Source: Sphyrna mokarran
Lineage: Eukaryota
Assembly: GCA_024679065.1 (NCBI GenBank)
Contig: JAGIQG010000011.1
Span: 41,478,001-41,542,000, forward strand
Direction: 5' to 3'
Length of the DNA: 64,000 nt
The notes beneath the pieces were generated by a model. It did no database searches. It saw only the letters and a list, made by a program, of their open reading frames with translations, and was not told the origin of the DNA. Position 1 is the first letter of the stretch. Every line of letters begins with the position of its first letter. This document shows, one piece after another, positions 1 through 64,000 of this stretch. Made by a program: the position numbers and the translations under genes.

Positions 1-279
1 GCGTTCTTTTGATAGTTACAGACAATACTTCTTTGCAATCTTGACTAATCATTTAAATGAACATAGGCAGTCATATGAATGCGTGTTTAACTTTCAGCGC
101 ACTTAAGTATAGTTTTGTAAAGAGTGAACAGTTACAGACCCCACATTTTTACTTACTTCTCTAAACACTTAACTATTCTTTATAAAAAGCAGTTCGACCA
201 ATCTCTTTCTGGAGTTCCTCCTGCGTCTAGTTGCCACTAATTCTGCAACTAGATCAGCTGATTTAGACATCTTGGCGGC

Positions 280-318
280 AGGGGTGGGGGGCCGGGGGGG
301 GGGGGGGTGGGGGGGGGG
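280..318 (+). repeat. Poly-G tract
   Basis: About 39 nt, almost entirely G, in several long runs. Confidence 0.85.
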
Positions 319-3300
319 ACAAAAGCTGAAGAATGCACTGTCAGTAAGAGACAGGCTTGCAGAGGTGCAGATTCACTGCAATAGCGTGTGAAAATATTCC
401 CAAATCTATGTGTGCTTCTGAATTTGAAAGGGACGGCATTTTCCTCATATTCACAATCAAAACTTATCTGTTTACTTTGTGTTAGAGAGTCACGAGTCTG
501 GAGCAAAAGGGATAGAAACATTCTGGCAATAGGCGACTAATGATTCGGGGCTAGTAAATATCAGGATTATCCTGTTACTTGGAATTTCTTTTTGCAATAA
601 CCAATTTTATACGCTTCTCTGATTAAACCCTCACTTTTCGCGAGGTTTTTATCTTAAGTCTGTAGCGTATAAGAATGTATGTGTGAGTGTGGGGGAGGGG
701 TGGAGTTGTGGTAGTGATGATATTGATGGTGATGCACTTCGATCTCTAGAGATAAAAGGGGCAGTCTCGAAATTAAATAGCCAGGCAAGTAGCAGGGTTA
801 TTTTGCATTTTGCAACTTGTCAGGAATCCCAGGATTGTCGTTGAACTAACTTCTCTATCGCTTGATTTTTGTGGGAAGTGCGGTTAACCATTCTAAATTT
901 GCAAATAAGGCTGCACCTTAAGGCATCAAGTGTGGGTCATATTCCAAGAATGACAGCCATTGCACTAGACCTACCGTGCTAGCAACTATATTAGCTCTCC
1001 ATTAACTGTTCTGTGAATTGACAAGAGGAAATATGGGGTTGTAAATAAAATATAATGTACGGGGTTTTATACATTAGGGATTCGTATGAAAACACATCTA
1101 TTAGTGACATGTTTTAGAAGGTTAACGTAAGTGACCCAATACCACAAATGCAGTCATACATGACAATAATTTAAGCACACATAGCATACTCAGCTGAGCC
1201 AAGATTTCTGGTGCCCTTGAAACGTTTTACCCTCTTTAACGAGCAGTAACGAGGGATCGCAGTTAGACGCCAGATTTCTCGAAGGTTAGTCATACAGGAG
1301 GTTTCGTCTGTGGTGTGATTAGACTGGTGTGTGATTCGCTTTTGCATTTGTCCGCTTTGGCAGCGGTTGCTGGAGGGATCCCAGCTGGCCCGAGCTTGCT
1401 TTAAAGGAGGAGGAACTGCTGTCGAGGGAAAAGTGCAGATTTCATGATTGATGAACTCTTAACAATACCCCACTGACAGCTATGCATCCAGACAGAGCTG
1501 CAAGTCTTTCAGCAGAACTCCTTATGTGTTAGTGCGTTGTTTCAAATTCCAAATTAGCCTTCCTTTTTATTTACAATTGCACGTTTAGAGCCATTATTTT
1601 TGCAGAACAAACGGAAATATTAGCTGTAAATATAGCAGACAGTTGCCCAACATAAAAATGAAATATAATGACTGATTTTGCCGTCACGTGATCCTTTACT
1701 CACGAGTTCGTGTAGAGCTGCTGTTTATTACTGGGAACATGAAAAAATAAAACTCGCCCTATTTTAGGACGGGATGCTTCTTTTCTTTTGGAAAACGTAC
1801 AGTGTGTTGTAATGTTGGTGGAAGTATAAACTTCATAATTTATGTAAGGTCAAAATGTCACTTGTTACTGCGATTGAGTTTTGCTGGCATGACCTCGCTA
1901 TAGTGGAACCATCACACAACACATGCATGAAGAAAAAACTAAATGAGCGTATAACTAATTAGACTGGCCTTCGTACGTAGAGGGAACGCTGTATGAAATC
2001 CAACTACTGTAAATATGTCTACAGAAAAGTTTTCATCCCATTCTAAAGTGAAATTCGGAATTACTTGCAGAGGTTTAGCAATTTGACTGCACTCGTAATT
2101 CTTAAGATTCATAATGAACGAATATTCGGAACTGACTGCATTTACGACATCTTATAAATGTCAGAATCTAATCACCACATTCCCTTTGGAACTTCAGTCT
2201 AATGATAGTTGATACTACAATTTGAAAACGACCTGCATTGATCATTAAACGCATGGTCGTGTCTCACTTGAATAAAGCAGACATTTTAGTTTAGAATGTG
2301 CACGCACTCTATTTTTTTCTGGAAATTATATACACGAAAGTAAGAATGTCAAAAAATTAAATATTTATTGGACATTACAAATGTGGACAGTTGGCGTTTG
2401 GAAGCACATCCTCCTTGTCTGAGACAACCTATCTGGTTTGTTAACAAACATGGGTTGGTTCAGGATTCCCCTTCTGAAACAGAAAGATAAATTGCACCTT
2501 GCCTTCGAAGTAACTGGTGAATTTCTAGCTTAGATTGTGATGCATGTTGTTTCTCCTCAATAGCATGCTCAATAGATTTAATCGCTGAAGTTGATAGATA
2601 CTGCAAGTGTATGTTTTTAAAAATACAGAAACTTTCAGATTAAATTTCTGGCAATTGTTCGACAGGACAGATCTTATTCAGCAGTTACTTATTACATGGG
2701 ACTATATCCCCTTGCTATATTAATTCTTTACTCATTCGGATTGTTTTGGGTGGAGAAATGCTTGTCATTTTAAAATATCAATATGACTCCCACCAGCAAC
2801 CATGTTTTAAATATATTTAGGCAAGTTGGATGTGCGTTATTTGACGGAGAATGTTACACAGACATCCTACTTAAAGATAATGAAATAGTGTTGGGTGTTA
2901 ACCATATTCGTTTTTAAAGCCACAAAATCACGATAAACTATTGTGAACCTCTGAGCGAAATCCAAAAGGGAATAAAGTCCTAAACAACGTGTTTCAATCG
3001 ACTATTATTTCTTCATCTTCCACAATTTCTGATTTGGTTATGATATTGCATCTTCCTGTTTGGAATGCTAGAAGTTTAGTATCTTGTCGAGTTCTTGTCT
3101 ATTCCGTCTCTCCTAAATAGGATATCAATGCATTGATTTATTCAACTCCCCATTTGGTCTCGTCAACAAAATGGCGTCTTTCATAGGTTGAAACCCCAGC
3201 CGGACTATGGCAATCATCGGTAGCTTATTGTTAGCATCGTTTTTTTTGTAATTCTATCGTAACTGAGTTTGTGAATAAATATCAGCCCAGTTAGCTTCCC

Positions 3301-4044
3301 TTTCGGTTTTCATAGCAGCTCGATAAATATGCGAAGTGACCTTAGTATTTAAATTTGAATTGGGATCCATGCTGTGACTTGAGGAATCTAACTCAACAGA
3401 ACTATATTTTCTTAAAGCATTAAACATTTTAAGGGAGAAACCAGGAAAATGTCCATAACCTATTAGCAATGTATTTTCCATAACAACAATGTTTCGCCTA
3501 CAAATAACTACATCTTAAATATAGGCCATTGGTTTTATTCAGTCACAGCACTGTTATTACTTATCTCATTTGATTGCTGATTATATTTTTGTCTTATTTT
3601 CTAGGATTACCGCTGATTGGAACTTTGGACTAAGGCAGTTCGACTATTAAACTGAGAGAAATCAGCAGTGTCGGGATAGACATATTCACCTCCAATATAT
3701 TCTATTCACCTCTTGCATATTTTCATGTTAATACTTTTTTATTCAAAGTTATTATATAAATTGTCTTTTAAAGATATGTATTTAGTTTTTGAAAATCTGC
3801 AGTTATTTGAAATATTCACCTTATTTAAAATAAAATACTGAAAATACTTTTATTTGTACATTAAATTTGTTCAGAATTTGTTTCCTTTGATTGATGGCAT
3901 AATGCAGACATGAGCAGGAGATCCATAACATCTGGGATCAAGAAGCATGTGCTACATGGCACGATCTTCCAGCCTGTTAATGCGGATATTAGAAATATTA
4001 AGGAAATCAAGAATTCGGTGTGTGCGCGTGAACTGGAAGTCGGT

Positions 4045-4793
4045 CTAAAACTGCAACTGCTGAAAATCGGTGGAGCTAAAATTGTCACTTAAAAAGTCAA
4101 ATACGTTGGATGGAATAACTAATGTGTCCTCGTTTTCCAACAAAGAAAATTGAGGTAATTCTTCTATCAGATCTAGATGTGGCTCGATTGTAATTTTGTC
4201 TAAATCCTCCAAAGATGGGATGCTGAAACTCTCTGGACTGCCAGGACTTGTTCCAGCCGAGCAGTTTTTCAGCATAGGCATCAGGGAGTCAGTTTCATCT
4301 GAGTTCTGGGGAAAGTAATGGCTGCGAGTCCCCTCAGTGCAGATCAGAGAAGTGCCAATAACACTGAACAGGTCGCTGCTGATATCACTCAACACATCTT
4401 GATGAGCGGGATCGCTCATCTCTCCCTCAGCAATCTTTTCGCTCTCTAGCGAACCCAAAGTTTTATTTACAGGTGTCTCAGCAAAACTTCTTGTGGAAAT
4501 TCCACTCTGATTAGTACTGTTAGCATATTGGCGCTTTGAATCAGCGTTTTGGCTTTGTTTGAATCGAGTTTGTCTTTTGTGCTTCATGCGCCTGTTCTGA
4601 AACCAGACTTTGACTTGCCTTTCTGTCAAATCGAGCAGAGCCGCAATTTCTACCCTCCGAGGTCTGCAGAGGTAACGGTTGTAATGAAACTCCTTTTCCA
4701 GCTCCAACAGCTGAGTATTTGTGTAAGTGGTTCGTAGTCTCCTGGAGCTGTCAAAAGGACTCCCGTTGTCCGGTTCATTAAGCTCTTCGTTCT
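4045..4793 (-). CDS. hoxd2: HoxD2 exon 2 (homeobox); spliced protein 364 aa
   Basis: Acceptor TTCCCTCTTTACAACAG|AG at 4794/4793 is in phase with exon 1. PG2 homeodomain [61 protein letters not shown]-terminus DFQQLQF resembles the Hox2 end. Stop at 4045. Confidence 0.93.
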
Positions 4794-5179
4794 CTGTTGT
4801 AAAGAGGGAAAAGTTTGGATAAGTTATCACAAATCTTTCCAAATATAATCCAGCAACATAAAATGGCTGCCTCCGAGACACAAAAGGTTCCAGCAGAAAA
4901 TGGCCCAGCAGAGCAGCAGAAAGATAATCCAGCTGTCTGCAATTGGGTTGTGTGCAGGTTACTGATACCTACAGATTACGAGGAGTGTCCTAGACTTTAG
5001 TAGCCACAATTTACGTTTTGGATATTGCTGGCATGTGAGCGTTTTGCAGGTCTGACAGCTTTCAATCTATGGAACATGTTATTGCTTCAAAATTGAATCC
5101 CTTAAGAAAATAGTCTCTGTACACCTTATATGACACACACAAAAAAACTAATAGTAAAGGAAAATATTATTGACCTGAC

Positions 5180-5525
5180 CTTCGTTAGAAGAACAAGATG
5201 AGAATGATCCCGTCGCTGGCACATTTTTTTTCTTGTGGCTTTTCTTTTCTCTCATCCACGGATATTCCAGAGGTTTGTCTCCTAACGTGGCCCGACCAAT
5301 GCCTTTTGAAGTGTGGGTTTTCCCATTTTGGTTTGTGTTACCATGGTCCAAGCTGCCGAAGCTCTGCTCAAAAGGAGGAGGAATCAGTGTCGAATGTGAA
5401 AGCGTCGAGTTCTTGATTGATGAACTTTGAAATGTCTCGCCAACAGGAGGAAAGGATGTCAGGCACTCGGCAAGCGATGGCTCACTATTGATAAAACCAA
5501 CCTCTCTCTCAAACTCGTTGTTCAT
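5180..5525 (-). CDS. hoxd2: HoxD2 exon 1
   Basis: ATG at 5525. Paralog-group-2 N-terminus MNNEFEREVGFINSEPSLAECLTSFPPV and hexapeptide EYPWM. Phase-1 donor GAAG|GTCAGG at 5180/5179. Assigned to the D cluster from its neighbours (D3, D4, miR-10b, D8, D9, D10). Confidence 0.92.
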
Positions 5526-5619
5526 TTCTGCCCGGGCAGAATCGTTTAGAAAATTGCTTATTTGATAGTTACCTTGAAAATATATATTTATAAAATGTAC
5601 TGATTACAAACGCTAAGGG

Positions 5620-5715
5620 ACTGTGCTATTATTAAACTATGTCTATTGAATACACAGACACGACGTTGAGATGAGGCTGATTTTATCGTCACATGATCGC
5701 CTTAACCAATGACAA
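5620..5715 (-). promoter_or_regulatory. HoxD2 proximal promoter and conserved Hox2 leader
   Basis: CACATG (5690-5695)-N10-CCAAT (5706-5710). Leader GTTTAATAATAGCACAGTCCC is similar to the HoxA2 5' UTR. Confidence 0.55.
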
Positions 5716-8639
5716 GAGTGGAAAATAAGACTGGCTTTCTGAATGATTCTGAAATAAAATATATAAAGATGTAGGTAGCGTTTTCCTGCCTTCTCCGGGC
5801 CATGTTATTATGTAAGGCAGTGCAGTCATTCCTAGAAAGTAGAAAGTGTACAGTAAGTACTATTACAAAACATCCTGCATATCATAGTGGGTGGTTGTTT
5901 TGCTGAGAAGAAAAGAACACTCAAGTCTAGATTTCTGCCTACAAATGTGTAGCGTGGAGCAATAAGCGACAAATCAATTAATCTTCGGAACTGTGACAAT
6001 CATCGCAAGGCTCTTCAGTGTAGAAGAATGAACACAAGCTGTGGCTAAAGCAGCACCCTGGACAGTAGGAGCTGGCGGTGAGGCCCAATGCCAAATAGGA
6101 CAGGATCATTTGCAGACACTCACTGCATTTTACCATGAATATAAACAGATACTGTAAACACTTTCAACCCTCCCCCTCCTAAGGCTACCAGAAATAGTTT
6201 GAAATGTACAATTTATTCGATATCTTTACATTCTGAACAAGTATAATCTAACTTTCTCCATCTGGATTAGCACGCCCTGTTTACAAATGATTCTTTGTTC
6301 ACATGTTGTTTGTTGATCTCATAAGCACCCACAAGCCAATTACTTAAATATTTCTGAAGGAATGTTTCGCGGATTCTCCTTGATTTCAGATTTGTGATTT
6401 ATGAACTTTATACGCTACACAGCAGCGTTTGTGAGCTATTTGACATTTAAACCTCGAAGTCTGCGCTCTCATAATTTGTTATTGCCAAATTAGCAATCAC
6501 AATATTTGCTAATATTTCTTCTGCTCACATATATACAGAAATGCTTGAGAATAAAAAAAGGTCAAAACGCGTCGTTGCGTTACTTTTTAAAAAATCTCCT
6601 CGGCTAGTGTTTGGTTTCTACCAAATTGTTGTGTGAGTGGGTGCTTTTTCTCCTCCTGTCTGCATCAAAAGACAATATTTTGCATTCTTTGACGTGTGGG
6701 TGGTGTACTAACAAAACAAGGCTGAGGATGTCTTTACGGCGTTGGCGTTAATAATAGGCACGTTTAAAACGACACGCCGAGGAGCTGTGTATAGTGCATA
6801 AGAACTACACTGCATTCATATTTAACACATCCCTGTCTCCAGATATTTTAAGATAAAGTAAAGCAAAGGAGTTTGCTCCGAAGAAGAGCATTTTAAGTGC
6901 TGCACAACTTCTAAAATCATCCACATAAGGTTTGTTAGATTGTTGTCTCCGTCACTCTGTTGGTGTTTTTAGATGTTCTCATCCCAATTTTTTTTTCATT
7001 TAAAATAAAGACATTATTTTTCGAAGGACGGTGATACCTTTGTTGCCAGAAGGCTTTGATCGCTCTTGCTTTATTTGTCAAACAAAATGGCGTCGCATGT
7101 GTCGGTGCTGCGGGCTGCTGCTGTAGAGAGGCAGGAGCTGGTGTCTGGGATCAGCTTCCATTCTCCCAGGCACCTAATACTGAGGCATCCCGAACACCGT
7201 TTGCTGCATAATAACGTTGACGCCTACCTAAGATAACGGCTCTTTTAAATATATTCCTATACTTTTCAGATAATATTAGTGGAAATCTTTACTAAATCCC
7301 TTTATTTGGATTGAAATGCTCTCTGTATATTTTGAAAAATCAAGCGGTTAACTTTTTCCTGAAACATGCATTAATAAAATCGGGACCTAGGCCAGGGCTG
7401 CAAAGTGTTTAGGAAAATCAAAGCAAGTAGTAACTGCCACGTTTAGTTAAAGTAACGAAAACGTATATGCTTGAATTTTATTTTTGTCTTGCTTTATTTA
7501 TCTTATGCTATCTGGCCACATTCTTTCTCGACCTAACCCCCACCCCCTCTTTCCCTTTGTTTCCTTCTTGTTATTTTGTGTGCCCGCCAGCCACTTTAAA
7601 ATTCCATGTGTTATTGCTGAACAAAATACAAAATCGTGGCAATGACTTTGGATATTAATGTAGAATTCCATTGAAACATGCAACATATCGTTTTGCAAAT
7701 GCCCAGTTTAACCCGAAAGCAGCTCGGCTGAACATCTCCACTGTATGGCTGCAGTCAGCTTGTCTTGCATTAATGAGAAGTGAGGAGACAAGATGGCGAA
7801 GCATAAAACCGATATGCTGCATATGTATTTATAAATAAAGGCTACAGCTTTGTTCAAAGAACACATTTTTATTCTAAATATCTGTTGGAATAGTACCAGA
7901 CAATTGAAATAAAGTATTCTTATAGAAATGTGTCATCTATTGTGTATTGTCACATTTTCTCCGATTTACTACAGTCATAACTTACAATTTGCTTTCAGAA
8001 ATAACCCTTACATAATCTACAAACACCAGCCACTGATACAACTGCTCAAAAACTATCCTCTCATCTAGTTTAAACTCAGGTTTACTAAAGAGGAAAATAT
8101 GATTGTAACAGACATGGTTCAAACAGATTAAAGTCAGATTGTAGAAGATCTATAAATCTCACATAAATACATTAAGACGAGGATAAATAAGTGATAGAAA
8201 AATCTTTTTTCTTTTTGACTTAAAATAATAAATACATATCGTTGATGTTCAATTCAGTTCGTTCATAATTGAAAAGTACAGAGCTGAAGTTCTGGGCAGT
8301 AAGACCAGTTACGGACAGAATCCCAACAAAGTGGAGTGTGTAGAATCTCTGGTCTCTAAATTCCACATTAAGAAGGGTTTGCTGAAAACTGGCCCCATGT
8401 GTCTTACCTTCCAAAGCACCTATCTCAAGCAATTGTTCCTCTATTTGCATTCTGCGTTACGCCAGGATCTTACGGAATGAGCTGATTGTAGACCCTTAAA
8501 TGAACACAGAAAAGCAATGCAACAGGTAGAAAATGAATGGTGGACAAATACTGCGGCAGTCTCATAGCAGGAGAATATTTGATACAAATGAGGTAATAAA
8601 AAAGCGAAGTGATATCGCTTGGCAAGCCGTGCTAGTCCG

Positions 8640-9388
8640 TTACAGATGCGTTAATTTGGGCGCTTCTTGAATTCTTCCCTGAGATGTGTGATGAGGAGTC
8701 AGGTCTGTATATGTAGGATGGGGATCACAAGGTCCATGATGGTGATTGCCTGGTATTTGAGCAGCGCAGCTATAGTCCACAGTGGCTGATGAAGGATGAG
8801 GAAGATGACTAAGGTTAAACATCGGACCAGAAGCTGGCATTGAATCAACAAAGTTCCCTCCAACATACACAGGGCTGCCCTGCAAGTTGTGATTGGTAAA
8901 ACTACCATTGCCCTGCATAGTGTGATGGTCGTACTCTGTGCCCGGGTACCTTTTCTGCTGGGGTAAACAGCTGTTATGAGGTGCAGTGTAAGCAGCTAAG
9001 CCGTACATACTTTGCTGGGATTTTGTGTAAGATGTTGGTGAAGGAGCCTCGTAACTCAGACTGTTGACAGTGGGGAGCTGGCTTGAGAATCCAATGTTAC
9101 TTGGCGCTGTCAAAAGTGGACTTCTGTCTGGAGAATGTCCAACAGGGGAGTGCATGATCCCTTTGGACTTTTGATCCTTTTTATATTTCATTCTTCTGTT
9201 CTGGAACCAGATCTTTATCTGGCGTTCAGTTAGGTTTAATAAATTGGCCATCTCAACTCGCCGAGGACGGCACAGATAACGATTAAAGTGAAATTCCTTT
9301 TCCAGTTCGACCAGCTGAGCGCTGGTATAGGCTGTACGGACTCTCTTGGAAGACGGACCGGGTGGGCTTTTATCCTCACAATTGTCAC
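8640..9388 (-). CDS. hoxd3: HoxD3 coding exon 2 (homeobox); spliced protein 410 aa
   Basis: Acceptor TTTTGCAG|GT at 9389/9388. Reads [33 protein letters not shown], the HoxD3-type KRVRTAY arm. Ends [12 protein letters not shown], stop at 8640. Confidence 0.95.
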
Positions 9389-9654
9389 CTGCAAAATGAA
9401 AACATTATATTGGTTCCATACATAAATGTGCAACCCAGCTTAGAAACCCCGGCGCGTCATAACCCACACACTGATCTAGGAAAATAGCTACAAACTGTGT
9501 CTAACTATTTCATCCACCGCTTCCCAATTTTCAACCTAATGCAATGGCCAAAATTAACCATCTGAAGGGTAATATTTTGATGCCATACAAAGGTGGGTTA
9601 ATAGTTGCTTTAAAATTAAAGTAAATCTTTGGGGGACTGGCCGAATGAATACTT

Positions 9655-9744
9655 GGGTTTTCGGGGGTTAGGCCTTCAGTGAGATTGTTGTTGGTGCAGG
9701 CTCGATGGATCGAATGGCCTCATTCTGCACTGCAGGGATTCTAT
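9655..9744 (+). mobile_element. HE1-type shark SINE / HER1 (CR1) 3' tail fragment
   Basis: GGTGCAGGCTCGATGGATCGAATGGCCTCATTCTGCACTGCAGGGATTCTAT matches the recalled elasmobranch HE1/HER1 3' end. Confidence 0.7.
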
Positions 9745-9767
9745 CAATTGACGTCTTATGTAAATTG

Positions 9768-9838
9768 TTCAGTTGACTGTTAAGTACTTTGGGCCGTCTT
9801 GGGGACGTGAAAGGCGCTAGGTAAATGTAAGTTTTTTT
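9768..9838 (+). mobile_element. Shark DeuSINE (SacSINE1-like) 3' tail fragment
   Basis: AAGTACTTTGGGCCGTCTTGGGGACGTGAAAGGCGCTAGGTAAATGTAAGT plus T run resembles the recalled ...CTTTGGGACGTCC...GTGAAAGGCGCTATATAAATGCAAGT tail. Confidence 0.6.
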
Positions 9839-10834
9839 GGCATTTGCGGTAAATACTATTTGCCGAATCACGAGGTTATCTATTCACTGACTCCTTCGGA
9901 GTTTCCAGCAAAAAAGTTCAGTAACGTCATAAACGAACAATTTCATATGGAATCATTTTAAATAAAAACATTTATCTCGAAATATTTACCTATAATTTAG
10001 AATGTAACAATTGTGCCATGTTGTTTCCCAAATTGCAATTCAATTGGTATGAGGGGGTCCCTACTTAAAAGTGGTGAACAAATTCATTCCGAAGAAAATT
10101 TTTTTTAATATGAGTAGTTGGAAAGTCCAACGCTTGATATTATGTTATCATGCAATGCAATGATTATTTGACTCGATGTGTATTTTTGTTTAGTGTGCAA
10201 GTTGAACGGGTGTTTAGTTATTCTTATCTGGAATACAGTTGTGCTGGCTGCTAGTACCCACGAGAACACAACGAGAAGATAAAACATGTTCCCATTAGAA
10301 GTATTTCTATCATGTACCATACTTGGATCATATGAACTCGAACATCTGCATTTCCAAGCAATGTGAATGAGCAGAAAAATAAAATGAGATATAATCAACT
10401 TAAATTATATGTAAAGGAGATATAAACACATTCTTGAAATAATTCTACTTTAATAGATTCTGCTCCGTCCACAGAAATAAAATGAGCATCCGAGCCGCCT
10501 GCAAGAATTGCTATATTAGGATTGCACCGTGTGACATTAGGGAATCAGAGAAGGGCCAGCCTATTGTTTCAGACATTCCGTTCTTTCCCTCATCAACCCT
10601 TCCGGAATGTGCCAGTTACTCAAGCAGTCACTTAGGATTCAATGACTTACAAATTACAAAAATGTTTACAAAATGCCCTGAAAAGATGTAATGATCCCTT
10701 TGCTCCCCCCGACATTGGAAAGTCTATTAGAGGGAAATACTTCCAGCTTGGTGTGACAGTTTGGTAAACTTTTCTTCCTAATTGTTAAGATTACTTGTGA
10801 TTTAAAGTTGAAAAAGTGAAGTTCTAAAGGCTAC

Positions 10835-11318
10835 CTGCAACTGGGCAGTTGTTTTTCTGCTTGGCATTTTGGCGAGACTCTTTCATCCAGGGAAAGATTT
10901 GCTTGGTGAGAGTAGCAGCTGGACTGGTAGAAGAATTAGAAATAGACTTGGCTCTTTTCTGTGATGAGGTGTTGCTTGCATTGGGTGAGGGTGGTAAAGG
11001 AGGTGGCTGCTGTGGCTCATTTATGGTTGGGGGTTGGGCAGTGCCCTGGCTGCCACTTGTTCTCATACAGTTGCCATTTATATCTGTAGGCTTATGGTTT
11101 GGGGCTCTGACACCGGATGTCTGAATGGGGCACGTCGAACTTTGATAATCATTTTCAACAGATGCTGGCTGGTAGGCCTGGTGGCTAGAAGTGTAGCTGT
11201 ATGCGTTGGTCTTTTGGTAGGAGTAACCGCCGAATATTCCGGAGTTATCGTAGTAAGTCGCTTTTTGCATCTCGCTATTTCGAAATGATAGGGTCTTAAC
11301 ACCCTTATCGAATAGCAT
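10835..11318 (-). CDS. hoxd3: HoxD3 coding exon 1
   Basis: First ATG at 11318 gives MLFDKGVKTL...MQKATYYDNSGIFGGY, matching the HoxD3-type N-terminal extension; second ATG at 11270. Hexapeptide KQIFPWMKESRQN. Donor GCAG|GTAGCC at 10835/10834. Confidence 0.92.
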
Positions 11319-13761
11319 TGACACCTCCGATCACGTGGCACTGTCACACCAATCACAGGTCTGCAGCAGTCCTTGAGGTTATGAGGCAAAAGACAATAAT
11401 GGTGAAACATTAGGAACTCATAATTCAGCATGAAAAACATAAATGGCGGCCCATAAATAAAATCTCATATCACATCCGTCAGCAGAACTTGAGTTTCCCT
11501 TCTTCTATGAGTTACTATTTTACTATTTTACGAGATAATAAGCTGCTGAAATGTAACATAAATTACTCGACAATTTCTGTAAGACATTTACATCTTTACT
11601 AGGTGTTTATGTGTTGGTACCTTCCAAAGAATTAGCTTCAATTTGTAAACTCGGGAACGATTGTTTTCAGGATATATAGAAGACATCTATAGTTCAAACG
11701 ATCTGCAATATATTGTTGTTGCATCCCTCTTCCATGGCAATTTATTAATATTCAATGCACAATGCATTACTCTTATTAATACCTACCTTGGATACGATTT
11801 TTCTATAAATATGGTATTTTGATTTTTAAAAAGACATAATTATTTAGCAATTAAGAAATATAATAAACTTCTAAAATGCTTCACATCACATGGAAAACAA
11901 CAGGTTTTGTGCTAAGGCTTTATTATTCCATAGACTCAAAACAGTTGAAGTCAAAGAACGCTAAAAATGTCCCAGTCATGCTTGACAGAAGTGGACTTCG
12001 ATGGGACACACAGTGCTATTCCAGCTGGCTTCACTGATTGAGGCCATTTTGATAATGGTGAGAAACAAAAAGACCCCTCTCAAAAAGAACGAAAAAACCA
12101 TAGTCACAGGCGACTTGTTCGCCTGCAGCATTTGCTGGGGGTTCAGACCGTTTTATTCTGTGATCTAGACAGTGTTACACAAGACATGATGGATCGGACC
12201 GGTTTTAAAAGCTGAAAAACCAACGAAGTGTTCCCTAGCCATTGTTGGTTTCTTTTTCTTCAACGTAAGCGAGGTTTGTGTGAAGGGAATGTGTTGCTTT
12301 CTATTACATCTCTCTGCTTTATGACAGAGGGCAGGCAGTTTAGTTAAAGTATAACTAGCATCTATTCAATCGTTTTGTTCTAATTAAAACAGAGAAATAA
12401 GCAAGTCAGCATTTTATATCTGCATTCTGCTGTTCGCATCCGTTTTAGCTCATGCAGCCATCTGCAAAACAGCAGATATTACTGGACAAAATGATCTCTT
12501 TGGACATAACTGTGAAAATATCAGCATAGTAACTTAACACAAAAAAGCGAGTAAAAGCGTGTTTAGCCTTTGGTAACCGGCAATCTTTCTTAGATAAATG
12601 TTCGTAATATAAGAATCGATTTGAAAGAATGGAGATCAGACTTTTGCAGTTATAACAATAGTTGTTTGAAAACACTATATTATATATAAACCATTTAAAT
12701 ATCATGCTTTTTTTTCCAATTTATGTACTGTCTGCAATTTGATGACCCTAGCACAAAACTGCTAATCATTCTTGCCGAATTTGTGAATTTATTATTAAAC
12801 CAATTGTATTTTATTTTCGCAAGATCTGGATCAATTATTTATTAAATGTATCCAACATACTGAGGGGACTCCCCAGTAAGTGCATTTGTGTTGAAATGAG
12901 GGGCTCAGCAATAAAGCCGAATTCTTTGATTGAAATATGGCATTTTGTACTCCGAGTTGAGGTTGCCTACGCGATTTGTCAAACTAGGAGGTTATTTCTG
13001 TGTCTGGAATTAAATGATCAAAAACGAGGGTTAAAACAAATCATTGTGAAGTATACTGGAACCGTTACACGAAAATGATTGGCCGGTATTTTAAGTCTTA
13101 AGTACGATACCTAGTCTGCAAAATCATTTAAATAAAGCGTATTCCCGTATAAACCATCGCAAGCATTGGACGTGTGACTTATCTGCTACTATATCACGTC
13201 ACAAATAGATTTTCGATTCATTTAGAAAAAGCCTTCAGCCATACAGGACTTGACATTCTAATGAAATATGAGTTTATGATCTGCGGCCTCCAAAGTAGCA
13301 GTCAGGCACACGTGCACATTTCAGCTGTTTCTTTACGAAAAAATGTCAATGTTTTGCTTTCCTGCCCTATGTTGTTTGTTTCTGTGTTTCGTGGCATTTT
13401 ATTTTCTTTTGTTATTCTTCTTTCACCTCCTATCCATGCGCGCGCCATTCTAGTTTAATAATTTTGGCATTGTATTGCTGCCCTTTACTTAGCTATTTAT
13501 CTGAAATTTAATTGCATTTCTGCTCACTCACTCCCCACCCCCTCCTTGCCTATCTAATCTGTGTTATGTGTAAGAGATAAGGAAGTAACTCAGTATTTTT
13601 ACTGCCACGGGACCTGAACCTACACCATTGCAGCCAGCCCCTTCGATTGTAGTGGATTTGAAGGCGCTATCTTTAGAATATCAAAACTAACATTAATATT
13701 AAGGTATTGTGAAAAGGTTGTGGTGAAGCGGCAGATCTGGTTCAGAAACACCAACTGCTTG

Positions 13762-13778
13762 TGAACTCTGTTTGAACC
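13762..13778 (-). promoter_or_regulatory. DR5 RARE upstream of the HoxD3 coding exons, next to a Hox/Pbx site
   Basis: GGTTCA-AACAG-AGTTCA, matching the conserved Hox3 5' RARE type. TGATTTATGG at 13805-13796. Confidence 0.8.
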
Positions 13779-15840
13779 TAAATCGCAGCCACGGGCCATA
13801 AATCATTTGGACAATGGTCAACTGTTTCTGCGTTCATCTTTCAGATCTTTCTTACCTTACATGTTTTTTTTAAATGCAAGGGTGCATCACCTAATACAAA
13901 GATTTGATAAGTAACACCTTGTTCTGGACCATCACCTTTTATTTTTGGTGCGTTTCTGAATACATTATCTACATCTGCCGGGCCCATGGTGAAAAATAAT
14001 GCCAAAAATTATTAAATACTCTTGGCCAACATAAATGCAAGTTTCTCTGCAACATTAATGGAAAGTAGAAGGGCGAAAGAAACACCAATGACACACGCCA
14101 TGAAAGGATTGAAGTCATGAGTTAACTTTCCATCTTCCTTTCTCCTAGGTTTCAAATTCGTCTAAACAGCGTGTTGCAAAAGTTAAACTGCTTTAACACA
14201 CACTTGAATACATAGTAAAGCTACATCGTTAGTAATATGTGTTTCCTTGTGTGCTCTGGTTCGCTATTTTATGTCACATGTACTGTTTTATTTGACAATG
14301 GCCAGACAACTGAAGAACCAGTTTCTATCATTGAACTAGCAATAAAGTAATTGCTTTCCGTTTTCTTTTGTTTTCAATTTAATCTTAACAGAGTAGTCTA
14401 AGAATGTAAAAGGCAGCCACAAAGGTGGGCAGTTCGTCGTTATTAAGGAGCTAGAGCCCTCACAGTGCATATCAATGCACCTGTCATTGTGTGCTACGCA
14501 AAATTTATGACTGCTAGTGCTATGGTCGTAAACGCTTCACTACAGAATGAAAAGGAAAACACTTCCAAAGACTTGCTATCTTCAGAAGTGCAAAACAGTT
14601 ACAGCGTAGGAGGAAAGGCCAGAAAAAGAATGCCCAGACTCCACAAGTTTCTTATCTACGAGGCGTTTCGCCAACTCTTGCAGGATTTTATATAAACCAT
14701 TGAAACTTGCCAGGAATTTGAAATACGGCTCAGACCGCAAGCTTTCCACATCTAGCAGAAGCGCGTGGCTGGAGCGGCAGGAATTGAGAACTATCTTTGC
14801 TAAACGTCAACTGGATCCAAATTTGAAATCAAAGGTTTGATTTCAGGTATGAAGCCGGGAGAAAAAGGGGATCAAACAGCACAAGAAGCTTTTCACTTTT
14901 ATTCTGTGTCTGGCAGGCGTTTTCAATGTAATTTTATTCGTTGTATACATCAGCTATTTTAAACTGTAACGAGTTTTACACATTCTCAGAACTTGCTTAA
15001 CCATGTGATATATTTTGTTAAACATCCTACACGAAAATTTGTTGCCTTCGGCCAATTGCGCTCCAGAAGAAGTAGATTATTCTTGGGACATGGCAATGTT
15101 GATTATGTTTATACTTTGAGGATCAGTCCTGGCAGAGGGACCTATTCCTATTTCAGTTTGCATTTCACCCAATCTCTTCCAAAACGGTGCTTAATTCCTA
15201 CATTGTGAACATCGAAGAACTTTATTTTGAAAATGAAATGGCCTCTCTAGAAAAATAATTCAGGATTTGTAGATAAAGGCAACAGGGTCTCCATCACTAA
15301 ACCAAATATTCACCCGGTCTCATGTTTTAATCTATTTCATATGAGGTCCTTCATTCTATCTAGAGTAAGTGGGATAAACGCGCTCTTGTGTAGACTATAA
15401 CGGTTGAACAGAACGTGAGGTTCCTCACTCCAATTCATAATCCATTTTTGTGTTTTATCTAGAAATCGTACTGCTGATATACAATCGAATTAACTTGTAA
15501 ACTAGACACAGTCCGAACAGTCGGTCTGTCTTGTAAGTGCGATATGTGTTGCAAAAAGAAGAAAAAGAGATGGAACAAAGATATGAAGTTGAGACTGAGT
15601 GAGAAGGATTAAAGATCCGAAGTCAAATTAACTGAATGGAATATTACAGCTCAAAGGAAACATTCCAATACTTCGTCAAACGTGCCTCCTTTAAGATTTA
15701 ACGAAACATACCCAGGTGTACATATTGGTTAGAAACATACTTCATTCTGGACATTAACATTTGCCATGATTAGCTTAAGTACGATCTCTTTCCCGTTTTT
15801 AATTGTACTGGTTCTTTCGTAGGCCTCAATGGTCCACTAC

Positions 15841-15889
15841 TTGAGTCTGCGGTGTGGGGTTAAGTCGTGTTACCACACCGCAGACTCAA
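15841..15889. repeat. Perfect 17-bp inverted repeat with 15-nt loop
   Basis: TTGAGTCTGCGGTGTGG (15841-15857) and CCACACCGCAGACTCAA (15873-15889). Confidence 0.9.
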
Positions 15890-18800
15890 TTTATCAGAAT
15901 CACAGATTATTTTGCAAAAGCATTGGGTTCTAGCACAGAGAAGAAACAGATTCTTAATAGGCGCAATAACAGGCACCAATGAGGAAACCCAATAATCACC
16001 TCCCTGCCTGTTTAAATAATGTATTTCGTTTCTTCTTTATGTGTCCCAGCGATTAAGACATAAAACTATGAACTAAATCCCCAGAAGTAAGTTTCATTTA
16101 CTTATTGACCAGAACACCAGATTCTGCCTACAAATGGGAAGGAGTGAAAAGTATAAAAACTCACCACCGATTTTTTTTCTATCTTCTTTTGGTTGGATTG
16201 GATTTGGAATCTGTCCAGATTGATCAGAGGGCACGGGTTTTGTTCTGAAAGCAGAGAATGTAATTAAATACTTTCATCGACACTAATATCATTTCTCTAT
16301 ATCCTATATATTTTAGGTCATCTTATTGACTGCTATCAAGCAAAGAAATGAAAGGACCTTGCAACGGGCCGCTAAGATCCATTTCTGTCTGTGGACAATG
16401 TATTTCTTTGTTATTTACATAAAATACGTGGAAAAAAACAATGTTCCTTGTGAGCTTTAATCAAATAGTTTCGTAATTTAGTTATATTTTTAAAAAAGAA
16501 AAAAATGTTAACTTGCTTTGTTTCCGAAATTAGAAATTGGATATCGCTAAATAGCAATGATATATGATTAATGAGTTGAGCTGCATTGCCAGTGAATTTA
16601 AAAAGGAGGGAAGAAAGGGTTAAATAAATTTAAAGTCGGTACAGATTACGGTAGGGCATTTGGCTTCTTAAAAAAATGTCAAAGAACCGCCTCCCGAGAA
16701 TCTGAATACACAATAACAAATCATTCTTTTCCAGCGATTTTCATAATCCAAATTGTTATTGCGGAAACATGAAGCTATTAATAGCATCAAGCATTTCAGA
16801 TCGGAACTTCAATTTAAAGTACCAGAAATGTGCCTCGAGGGTGGGCTTATTACCCAATGAACGTGATATTTTGGGGCCTACTGCACTTGGTAGGGAAATA
16901 GATCGTTCAGTGGGGCCCTTTCATGGAAAATGGGCCTGAACGGAGCAGTAAATAAGAATCACACTTTTATATCATGCAGTCTCTTGATTTCCTCGAACTC
17001 ACTCCAATCCACTTTTTGCAGATTGCCAATATTAACACTCTTCATAATAAAAAAGGCGTCTATTTCTTTTCCAGATGAAGCTTAAATCTGTGCGTTTAAG
17101 CAGAAACTACCACCGCTGTCGAACATTTTATAGCCAGCTAACATAACAATACAAATATGGAGGTTAGCAAGAAAGGGCCTGGCGCCATATATAAAGTTCA
17201 TGAATAATGTATTATATTGACAGGCGGTTATGCTTTGTCATTGGGATACCAAACATCATGTAATATTTTATATCGATCAGGCAGGCTCATAATGCTCGCT
17301 ATAAAGAGTTTGGTTATACAAAAAAAAATAACTAAAATACAATAACACAGCACGGCCGAATCCCCCAAACTTCAAATCAATCTCCAAGAAGCAGATAGGA
17401 GGTGAAACGAAGCTGAAGTCAGACAGGAACTGCATTTCAGGGAATGTTATATCAATTCAAAGCACATGCTTTACATTTGAAAATATATTTAAGGAAAAAA
17501 AGCAACTGTGGGCAGATCAGAGGGACAAAGAAATCGCCGTCATTAGATGACAATATGTAAGAATCATAAGGCTTTGAAATGACCTTTGGCTTGTACAGCA
17601 ATAACTCACCACTTAATGAACAACGAACGGAAGCGCCTCCACTACCTCACAATACAGCCCATCACACAACTTCACCATGGATTTTCTATCCCTCTTTAAT
17701 CCCACTAAGACGCAGCACTTTGCAAACTAGCTTCACCAACTTGTGTCTATATAGTTTGAAGTTAGAAGAGGATCCAAATCACAGACGGCAAGGCATCGCG
17801 TCCTCGGTCCAATGCCTCCCACCATAATGTGTGTAATGTATTCACGTGGCCATACGTCAATTTAAAAGGTTTTATTTCTCAGTAATCACTGGAAGTAAAT
17901 TAAGTATTTGCAGGGCAAAGTCGCTACTTTTCCAGAAAGCAAGAACATTCGGCAAGCTTTAAACACTTGGCTGCTTTCAAACAGTTACTGATAACTTAAG
18001 TATGCTCAGCTATGACCTGGACGGTAAGTTTTTAAACATCTTATTGATTTCGCAGCAGTGTAAGAGAGCTCTCAAACTACCATCCTAGAAGTTAGAAGCA
18101 GAATATCCGTGTAAAATAGAGTGGGCAGAATGAATACGTCGGAAAGTTCTGGAAAACTTTTCTTGTCACTTTCTTAAATTGCTAAACTGATTTTAAGAAC
18201 GATGCCTTGTTTATTACTTTCAGTTCTCCCAAAACATAGTGCAGCACAAGCCATGAGTCCAGGGCGGTTACTGTACATGGTGCCTGAAAAAGTTGTAACT
18301 TTTTTCAGAGATGAAAAGTTTGAAAGCCACACAAGCAAGCGAACGTTGATGGTTACCATGACGTGAGCCGAGGAGAGGTTTATTGAAATTTTAGGTGAAG
18401 TTATAAATGAGTGGCCCCATCGAGCAAAATGAAATGCTACTCAGAGTAATTGGATTCAGCTGACGAACATGGCAGCCCAGCAGCTTCGAGGCATGCAGCA
18501 ATGAAAAATGCTCCACGCAAAAGTTTGTACCGAGCAAAGCACGTATGCAGACTGCAAAACAATGTGTATGTCTGTGGACATTCGGAGGAAAATGCACAAA
18601 TCTGCATGCGAATAATGTAAATTTGGATAATTTATATGTTTACATTGAGAAGAAAAGCGAAAAGCCCTCCGTTATTAATATTCAGATTATAGCGAATACT
18701 ACTATCCTTATACGAGCTTAAAATTGAATTTCTAAAAGAAACAGCTTGAATCATATTCCCGATCCTACCTTAGATTAACTTCAGACCAGCGTGTTATGTA

Positions 18801-21800
18801 CAGTAATAGCATTAAAATATGTCTAAAAGTAGGAATTATTATTATACAACTAGAAAATAGTACAGTTGCATTCTTAATAGCAATTAATAAGAGTAATTGA
18901 ATGCGTTTCTAGAACTGGAAGAGAGAGAAAAAAACAAGTTAACATTAAAAATTTAGAATCTACTGGAACAAGTTCGCCCACAGACTAGGATTTAAATATG
19001 ATGATTTCGTTTTTGAAATTTACCCACATTGGTTAACTGTAATAGTATCACTACAAAAACATTGTACAGTGATTATCTTCTGACACGACTGTTGAGTTAA
19101 AATGATATTGATATTTATTTAATATTTAAATACATTTTAAAAATACGGATATGGAGATTTCCTAGAAATTCACAAATAGTTTTCCTTGAAGGACAATAAC
19201 ATTAATTGAGAAATAATTTATACAGGCTGCTGCAATAACTTTAGCCCGCAATATATTTCTGAAGCGCATAAATCAAAGAAGACTGCAGCCTGACGATAAG
19301 CTAGAGACAACAAATTAATGTGATTTACGATCTAAGTTTGCTAGTGACAGTTTGAAAAGTTCCCTGGGTTTCTGTGCCTTTTTATTTCGTTTTCCTTTTA
19401 CATAAAACTGCAGAATCAGCTAAAATGCACCACAAGACAAATCTGGGACTGTTCTGGATTGTCCGATCTAACCTTTCTCAAATTGCGCACTTTGGTGAAG
19501 GAGCAAATGTTTCTTCCCTGTATAAATCGCCATACTTTGCTACAAAATCAGGTTCCTGGTTTGCTTCTCAAATGGGAACAATGCACTAGTTTGTTTCAGA
19601 ATTTCATACAATTTGGCATGAATAATATACCCTCTTGCTGAAGGCATTATCTAAACCTACTACTAAAGGTTGCATATTATCACACGATTGCTTACCTGTG
19701 TGTCAATTTATCATAAATCTATGCTTCTCAAACTCAATTTCTTAGCCTGCAGCTGCGAATAATATCCTGCGCCGTTTGTCTGGAGACAGTGCTGTCTTAA
19801 ACCAGATCTTGCGGTTTTGCAGACATTTCGATACGAAATGCAGACGGTATTCCCGATAGAAATGGCTTCAGTCTCAGGGACAACTACCAATAAAAACGGC
19901 GTACAGAGATGCATTAGCTTTTAGATCTAAACCGAGACTTTAGAATCGAGCATTCGACGCGGAAATTGTATTGATAAACCGGTAGGTATTCCTTTAAAAA
20001 AGTTGCAATTTATGAATTTTATAGTGCAACGGATACCTTTTATAATCAGAAAATATAGGCGCTGCCTCAAGATACAGGCATATTTGTTCACGTGATCTGT
20101 GTTACCAGATTGTTCTGATTGAGCCAGTAAGTTGAGCCAGCGCTACCTCACTAACATCTATTTAATATGGATTGTTTGGTGCTTTGAGTCACTTCTTACA
20201 TTAACACTAATGAAGAGCTGAATAAAATTAAGTATTCGGTGTTGCATTTGTAAAAGCATTGTGAGGTAGAGTCTTTCAGAACAGTACCACGTTCACTAAA
20301 TTGAACAATAGATTTGTATTTTATTGCCTTTTCATAGCCCCTAGACTGCAGGCTGCTTATCATTTCTTCTGGTGTATTGAGTTGATTAGAGCGCTCATTT
20401 ACTTAATCTAACAAGTATTACTTTTGGAAGAATCGGATTCTGTGTAGATGTACCTATATTTACATTGTATATGACCAAGGCATTTATATGAAACACTTCA
20501 TTTCGTTTAAAATATGTTAGTATTTTGAAAACAATATATATTTGTGGGTCTCAAAGCCAACACAAAGCTGAGAGTAAAACGACAAAATATGTAATAAAAC
20601 GACAACAAGCGAGGTTAAATGTTGTGTGGTGATCACATAAAAATCTGGCGAATGAATTGGACTTCCTATTAATCCCGTTTAGATTTGGAATTAGTTGAGA
20701 GAAGCCGTTAAAGAAATGCTGCAGCAGATACGATTTCTGTGAAACTCAATCTCCCTCCTTTCCAGGAAGAGAAATTAATCATCGTTGGTAACTGCAGTTT
20801 TATGCAATGAACTTGATGTCTGTGGATTAGGAATTAATGTGGCATTTTCCCTATCTCTTTCAGGAGAAGCAGTTTAAATCACAAGGACCTGTGACAATGT
20901 CTAGTTACACAAACGTCTCACAAAACCAGGCGTTGAATGTCGTTTCATTTAATCTGTGTTAATATTATGTATTTACCCCCGACAAATGTTTTGTGAAATA
21001 TAATGTTTTTGGTTAGGGAAAATTAATTTCCAGTTACATTCTATCGAATTGCTTAATATTTCTGTTAAATGTTACTTCCAACTGCTCTTAATATCTGAAA
21101 CATTTGTCTGTAGTTTAATAGCAATAAAAAACATTTCTATTGACAGTAATGCATGACCTTATTGCACCTAGCGCTGGCTTAACGCAACATTTATCTAAAT
21201 TACTTTACCCTCTGTGGCTTATATGGTCGTTATAAAAATATTGCTTTGCAATTACTGCGTTATAAATTATTTAAAAGAAAATAAGGCTTACATCTCAATG
21301 TGTAACTAAGGCGTCACTTTCGGTCAAAACCTATGTTGAGCGAATTCAGAAGTCTGTTTTGATGATATTTCAGAATATAATGATTATTGTAGGACTTTGT
21401 AAAATAGATATATCTTTTATATCTTTCAAGTTATCCACGTTTGCGACTTTTAAGTGATCACTGTATCAGTATTCGTCGATCCCAAAATTGTAAATTGACC
21501 ATTTTATTAAGCAAGATTTCTCTTTTCTGATAAGTTTATGAGGAGACTAAGATGAAGCAACTAAGTGTTAATGCTTGCCACTGTGGGAACTCAGCTTTAC
21601 GTGGAATATAATCAAATGGGGACTTGAAGACGGCTTCGATTGCGGCATATGTTCATACAGCAATAAAAAGGAGAGATTTACAATCTTCGCCTGGTCTCGG
21701 CAGCCTTTCAGGAATCACTGGTAGTGATTTATAACAGAGGAAAATTGTTGACCCCCCCAGCCCCCACCCTCCCCAACAACAACTTTCTTCCGATTTAATG

Positions 21801-23892
21801 AAAAAGTTGTAATTAAAGCGTTTTCATTGATTCGTGTCTGCCTAGTTCTTCGCTGGAGTGGAATTTAACGGTAGATGACACTCAGTTGAAGTGAGAGTAG
21901 GCAAAAGAGTAACTTGGCGGTACAACCGCAGCTTTGTCATCAGTAAAACAGCGCTGCATTTGTCATCGGCGAATAACTGAATTAATAGGTTATTGTTTTA
22001 ATGCATAATTTATTAAAAAAGGAAACGAGCGTTGACTTTACACACGTGACGACAGCACAAATTCAATTTCCAGAAGTGTTTTGTGACAAAAGCAACGGAA
22101 GCAATAAATGCCGAAGTTCATTTTGTAAAATATCTTCAATCAATTGAATAAAATCTTTTTTCAAAAGATATCTGAGTTTGCCACAGTAATGTATGCAGTT
22201 TAATTGCACTTTTAGAAAGAGGTTTAGGAACTGAGCTGTCATGATATGCCACTCCGACGCTACAACTACAACTTGGGTTAAGGTCTGATATTATTGTTTC
22301 ACTTTATGTCTTAAAAGGTTGACTTGCATTTTTAACCTTTACCACAATAATAAAACTTTTGCACATTATTGTAAAACGGCCAACAATAAAAAGCCAGATT
22401 ATGCTTGTACTTTATTGTATTGTATTATTATTATTATACATGTGAAGCATACTTTAATACGACATCCTATTATTATCATACTAACCTCAAATCAGCAAAG
22501 CAGAATAGGACCATTTTATAACATTATAACATGTACCGACAGTAAAAACACAGTTTGTTCCTGTTCTGGGTAGAAATCACAAGCATTTATTATTTAAATG
22601 AGTCAAGCACGCTCTCCTAGTTTTGTGGATAGTCATTTAACAGACTGCTATAGGAAAGACAAAAACTCATTTTCTGTCAAACGAATCCCCATAGGTGCAA
22701 AGAAGACATTTGTTTCATCTTTTAAAGCAAAACATCTATTAAAAAATGAAGCACCAAACCCTCATGAATATAGTTTCTGTAGACTTGGGTACCTGCAATT
22801 GTTCTAGTTGAATCTCATTTACAGACTTTCCATTACATCTCAAAGAAAACAAAATATATGACTCGTGGTATTCAATATAAACTCAGGCCTCTATTTCACT
22901 GTGTACAAATAGGCAGCAGATGCCATGACAGCCGGCATTGTTTGCAATAAAGCACAACTAAACCGTAAAATCTACGCCATTTCATGACACTCAACTACGC
23001 CTTAATAATAACCTCATCGCAGCCTTACTAACATTTACCCCACCTCCAAAATGCAGCCGGTACAAATTTCTGCATCTGAAGTTTATCATGGTTGTTCCAA
23101 AATGTTAAAGCTAATCCGAATAGAAGGTCAGTATATCTGCCTACTACAACTTATGACTGTCGCCTGGTAGCACAGAGTAAGAAGCAAAGGGCGCTATTCA
23201 TCAAATATATATGACAGTTACATTCATTTGCTATCTTAGCAGAAACAAAACTAAAATTGTTTACCTACCAAGCTTCCATTTTTCAGTTTCTGGCAACGAA
23301 CCACAACAGCAAAGTGAAATAGCGGACCATTTGTATATAATATTCTTGGGATCTGTTCACTTTTCAAGTGTGATAGAGTCCTTTGCTTGGCCGATTAATG
23401 ACGACGCCGTGTTTCTTTCGGGACGTACTGCATTAATTATTTAGTAAATCACGTGGCCGAATCAAATATATAAGGATACATAAAATCTTGCCACCTCTTC
23501 TGGACATAATCATAAAATGTATAAGTCTTACCATTTGAGAAATATTTGGTTGGTAAATATGTTTTAAAATTCTAAAGGGAAAGACTAACAAATATGGCTG
23601 TTTAGTAGCGTTGGGTTGCATCAGCTTTGTCCCATTTTGAATGACCAGCCTATGGCATGGTCGGATTGACTCTTTGCCTTCCTTTCAGCTGTTTCTCTTT
23701 CCAGGCTAGGAGCAAAATAACGGGGCAGTGTACACATAACAATAACAGTTCAGCGAATATTCCTCATTTAAGTTTAAGTATATTCGGATTTATTCCATGA
23801 AACTAAATACTAAAATTATTTCAATTTTAAGGAAGTCAAATCATAAAAGGTGGGTCTTTGATGCCCGTATTTGTCCCTTAAACATGCATGGA

Positions 23893-24090
23893 GCTAAATA
23901 AATGCGTGTACAAAAAAGTATGCATGTACATTATTGCATATGCACCCACGCAAATATACATACACGCATACATCAATACATATACTGTAGCCAAATCCAC
24001 ATATGTACACTGTCACATGTACATACATGCATATACATAAATACATACTCATGCATGAAAAATAGATAAATGCATACAAACAGCACACAG
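23893..24090. repeat. Degenerate (CA/TA)n low-complexity tract
   Basis: Alternating atacatatacacatgta-type sequence. Confidence 0.75.
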
Positions 24091-25639
24091 TTAGATATAA
24101 TGGTTATATGTAGCCATGGAGAGCTGTGTTGAGCTTCGATAGATATAAATATGCAAGTTGATTGATTGTGATTGATATTATATGTGACGTTGTGAATTTT
24201 GAATGATATAACAGTTCAGAAATCATGATGTTGTTTACTTTTATGTTCTGTGCTCCCCTTGTTTGCCTATTCGATATTTATGTGACAAATTACACAGTGA
24301 AAGAACTTGAAAATAATTAAGGTTCTGAATTTAAAACATCTGAATTATGAATTGTAACCAGTGCCTACTAATACGTGTAGCTGGATAGGTTAAATATTGA
24401 TAAATTACATGACTAAATGAATATGAGACGTTATCAATTGACCTTGGTGGTAACTGCGGTTAAAAGTAGACTGCTTTTCAAGGAGATAGGTGTTGCACTA
24501 AAGTCAAAGTCATATACTGCTTACAGCTTCTTTTAGTTTATATATGCGCTGGTCATTTAGACTGTGCCTTGGAAAAGACAACATTTGCCACTGATTAATT
24601 GCTACTTATTGGGGCTTTCGCACACACTGTAACTGAGTTTCAGTGACCTCTGTTTGACCAAATATTACACAATATTTTGAAACGTTCGTTCAGTTTCACT
24701 TTCCGTGGATGGTTGTAAAAGAGAAAGGAGGCTCTATTACACTCAGCTGTCATAGTGGACAGGGCAGACATTTTTTTGGAGGGGGTGGGGTGTTAATATG
24801 AATCATAACTTGGCATAACATGGGCCAGGCTAAAACATCTACACGACAGGATGCTGTGTCCACACAGAGACGAAAATTCTTCTTTTAGTTAAAACAAATG
24901 AACTATGACAAAATTCTGAAACCTTATCCACAATAAGGATGCACCACTGCTCGAGAATATAATTACTTCCAACCGTACCAGTGGACGTTTTGTTTATTTT
25001 TGTTGTTTTAATGTTACATATGCGGGGATATCTTTTAGCTGGCATGAATTCAATTCTGGCTTGACAACCCAACATGGGCCGTTATCCCACACAATCATCA
25101 ACTGCTGCAACGCGATTTGAATGTTTTGAACACATTAATGAATGTGGCAAAACTATATTTTTGTGGCGCCTATACGGAAAAAGAATTACAGTGGAAATCT
25201 CAATGCAAGTTCTAAGAGATAAATATTTGGGAGAGTTTCTGAGCATTTTCTTTATTCAGCATCGTAGGAAGCAGAGCAACAACATATTGAGTTGAAAAAT
25301 AGGTAACGTCTGAAGCTGAGTAAATGAACAACGTCTATGTTCTATCATTAGAGGTAATGGCTGAAATGTCACTACTGTGATGGTGTAAGGGTGGGAGAAA
25401 AGTGGGTTTAGAGGCATCGTGCATGATCCTCAAATCTATATATTCTGAGAATAGATGCAAAAGTTACTTCTATAGAAATTGTAGTAGTTCATACGTGAGA
25501 AACTATTTCAACTGGCTTTAACTAGAGGGTGTCTGTGTTGAAACACATAGAAAAGGCGAAGGGTAGGATTGAGTCCAAAAGGTCAAGGGTTTAGAGGTCA
25601 GTCCTCCAGGCTGAAATACAGCTAATCGAATAGAAAATT

Positions 25640-25656
25640 TGTCCTCTTGGTGAACC
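25640..25656 (-). promoter_or_regulatory. HoxD4 3' neural-enhancer DR5 RARE
   Basis: GGTTCA-CCAAG-AGGACA, about 2.5 kb 3' of HoxD4. Same half-sites as the known Hox4 3' RARE. Confidence 0.8.
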
Positions 25657-28162
25657 TGTTTCTACAGTTTAGCCGAACTTCAGTAAAAATACCTTTTCAG
25701 CTTCTCAACATGAAGGCGTCAGAAAAGGACATCTTTGCTTCGCGTGAATCTTAGCGTTTTGTGCTGATGACAATGATTTAAATGGCATAGAGAATATCAC
25801 TCATTTATAATATCAAGACGTGGATATATTATAGTAATGTCATGTGCAAGTCTGAGAACTACACGGCTTATCCTATAAAGAACAAAGCATCTTGGAATTC
25901 GCCTTTTCAAACAGCCCATGTCCAGCTAAGCCAGCTGCAAGCTTGCAGGGCAGTAAAGGGACAGGAAAGAGAGCTGCACCGACAACTTTCTTTTGTTACT
26001 GAATGCTACAAAATCGAGTTTGAGCAACGAAATTCCTCGGAAATAGATTTTCTTGACTCCTTGCATTTTGACGGAATTCTGGCATTTCCATCTAAATTGC
26101 TGCGTGATTGCGAATAATGATTTCCTGAGAGTTGGGTTGGCACGGTTTCCTTTTAGCGGATTAGTTAGCCCATTAACACGATACCCTCCGGACTTTTTTC
26201 TCCCTTTAAATACACAGCCTTTCTACCGATAGCTTCGATTATTTTAAGGCAATATTGTGGACACTCGCCATCTTTCTTTTCCAAAGCTCCAGTTTTCGGG
26301 TGGCAGAAAAATCAAATGACCTAAATCTAAGCCATCTCACATTTGTTCGCGCGGTTTTAGTAATGTGTGAGGAGATAGCCCTCGATTGTAATCACAAAAC
26401 TAAACACAATCGCTCGCCGTTTTTTCCCCCCTCTCATGATTATCCGAATTCAGAGAAAACACGTTTCATTTTGAGAAGGCTGTACATTCAAAGATTGGGC
26501 AATTCCTCACATAAAAATAACTTACACTAACTGTGCCCGGGAGAGTTTTTTGAGAATTAAAAAAAAAGTACCTTTATATTTAGCTTGTGGGGGTAATGTT
26601 ATTCTGAAAACAGTAAGGCATGTTCGAATATCTAATGAGCTTTTCCTTCGGGGCACCAAAAAGGCTTCATTCCATTTAAATATCTGGATATCCTGCAATG
26701 AATGGTTTAAAACATCGCATAAAGGAACTGAATGCGAAATCTCCAATGCATACCAATGTGCCACTGATTGATATCGTGAGAATATTGGCACAGTGCATCC
26801 AGTCCTATGTTTCAGGAAGTTCTGACTCGTTTCGCCTGTAACGTAACATTAGCTTCCTTTAAACTGCCAGAAACAAGAATCTTCAGCAATTTGTGTTTAG
26901 GTGTAAATTACCTAATTGAAGAGCCTCTCGGCTATTGTCCCTGTCCCTCTAAATCAAGCACCAGTGTGTCTTTACAGATTAATAGGTTGGTAAAAAAAAA
27001 CGAACAGGGCTCTTCACAAAGCAAAATATACACGGTGTGGAGAGTTTCTGTTTCTAAACTGTGTACCTTGTAGCATTGTTGTTCGCTCATCCGTTCTGGA
27101 GAAAATCGAAAGGAAACGCATTCCCACTTGTAATACTAAACGTTCACAGATTGGTGTAACCAACTTACTCATTTATCAACTAACAACCCGAGAAACAGAG
27201 TTTAACAAGCATCCTGAACACAAAGTACTGTTGCAATATTTCACTAACCGCATTTCTCTTTCAGAAATCTTGCTTTAGATTACATCGGTCGCTGTCGTTA
27301 CCTAATTTGATATTGAATTGGAGACACTAGATTTTTTGGCATTTTGTATTGTTGCATGTAAGGTCTATTTTCATGACATTTGCACACGATAGCGTCGCAA
27401 CAGGAGCGGTCGTCACACACAAAATTCCATTTGCAGATACCAAAAAAGGAAAACCACTCACGCTATTTAGCTTATTACTACTAAATTTATTTTTGAACTT
27501 TAGTAGTGCGTACGAATTTTGGTATCGTTCTTGAACATAAAAATGTATGCAATCTTGCATTGTAGACTTGTAACAATAATCCATCCAGCAGCACAATTAC
27601 AAATACCATTTTCTCATTTTAAATAAAGAAACCACATAACACTATCTAATTCCTGATCACTATGAATCTCAAATACCAACACAACATACACAAAGAGATG
27701 GAATCGCAAAAATGCACATTACAAGCAAAATAGCTGTGGAAATCAGAAATTACCACAACAAATCACTGGGCCTTCATTGTAAAATAAAAGACCATGAACA
27801 AGCGTCGGAGCCTTTCATTTTCATGCGAGCAGACTACACATGTATCTTCCTGGAGTGTACACCTCGTCATGTCTTCAAGGTCTTAATGCCTCGCACTTGT
27901 TAAGGTTACTAAGGTGTACTGCATGATAAGAATAGCCACTGACTAAAATCGCAATGGTTTCAGCTGCAGCTAAGGTGACTTTCTCCTTTTTTATTGTTTC
28001 ATTTCCTACATTTAAGAACAAAGGTGAGGCACAAGACAAGGTCCCTTCAATGCCATAAAAATCAGCAGGAAAGCACCTACAAGCCATGTTATCGGTACAT
28101 GCAATTTCTGCCTGGAAATGTCTCATTATATACACTTAAAGAGCCACTTAGAAGAAGTGTTT

Positions 28163-28473
28163 CTATAAACTTGTGAGGTCTGTTTGTTGGTCCTTGGAAA
28201 CAGTTTGTAACTGTTGATTGGAAGTCGAGGAAGAACCAGAGGACCTGGTCTTTGTGTTAGGCAGTTTGTGATCTTTTTTCCACTTCATTCTTCTGTTCTG
28301 AAACCAAATTTTGATCTGGCGTTCGGAAAGACATAAAGTGTGAGCTATTTCAATCCGACGTCGTCGTGTCAGATACCTGTTAAAATGGAATTCCTTTTCC
28401 AGTTCTAAAACCTGCTGCCTTGTGTAGGCAGTTCGTGAACGTTTTGGTTCCCCTCCTGTGTAATTAGGGTTCA
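28163..28473 (-). CDS. hoxd4: HoxD4 exon 2 (homeobox); spliced protein 240 aa
   Basis: Acceptor TTTTTCAG|TG at 28474/28473. [29 protein letters not shown]...[10 protein letters not shown]...TDLTSL, a HoxD4-type ending. Confidence 0.95.
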
Positions 28474-28728
28474 CTGAAAAACAAAACAATTCAAAAACCA
28501 TTCAAATCTGCACCTAAAGTTTGTCAGCCGCTTTCACCAGTCAGCCCTAGAGGCAACGCCTGCACCGTAATAGTATCTCTGCTAAGAAGTTCAAATATAT
28601 ATATATATTTTGTTACTAAGGATCACTTTAAAGTTCTTACGGAATTGGGGATATAACATGTCCCTGTTACTCTCAGGCTCGAGTTTTCACATGGAGTCAG
28701 CCACATGGCCAGCGGCCTATTTCCTCAG

Positions 28729-28756
28729 CAATAAAAATTTATGATGGGTGTAATTG
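28729..28756 (-). promoter_or_regulatory. HB-1 homeodomain-binding element in the HoxD4 intron
   Basis: CAATTACACCCATCATAAATTTTTATTG: clustered TAAT/TTTAT sites typical of Hox4 introns. Confidence 0.75.
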
Positions 28757-28932
28757 CTGGTCTTTTTAAAAACCGCTCATAAATCCTCCCTTGAAGGAGT
28801 TATTTACGGTAGACCTGTATCAATGGGTCACAAATATTTGCCAGGGATGGCGATGCAGCATGGGGGGTGGGGAGGGGAGGTAGAGGAGGGGGGAGGTAGG
28901 GGGCGAAAGGGAAACCAAAAAGTGGATCTTAC

Positions 28933-29344
28933 CCGTGTTAACGTGGATTTTCTTCATCCAAGGATAAACCACTGCTGGCTGTTTGGTTGCTGTGCCGTTT
29001 TGACTCTTTGGATTATGTTGCTGCTGGCTGCAAGGCCGGCCTATGGACACTTGGAGCGGTGCAACGGGCTCCCCCTGCCCTGTGAGGTGGTTCTGAGGAG
29101 CGGGCTGTGCCTGCAGATGACCCCTCTGCTGCACTGGAGAGCCCCGAGCGTTGCTGCAGCTGTACGACTGGCCGCTGTAGTTTGACCGTGGATAGATTCC
29201 TTGGTGCTGAAATTCTGAATCCTGCGACTGGCTGTAATACTCTGAGCAGTGGTCAGGTATGTAGTTATTTTGCGAGTATTCCTCGCAAGGTGGAAATTTG
29301 GGATCCACATATTTAGTGTTCATCAAATACGAACTCATGGTCAT
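28933..29344 (-). CDS. hoxd4: HoxD4 exon 1
   Basis: [23 protein letters not shown]...[15 protein letters not shown]. Donor ACGG|GTAAGA at 28933/28932. Confidence 0.95.
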
Positions 29345-29399
29345 TAATTTCTGAAGGTGGAAAATACTAATTTTTCTCCAGTTGTCTTTTTTTCCCGTT

Positions 29400-29470
29400 C
29401 CATAAAGCCCTCCTACTTGCTGTCAACTGAATAAAGTTAGTCACCCATGTGACCGTGCGAGCCAATGGCG
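29400..29470 (-). promoter_or_regulatory. HoxD4 proximal promoter and conserved Hox4 leader
   Basis: CATGTG (29446-29451)-N10-CCAAT (29462-29466). Leader TTTATTCAGTTGACAGCAAGTAGGAGGGCTTTATG is the typical Hox4 sequence. Confidence 0.65.
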
Positions 29471-30693
29471 TGGCCGGGCCCGATTCCCGGATAAGGAAAC
29501 AGCTAATGACAATTTTTTACAAACTTCGTCCAGAAAACCTTGATTTAAAAATAAATTTAAAAACTGCAAGGTCTTGATTTTCTCCCCCCAGCAGCCACTA
29601 AGTACTTGAAACTGGTTCCGGAAAATACACACAGTTGAGTTTCCCATTTGGAGAGAATAATTGTTCACTCACTCAGCGCCCGAATATTGCTCAGGTAATT
29701 TGCTCTTTTGTCAAAAGAGAGATTTCCACCATTCCTTGCCGCTTTTCAAATAAATCAAGGAGAGCGAACTCATTCGGCATGTTGGTGTTTGTTGTTGCAG
29801 TTTTTTCCCCGGGAGCAGCAGGACAATAGCGAGGGTTCCTGGAGAAACGGCCAGTAGTCCAGCGCACGCAGGGTGACAAAGGAATCATCCAGTTAGCCAA
29901 AAAAAGGAATAACGGAGCTGAGGGAAATAATTACAGCCATTACCGATGCAGAAAGATCTTTTGGACAAAGTTATTCAAAGTCAAACATGGGCCTAGTTCA
30001 ATGTAGTCAGAACAAGGCATTCCGTATCACGTAAAGCACTTTGCCTGTGTTGCTTCAGGACATTGCAGGATCAAAAATACTTTGTTTCTAAAGTTGAAAC
30101 ATTTGCAAGACTGGGGTATAAGTTTTCTATCTGACGGCCGAAACATTTATGCTGCCATTTTTTCACAATTCGTTTTCTTCTCTTCTCACATTCACTCACA
30201 TCCCTTATCTCCCTAAACTATTCCAATAACTCACTCTCCTATTTGTAACGTGCACAATTCAACTTTAAGTTTTGAACTGAGCTGCATTCTAGATCGATTT
30301 AATTCCCAAGCTCTGAAGTGATACGAAAACCGCCAGCCAATCTTTGTAGATAATTTATCGTCATCGCCATGGAAACAGGCAGCTTGAGAAAGAAATACTT
30401 AAGTTTCAGTAATCTTAGATTTCCGGAGAGTAAATCCGGAAGTTTAGAAACGACTGCATTCTCAATAATGATCAGGAATCAACACGTTAACCATCACAGT
30501 TCGATTGCAAAAGAAAACTAAAATAATCCATTCAGTTCTGAGCGGCGAGATCTAAAAGCCTACTCAATATTGAAAACTGGATTCAAAACAAAAAGAGACC
30601 ATTCCCAATTAAATCATTCAATATGACTTAGAATTTCATCAATCTAAATAGTAAAGGCCACGGAGAGCAAACTGCTGATTTTCGTAGTGTTGG

Positions 30694-30776
30694 CATCGAC
30701 CATAGACTCCCCTAGAAACGAATCTGTGACAGAAACATCACACAAATTCGGTTCTACAGGGTATATATAGACGACG
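30694..30776 (-). ncRNA. mir10b: miR-10b precursor hairpin
   Basis: Mature TACCCTGTAGAACCGAATTTGTG at 30763-30741 (exact miR-10b). Star arm ACAGATTCGTTTCTAGGGGAGT at 30727-30706. Canonical position just 5' of HoxD4. Confidence 0.97.
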
Positions 30777-32379
30777 GGTTGCAAACAAATTCGGTGACTA
30801 ATAACAATATGGGAAAATAGTTTAAAAGCTCCAAGGGGTTCATGGCGTGCAATATTAATAACTAAAAAATAAAATTCAGACACAGCGATTGTTAAATAAT
30901 TTAATTGTTTGGCCATTGGAAAAAATCATAGAAGTCGTTCTTTTATAACTGGTAGGTGATAGCAAACATTTCTACGTGCGTTGTTCGGCAGTGACAGCAA
31001 CATGAATCAGCGTGCAGAGTTGGTTTGTGCATATAGTCTACAAGGCAGAAGTTATCATTTGTTACTGTGCTTATGAACCCTTCGTATTTCACAAAGATTT
31101 TATAGGAAACAGTTTGTACCGATCCGCTCCAGCTAACATTACTAAGTGCCCCAGCGTGAATCAATAATTGCTCCAGATGCTAATAATTTGAACTCACCAC
31201 TAACAAACCGCAGGATGTTATAACAAATATCGCCCGGCCTAAACAATTCCTAAATCTAATCAAAAAGAAGTTATACATGATAATACAAATATTGGTTTAT
31301 TTCAAAGTGTTCTTCATTCAGTGCTACTTTCAAGAAATGATAGCAGCCCAGGAATAAAATAACGATTGTTTGTTCTATTCTAATCTCTTCCTCGGAGCTG
31401 GATCAAATAATAAATGCTGGCAGAGTGTTTCGAAATCTAATTACCACCAAGTGGATCGCCATATGCAAGGAAAAATGCATATTATTTAATCTGCCAACTA
31501 ATTAGGATTCCCTTTGCCTCGAACAAGTCTAAGGTGGTTTCTCAACTCTCGTGCATTGTAGATTCTTTACTCTGCTCTCCACACTGTCCCCGCAGTGCCA
31601 CCGCGTTGTGTGTTAAAGGCTGAAGGGCACGGGGTCAGACTGAAATCATTTACAAACACCTCGGAAAGTTGCATTATTATTTTCACTTTAGCGAGCGCCG
31701 CGCGCCTGACCTTTCACAAGTGTGTGAATCTTTCCCAACTTACTGAGTTTACAGTAATTTTACCCTTGGTCTCCAGTTAGAATAACGCACGCGAGTGGCC
31801 AAGAACAAATATAAACCTACGGCAACGAAAAAAAAGTAAGTGTATTGAGCAGTACAAAGGTTAGATGAAATGTTTTGAGCTGCACTGATCAACAAAGTAA
31901 AACGGAAACTGTACTTTCTTCCACGAAATGGGATTGTTCACTTTGTTTCTCTGCTGCTTCTGTCCAGCACAACAAAGGTTTCGTTTTTCCGACGTTTTAT
32001 TGCAGAGCAACTAAACTAATCCTTTACCAATGTTCAGCTTGTGTTTAATCCCTGAGTAAATTGCTGCTTTGATTATTTTATCTTCTGTTAAAAAGAATCA
32101 TTACGCCGCTAAAAGTTTGGTCTTGTTTACCTGTGACTTTTTTTCGTTTGCCCCAGTGCATTAGGAAAGAGAATAAAAACTAAACAGTTTTCGACAACCA
32201 ATCATACCAACGAAATGCACCGGCGGTGAATTCAGCTTTAAAAAAAGCCTTTTTGCAAAAAATATCCCAGATACCGTTACATCATCCGCTAATTGGAAAG
32301 CCAAATCTCTTTTACTGCTCAAATTATCGCAGATAGTGAAGTGATTGGTGCTACACATTTTAATATTTGTTAGACGCTG

Positions 32380-32396
32380 TGACCTGCATTTCACCT
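32380..32396 (-). promoter_or_regulatory. HoxD4 5' DR5 RARE
   Basis: AGGTGA-AATGC-AGGTCA, identical to the mammalian Hoxd4 5' RARE as recalled; about 3 kb upstream of the ATG. Confidence 0.85.
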
Positions 32397-35300
32397 TACT
32401 GCTCGACTCGTTCAGACAGGTCAATGCCAAAGAGTTATTGATGAACAAACCCGATTAAAATTCACCTCTTTTTTAACTGCCCACACAAGTGCTGCGACTT
32501 TTGATCTAGCAGATTTTGACCTAGAGAATGTCAATGCAAAGTAAGTGTTTGGGAAGTGAACCCTATATTTATTCATAGATTCAGTTGTTCAATGAAAGCT
32601 ATTATTGCCATGAGCCTGCTCAGGGCCTTCCTGCGTATAAACACAACGATTTAAAAAACAAAATTGAATTTTTAAAAAGTTCACCTTTCCAGTGACCCAG
32701 AAAGCCATTTTCTTGCAGGAGTCCACTCAGCATAAGGAAGGCTGTTTTGCTTTTCAGTAGCAATTACCCTTGATTACTTATCAACGCCTAGAGATTCACA
32801 TTGTAAAACTTAGTGCTGACACGAAGGATCCATTGCGCTGGCCCATTGCTTTGCCAATACCGGTTAAACATTATCTGGATCTATTTAAAGTGAGTTCTTG
32901 TTTGACGTTTATCTCGTGGCATAATTAGGCAGTTACTCGGAGGGCAATAGAATCGGATATTATGGGTAAATATAGACTAGTATCTGTAAATGCCTGCATT
33001 TGATATCCTTATGAATGCTTATAATTAGCTGAGGTGAAGGAGCAATGGCAGACTAAGGTGAAAAGAAACATTGACGGTCCCTGGCGTGAGAAGACAAAAT
33101 ATTTCTGGTACTGGCTTGCGAGAACCCCAGATTGTAATTCAACTCAAGATGTTTTACTGCCCCTTTTGCAATAAAGATTTGAAACTGTCTAATTTGACGT
33201 GCGATTTTGTATTGCGATGTTAACTTTTCCTTAAATGTATAGTCCTAATGTATTATCTTCATGAACCTATTGATAGAATATTTTATTTACTGTATCTTTC
33301 ATAGTTTACAAAATGCAAGAAACTTTTGAATAATGCTTCAGTTTAAAAAGTAATGACATTTTGCAATAAGTAATATCTATCAAGAACATGGCGGACTATT
33401 GCAAAAACATTTTTTATCATAAAAGATAAGTTAACCAATATATAACACAATAAAGGAAAAACTGTGCTTTAGTTAAATGAATAGCTCATCTAATGCTCTG
33501 GCAGCCATAAGGCTTGATTTTTGGCCTACATGCTTACAGTGACTGTGATATCTGGAAAGCTTTAACATTTCCTTTCGCCCACACACTCCTGTTGGCTCAA
33601 TAAGTGTACGCTTTAAATATCTGCTATAATTATTGACACGTCATTCGACAAAGTGATTTTACAGATGTTTTTGAAACCGGAACAATAATTTTCCTGCAAA
33701 TGACCTTTTACAGATGCAGCCTTGCACTGGGAGGCGCTGTGTAGTACATTACCAGTTCAAAATAACAACCCAACTAAATCTGACTGGATATATACCGTCA
33801 CAGTTAAACACAAAACATTAACTGCTTTTACTCTGTACCTAGACGTATCCTAAGTCTTTCAGGGAAACTGAATGTAACAGCATAATTTCTTCCATGCAGT
33901 TTTACAAATTGAGCAGAATGTCAGGAAGAAAGTAAGTTGTGCACAATTGTTACTCGAATCCTGTTAGAATCCACATAACCACTCCCTTTAGGCCCACAAT
34001 GTGACCGTCTCATTTTCCATGTAAACCACATTCGAAACTAACATCCGCTCCCAACTATTCGCCACACATTTAAGAAATATCACACAGCTACTTACGGAAG
34101 AGCCTCTTCCATTCTGCGAGATCTGCAATTAAATAAAATCGAAGTGAGATTCAACAGTTCGGATTCAGCGAATCACACAATAAAGATAGAAATCAGTGGA
34201 ATTATTTTCTGGTTCAAACTGATGTTAAAGTAACTGAAATATTTTTAACTTCGCAAGTTCAGGTAAGCAGTCTTCATGATATTATTTTCAAAGACAAAAA
34301 TGCGACCTACAATATAATTTATGCTACAATTAGAACTGTATTTTTACGTGCAGCACTTTAAGCAGAAATTCGACCATTTATATACGGCGAATCATCATTA
34401 GTTTCATTTTACATTGTTTAAGCACAGGAAACCTATGTGATATCACATATTCTGGCAAACAACAATTTCAATATTGGTTTTACATTGTTTTGGCCTTGTC
34501 TGACAATACAAATTTTCTCCTCTCACGAGTTAATGTGACCATTCTGTTCATTTTAAAAATATGTCTATATGCATAAAACGTCGATTTGTAATGATAAGCG
34601 ACATTAATGAAAAGAAAGTCCTCTGTGGGCTGATACCCACTCTCAAATACATTCTCGAATATCTTGGCAGGTATTTTTTTTCTTGAGGTTGTGTTTGCTA
34701 TTCTTTTCAAATGCGGATTTTATTGAACATTTAGAGCAGGGAGAAAAAAACTCGTGGTGTTATTCAGCCTCGTTAACTTCGAATAATTTCGAAACCTTCA
34801 TTTTTCATTTCTTAAAAAGTTTATCTCTTAAATTCTCCATTAAAGTTGGCTAAAGAGGGCAGGACATACTGGAGTTTTATTTTATAAAATAAATCCGAAT
34901 TGTGTACGAATGCATTGTTCATATTTTCTGTTGTCAGTGTCAACAATCTTCATCTGGGTTCCTTGTATAGAGCCTGCCCCTGTCATGTTTGGTATTTATT
35001 CATTTTCTTTTGCACTAATATGGCATCTTGGTTCCCATTTCTCACTGTTTTAAGATTTCATAGTTCCCCCACCCCCTCCCCGCGAAACGTTGTCATGCCA
35101 TTCTACAAATTTCAGCAACATGAATGTATCCCGTAAGTAATATCGATGTCTAATTAAAAAAAAGGAGTTAGTTTATTTCCTATTGCCTCACTATTTGCGG
35201 GACACAAAAGGACTGAAATGGGAATTCCAAACTAGTTCTCACCAACTGCCGTAAGTATCCTGACTCCGTTTAATGAAAAAAAGGATATTTTCCAGCAGAT

Positions 35301-37857
35301 ATTTGGAGAAAATGAAACTGCATTATGCAGCCCATTGTTCGCCATTGTTCTACATTTCTATTCCAAATTGTTCGCAACTCTGAACAAAACCCTGATACCT
35401 ATAACCGAACAAATTAGCTGAAAGATATTATGCAACTACAGCAAATTAATCCAAGTTGAGCAAGGAATGTGCTGGAAATGTTTGATTTTTCTTTAAACTT
35501 GCAGAATTATTCCTTGAATTAGGCCATATCTCTCAAAGTATTTTTCAATCAATCTCGCAAACTATACAGAAACAATTTATATCCTGCACATTGGTTAGTT
35601 CTCCGACCTTAATTTTTTTTATAAAAAAATCGATTTTCAACGTATGGAAGTGTTACATATTAAGGAGGGCTGTGCAGTTAATATCTTTCAGAGCTGGCTG
35701 AATAAAATGACTTATCCAACACACGTGACCAAGTTGCATGAAAGCTTCTTGCTTTTTTTTAAAGAACCCTATTTACACTAGGTTTATTTCTGAATTTTTC
35801 ATTTCACTGTTCAAAACTATTATGACACACAACATTCTTCACGATTAAGTACTTGAAATTGTCGTTGGAAATTTAGTAGCATGTATAATTTATCATTTGT
35901 TTCGAATATTGCAATATCATTTTCATAACTGAAATATATTATATATCTAAAACTGGTATCTGTTGAAACTGAACTCACGTCGTACTGTGCTTTCTACTTT
36001 TTGGCTGGCCAAGAAATAGTGCATGCGCCCAGGAGGCCCGAATGACATCAGGTGTCACGGATTCACCAGCTCTGCAACCGATTAGAACCAACTTGCTGCT
36101 TTTCCAGCGTAAAGGAACTAGGACACTAGGATACTGCCAATACACAGCCGTGGAACAGGACAGCTTGCTTCTTGGTGTCACTTTCCACAGGCCCTATCAA
36201 AAACACTAACCCATCTGCACTTGTCTGCTCTTAACCTAATATATGATGTGAATTATATTTTGGCTTGTCAACTCCCCTAACCATAAAACAAAGTTTAATG
36301 ACATCACGTGCCTCTCTATAGCCAGTCAGGAACTGGCTCTGTGGCGTCCATATAAATAACCCTTAAACTTTAAAACTTTTATTCACTAAAGACAGTCATG
36401 TTCATCGAAATGTTCTCCCAGTAATATAAAGCTAAACATTTGAGTGCCAAGAGGAAACGTGGTTTGGACAATAAGTTGCCTTTACTTTAAAACGCAGTTT
36501 GGGCAGTTCTTAAGCAACCACAGGGATCTATAAGATTTGGTAAGTGTAAATACATTACATGTATATGTGAGCGATATCTTCTGCGCTAGAGTGAAATAGA
36601 AACTGGCCGATTGGGAAAGGAAGCAAGAAACTTTTTCAACAGTTACGGAGCCCTGTGACTTTGCTTTCCTATTTCTGTCGCTTCAACAGCTTTAGTCATA
36701 AGCATTGAGTAAAAAAGTATTCTCAATACAGTTAAACTGGTAAATTATTCCAAGCAGTGGAATCTATACCAAGTTGTTCATAAGTTCCATAGCTCTTCCA
36801 ATCAAATCCCACCAATGGGTGTATATTTGTTCAGATATTTATGTTAATATAGCAAACTCGTATTATTTTTTCATCAAGTAACAGTTTATCAAACTATATT
36901 TTGAAAATTACCGTGTCTGTAGTCTAAATGCTGAGGTTTTTGAAGCTGGCTCATGTCCTTATTTTAATAAAGTTATTGGAATAAGTATAATCTCGGCCAT
37001 CAGCTTTTATCAATAATAATATTTCTTTTTAAATTCAGAAAACGCTCAAAGACAGTTCAGCCCGAGGATCTTTTATGCGCTCTGAAACATTGGGGCTAGC
37101 ATTAGGTGAATCCGGTTGTCAAAGGAATTGACGCAAAGTGAGAAAGTGAAATGGCGTTTGGTTCTTTCACAAGTCACCAATTGTCACTGTCTTTATACTC
37201 CCATTAGAGTAAAACAAAACGCCAGGTGAAATTTTTATTGATAAATCTGAATTTATTTCAGTGTTGTAGGCAAAAAATCACTTCTTTCATGTACATGGGA
37301 CAAAGCCAGACACTTAAACGTTATATATGTACAGAATATACATAACAAGATAGACCTGGGACCACAGCAACACTCGTGCCATACACATTTCAAGGAATAA
37401 TCAAACGAAAAAACCCATCATTTTTATTGTAAAAAGAGATGAAGAAACAATATTTATTTATGTTTATAAAACATTTTTTAAATTAGAGTCTTAGCAAAGC
37501 TATAATCCGGTGTAGAATTTGTTTGTTCACCAGCCAGATATATAGTACAAGTCCATTCTGTTCTAAGACAAGTGGCTTGCTTGGCTACATTGCGTTTGTT
37601 GACCTCTGATTTACTCTCTTACAATGTGAATTTAGATATGGATGTTAGCATCAACATGCTAAAAGTATGATTTAACGTATGTTGATGACAAAATTGATAA
37701 ATTGTATTCTCGCCTTTATAAATTGATAGCAAGACGTTGAACCACACGAGAACAACATCCCATTGAGGAACACTTAATGTGGCCAAGCAACCTCTCCTAT
37801 TGCAACTTAAAACATCATCTGAATAGTCATCTTATATAGCCAGTTGGCTGAAAGAAG

Positions 37858-38109
<252 letters not shown>

Positions 38110-38470
38110 TTAAGAAAAAGTTAAAAGGTGCATTACCACACGCATCAATGCAATGGAAATTATGCAGTTATACAATTTCAGACAAATACATCCATGCTTA
38201 ATTCTCGAATAAAATCTTCAATAATTTGGATAGATGTGTTAAAATAATTTCCTAATGTTCACATTCAGAAGGTATGATGTAAAGCATGGTGTAATCTCTG
38301 ACATAATTGCTGTTATAATTAATATCAACAGTCTGATAATCGAAAATGATTCAAATTGTCATATTTTGATATGTATCCGCAAATATTTAGCTCATACTTG
38401 CTATTTTATTTCTCAACCTGAAAATCAATTCGATCAAATATAAAACGCATAAAAATGCCAAATACCGTAC

Positions 38471-38978
38471 CTTGGTTGAGGTGCATCTTTTTCATCCATG
38501 GGTATATCTGCATCTGTAGGGCTGGATCCTTGTCCAGTTGCTCACTTTCCGGTTTGGGGCTGTCCGTCCCCTTAGGATGTCCATCGTTAACCGGCGAAGT
38601 GTCCTGCTCACCGCTGTATGAATGATTGGACTCTGTGACAGTGGCCCCTGTCTTAATAGCACTGCCTGATGGGCTTATTAAAGATGCCGAGCAGAAGGCA
38701 GGATCAGGAGACTTCATTTTCATCCCAGATGAGCTATGAAAGGTGTTATTGGCTGTTTGCAGGTAGTTGGCAGACCTTTCACTGTCTCCACAAAGATTTG
38801 AGTTCGAGCGAGTCATGCTGAGGTCTATCCCGGTGTAATCATAGCCATACCTGGCAGACAGCAACGTCGACTCCCTAAAATGCTCGCCCACAGAAGCTGC
38901 ATTTCCATAACTCTGCAATTGATAATCGTGGCCATTTTGGTAGCGACCTGAGAAGGAGTTTAAAAAGTAGGAACTCAT
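38471..38978 (-). CDS. hoxd5: HoxD5 exon 1
   Basis: ATG at 38978 gives [21 protein letters not shown]...[11 protein letters not shown] (PG5 motifs) and [10 protein letters not shown]. Donor CAAG|GTACGG at 38471/38470. Confidence 0.92.
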
Positions 38979-39099
38979 CTGCCTTTTAGGGGTTTGATTT
39001 GTGGTTCTTAGACGTTTATTCGCCACTAGACCGCGCGATATATAATGAAATATGGAAATAAAAGGCACATGTCATTTCTCTGCCTTCTACGTATACAAC

Positions 39100-39185
39100 C
39101 AAATATGGGACACAAGTTTGGATCACGTGTTTTTGTTGACCAGTCGTAAATTCTTATGCCTGACCCTGGGGGTAATTCATGCAGT
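39100..39185 (-). promoter_or_regulatory. HoxD5 proximal promoter
   Basis: CACGTG (39124-39129)-N10-CCAGT, with GTCGTAAA at 39143-39150; Hox5-type promoter block. Confidence 0.55.
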
Positions 39186-39221
39186 GAGAATACTTGCTGT
39201 GATTTAGCGAGCATGGTCCTA

Positions 39222-39240
39222 TAGCGCCTCCTGCTGGCGA
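39222..39240 (-). promoter_or_regulatory. CTCF site 5' of HoxD5 (Hox5|6 boundary position)
   Basis: TCGCCAGCAGGAGGCGCTA is a near-consensus CTCF motif. Confidence 0.75.
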
Positions 39241-42200
39241 ACATGAAGAAAGCCATCTTCACGTCAATAAAGCAAATCCAAAAGCGCTTTAACGTTTACA
39301 CGGCTTGTTACATATTTTTCGAAAAGGGTTCATTTCTAAATGGGATCACAGTTTAAGCTATGATAATATCAAAGTTTCGATGCTACTTTCTGTTAGCTAA
39401 AATTATGAACTATGCAGCTGACGACATGTATAGGAACTCAATCGCAAAATGTTTTTTTCTGTAAATACATACATTCCGTTTCGTAATATCATTAAAGCGT
39501 ATATTTTGTACAATACACGTGCAAATTAACTAGCCGAATTGGCATTTGTTGAAGAAATATGTGAGCACTTAAAAACTTCAAAAAGTTTTCCAATGTTTTT
39601 ATTATGAAAACTTCTAGCACAATAATTCAACTTATTTTGTGACACCCTTAACCCCTCTTTTTAAAATTCAGTTAAGTAAGAACACCGTTCCTTCGGATTA
39701 ACTGCGTACTTGACCCCTTAGTTCGATGCTGCCTGTAAATAAATACTTTGATTCTCGGCAGACTGCCCCGTTGGAAATAAATAGTGCGTACTCGGAGTAA
39801 TTACTTCAAATAGCGGATATCCCACTCTGACTTCTAATCAAAGATTTGGGATTTTCAGATTCCCTTTTGTGTACGAAACTTTACCGTGGAGACCATTTTC
39901 TTACAAAGAGGGCTGTTCAGACATACGACTCATAAGGCAGCCTCTCCACATTCTTCGGGTGGCTAGGGCTCAGAATGATTGGAATGGATTGTATTCGTAG
40001 AAAACTGCGTTGCAATTATTTATACATTCATTTTCTATCTTCACAGATGGTACATTAAAATCAGCTTTAGGTTATTCCCCATCAACTTTCATGCACACGT
40101 ATGCGTTCATTCTTTGGCGGAACCTGTCCAATATATTCGGAATTCTGCATAAATATGTGCTCTCTCTTTTCAAAGTTCATTTATAAGTGTCAGAAGTAGG
40201 CTTACATTAACACTACAATGAAGTTACTGTGAAAATTACACCATCGGTAACTTACATTTGAAAAAAAATTACGAAGTAACTTTATATTTTACTCTGTGGC
40301 CGGTTGGATCGACGTTGCCACCAGTCCTGACGGACACACCGAGAAGCTAAGCGGAGTGTCTGATTTCTATTCTATTTTTATTTTCAGCTCGCAATGAATC
40401 GTGGATTTTAATACAGTTTCTTTCTGTACAATCAATATTTTGCACTGTGTTGGAGTCGTGGCAATTGTATCAAACTCTGGCGCCTGATGTATATTCAATG
40501 TATATGCTGAGCTCATTAAAATATTTCTTTAGAAAGATAGTCTTCGGCAAATATTTGCGCATTTTGGGTAAGGAATGTTGCATTTGCAGCTTTGGTCTCT
40601 ACAGTGGTAGTTACATTTAAAACACATCGAGCCACCTTGGGCCGGCCGGAAATGCAAGAAATTCACAGAGCAGTAAATGGATTTTTTGAAATCAAGATTT
40701 GTCTCCCCCCTCCCCTGTTTGATTAATAGGCCGCGCATGAATGTTAGATTGCGATCCGGAAAGGCATCGTTAACGAGGGATAGTGATATCAGATATCGAC
40801 TGTATTAATGTGGATTGAAGACCTTGCCAAAAGTTCGTCGAGAATCGCAGTAATATTTAAACAGGTGGATTGCATCTAAATATTTACATTTGTTTGTCTG
40901 TTGATTTTCATTGATGTAAAAAGAATATTCCTTTCACCACTTTAATAAGAGTATCAGTCTATACAATTAGGAACCTCCGGGTTACGTGGCCACACCACGC
41001 TAAGCACGAATATTTCCCATATAAAATAATATTTAATTATTACGATCTAGCAATGATTTTTTTTCCTATTTTTTTTTGCCGTGGAGCGCTAGGGGAATTT
41101 TTGGTGCTGGTCTTCTCGACCTCTGTCACCAGAGGTTTTAAGAATGGGAGGATAAAGTGTTACAAAATAATTCAAGTCTGAGCAGATTCCAAATAAAATC
41201 GGTCGCAGTCAAGATCTATATAATCAGGGTCCACGTTAGGAGCATACGAGGTATAACTACTGCCTGGAACTGTATGAACCGGAGTAACTGGGATAGTTTC
41301 AGCCTTGCAGTTTCAGTGTAGAACCGCATAGGCCTCGATTGAAAGATTTCTGATTCTAGATCCATAATATGTTCCAACTCACAGCTGCGCTGAGTTCAGC
41401 TTAAGTACAAGAAAATGTAATATTTTAACAAGCACATTTGAGACAAAATGTCATTCTATAGGTCTGGTTTTATTTTTGCTTTGTGTGGTGCGGTTCGTAT
41501 GGCCTCTCTTATAATTTTGATCTCAGAACTTGGTTTCTACACTGTCCAAGTGACTCGGTCTGATGCTCGTAAATCTAACATGACAGTCAGTGGAAGAAGT
41601 ATTGTCTTTGTCCTGTATTAACAAATCAGGCCGCTCTTACTGAACATTCGATCGAATAGTGTGGTTTCTAGAGCTGACTTTGGCGATTTGAAAATACAAG
41701 TATTTTTCCGGACCACTGCGTATTTATATCCATGAAATTTTTGCGATAGGATGGCTGGGATTTAAATATTTAGTGTTTTTCGGGGACAGATCGTGGATCA
41801 TATTCACACTGTGAAATGAAGAAATCGGTGCGTGCATCACATACCAATCATTTTTCTGTGTGTTTTCACTTTACAGCGCGTTCGCCCTTGTAATAAATCC
41901 TTGAGAAGACTATGGTCTGGAATTTCGTTTGTTTGATAACCCTGCGAAGAGCGGACTGTTTCTGGGATTCCAACGGATTATTCCCGTTAAAATCTAGATT
42001 AAATCTTTGGTGGAGTTTTTGTGTGAAGAATTGTTTATATTTGTAAACTGATGTTATGAAGATTAGAAAAAAGTGCATTTCTTAAGCGCTGAACTTTGGC
42101 GATGATCTGATTACATTCTGTAATGTATGTTCAGTTGAAAAATTGTTTTCATTAAATAAATAATATTATATTTTCATATTATTCTATTGAAATTGGAAAT

Positions 42201-42301
42201 TATATTTGAGCATTATCGGTGTAGAAGATACACTGTGAGCAAAATCGTCCAGGTTAAATGTTCCAAATAAACTGCTAGATACTGCTGTAAGTCAATTTAT
42301 T

Positions 42302-43094
42302 CACAAACATATAGGCACACACACATGTGCATACTTACACATACAGATGCATATACACATAAGGATACACATATACATACAAACGCACGTGCATACTTAC
42401 ACACATAGGCGCATATATACACATAATTTCACATACAGGCATACATACTCATACAGACACACACATATAATTACACATATAGGCACACATACACATACGT
42501 ACAGACACATACACACAATTTTACATGCAGGTACACATACATAGACACACACAGACAACTTCACGTATAGGCACACATACACAAACACATACACATACAC
42601 ACATACAGGCACGCATACAAATACAGACACACACACACATACTTACATACACAGGCACAGCTACAGGCAAACATACATGCAACAGACACATATATAAACA
42701 TACACATTCGCATACATTCACATACATGCAGGCATCCTGACATATATATATACATACAGGCAAACATGTAAGCAGATATATACACACATATACATGCAGT
42801 CAATCATATAGGCACAGATATACATACAGACAAACACTAATGCACACATGCATAAAACACACATATACACACAGGCACACATGCATACAGACGCACATAC
42901 ATACACACATGCTTATACAAAAACACACATGCAAGTACATATATACATTCAATCAAGCATACACATACATAAATGCACAAACATGCAAACACACATAAAC
43001 ATACATGTATACAGCCACACAGACATATACACATAAACATACAGAAACACAAACATATACATGTACTCAGACATGAACGTACACATATACACAT
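42302..43094. repeat. Degenerate (CA/TA)n purine-pyrimidine low-complexity tract, about 800 bp
   Basis: Continuous cacatatacacata-type sequence with recurring catacaggca units. It generates the spurious H/T- and C/V-rich ORFs. Confidence 0.9.
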
Positions 43095-45599
43095 AGTGGT
43101 GTTCTTGCTGAATATTTTAGCACCTTTAGCAAAATTATTGGCTACGTGATATTGAAGAGCATACATTAAATAGTTAGACCTTAAAAGTTGTAACTGTCAC
43201 TTAAGTGGTAAACACGCCCATCTAATTTATTTATAATAATGTTTTCTGTTCATTTTACTTTTTTTGTATGATTATATTAAATGATGCATTTCAAGAAAAA
43301 AATGAAAATCACAAATCGGTCTTTGCAAATATTTTGAAAATCTCAGAATATAGGAATCGCATAAGCCCAGATACGCAGTTTGAGTTTATTGAAACTTAAA
43401 CCTAATCAGATAGTCATCTTGATTAGTAAATCTTGCATAAGAACCATTATCTTCGCCATGAAAACATAGAAATGAGCAAGGGCAATGTTTGAGAATTAAA
43501 CGAAAACATACTATAAACACAATCGCTATCAATTGTTGCGTGAGAATTGGGGTAGACTTAAACTGCTTTCTCAGTAGGACAACCAACACTAGCTTTCCAA
43601 ACCTAATACACTTCGGATATGAATACGTTTCTGTTTGTAGATCTGGTCTAAAAAATACACAAGTAATATCGGAACAGTTACAATGTTATAAATAATAACA
43701 TGATAGAATTGCAAATGTTATGATATCTCTATATAGTAATTTAATTCTAGTAATACTTTACAATCTCATTTTAAGCAGTCCCTGTGTCACTTCGACAAAA
43801 CACCAGATGTCTGTGCGATGACTGCAGACAAATACAGATCAGCCATTTTAAAACATTTCTTCCATTTGCACATGAATTTCAAATGCTTAAAATGAATCAA
43901 CATCATCATGACCATACGCTTCACAGATAATCAAACGAATGCATTGCCATTTTTACTCATTACTAGTAAAAAAATCTAGATACTGAAAGATCGAATTCAC
44001 AGTCATGTGACAGATACGACTATTTCAAATGGATGCAATTCCAAGCACCCTTATTTCACTCTGATGCTAAGTTATAAAAATCCTAAACAAATCTCTGGGA
44101 ATATTTAATCACCGGAAATGTATACAAACAAATGCCTTGAAAAAAATGACAACAATAAACAATTATTGATGTATTAATTTCTTGCTAACAAGTGCTTATT
44201 TCTGCAGCAATTTGTAACAGCTAAATAGAAACAAGGAGAGCCGGTGTTTTTCCAGTGATCGTTATGCTTTGCATCTTGAAAGCATTTACGATGTAATTGT
44301 TTCTACCGAATTAAAAACACTCCCAGTTTGCTGAGCTTAGTATTTATATATGTAGATATATAATATGCAATCCAATTTGAGCACAACTTGTTGCAATAAA
44401 TAAATCATCACTTGGGTCGCCGACATTATTTGAAACTTCTGCTTTAAAAAAAGTTAAACTAGCAACTGAATCATGACTAGCACATTGAAACCACAGTGTG
44501 ATATTGACTGCAGGGTCATTATTACAAGAGTACCACTCATTTGTGCAAAGTTCTGTCACGTGGTGGTCAGCATTACAATGTTGGCCAAACATTACTCCTA
44601 AATTCGGATCATTTCTGTGATTACTGTACGGGATTTTTCGAATCATTAACACAAGGTGCATCATTCATCCCTACAATCAATCCTCAGCGTAAAAGTGCCC
44701 AACTAGTGCCCTCGTCCGTAAGATGCTAAATGCGGAAAAAACACACATTGGCAAAAGGGGAACCTTGACGCCAATCGCCAACAATTGATCGGATATCGCT
44801 CCCGCAAAATAGCAACAACAATTCCTATTCCTACTGGTAATAACAATAATCATTATCCCATGAGTATACTATGCAATCTGATTAATCTCTGCCTTGGATC
44901 ATATGAGCAAATGTCAGCTGCTTTTTGGTGAAGTTTTCATATCAAAGATAGACGCGATTCGCAATTCCCCGTCCTAGCGCGGAATATAAATATTTAATTC
45001 ACCTGCGCTACAGCCAGCCTTTGAATTGAAATGACCACCCGGACCCGGTTCCAATGTAACGTTCACAAATCTATCTTGTTCGTACATGTCGAACGCTCTT
45101 CGACCTCCCAAACAGTTGCTTGCAACTCGACCAACGAAACAAACGCCCTTCCCTCCTCTGTACAGCAGTGTTATCTGCAACAACAGAGCGTAAGCAAAAC
45201 ACAGCACTTACCCGGCACAGGGCGCTTCCCCAGAATAGTAACCAGCTGAATATTGTATTCCATTTCTACTTTTTCGATCAATAAAGGGACTTAAAATAAA
45301 GGAGTAAAGCGAAAACTGAAGGGTAAATGAAAGACTGTAAACAGACGTCAGAGGTCTGCGAGAGTGATCAGGTTGCTAAATCCCAGCATGGGTCGAATGA
45401 CTTCCTCATAGTTTTACAGGAAAAGGCTGAAATGCGTGAATACAGCGGAAAGTGTCCTTTTTTGCTAGCAGCTAGCGTCAAATACCAACGACAAAAGCAG
45501 GCAAGGGGAGATACTGACAGAAAAGACGATTTGAGACGAGTTAGCTGCGGAATGCAGTGAAATATTCACAAGGGAAATCATGAAAAGGCCATGAACGCT

Positions 45600-45720
45600 G
45601 TTACTAGATTCACATGATCAGTGGCAGCCAATAGGAAAAGAGTCTCCGTCGTAAAAGGTCCATTACAAAGTTGTAAATTTTCTTCAAACAAAAAGGAATT
45701 CGCAGCAATTCCTTGCGGAT
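45600..45720 (-). promoter_or_regulatory. Conserved Hox8/7-6 intergenic element (four-cluster-sequence-like orphan promoter)
   Basis: Minus strand GAAAATTTACAACTTTGTAATGGACCTTTTACGAC...ATTGGCTGCCACTGATCATGTG, recalled as similar to the element between PG7/8 and PG6 in other Hox clusters. Contains E-box-N11-CCAAT. Confidence 0.6.
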
Positions 45721-48084
45721 TTCACAAGTACAGCTCGCAAGCGCCATGTTTCCTTTAACGAGTTCTTTGCTGCAGCTATTTGTTATCGTGTGTATTGTAA
45801 CGAACGCCTTAACTAACTATATAAGCGGAAATGCTGCGACAACATAAGGAGAAACCTCTCCCAATGCAGAAGATATTCCGCAGTCCAGCAATCAAATCAC
45901 TGCTATTTGTGTGTGCGCATCTAGATGTTTGTTAGTTCATGGTTCGAATAAGTCAAAAGAGAGACATTCGATTTTTTTTTGGGGGGGAGAAAGCAAAATC
46001 AACAAATGATTAAATGTGGGTTGATCACAATCTCCAATAGCGCCAGTTATGCAGCAGAAATCCACTTTTTTTTATTGCCCTGATTTTCACAGCCCACTCG
46101 ATATGGCCAAGTGGAAATAAACCAAGTATAGCAAAACTACGGCGATTTCCTTCTTTTAAATGGCAATCAATAATAAAAGCATTTACTAATTTATGCTAAA
46201 TGTTGTATGGTATATCCTTCACAGGTGAGAGATTGAAGATTAAATATCGGTGTGCGTATACAGATAACTAATTATATGTTGCACTTCCATTCCAATCACA
46301 GGGAGTATTGTATTATATTTCTCGTGTATCCATTGTGAGTTGAAAGTGGATCTATATTAAATACAAGAACACATGCCACTGGTCACTAAGGCTTGTCTTA
46401 ACCAGATAAAATAACTCCGGCGCTGGGTTTACGCATTTAAACCATTTAAATCAGTCGGCTCTGTAATTTCTCCCTTTAGTGGCGGTGAGCGGACTCGGCA
46501 CCTAATGCCCCGTCGTGTCCAATTCACGGCGACCCCATACATTGAGAGGCGAAAAAAAAATGATGGTTAAAATTTATATTTTCCCCTTAACCGTATGCTT
46601 TTCGCTGATTTAATTCGAGTGAAAGGCTATCTATCACTCGGTTACCTCCGGTTTTGATGCTTTGATCTGATTTTACGGGGGAAAAAATCAAAAACAGCGT
46701 AACCAGATACGTGCCGGTAACTCATTTTTAATTTATGATAAGAATAAAACTAGTACAGGAGCAGCCTGCAATTGAAGGCATTCTGAATAGAACGTTCGGC
46801 CGTGGAAGTTACCCTCAGTGTGAAAAGGGAAAGACTCGGTCTGGGGTGGATGCTGTTGGAGAATCAATGGTGGAAGAATTTTTACAGAGGTTTTAAAAAA
46901 AACAAATGAAGGTTCTTGAAGAACCACATTGAATATTTTGCAATGATTCAGGGGAGATCTTTTAATACATGTTTGATTTTTTTCATCTCCATTCTTCATT
47001 AAAAATCTGAGGAAGCAACGCTGATCTCAAAATACGAATTCCACCCAATGCTTCGCTGTTCAGAGCATCATCTTTCAGGGAAAACAGGCGATTCCTCACA
47101 TGTGATAAGGCTATCAATACGGCCTAGATCTACCCTGAATGTGCGGTCATTTTGGTGGCCGCTTTTCCGGTGAACACCCGCATTTGACCGTCCGATTTGC
47201 AAATGGGAGCCGATACAAAATTAACTTTTTTTTAAAATGAGGAACATTTTGCTAACAGAGTGAATGAAACTTTAAATATACATGTTTTCTAAAAACGGAA
47301 CGTAGTTCAAAAATATTTGGAGGGGAGTGGTGAAATCATCTGGTTGTAAAGCAAGAGAGACTTATGAACACTGTTCATTTGGAACGGAGAATTCCCTTCA
47401 AATACGAAAAGGCAATTTCCAGAATAAGCATTTTTTTCCGAGTTGATTTATTCTGTGAAATTATTTACCAGTTTGGATCAGGCGCCGACTGTAATAGCCA
47501 ATGCAGTTTGCAAAATATATTTTGCCCTAAAATAGTGCGCCGAGCTTAGAATAGTAGAATTTTAGAACTGCTGCTTGCCTTGAACGAGCTAATTGCTATT
47601 CATATTCTCAAACTACCTGATAAAATGAGAATGTTGTCTTTTAGTTATCTAACATATAATTCAATTCGATTGCAAACCCAAAGCTGTATATGGGGGCAGC
47701 AGAGATGGTTGAAGTTATGGATTCTGGAACCCATCGGTTAAACGTTATCTTCTGCAAATAAACGCGCGATTTCAATTGTTTATTTAATATTTATATAATG
47801 TTTGCTTCGTTTTTCTCTCCCGCTTTTGATTGTTTCCTGTCTGTTCTTATCAATACTTTTCCTTAATTTAGGCTTGTCATGCGCGCAAAGGAAGAGACTG
47901 GAAATTTTCAATTCCTACGGTTGCGGTTTGCATGCAGCACCCCGCGCTGATTCTATGAGAGTTTCGACTTGGCCTAATCGCCGATTAAGGTAAATGTAAT
48001 GGGAAGCTGGAAGGTTCTTCGATAGCTGAAGATTTTGCTTTCGCTCCCAGCTTTTACGGCAGGGAGGAATAAAATGGAGGCCAG

Positions 48085-48255
48085 AAATCCGCAGTTTGTC
48101 CAGTGATTTGTAGTATTAGAACTTTATTGTCGGTTTTACGAGATTTGCTGATATACGTGTACAGTAGACCGCAGTTAAACACCAAACACTAACTTTTACA
48201 GCGTCGGTTTAGCCACACATGAGCCAGGCATGTGATCTGCTCAGCCAATGGTCAT
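48085..48255 (-). pseudogene. Relic HoxD7 promoter and 5' UTR (no ATG, no ORF)
   Basis: Minus strand AATCTCGTAAAACCGACAATAAAG...CTACAAATCA resembles the HoxB7/A7 5' leader. E-box-N10-CCAAT at 48229-48249. Sits directly 3' of HoxD8, where PG7 would be. Confidence 0.6.
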
Positions 48256-48872
48256 TCGGAAGACTTTTAACTTGAGGCACAGATAAACTAATATTCTAAT
48301 CATCGGCTATATCATTAACTTTTATAACTACATATAAAGAATTACGCCATCTTCAGGCTTTTGCACCCATGTAACAGAGCGGCGGTGCGGTATGGGGAGA
48401 CAAGCACCTTGTGGCCACGGAGCTAAACAAACACAAATACACGACATCTGATTTCAATGCGAGGAATACAACCTCCAAACAGTCACAGAAAGCTGGCGAG
48501 GTAGTGACTCAGTCACTCGGGCTAACTTTCTCAATCCGAACACAATGAGTTTCTACTCCTTTTGGATCTACTTTTGGAGATACTCGTCGTTAAATGAAAC
48601 AAGTAGACAATTAAATTTAATCAACATTTATTAAGTTAATCACATTCGACCATCATAAAAAGTGACTATTGCCGCGGAATACCTTGTAATTCATTTTTTT
48701 TTGCTTGTGTTTATAATATGCGTATCGGAGATAGGTAATGGTTGAGAATTTCCAGCCGCAATACACCACCAATTATTTCACACGCACAGTAATTAAGACA
48801 CATCGTAAGTGCACGGTTCTTTTTCTCTATCATTAATTGTGTTCGCAATACATTCCAAATTATCCAATCTAT

Positions 48873-48893
48873 TAGGCAGTTCATGTTGTTGGG
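48873..48893 (-). promoter_or_regulatory. miR-196 target site in the HoxD8 3' UTR
   Basis: Plus strand TAGGCAGTTCATGTTGTTGGG versus miR-196a TAGGTAGTTTCATGTTGTTGGG: one G:U pair and one bulged base. It lies upstream of an AATAAA at 48632-48627. Confidence 0.85.
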
Positions 48894-49302
48894 TATAATC
48901 ACAAAAATGCGAAATAAAATCAGCAAACTAAATCAATCACCATATCATTTTATATTTTCGTCTTATTAAAAAGCAATAAAATCTTTATTCCAAATGGCTG
49001 TTTCTTTTGAGTTTATTTTTTGCCGCTTTCCACTTTTAAAGGGAGCGGCAAAATTCTATGGGAGGGCTGATTTGTCAAGGTGTGATGGGTGGGGAGGGGG
49101 GAATGTTCAAATTATGCACACAGGATTCATTAGAAATAATGTCGAATTAAGGCTCTAAAGAACTTCGATAACAATAAACAGGTGGATTGTTTACATCGAG
49201 CCAACCATGGCTGTGTTGGAAGATTCAATCCCCTCAACACGTTTAACAGTGGAATTAGCACAAACTGAATGACGTTTCGCTTGGAGGCCAAAGGGGGTAA
49301 AG

Positions 49303-49598
49303 TTACTTGGTTTGTTTTTCTGTTGTCTCCTGCTCGGGGTCTTCCTGTTCTTTCTTCACCTCTTCCTCCTCCTCGTCGTTCCGGGAGGTGGGAAATTTGT
49401 CCTTATTGTTTTCCTTTTTCCATTTCATCCTTCTGTTCTGAAACCAAATCTTCACCTGCCTCTCAGTCAGTCCTAGGGCATGTGAAACCTCGATCCTTCG
49501 CTTCCGAGTCAGATACGGATTGAAGAGGAATTCCTTTTCCAACTCCAGGGTTTGGAAACGGCTGTAAGTTTGTCTCCCTCTGCGTCTCCCGGGCGCTG
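49303..49598 (-). CDS. hoxd8: HoxD8 exon 2 (homeobox); spliced protein 240 aa
   Basis: Acceptor TTCTTTAG|CAG at 49599/49598. [57 protein letters not shown]; the SRFQT arm is HoxD8-type. Confidence 0.95.
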
Positions 49599-49828
49599 CT
49601 AAAGAACACGAGAATCACAGAAAGACAATCAGTACGGGGGGAATCAAATGCACACAACCAAAGAGTGACACACATAGGAACAAATCTTTGCTTTGAACGG
49701 CCATGCCATACAAAGAAAGTGCTCCTATAAAAGCCGACAAGACTATTATAGACCGCATTAAAACACCTTGGCGATTTAACTGAGCAGCAGTAAAACGTGA
49801 GATGGAAGCTAATTCTAATATATCCAAC

Positions 49829-50255
49829 CTTGAGGTCTCATCCAGGGAAACATTTGAGTAGGAGACGAGTTCTGATTTAAGTGTTCTGGTTCTTCGCCAA
49901 TATTACTGCTGGACGATTTACAGTCAGGATATTGTACCAGATCGGCCTCTTGCTGTGTCGTAAAAATTTGCTGTCTTTGTAAGTTATCGTATCCGTAAAA
50001 TTTAGAGGGGTCACCGTGACACGTAATTCCACAAGGATTCTGCTGAAAGCCAGCGTTAGGAAGTGCAGATGTCCCATGGTGGTAAAAATCTTGAACTTGA
50101 GCTGGGTGCTGGAAGCCTGCGCCGGTGCTGGGACCATAGACGACAGTGTGTCTACTGGTCACGTCCTGTGGAAACCGGCAGTCGTAGTAAGTGGGACTGA
50201 GAGCTTCTCCGGGCTTGTACTTGGAGTAGAATGGATTCACAAAATATGAACTCAT
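49829..50255 (-). CDS. hoxd8: HoxD8 exon 1
   Basis: ATG at 50255 gives [14 protein letters not shown]...[11 protein letters not shown]...QMFPWMRPQ. Donor CAAG|GTTGGA at 49829/49828. Confidence 0.95.
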
Positions 50256-53200
50256 CTGTGCAGACTCTGGAATGGCCAATGAATATCAACAAAATTACTG
50301 CTAAACAGCACAGGAGGAATGTTATTTTGGGTCCCCCGGTTTACAGTGTGCTCATGATGGCAATGCAGGTCCTGTATGCACTGATGCCCCTGTGGAACAT
50401 ACTCGCTAATACTGTAGGTACACAACTGCCTCACTGCTCTGGCTGCTTCGCTTTCAGAAACCGCAGCTCAGTAGTCAGCCAGCTGGGAAGGTCGTTGTCT
50501 GCCGTTTACAGTTACCGCTTTCGCGGGCAACACGTCTCTACTGGAAAATGATTTTTTGTTTGGGGGGGGGGGTAAAAAAATGTAGAGGGCACACAGATCG
50601 GGAAAAAAAGATAACATGCGGATTAATATATTCAGCACACTCTCATTACAATTAGGCGGGCCGCATCACAGAAAACATGAAATACGTGCGCCACTCAACT
50701 GAACAGAAATGAAGCTGGCCCGGTTACAGCACAGCAATTAGATTTTAGAACACAACAAGGTGAGATTGGTTTCAAGGTCAAGACATAGTCAAAAATGAGG
50801 AGAATAAGCCAGAGGACTGAAAGGCTAAGGTTAGAATGAAGATCAGGGATTATTTTTTATTGGGTCTTTCTGTAAATCTTGTTGAATCTGCGTGGCTCTG
50901 TCAATCTGTCTGTCTATTCAGCTTATATTTACACACACACTCATACACACACACACACATATATATTTCCAACCCCATGCTTAAGTATAGTTGACGCATA
51001 GATATTTCTGTAAGTTACATGTAAACTGTTATCAATCAACAATAATTCTTGTTGGTGGGTTTAAGTGGGCGGCTGATAAATAGAAGTGGAAGCTTGTTTT
51101 TTTTAAATGCATCAGGCAACATTAAGATAATAAATATGAAATATTTCTTCTACAAATAACGCGAAAAATAGTTACCCTTGGCTCAGATTGAAAACAAAGT
51201 AGGTTCGCTTGACTGAAACTTGGAGGTTAATTGCTAGTTAATGAAAATCATGCTTGTGAATACATTTTCCATCATTTCAACTCTGGCACACGTCATTGCC
51301 CAGAAAAGCAGCTCGGGTCTCCGGGCAAACACAAAGTTTGAAGATTGAGGTTAGAAATTTAACCAAGGACTTCAACATCGGGAGGAACAGCAAGCCTGAG
51401 ATGATAGGCATGTATGTCCCCCAGTTGTTTAGCTTTTGTTGCAGATAAACTGTATCGCTGGTGGATAAAGTGAATCCCAATTTATTTGCTTCCAGCGGTT
51501 GAGTTTAAAGTTTAAACGAAAAGAGTCCTTGATCTGTTAAACTTGTATCCACCAGTGAACTTTGTCCCTCACGCTTCGGTAGTTGCCTCAGCTCCACAGC
51601 GTGTTTCAGGGAAATAAAGTCAGAAATGTCTTCACTCGCTACTTCCACTCCACCCCAATGGGCGCATTTCAAATGAGTCCAAAATGTGCTGCAGACTGCG
51701 ACGTTCCTTTTCAGTAACTTCATTTCTTTGCATGAAAGAAAATCAGTCAGCTAAAATGTCACAATTAAAAGAGGTTATTATTGTTTAACTATAAAAGTGT
51801 TCGTGAATTTTTACCTTAAAATAGAACTAATAGCTGATGATGGCTGCACGATAGAATCGAGGCTCTAATCGCATTCAGCGCTAAAATTTCCAGCAAACCA
51901 CACTTTTGCATAACGAGAACAATTTCCATCAATTAACATTGTGATTAATAGACGGCATATTAACATTGTTATGCACATATTTACGTAGCCAATTCACTAT
52001 TGAACTAAACTCCATTTCACCAAAATAGTTCGTTTAAGGAGAAATTGTAACAGCGAGAATCTCTCTCCTTCTGTAGCCGCCTTTCTTATATATATAAAGC
52101 ATTCATATCAATTACTTATTTTAAAAACCTGATCCATCCGCTTTATTATTTATCTGCTTGATTTTTTTTCTCTGCGCTTTGCTATGTGAAGCCATCAGTG
52201 AACCTCTTCTAATTGAAGGGAAACGGCGCCAGAAATCCGAAAGAACAACTTAACACTTCTTGGGGTTTATTGGCAGATTCCTCAATCATCGGCGGCAAAT
52301 AAATGTATATGGTATTTATTGCAACAAGGAGTGCGAGATACGTGACTAATATAAAACAGGGAAGCATCTATTTAAAAAAACGGCAGGCAGGCGTTTATTT
52401 TTGCCGAATTCTTAGGAACGATTTTATAAAATTAAAATTGAGCTTCGAACGCCATACTGTAGATGTAATTTAAATTTAAGTGCAGACCTTATTCATATTT
52501 TCTATTGCGAATATTTATCAATTTGCAGCTAATTTATTCCGGGGCACGGCGATGCAGCTAGCATTTAAGAAGTCAAATCAATGTGCAATTTAGTTTATTT
52601 TACTTTTCGATCTGTAACTGCCCTCAAACGCGTGAAAGATGTTTCAGAAATGATTGGAAACTATTACAACATGATCCGAAAGAAGTATTTTAAGGGGAGA
52701 TTGTAAAATTGACCGTCAATAAGATTTTGTTCAAATTGGAGACATGACTCTGATTATTGCTTTAGAGGCTGGCGCGCACAATGAAATAAACAAATGTTTA
52801 CGCCTGTTAAAGTCGATAGTTGCACAGTTTGAAAAGATTCGCTTTGCGTATTTCCATTTGTCTTAATTCTGCTGCACATCTAACATTTTAGTTTTCACCC
52901 CAGAATAGTAATTTTTTGAAAATAAAAAAAATTCCTTATTCTCGAAATCCACTGCGAATTATCTGACCCTGACTTAATGTAGAAAGATCATATTTTACAA
53001 TTTCACTAAAGGAACATCATTCGAACAAAGAATGCAAGCAAAAATTGTGGCTTTTGTCACAATTTAAGTTGCAACTGGTGTAAATTCTTATGAACAATTC
53101 TCATTCTGTTCTCACAAAGCTTTCACGATCAAAAGTCTTTACTATGCAACTATTTAACGGGAAATTTCCAAAACAAGTCATGTGGAACTTCTACCCTTTA

Positions 53201-56200
53201 AGCGAGCACATGGTCAGCTGTCTTTGATTTTGAACGTTTTTGGGGAGGTATTTGCAATTCTAATATTAATCTTGAATTTTTATACCTCTCCAAAAACATG
53301 TTACAGATATTACTGTTTTTTTCATGTTTGCTACATTTAAATACACTATGAAAAATATTGCTTTCCTTTTAACCGATTTGAAATGTATCTGTTGTGATTT
53401 GCAGGTCTCCCAAATTGCTATAGTGGAGCGACAGCAACGCCTAGTGGATAATGAAGTGAACTGCGACTGAAGTGGAACAGGGCTACTTTGATTTTTGTGT
53501 GGGAATCATTTAAGAATCAGTTAATATACTTGTAAGGTACATGACATAAAAGGTCCATTAGATCTCAATAAATGTTTTTAAAAATTGCTTTATGTAAAAA
53601 TGATTCAGAATTGTCAGTGCAGTTTGCCTGATTAGCCTTGCACTATTTTAGCTTAGCAATCAGCATTCTTCAGTGAAAGCATAGCGGTTCAAAAAGTTAA
53701 GACTTTTTGAAACTTTACGCACTTGCTATTTGAAAGGAAGCAGTCGCCTAACTCTATGCCAATTCTCTAACGACTCCTTAAAACAAATATAAATTAAATT
53801 AATTGATTGCATATATATGTTATATATTATTAAAGATCAAATAATTTGAATAAAAGCGGGGATGGGGGGAATAGGTGACTGCACGTGTATACAGAGACAA
53901 AGAGAGTAGCAGAAATGCAGATTATTAGCGACTACTCAATATGTGGAAAGATTTAAATATGTTTTCTATAGGTTGAGAATAGTATTTCCTGCCTGCTGTT
54001 TCTACACTTTTAAAATTTATGGATACATTTGTTTGCACACGTAAGCGAGATGAGAAACATTTGTTTGGAAATACAAAACTAAATACATCCATAAAACGGA
54101 TGCTGTGTTCAATTTAGTTTCCAGCAGCAAGCCTGTGATACATATTCGCCTATCCACCGTTTGCATCTTGCATGATAAAATATTTTGAACGTAAGTATTA
54201 TTTCTTTAGAGCTCTGTTTTACTTTTTATCGCATGACTCATCAGCTAATGAAGCAACCCTGTAGATTTTCGCGTTATTGTTATTTAATTGGGCACGCGGA
54301 TTAATATTACATGTAATTTTTCCGTACATCCAAATGTATTTCATTTCATTGCACTTCTTGCATGTATGTTTGGGAATAGGTACGATTGTCCAGACTCAAA
54401 CGACAAAGCGGAATTAATTGTCTTCGTTCCTTTAACTAGCGTCTGAGTTTTTGTTTGTCGTCAACAGACAAAACATCTGAATTGGCTGATTTCAAAGAAG
54501 TCTGTAATTACATGAAAAAAACTATAAAGTCATTAAGGTCAGGCGTCTAGCCAGTAGTGGGGGTTTATTGTACCCATCCCTTCCGGTTCTGAAGTACTGT
54601 ATGTAGAATGGTGGCAATAGATGGCGTTGCAATTCAACACCTCCTGAGCAGTAAAGTTTTCAGAGGATCCTCCAAAAAGAATGAAGTTCTAGTTTTATGA
54701 GGGCGTGCAATTGTTTTCAGCTTGAAATAGTGACGTGAAGTAAAATTAACCTGTCTGTGTTCAGCACCCATTTATGTATACAGTTGTAATAAATCCCTGC
54801 CCAGTGGCTTGCCAATAATGTGTACTTTGCTGTTTATTTTTGTACCTTTAACTAATATACCAAGTGTATTTGCAACAATGAATCATTCCAGCGTGCTCCG
54901 CGTCGGATACCCGCGATAATAATAAATAACATTGTTCAAACAACAAGTGAAACTATAAAACATCTCTGTGCACAGGAGGCTGGGGAGAACTTCCTTCCAA
55001 TAGATATCTAGTCATATTGCAAGCAAATAAGCAAATGCTTTGATAAAAGCACGATTTTGTTTTCAAAGATGCCTTGATCCACATTATCCATAAAATACAT
55101 GTGTGCCAGCATGTGCTTAGTGGATAATTGCTAATTGCTGCAATCGAGAAAAGTCCAAGATTTCAGAATTGTTTTCATAATTTATACAGCCAGCGATCAT
55201 TTCCCACCAAGGGAGGTCAATGTTAGAGTGCTGATCAGCTCATTTGAACGAAATCCGCTTTGAACCATCGTGGTATTAACATCCAATTCAACAATACTGT
55301 TCCAGATAGAAATGGAGGAAATTTAAGGCCTGCTAAAGTACCATATTTCTTTGCAATCCCTCCTAAAATGGCTAACAGTTCACAGCCAGAGTTAATCGTA
55401 AATCATAAATGACTTTTCAAACAGTCAGCAAATCTGAAATGTTTATAAATTTTATTATTATCGTAACGAGGAAACGTGAGGTACAAAACCAACGGACAAG
55501 AGTGGAATTTTCTGCTTAGCCGTTTGATTTCTGTAACACAGCGTGTTTTTTTTTAAATTATCACAACTATGGCAGCTATTAAATAGTGCAGAGGACCTGG
55601 GAGTAAGTCCAAAACTACTGTGATCTTGTATTTGCTCACATCTTCCTTGTATTAATTACATTGGATTTGATTTACGTAATGATCCAAATAACGGCATCTT
55701 TATGACAGTATTGAAATGGACACAATAAACACTAAAGCAGGTCATATTCACTTGCCACTAAAATAAGCTTGCTTCAGATTGTCCCAAACGCACAAGAAAG
55801 ATGTTCGCGGATGTTGGAAAAGTAACAAAGTTTCGAACATCTTTCTATTTATCTGTGTCCCTTCCTTAAGGTGCCTATCGCTTAATGACACGTTCAGGTT
55901 ATTCCAGAAATGTGCTTTCTCGCCGTGACTATGAGGCTCTGCTAATTTCACATGGAATATTTTAAATAAATAGTACATTGGCATGACATCCTTTATCAGC
56001 ATAGTGATAGTGCCATTGCACTTGTAAATAACTGCATAATGTACAGACACTGGTGCTTTTATTATATTTCACCCAGTAACCAGCAGACAAACTGAATAGA
56101 AGGACAAAGGGTATGTATTTCTCTACATTTCTATCTGAATGAGACATAACACTACAACGGAAACACAACAATTTACAGGTTGCACAACTAAAGAGACTGT

Positions 56201-56499
56201 TGAAGTATGCGTGCTTTATTCATGTACAAAACAAATATATTCTAATGATAGTGTCAACCTTTTATCGCAATACAACCAATGTGCTGACATCAGTTTAAAT
56301 TCCGTTTAATGTAACGAAGTAGCAGCAAATCAGGGAGTCTCTACACAAATGTAAGTTGTTTATACACAGAATTGCTCCGGAGCAGGACAACACTGGGAAA
56401 CATAGACCGTGCTTTGAGTAGGCACCACTAGATAGACAAAACACTTTGTACACAGTCTGTTGAATTTCCAGATCTATCGCTTAAAGTACGGATGACCAC

Positions 56500-56741
56500 T
56501 TAAGGCTCTTCGTTATTTTTCACTTTGTTCATCTTTTTCATTTTCATTCTTCTGTTCTGAAACCAAATCTTTACCTGTCTTTCGGTAAGATTTAAAATTC
56601 TAGCAACTTCATAACGCCGGTCTCTGGTGAGATACATATTAAATAAAAACTCCTTTTCTAATTCAAGCGTCTGGTACTTGGTATAAGGGCAACGTTTCTT
56701 CCTGGTAGAGCGAGCGTGGATCCAGTTTATAGCTGGGTGAT
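56500..56741 (-). CDS. hoxd9: HoxD9 exon 2 (homeobox); spliced protein 265 aa
   Basis: Acceptor CTTCTAG|AT at 56742/56741. [56 protein letters not shown]. Confidence 0.95.
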
Positions 56742-57297
56742 CTAGAAGGAATGGGGGAGGGGGTAAAAAAAACAAGAATTAAAAATCTGAACATTTCCTG
56801 GATATCTTCCGCTGGATTTCAAACATCTTCGAGAATTTCCACAATCATAACAATATGAATCAAAGTTGCAGTTCTCTTTTCCCACTGCGTACTTGTCAAG
56901 TTCAGGGAGGTTTCATATATTAACGAGTTGAGAAAGCGATTGATTTCAGTTTGTTTGGAGTTCTTTTGAAATTGGTTGTTACAAAATTGGGAGAAAAATA
57001 GAATGGAAAAATAGCAGATGAAAATGTTTAAATTAGAAAAAAGTTATTTCACCTCCGACTTTCCGATGGTGCTACACGATGTAACGAGAAGGAATACATC
57101 AACGTTTTACAGTCTTGTCAGACATACATTTGTGTGTAAAAATTCCCTGTAAACAATATAAACTCTTCACTGCTGTCTGTGCGTTTTCAGACTTGGGGAG
57201 GCGTCTAGACATCTTTATAGGTTTGTAAAACCATCAGCTTTGCACACTCGGGTCTACAGGTTCGGGTTGTAAATCAAGCTGCAATTTTTGCACTTAC

Positions 57298-57853
57298 TTG
57301 GGTCAAGTTGCTGTTGTTTCTCCTCCTTGTGCTCACTGTTGCTCGCCGTTTCGGAGCTGCTGCAGCCAATCTCCTTGGGAACCTTTTCCCTACACTCTGG
57401 GTAGGAGCCGCACGTAAATTCTGGCAGGCTGAGGGTTTGCAGCTCAAAGGAAGAACACTCAGTCCTCTTGGCTGATAAAGTTTCTGGCTTGATCCCGTAA
57501 TGTCGGCCGTTGGGATGGAATCCGGGGAAAGGGACTGAGCTGGATAGTGGTTCTAACCAGGAGCGGACGTATCTGTTGTCCCCAGCCGCAAGATGCGACT
57601 GATGCATGTACGGGTGATAGATTCCTGCAACGGCGGCAGAGGGCTGAGGATGGACGGGAGACCAGGGATTAGAAAATGCGGCTGACTTGGGGGTAAAACT
57701 GCAGGAAGAGAAATCTGAACTGTCTGCTACACCTGGCGGCCTTGAAGCAGTGCTGTGTGATCCTTGAGCATATCTGGCCGCGTATAAGTCCTCTGTCTCC
57801 TGACCTATCAAAGAATCAACATAATAGTTCTGTATAGTGCCACCGGTCGACAT
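57298..57853 (-). CDS. hoxd9: HoxD9 exon 1
   Basis: ATG at 57853 gives MSTGGTIQNYYVDSLIG...RYVRSWLEP...HYGIKPE...QQLDP. An in-frame upstream ATG sits at 57874. Donor CCAA|GTAAGT at 57298/57297. Confidence 0.93.
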
Positions 57854-57939
57854 TTTAGGTTCTCTCGCTTTCATAGAAAAGGTTACACTGGAACGTGTAT
57901 CTGATACCTTCACTCAGAACAATCATAGTATTTTGCCGA

Positions 57940-57995
57940 CTACAGTTGCAGCTATTGGTTGCGGGTCTCACGTGATTGTATTTACCAATACAGCG
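57940..57995 (-). promoter_or_regulatory. HoxD9 proximal promoter
   Basis: CACGTG (57969-57974)-N10-CCAAT (57985-57989), about 115 nt before the ATG. Confidence 0.6.
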
Positions 57996-60900
57996 AGTAA
58001 ATCAGTCCGCTCATCTGTCTGACCACAACTGGGCCTGGCCCAGCTTTTAATGAAATATATATTATATATATATATGTATATTTTAACAACGCCTTAGCAA
58101 TGGGCAAAACAAAATCACTTGATCAGGATCGCTGGAGTCCTTCTGCTGGAGCCAAAGGAACAATCTCTCCAAATGCGGTTCAAACAGCGGCTGGAGAAGC
58201 AGGGGACTATTTTCCCTGTAAGCTAATTAATGTCTGTCACTCATTTCATAATCAGTAGTGCGGAGTCCATGATCTATGTCAAGAGCAAATATCTGTTAGC
58301 TTAGTGCAATAAAGCGACAAGAAAACACCTTCGAGGTACGTCGGTGTTTTTATATTGTATATTCCCTTGTTTAGAGAAGAGCTTTTACAGACCATTGACT
58401 GACTCCCTCCCATAAAAAAGAGTAAACGAGATGTTGTAAAACCAAGGGTTTGAGCTACTTTTTTTTCAAATCCGGAATACAAGAACTTGCAGTTTCCTTT
58501 CCACTCTTCCAATGTTCTTCGGCTAATATTTTAACTTGTTTCAAATATCACCGCATTTGAAGTAAAGGCTTCGTCGCCCCTTTATAGTCTGTACTCAGAA
58601 GCCACCATAAATGCTTTTATGTCTATCAATAAAATTTTTATGAGGTGCATTTGATTATACATTAATGTGTCTTTAATAAAACAGGCCTCTTTTGGCATAG
58701 TAAAGTATGCCTAACCAAAACTGGGCTCCAAAATGTTCCCACATAGGTGCAAGTACTCCAGCCTATAAATATATTTCTCTCTCATTGCCTGTTAACAGCG
58801 ATTCAGTGTACCAGTGTGTACAAAAGAGAGGAGTGTACCGATTGACTGGAACACCAATTCGGCCAGCTCCAATGCCGCGCCTCAATGCCCTCGCTAGTCA
58901 ATACCATGAAGGAATTGCAGTGAGTCTAGGGGTAAAAATGGAAAAGTTTGAGTTGGTTCCGAGTTTTAAGGGACGCTACGATTAAACAGTTGCAGAAAAA
59001 CAGCGTGTTTCTTCAGATGACACAGTCTGTGACCGTCCACCATGACACCAAACAGACAAAACCTCGTTTGTGATGAAAGAAATGTTTAGTTCTACATGTA
59101 AAAAAAACTAGGCATTTTTAGTTTGACTTCTTTCTTTTTCACATTGAACTTTTTTTTTCTTTTGAATGGTGAATAACTGCGCAGTAATCTTGGCATTCAC
59201 CATGACTACATTACAGTCATTGATACACCTCACCGACCTTTCAGAATACACAACTTATTCAAAAATACTCCATTCTTATCGGCTCATTTTTCTTATTTAT
59301 TGATGAGCAGATACTTTATTATTTGTCACCTCTGCAATATAAACGAAGAGGAAATCGGCTTAATATAGAGTGGCGAATGATCAAAATCTAAAGATCAGCA
59401 GAGCCAGAGGATAAGGCACGTCAGTGAGTGTTCAAGTCGACTTTACGACAATATGAACCGTCCTATATTATTTATTACTGCCTCATCTTAACGCGTTGAA
59501 GTCACTTTACTGAAATAACTTGTCATAATTAAAGGAATAATTTTAAATTCCATTTTGCCAAATGCAATTCATCCCGATTTAAGATGATGCAAATAATAAT
59601 CTTCCGGAATTTAGACAGCAGGCAAGCCACACAGATTTAAGTGAGTGGTTTTCGCAAGATGCCAGTTTTGGTTAAATTGAAAGAATAGGGGCACATTCTT
59701 TGCTGTTGTGCAATGCCATTTACAAATGGAAAATACTCCTTTCTTCGCTATGAATTACTTTAAGGATAAAGAATGAAATTTACGCTGCAGTTTGCGCTGT
59801 GATTCTTCTAGCTAAGCCAAAAACACGTTTCCTTTTACGATTATTTAAATAAAGCGTAAATAAATCCAATTTTTGGAACTTTCAGGTTTATCATGTTTAC
59901 TGCATTTCATATAAGGAAATGCCGCCGGTAAGCTCGTTCGTTGGCTGCCATTTTACACCAGTTCAAATAATAGTTAGTTTTTTTTACAGAATTAAAAATG
60001 GTTACGATTAACTAGCAATCGCTGTTCTCGTCCCTCAACACAGAAACTTCGAGAACACGTTTGCAATTTAAACGTCGGATGAATAGGGTATTAATGCAAA
60101 TGATTATTTTCTTTGTGAATTCCCTGTAGTAATGCAGAAAAAAAAGTAGTTTCGAATATTTTGAGCATTTACAAAATTATGCGAGAGAAACCATTATTTT
60201 GAATGCAATTATTATCAAAGATAAGTAACTACTTTCATTCGGTAGTAACTTTAACCCGATTAATTGATTTTGATTTAATTAATTTTCTTGTTTGTACATA
60301 CAAAGACAGTTGTTAAAACGAAATGGGGAGATTGTATGCTTCTGTGGCTTATTCAAGACAAAATAATTTAAATGTGGTATTCATGGGATTGTAATTTGAA
60401 ACAAATATTATGATAATCGCTGCAAGATTTGCGTTTTGCATTGTGGAAAAACAATCCTTTATTTCAAACTTGGACTTGATTCAGCTGATGGCTTGCGTTT
60501 AATTTGGTTTCATTTTTCGATGCGTTTCCTCAATGATCTTGCACATTCTGTCATTTTAAATCTTTCAGGTCTATCCACCTGTGTAAAGTCTTGTAAACGC
60601 GCCGCCACGTTGTTTAATTTAACGACCATATAATGTTTGTGACACCAAGTGTATTCGAAGAATTTTAGCAATTTTGATCCACAGTAAATGTCCAGTGCTT
60701 TGTCACTATCATATCCATATATTTTGTCAGCTCTTATTTAGGCTATTTCATATACTTAGACGACAAAGATTAGCAGCTCGGTAAATTTCAAAAAGACTTG
60801 CATCTGCAAATACAAAATGTCAATTTGCCTCTTGAAACGGTTTATGAATTGAAATGAACCTTCTCCATTAAAAATAATGCATTCAACTAAGCTATTAACC

Positions 60901-61561
60901 AGCCATTCTTTTGGGTCCACTCTGTGCTTATGGAGCTATAAATAGATTTTGTTTGCATCTATTAAACTTAGATTAAGGAATTCCATACTATTAATATCCC
61001 TGCAGAAATAATACGAAACTATGTGTAATTCGTTACCTTGTCTGCTAAAAATATTAAAGACCTCATCATGTTACTAAAATTATTTCCCTTTTTTTATTGC
61101 CGCGAGTGACATTTACAAGATACAGCTGTGCATCCTAAAAGAAGGGAGCACTGAATTCAGCCCTCACTGCAACCACATATTCTCAACGTTTCGTGTGGAT
61201 CATAATAACACGTGAGCTTAACAAACACTATTTGCACTGACCATGTCAAAATAACTAGTCTTCAATGCGTTGCTTCTATTTATTAACGCCAAGGACGTAA
61301 TGAGAACAGTAGTTTTGATATCCTGGTTAAGATCAAATCCAAATAAATAAATAACCAAGTACCGAACAGTGCATTTTTTTTCGTTCATAAAGCAGAATTA
61401 TTATTTCCTTATGTATTTCTACCGGACACCTTAATGTTTAAATTATAATTTCCAATTGTTAATTTAGATATTTCCCACTGGTCGAAGACTTAACGCTAAT
61501 AAACTTAGCTTCCTATAGAGACAAGCAACAACTCCAAAGTGGCAAAGCATAAATAAATATG

Positions 61562-61696
61562 TAACAAAAACAGAAAATATTGGAAAAACTCAGCAGGTCA
61601 GGCAGCATCCGTGGAGAAGGAAACAGATTGATTGACCTGAAGTTTTAACTGTTACTCTCTCCACAGAGGTTGCCTGGCAGACAGAATATTTCCAGC
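61562..61696. mobile_element. Elasmobranch short inverted-repeat (MITE-like) element, internally deleted
   Basis: Left arm TGGAAAAACTCAGCAGGTCAGGCAGCATCCGTGGAGAAGGAAACAG pairs imperfectly with right arm CTGTTACTCTCTCCACAGAGGTTGCCTGGCAGACAGAATATTTCCA. Resembles an abundant shark palindromic repeat. Confidence 0.65.
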
Positions 61697-62525
61697 TGGT
61701 CGGTTGAATGTTACGGGGAACGTAATGTACTGAAGAATGAGGGAAGGAATTCGAATTTATCTCTACATTACATGATTTGATTCTCAACCTTTAAAGTAAT
61801 GCGTGAAGTATTATGCTTGCTGTTGTTAAATCACCTTATTTGAACTGCCCATGAGTAACTTATCAATTTTGCCTACGGCCGTTGGCGAATGGTTCCCAGA
61901 TTGAAGAAGTTGATATCTAATTTAGGATTTATCGTTTATATTTATATTTATATATTTATATTTATATATATACGTGCAACAGACACATGCATATAAATAG
62001 ACATGAAAATTTGCATCACGATGCATCACATACTCCAAAATGTACCTAAGAACTTCTTCTATAGATCTGATTATTTTAACACTACTGTATATGGGCCACT
62101 GTTTAAAGAGTATCTCTGTAATAAATTCAAATCGTACGTTCTAACGCGGTTGCTCATGGTATTGCTACATCTGATTTGCAATTGCTAAACAAATTATTTT
62201 TTTTCCTGAATGTAATGGTTTTGTAAGAGGTGATGGCCTGGTGTACAGTACGCTTGCCCGAATAGCTGTAGCGTGTAAAATTACTGAAGATCTATTTCTA
62301 AACAAAGTAAATAATTTGCCCTGCATTAGATAGGACAATTTCTTAGAAAATATTCTTGTTAACGTAAACTTGCTAATTCATACTTTCAAACAACCATAAC
62401 ACTAAAATAGTCAAATCAGAATAGTAACAATATCCCAGAGTGGACAAACTGCAGGGTTCCAAGGTCCCCACTAAACCGTCACAGTATCAAAGGTGTCGGA
62501 TCACGGTGGAATCCGTATCCCCCGC

Positions 62526-62797
62526 TCATGAGAAAGTGAGGTTAGTGGTCAGTTCTCGAATTCGGGTTTCTCTGTTCATTTTCTTCAGCTTCATCCTACG
62601 ATTTTGAAACCAGATCTTGACTTGCCTGTCGGTCAGATTCACGCTCTTACTTATCTCTAGACGGCGCTCACGAGTCAGATACATATTAAATAAAAACTCT
62701 TTCTCCAATTCCAGTGTTTGATATTTTGTATAAGGACACCTCTTCTTTCTTCCGCTCTTTGCTGTGAGCCAGTTGCTTACCGGGGTTTTCAGCTCTT
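62526..62797 (-). CDS. hoxd10: HoxD10 exon 2 (homeobox); exon 1 lies beyond the window
   Basis: Acceptor TTACTTCTGATAG|AA at 62798/62797. [58 protein letters not shown]...[12 protein letters not shown], with a HoxD10-type LTFS end. Confidence 0.93.
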
Positions 62798-64000
62798 CTA
62801 TCAGAAGTAAGAAACGAGAGATGAGATTTTAGCAAATATGTCCCTACGACAACTGAACTTCAAATCAGTTTCAGCCAGAGTAGCTCTACGCAAAATTACC
62901 CCTTCAAATTATACACAGACCGCAGCGATACGCTCTTTACATTTTATCAAATCGTCCAACAAAGATACACATAAACTGATGCGATTTAAAGAGAAAATCA
63001 GTGACTAGATCAAGGGAGCTAAAAATATGCTTTAGCAGATTGACAAATAATGTTACACCATATACCATTTATTGTAATGCACATTTTGAGACAGGTTTCT
63101 TGATGAATTATAAAATATATGCCAGGCCGATTTAAGATGCACTGAAAACAGACAATTTGTTAATATTGGATGAGTAGTAGGCAATACCATTACTTGTGAA
63201 TGGAATCTAACGCTACGGGTTGCAATAGGAGTTTCACCAATAGGTCGTTTTTCAACTTCATAGCCTAAATTTACAGATTGTGAAATTCTGACAATATAAA
63301 CGTATGTGGCCATGATAATAATTCCGGAGGTAAATCTTAAGCTATTAAACATACTACCGCTGCCTCTTATCGAGCAGGTTAATTGGAATTTATGTGCTAG
63401 TATGTACTATATGTGCCGGTAGTATTTCACATTCTTCGAATGAAACTTTTATTTCTGGGTAGAGTATATCTTATATGAGTATATCTTATATATCTAACAA
63501 ACTGTTCAAGGGAAAGTTACAATTCTTCTACAGACCAAGCCTTTCTCACTCACCATCTCCAAGACAACAAATGATGCAAATAACGCTTTTATTTCACAAT
63601 ATCCGAGCCTGTGCCGTGCTGCTAAATATATACGCAGTTGCTTTTAATATGCTGCATGTCGTGTATGGCACCAAACGTTTCATATTGTATCTTAGAGCTC
63701 GCCAACGCCAAGATGAAACTATTACTGTTATACTGACATCTGTAAATGATTTGCTAGTCTTTACTACGTCATTAACAATTTCATGGAATTGTTGGCCACA
63801 TTTTCCAACAACTCGTTGTAATAAAAGGAAATTGTCCTTTTATTCAAACTTATGCAGACTTGGCGATCAGGGGCACACAGAACTTGCCAAACATATTACC
63901 ATGGTAAAGTTACGTAGTGGCTATGCAAGTTTTTGCATCCGCTTTACGATGCTGCCATGTTCATATTAAATCTTTTAAATGCTCACCTTTAGTCTCATTG

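Follow-up and report, generated by a model that had tools for sequence, protein, structure and literature searches.

Traces of lost Hox genes have been reported as pseudogenes, such as psi-HoxD12 of a caecilian (PMC4470032), psi-hoxa2b of medaka (PMC5831782) and hoxb7a of cichlids (PMC2080641). As described in the accessible parts of these papers, they represent recent, lineage-specific losses in which the coding part is still recognisable. The element considered here, from the HoxD cluster of the shark Sphyrna mokarran, resembles them in that the remains of a lost paralogue appear to have been left in its slot, but it consists mainly of a regulatory head. To our knowledge, a HoxD7 gene is known in no jawed vertebrate; the loss would therefore be far older than those that gave rise to the pseudogenes, and the former presence of the gene has so far been deduced from gene counts alone.

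Paralogous conserved non-coding sequences of Hox clusters are likewise a known kind of element (Matsunami et al. 2010, as cited in PMC3595034; PMC8330917; PMC8293171; PMC2746220). In the available portions of these sources, they resemble the shark element in being non-coding, in having been kept between clusters since the genome duplications and in containing Cdx-type sites. The promoters of HOXA-AS3 and HOXB-AS3, as excerpted in PMC8330917, drive antisense RNAs between intact genes, unlike an element that stands in an empty slot. Surveys of Hox conserved elements may already list the shark element as an unnamed block; the searchable literature, outside which the main surveys of this kind lie, yielded no account of a HoxD7 remnant. 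A four-cluster sequence, H8/7-6, was reportedly described by Kim et al. in 2000; we presume that it more likely corresponds to the neighbourhood of a second promoter-like module at 45.6 kb, discussed below.

On balance, we read the segment 48250-48090 of the minus strand as promoter and leader motifs of paralog group 7 (PG7) standing in an empty slot, which selection is likely to have kept as a cis-regulatory module acting on nearby HoxD genes.

The interval between HoxD8 and HoxD5

The window analysed is a stretch of 64,000 nucleotides, on the minus strand of which a six-frame scan located seven homeoboxes. From gene order and typical sequence features we take six of the genes to be HoxD10, HoxD9, HoxD8, HoxD4, HoxD3 and HoxD2. 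HoxD5 (37858-38978, minus strand) was recognised by its 98% identity to Hox-D5 of Mustelus asterias. The seven homeoboxes, this identity and mir-10 at 30.7 kb (30699-30770, the sole Rfam match in the window) together identify the window as the HoxD cluster of a shark related closely to Mustelus, from which both HoxD6 and HoxD7 are missing. The element is located about 1 kb past the stop codon of the two-exon HoxD8 gene (49303-50255, minus strand), on the same strand and upstream of HoxD5, i.e. between PG8 and PG6/5. Elsewhere in the gap separating HoxD8 from HoxD5, about 700 bases (42336-43051) are occupied by a degenerate CA/TG-rich simple repeat.

A sequence-only reading of this DNA had proposed that the promoter and 5' leader of HoxD7 persist here ahead of a lost start codon. 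All the motifs that it quoted are present on the minus strand: ATTGG at 48249 and CACATG at 48234 with a 10-base spacer between them, TTTGGTGTTTAA at 48186, the CTCGTAAAACCGAC block at 48142, ACAAATCA at 48111, TTCAGCTATCGAAGAACCTTCC at 48030 and CAGGTAGTT at 47619. A second E-box on that strand, CATGTG at 48221 (48216-48221), had gone unmentioned.

The combination of ATTGG (reverse CCAAT), 10 bases and the E-box CACATG (48229-48249, minus strand) corresponds by pattern to a Hox proximal-promoter module. Defined as ATTGG followed after 10-11 bases by CACATG, CATGTG or CACGTG, the module occurs six times on the minus strand of the window, as compared with a mean of 0.115 and a maximum of 2 in 200 shuffles. 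Four of the six lie 83-185 bases before the ATG of HoxD9, HoxD4, HoxD3 and HoxD2, and it is these matches at intact genes that are informative, since the pattern was defined after the orphan site had been seen. The two others, at 48249 and 45632, are orphans. HoxD5 carries a copy with one mismatch. At 48.2 kb, the distance from the module to the presumptive start-codon slot (155-158 bases) falls within the range observed for the intact HoxD genes. Unlike HoxD9, HoxD5, HoxD4, HoxD3 and HoxD2, HoxD8 (upstream of 50255) has no such module within 400 bases of its ATG, one mismatch allowed. The HoxD9 promoter (57989-57954) carries a symmetric version, with ATTGG on both strands, each 10 bases from a central CACGTG. 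A pattern scan of metagenomes gave five loci, all devoid of a Hox gene, and these were discarded.

In mouse, Hoxa promoters, that of Hoxa7 included, depend on such E-boxes; the E-box of Hoxa9 is flanked by a CAAT box, and the activity of the Hoxa7 promoter is lost only when both of its E-boxes are mutated (Akirtava et al., bioRxiv 10.1101/2022.02.10.479744, available text). With two E-boxes the shark element is similar to mouse Hoxa7, a comparison that concerns their count alone. The 1 kb preceding the ATG of mouse Hoxd4 is described as lacking promoter activity (PMC3185001, in part), although shark HoxD4 carries the module; hence, the module alone is no proof of a promoter.

Between module and leader, a 23-base block, TGTTTGGTGTTTAACTG / AGTTAGTGTTTGGTGTTTAACTG (48172-48194, minus strand), has a copy matching at 21 of 23 positions at 33823-33801 (minus strand); none of 100 shuffles gave any match. 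This copy of the AGTTAGTGTTTGGTGTTTAACTG block is situated 4.5 kb before the ATG of HoxD4 and upstream of mir-10. According to the accessible part of PMC3185001, a distal promoter of mouse Hoxd4 is located 5.2 kb upstream.

The ancestry of the leader itself (48095-48155, minus strand), which contains TCGTAAA, CAATAAA and ACAAATCA, could be assessed with two independent references. The first is a 23-base primer for the 5' UTR of HoxB7, printed in a table of PMC3038165, which begins with a 14-base block of the window. It matches at 19 of 23 positions at 48142, the first 15 being contiguous, and the next best place reaches 16. Matches of at least 19 are expected by chance 0.0016 times on both strands of the window, a figure that overstates the surprise because it was the shared 14-mer that led to the paper; the weight lies in the match being labelled HoxB7 5' UTR. 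Control primers from the same table, for HoxB6 and HoxB1, reached 16 and 17, respectively, at scattered places. The product size given there for the HoxB7 primer (440-460) fits a site about 50 bases before the ATG, and the shark site lies 48-51 bases before the slot.

The second reference is provided by chondrichthyan HoxA7 models, at least five of which (among 15 of the 19 members of the shark HoxA7 cluster) bear a 24-residue N-terminal extension, namely those of Heptranchias, Stegostoma, Amblyraja, Callorhinchus and Heterodontus. Since these models start 24 residues before the true start, they carry the translated 5' leader. In the RefSeq entries (P0267, P0275-P0277 and P0279), four of which are flagged as low quality, the extension precedes the conserved MSSSYY start and is probably an annotation artefact. 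The one scored, P0267 from Heptranchias, matches 48155-48117 with 9 of 13 residues identical (tblastn E 0.002), the next best of 127,918 positions reaching 6. With indels permitted, the alignment extends over 48155-48095 and scores 32.1 bits, versus 22.8 at the next place. Adding the first eight coding residues of HoxA7 brings no gain in score, and the alignment stops at 48095, in agreement with the proposal that similarity ends at the position of the start codon. In contrast, comparison with the six intact HoxD leaders gave scores of 19-29, none above background (mean 21.2, sd 3.8). In another model, P0236 from Rhinoraja longicauda, exon 1 of HoxB7 is joined to a homeobox exon of PG5 type, which may reflect a trans-gene splice in the HoxB cluster.

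The primer, the translated leader and the CCAAT/E-box module, in the expected slot and on the expected strand, support an origin of the element from the promoter and 5' leader of a PG7 gene, as the sequence-only reading had suggested. Together with near-identity of the element elsewhere (see below), they point to a lost HoxD7 of which promoter and leader remain, and a Hox7 ancestry of the element appears very probable. The homology consists of the 23-base primer and the 24-residue leader; paralogy of the CCAAT/E-box part to PG7 is deduced from its adjacency.

As the leader alignment ends at 48095 and coding residues add nothing, the start-codon slot is placed at 48094-48089 of the minus strand, in the register of that alignment. 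It reads CTG CGG, and the next ATG downstream is at 47933. Searches for exon 1 of HoxA7 and HoxB7 by tblastn, HMM and decayed profile detected no trace, the scores of the exon 1 profiles being reached by 14-124 of 150 shuffles. Neither an ATG nor an exon 1 with hexapeptide, as a functional Hox7 gene should have, is found at the slot, and no miR-196 site, scanned for with the miR-196 seed, occurs on the minus strand between 48090 and 45800. The suggested loss of start codon and first exon is borne out. In leader sequence, number of E-boxes, cluster position and strand, the element is thus like the promoter and leader of HoxA7 and HoxB7, from which it differs in being devoid of an ATG, an exon 1 and an intact homeobox and in having AATAAA (48128) where the HoxB7 primer has ACTAAA.

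Conservation and the fate of the probable relic

Sixteen runs are listed as containing the stretch; none is recorded as RNA and ten are guessed to be. Four sequencing runs, guessed to be RNA but possibly containing DNA, were compared with 46500-49400; their contigs show neither start nor strand. A contig of run X3, from one study, covers 48103-48282 with 2 differences in 180 positions (depth 6.9), and a contig of run X2, from a second study and another organism, covers 48165-48352 with 1 difference in 188 (depth 3.1). Pieces of X2 located 0.6-1.4 kb downstream show 11 differences in 122 and 14 in 177, whereas its HoxD8 3' UTR piece (3 substitutions and 4 gaps in 323, depth 303) is about as conserved as the element. 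Runs X1 and X11 contribute short pieces off the element only, and their missing cover there carries no weight. Record 12 of X2 was left out, as its loose letters have matches in other parts of the window, making its placement doubtful. No splice joint was found between 46500 and 49400 in any of the four runs, two of which have low cover. The near-identity in two organisms modestly supports constraint on the element. Cartilaginous fish evolve slowly, as stated in the accessible part of PMC2746220, so that conservation is a weaker indication of function.

This slow change is also an argument for a first alternative, namely that the element is a true Hox7 relic but inert, and that it persists owing to the slow evolution of shark Hox sequences in a CpG-rich, probably unmethylated region. 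CpG observed/expected is indeed near 1 over most of 49000-44500, and the failure to detect a spliced transcript in the four runs would fit. An inert relic would, however, hardly account for a leader that is still recognisable while the exon 1 behind it is gone, nor for the single difference of run X2 over the element against the many in its downstream pieces. We regard inertness as unlikely, and retention of the element for a regulatory role as probable.

Alternatively, the relic may have been co-opted for the 3' end of HoxD8, with AATAAA at 48128 serving as a distal poly(A) signal and the low RNA cover reflecting read-through from the HoxD8 3' UTR. AATAAA is the canonical hexamer, which the HoxB7 primer does not share. 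A miR-196-type 7-mer at 48505 (minus strand, same seed), some 800 bases after the HoxD8 stop and 250 before the module, suggests a long 3' UTR; in addition, the contig of X2 extends some 100 bases beyond the CCAAT box on its upstream side, a segment that a transcript started at the module would leave uncovered. The contig of X3 stops at 48103, some 20 bases past AATAAA; a single contig end carries no inference. This explanation leaves the kept CCAAT box and both E-boxes unaccounted for; three other AATAAA hexamers (49017, 48989 and 48632) are nearer to HoxD8, and the runs may hold DNA. We consider it rather improbable.

The reading frame behind the start-codon slot

The frame of the slot is open for 59 codons (47915-48094, minus strand), a length reached by 2991 of 106,523 non-exon starts (2.8%). 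Within it, 48058-47942 (minus strand) encodes a stretch with 11 of 39 residues identical to homeodomain residues 5-43. It is the top-scoring homeodomain-like segment of the window outside the homeoboxes (66 vs 62), with 0, 4 and 3 sequences scoring as high under three matrices when the 2.3-kb gap was shuffled 1000 times, and its identity to the homeoboxes of the window falls at codon positions 1 and 2. These observations could be taken to mean that the slot belongs, or once belonged, to a shortened gene, in which the removal of most of exon 1 and of the intron fused the start region to the homeobox without a change of frame, and from which a CTG-initiated 59-residue peptide may still be produced. 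Against such a gene, both nhmmer and gapped nucleotide alignment failed to give a match to the trace, and the homeodomain HMM gives it 3.7 bits (E 5). In decayed-profile scans, it is ahead of the runner-up by 0.6-1 bit and fails at low decay (88, 6 and 1 of 150 shuffles reached it at three decay levels). F20, W48, F49, N51 and R53, which include the invariant residues of helix 3, are absent in register. Searches with the 59-residue peptide retrieved no Pfam family, no atlas match, no real homologue and, when blind, no homeodomain. Four phmmer matches to the peptide all have several repeated stretches, and the three examined are repeat proteins without a homeodomain. An N-R-R triplet near homeodomain residues 51-53 was given no weight, as it is out of frame and was missed by the indel-tolerant scan. 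Moreover, the trace surfaced after several tests, with PG7 and PG6 queries in two gaps. We regard a shortened gene as very unlikely.

Whether the trace is a real, decayed homeobox is a separate matter. As it begins about 35 bases behind the slot, it would require the deletion of exon 1 and the intron, and we find it doubtful that it is a genuine remnant. The sequence-only reading had reported no homeobox remnant, which is too firm: HMM and nucleotide comparisons are weak, yet the protein-level shuffles make the stretch suggestive, and the coding-like trace to which it had drawn attention lies inside this weak homeodomain-like stretch. A still readable HoxD7 fossil, with promoter, leader, decayed start codon and decayed in-frame homeobox brought together by a single deletion of exon 1 and intron, is a tentative possibility that we do not expect to hold. 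If it were true and the same junction were present in HoxC, PG7 would have disappeared from the C and D clusters in one event.

Convergent likeness, produced by chance clustering of common Hox motifs or by local copying of another HoxD promoter, might be suspected because the CCAAT/E-box module is common to many paralog groups and the 23-base block recurs at 33.8 kb, but is extremely unlikely given that the HoxB7 primer and the HoxA7 leader, as independent PG7 references, show a colinear match as far as the ATG slot and that the element is unlike the six intact HoxD leaders.

A proposed regulatory head in the service of its neighbours

Returning to the reading of the element as a retained HoxD7 head, the slot would have housed, following the cluster duplications, a HoxD7 gene or an already broken ancestor of it, of which the coding part disappeared and the regulatory head was kept. 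NF-Y would bind the CCAAT box and bHLH/USF-type factors the E-boxes, while Cdx or posterior Hox proteins would bind the TCGTAAA/CAATAAA pair; all these assignments are presumed from known binding motifs. A Cdx/Hox enhancer or an lncRNA promoter had been put forward as candidate roles by the sequence-only reading. The module could then act as an enhancer or as a weak upstream promoter feeding long HoxD5/HoxD4/HoxD3 transcripts, and would have been kept because factor binding supports transcription of the neighbours, most likely of these long anterior transcripts.

A splice donor proposed at 47617 is unsupported: GTAGTT is devoid of the G at +5, the site is not among the donor-like ones and no joint in the four runs uses it. 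The only GGTRAGT donor between HoxD8 and HoxD5 is at 45212. It ends a stretch, MEYNIQLVTILG... (45213-45263, minus strand), which in RefSeq isoforms is joined inside HoxD5 exon 1. Long HoxD5 isoforms starting with MEYNIQLVTILG are found in Mustelus asterias and Scyliorhinus torazame; with an alternative N-terminus and 258-259 residues, they make up 4 of the 13 members of the HoxD5 cluster. Because their start maps to 45263-45213, an upstream exon is documented some 370 bases downstream of the second orphan ATTGG/E-box module (45611-45632, minus strand), itself 2.6 kb downstream of the element. A further non-coding exon from 48.2 kb may be compatible with the protein models. The long isoforms of S. 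torazame are filed under Hox-D3a, which suggests a shared HoxD5/HoxD3 transcription unit.

A parallel is the shared upstream promoter of HoxC6, HoxC5 and HoxC4, from which, as excerpted in PMC1831499, one exon in the 8-to-6 gap is spliced to the anterior genes. The long shark HoxD5 isoforms are alike in this respect; the exon that stops at 45213 is the one for which the role is documented, rather than the element at 48.2 kb. The second module was also considered as a ghost HoxD6 leader and rejected, as the HoxB6 primer reached at best 15 of 23 in the parts of the HoxD8-HoxD5 gap scanned, i.e. background level. The leader of mouse Hoxa6 is reported, in the available text of bioRxiv 10.1101/2022.02.10.479744, to be without an E-box.

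A leader that matches both HoxA7 and HoxB7 would be direct sequence evidence for the former occupant of the slot. It makes testable whether the C and D clusters lost PG7 in one event or in two, a number that bears on the debated branching order of the four Hox clusters. It also makes testable the idea that promoters of lost genes are kept because their neighbours depend on them, which is one of the reasons proposed for the compactness of Hox clusters.
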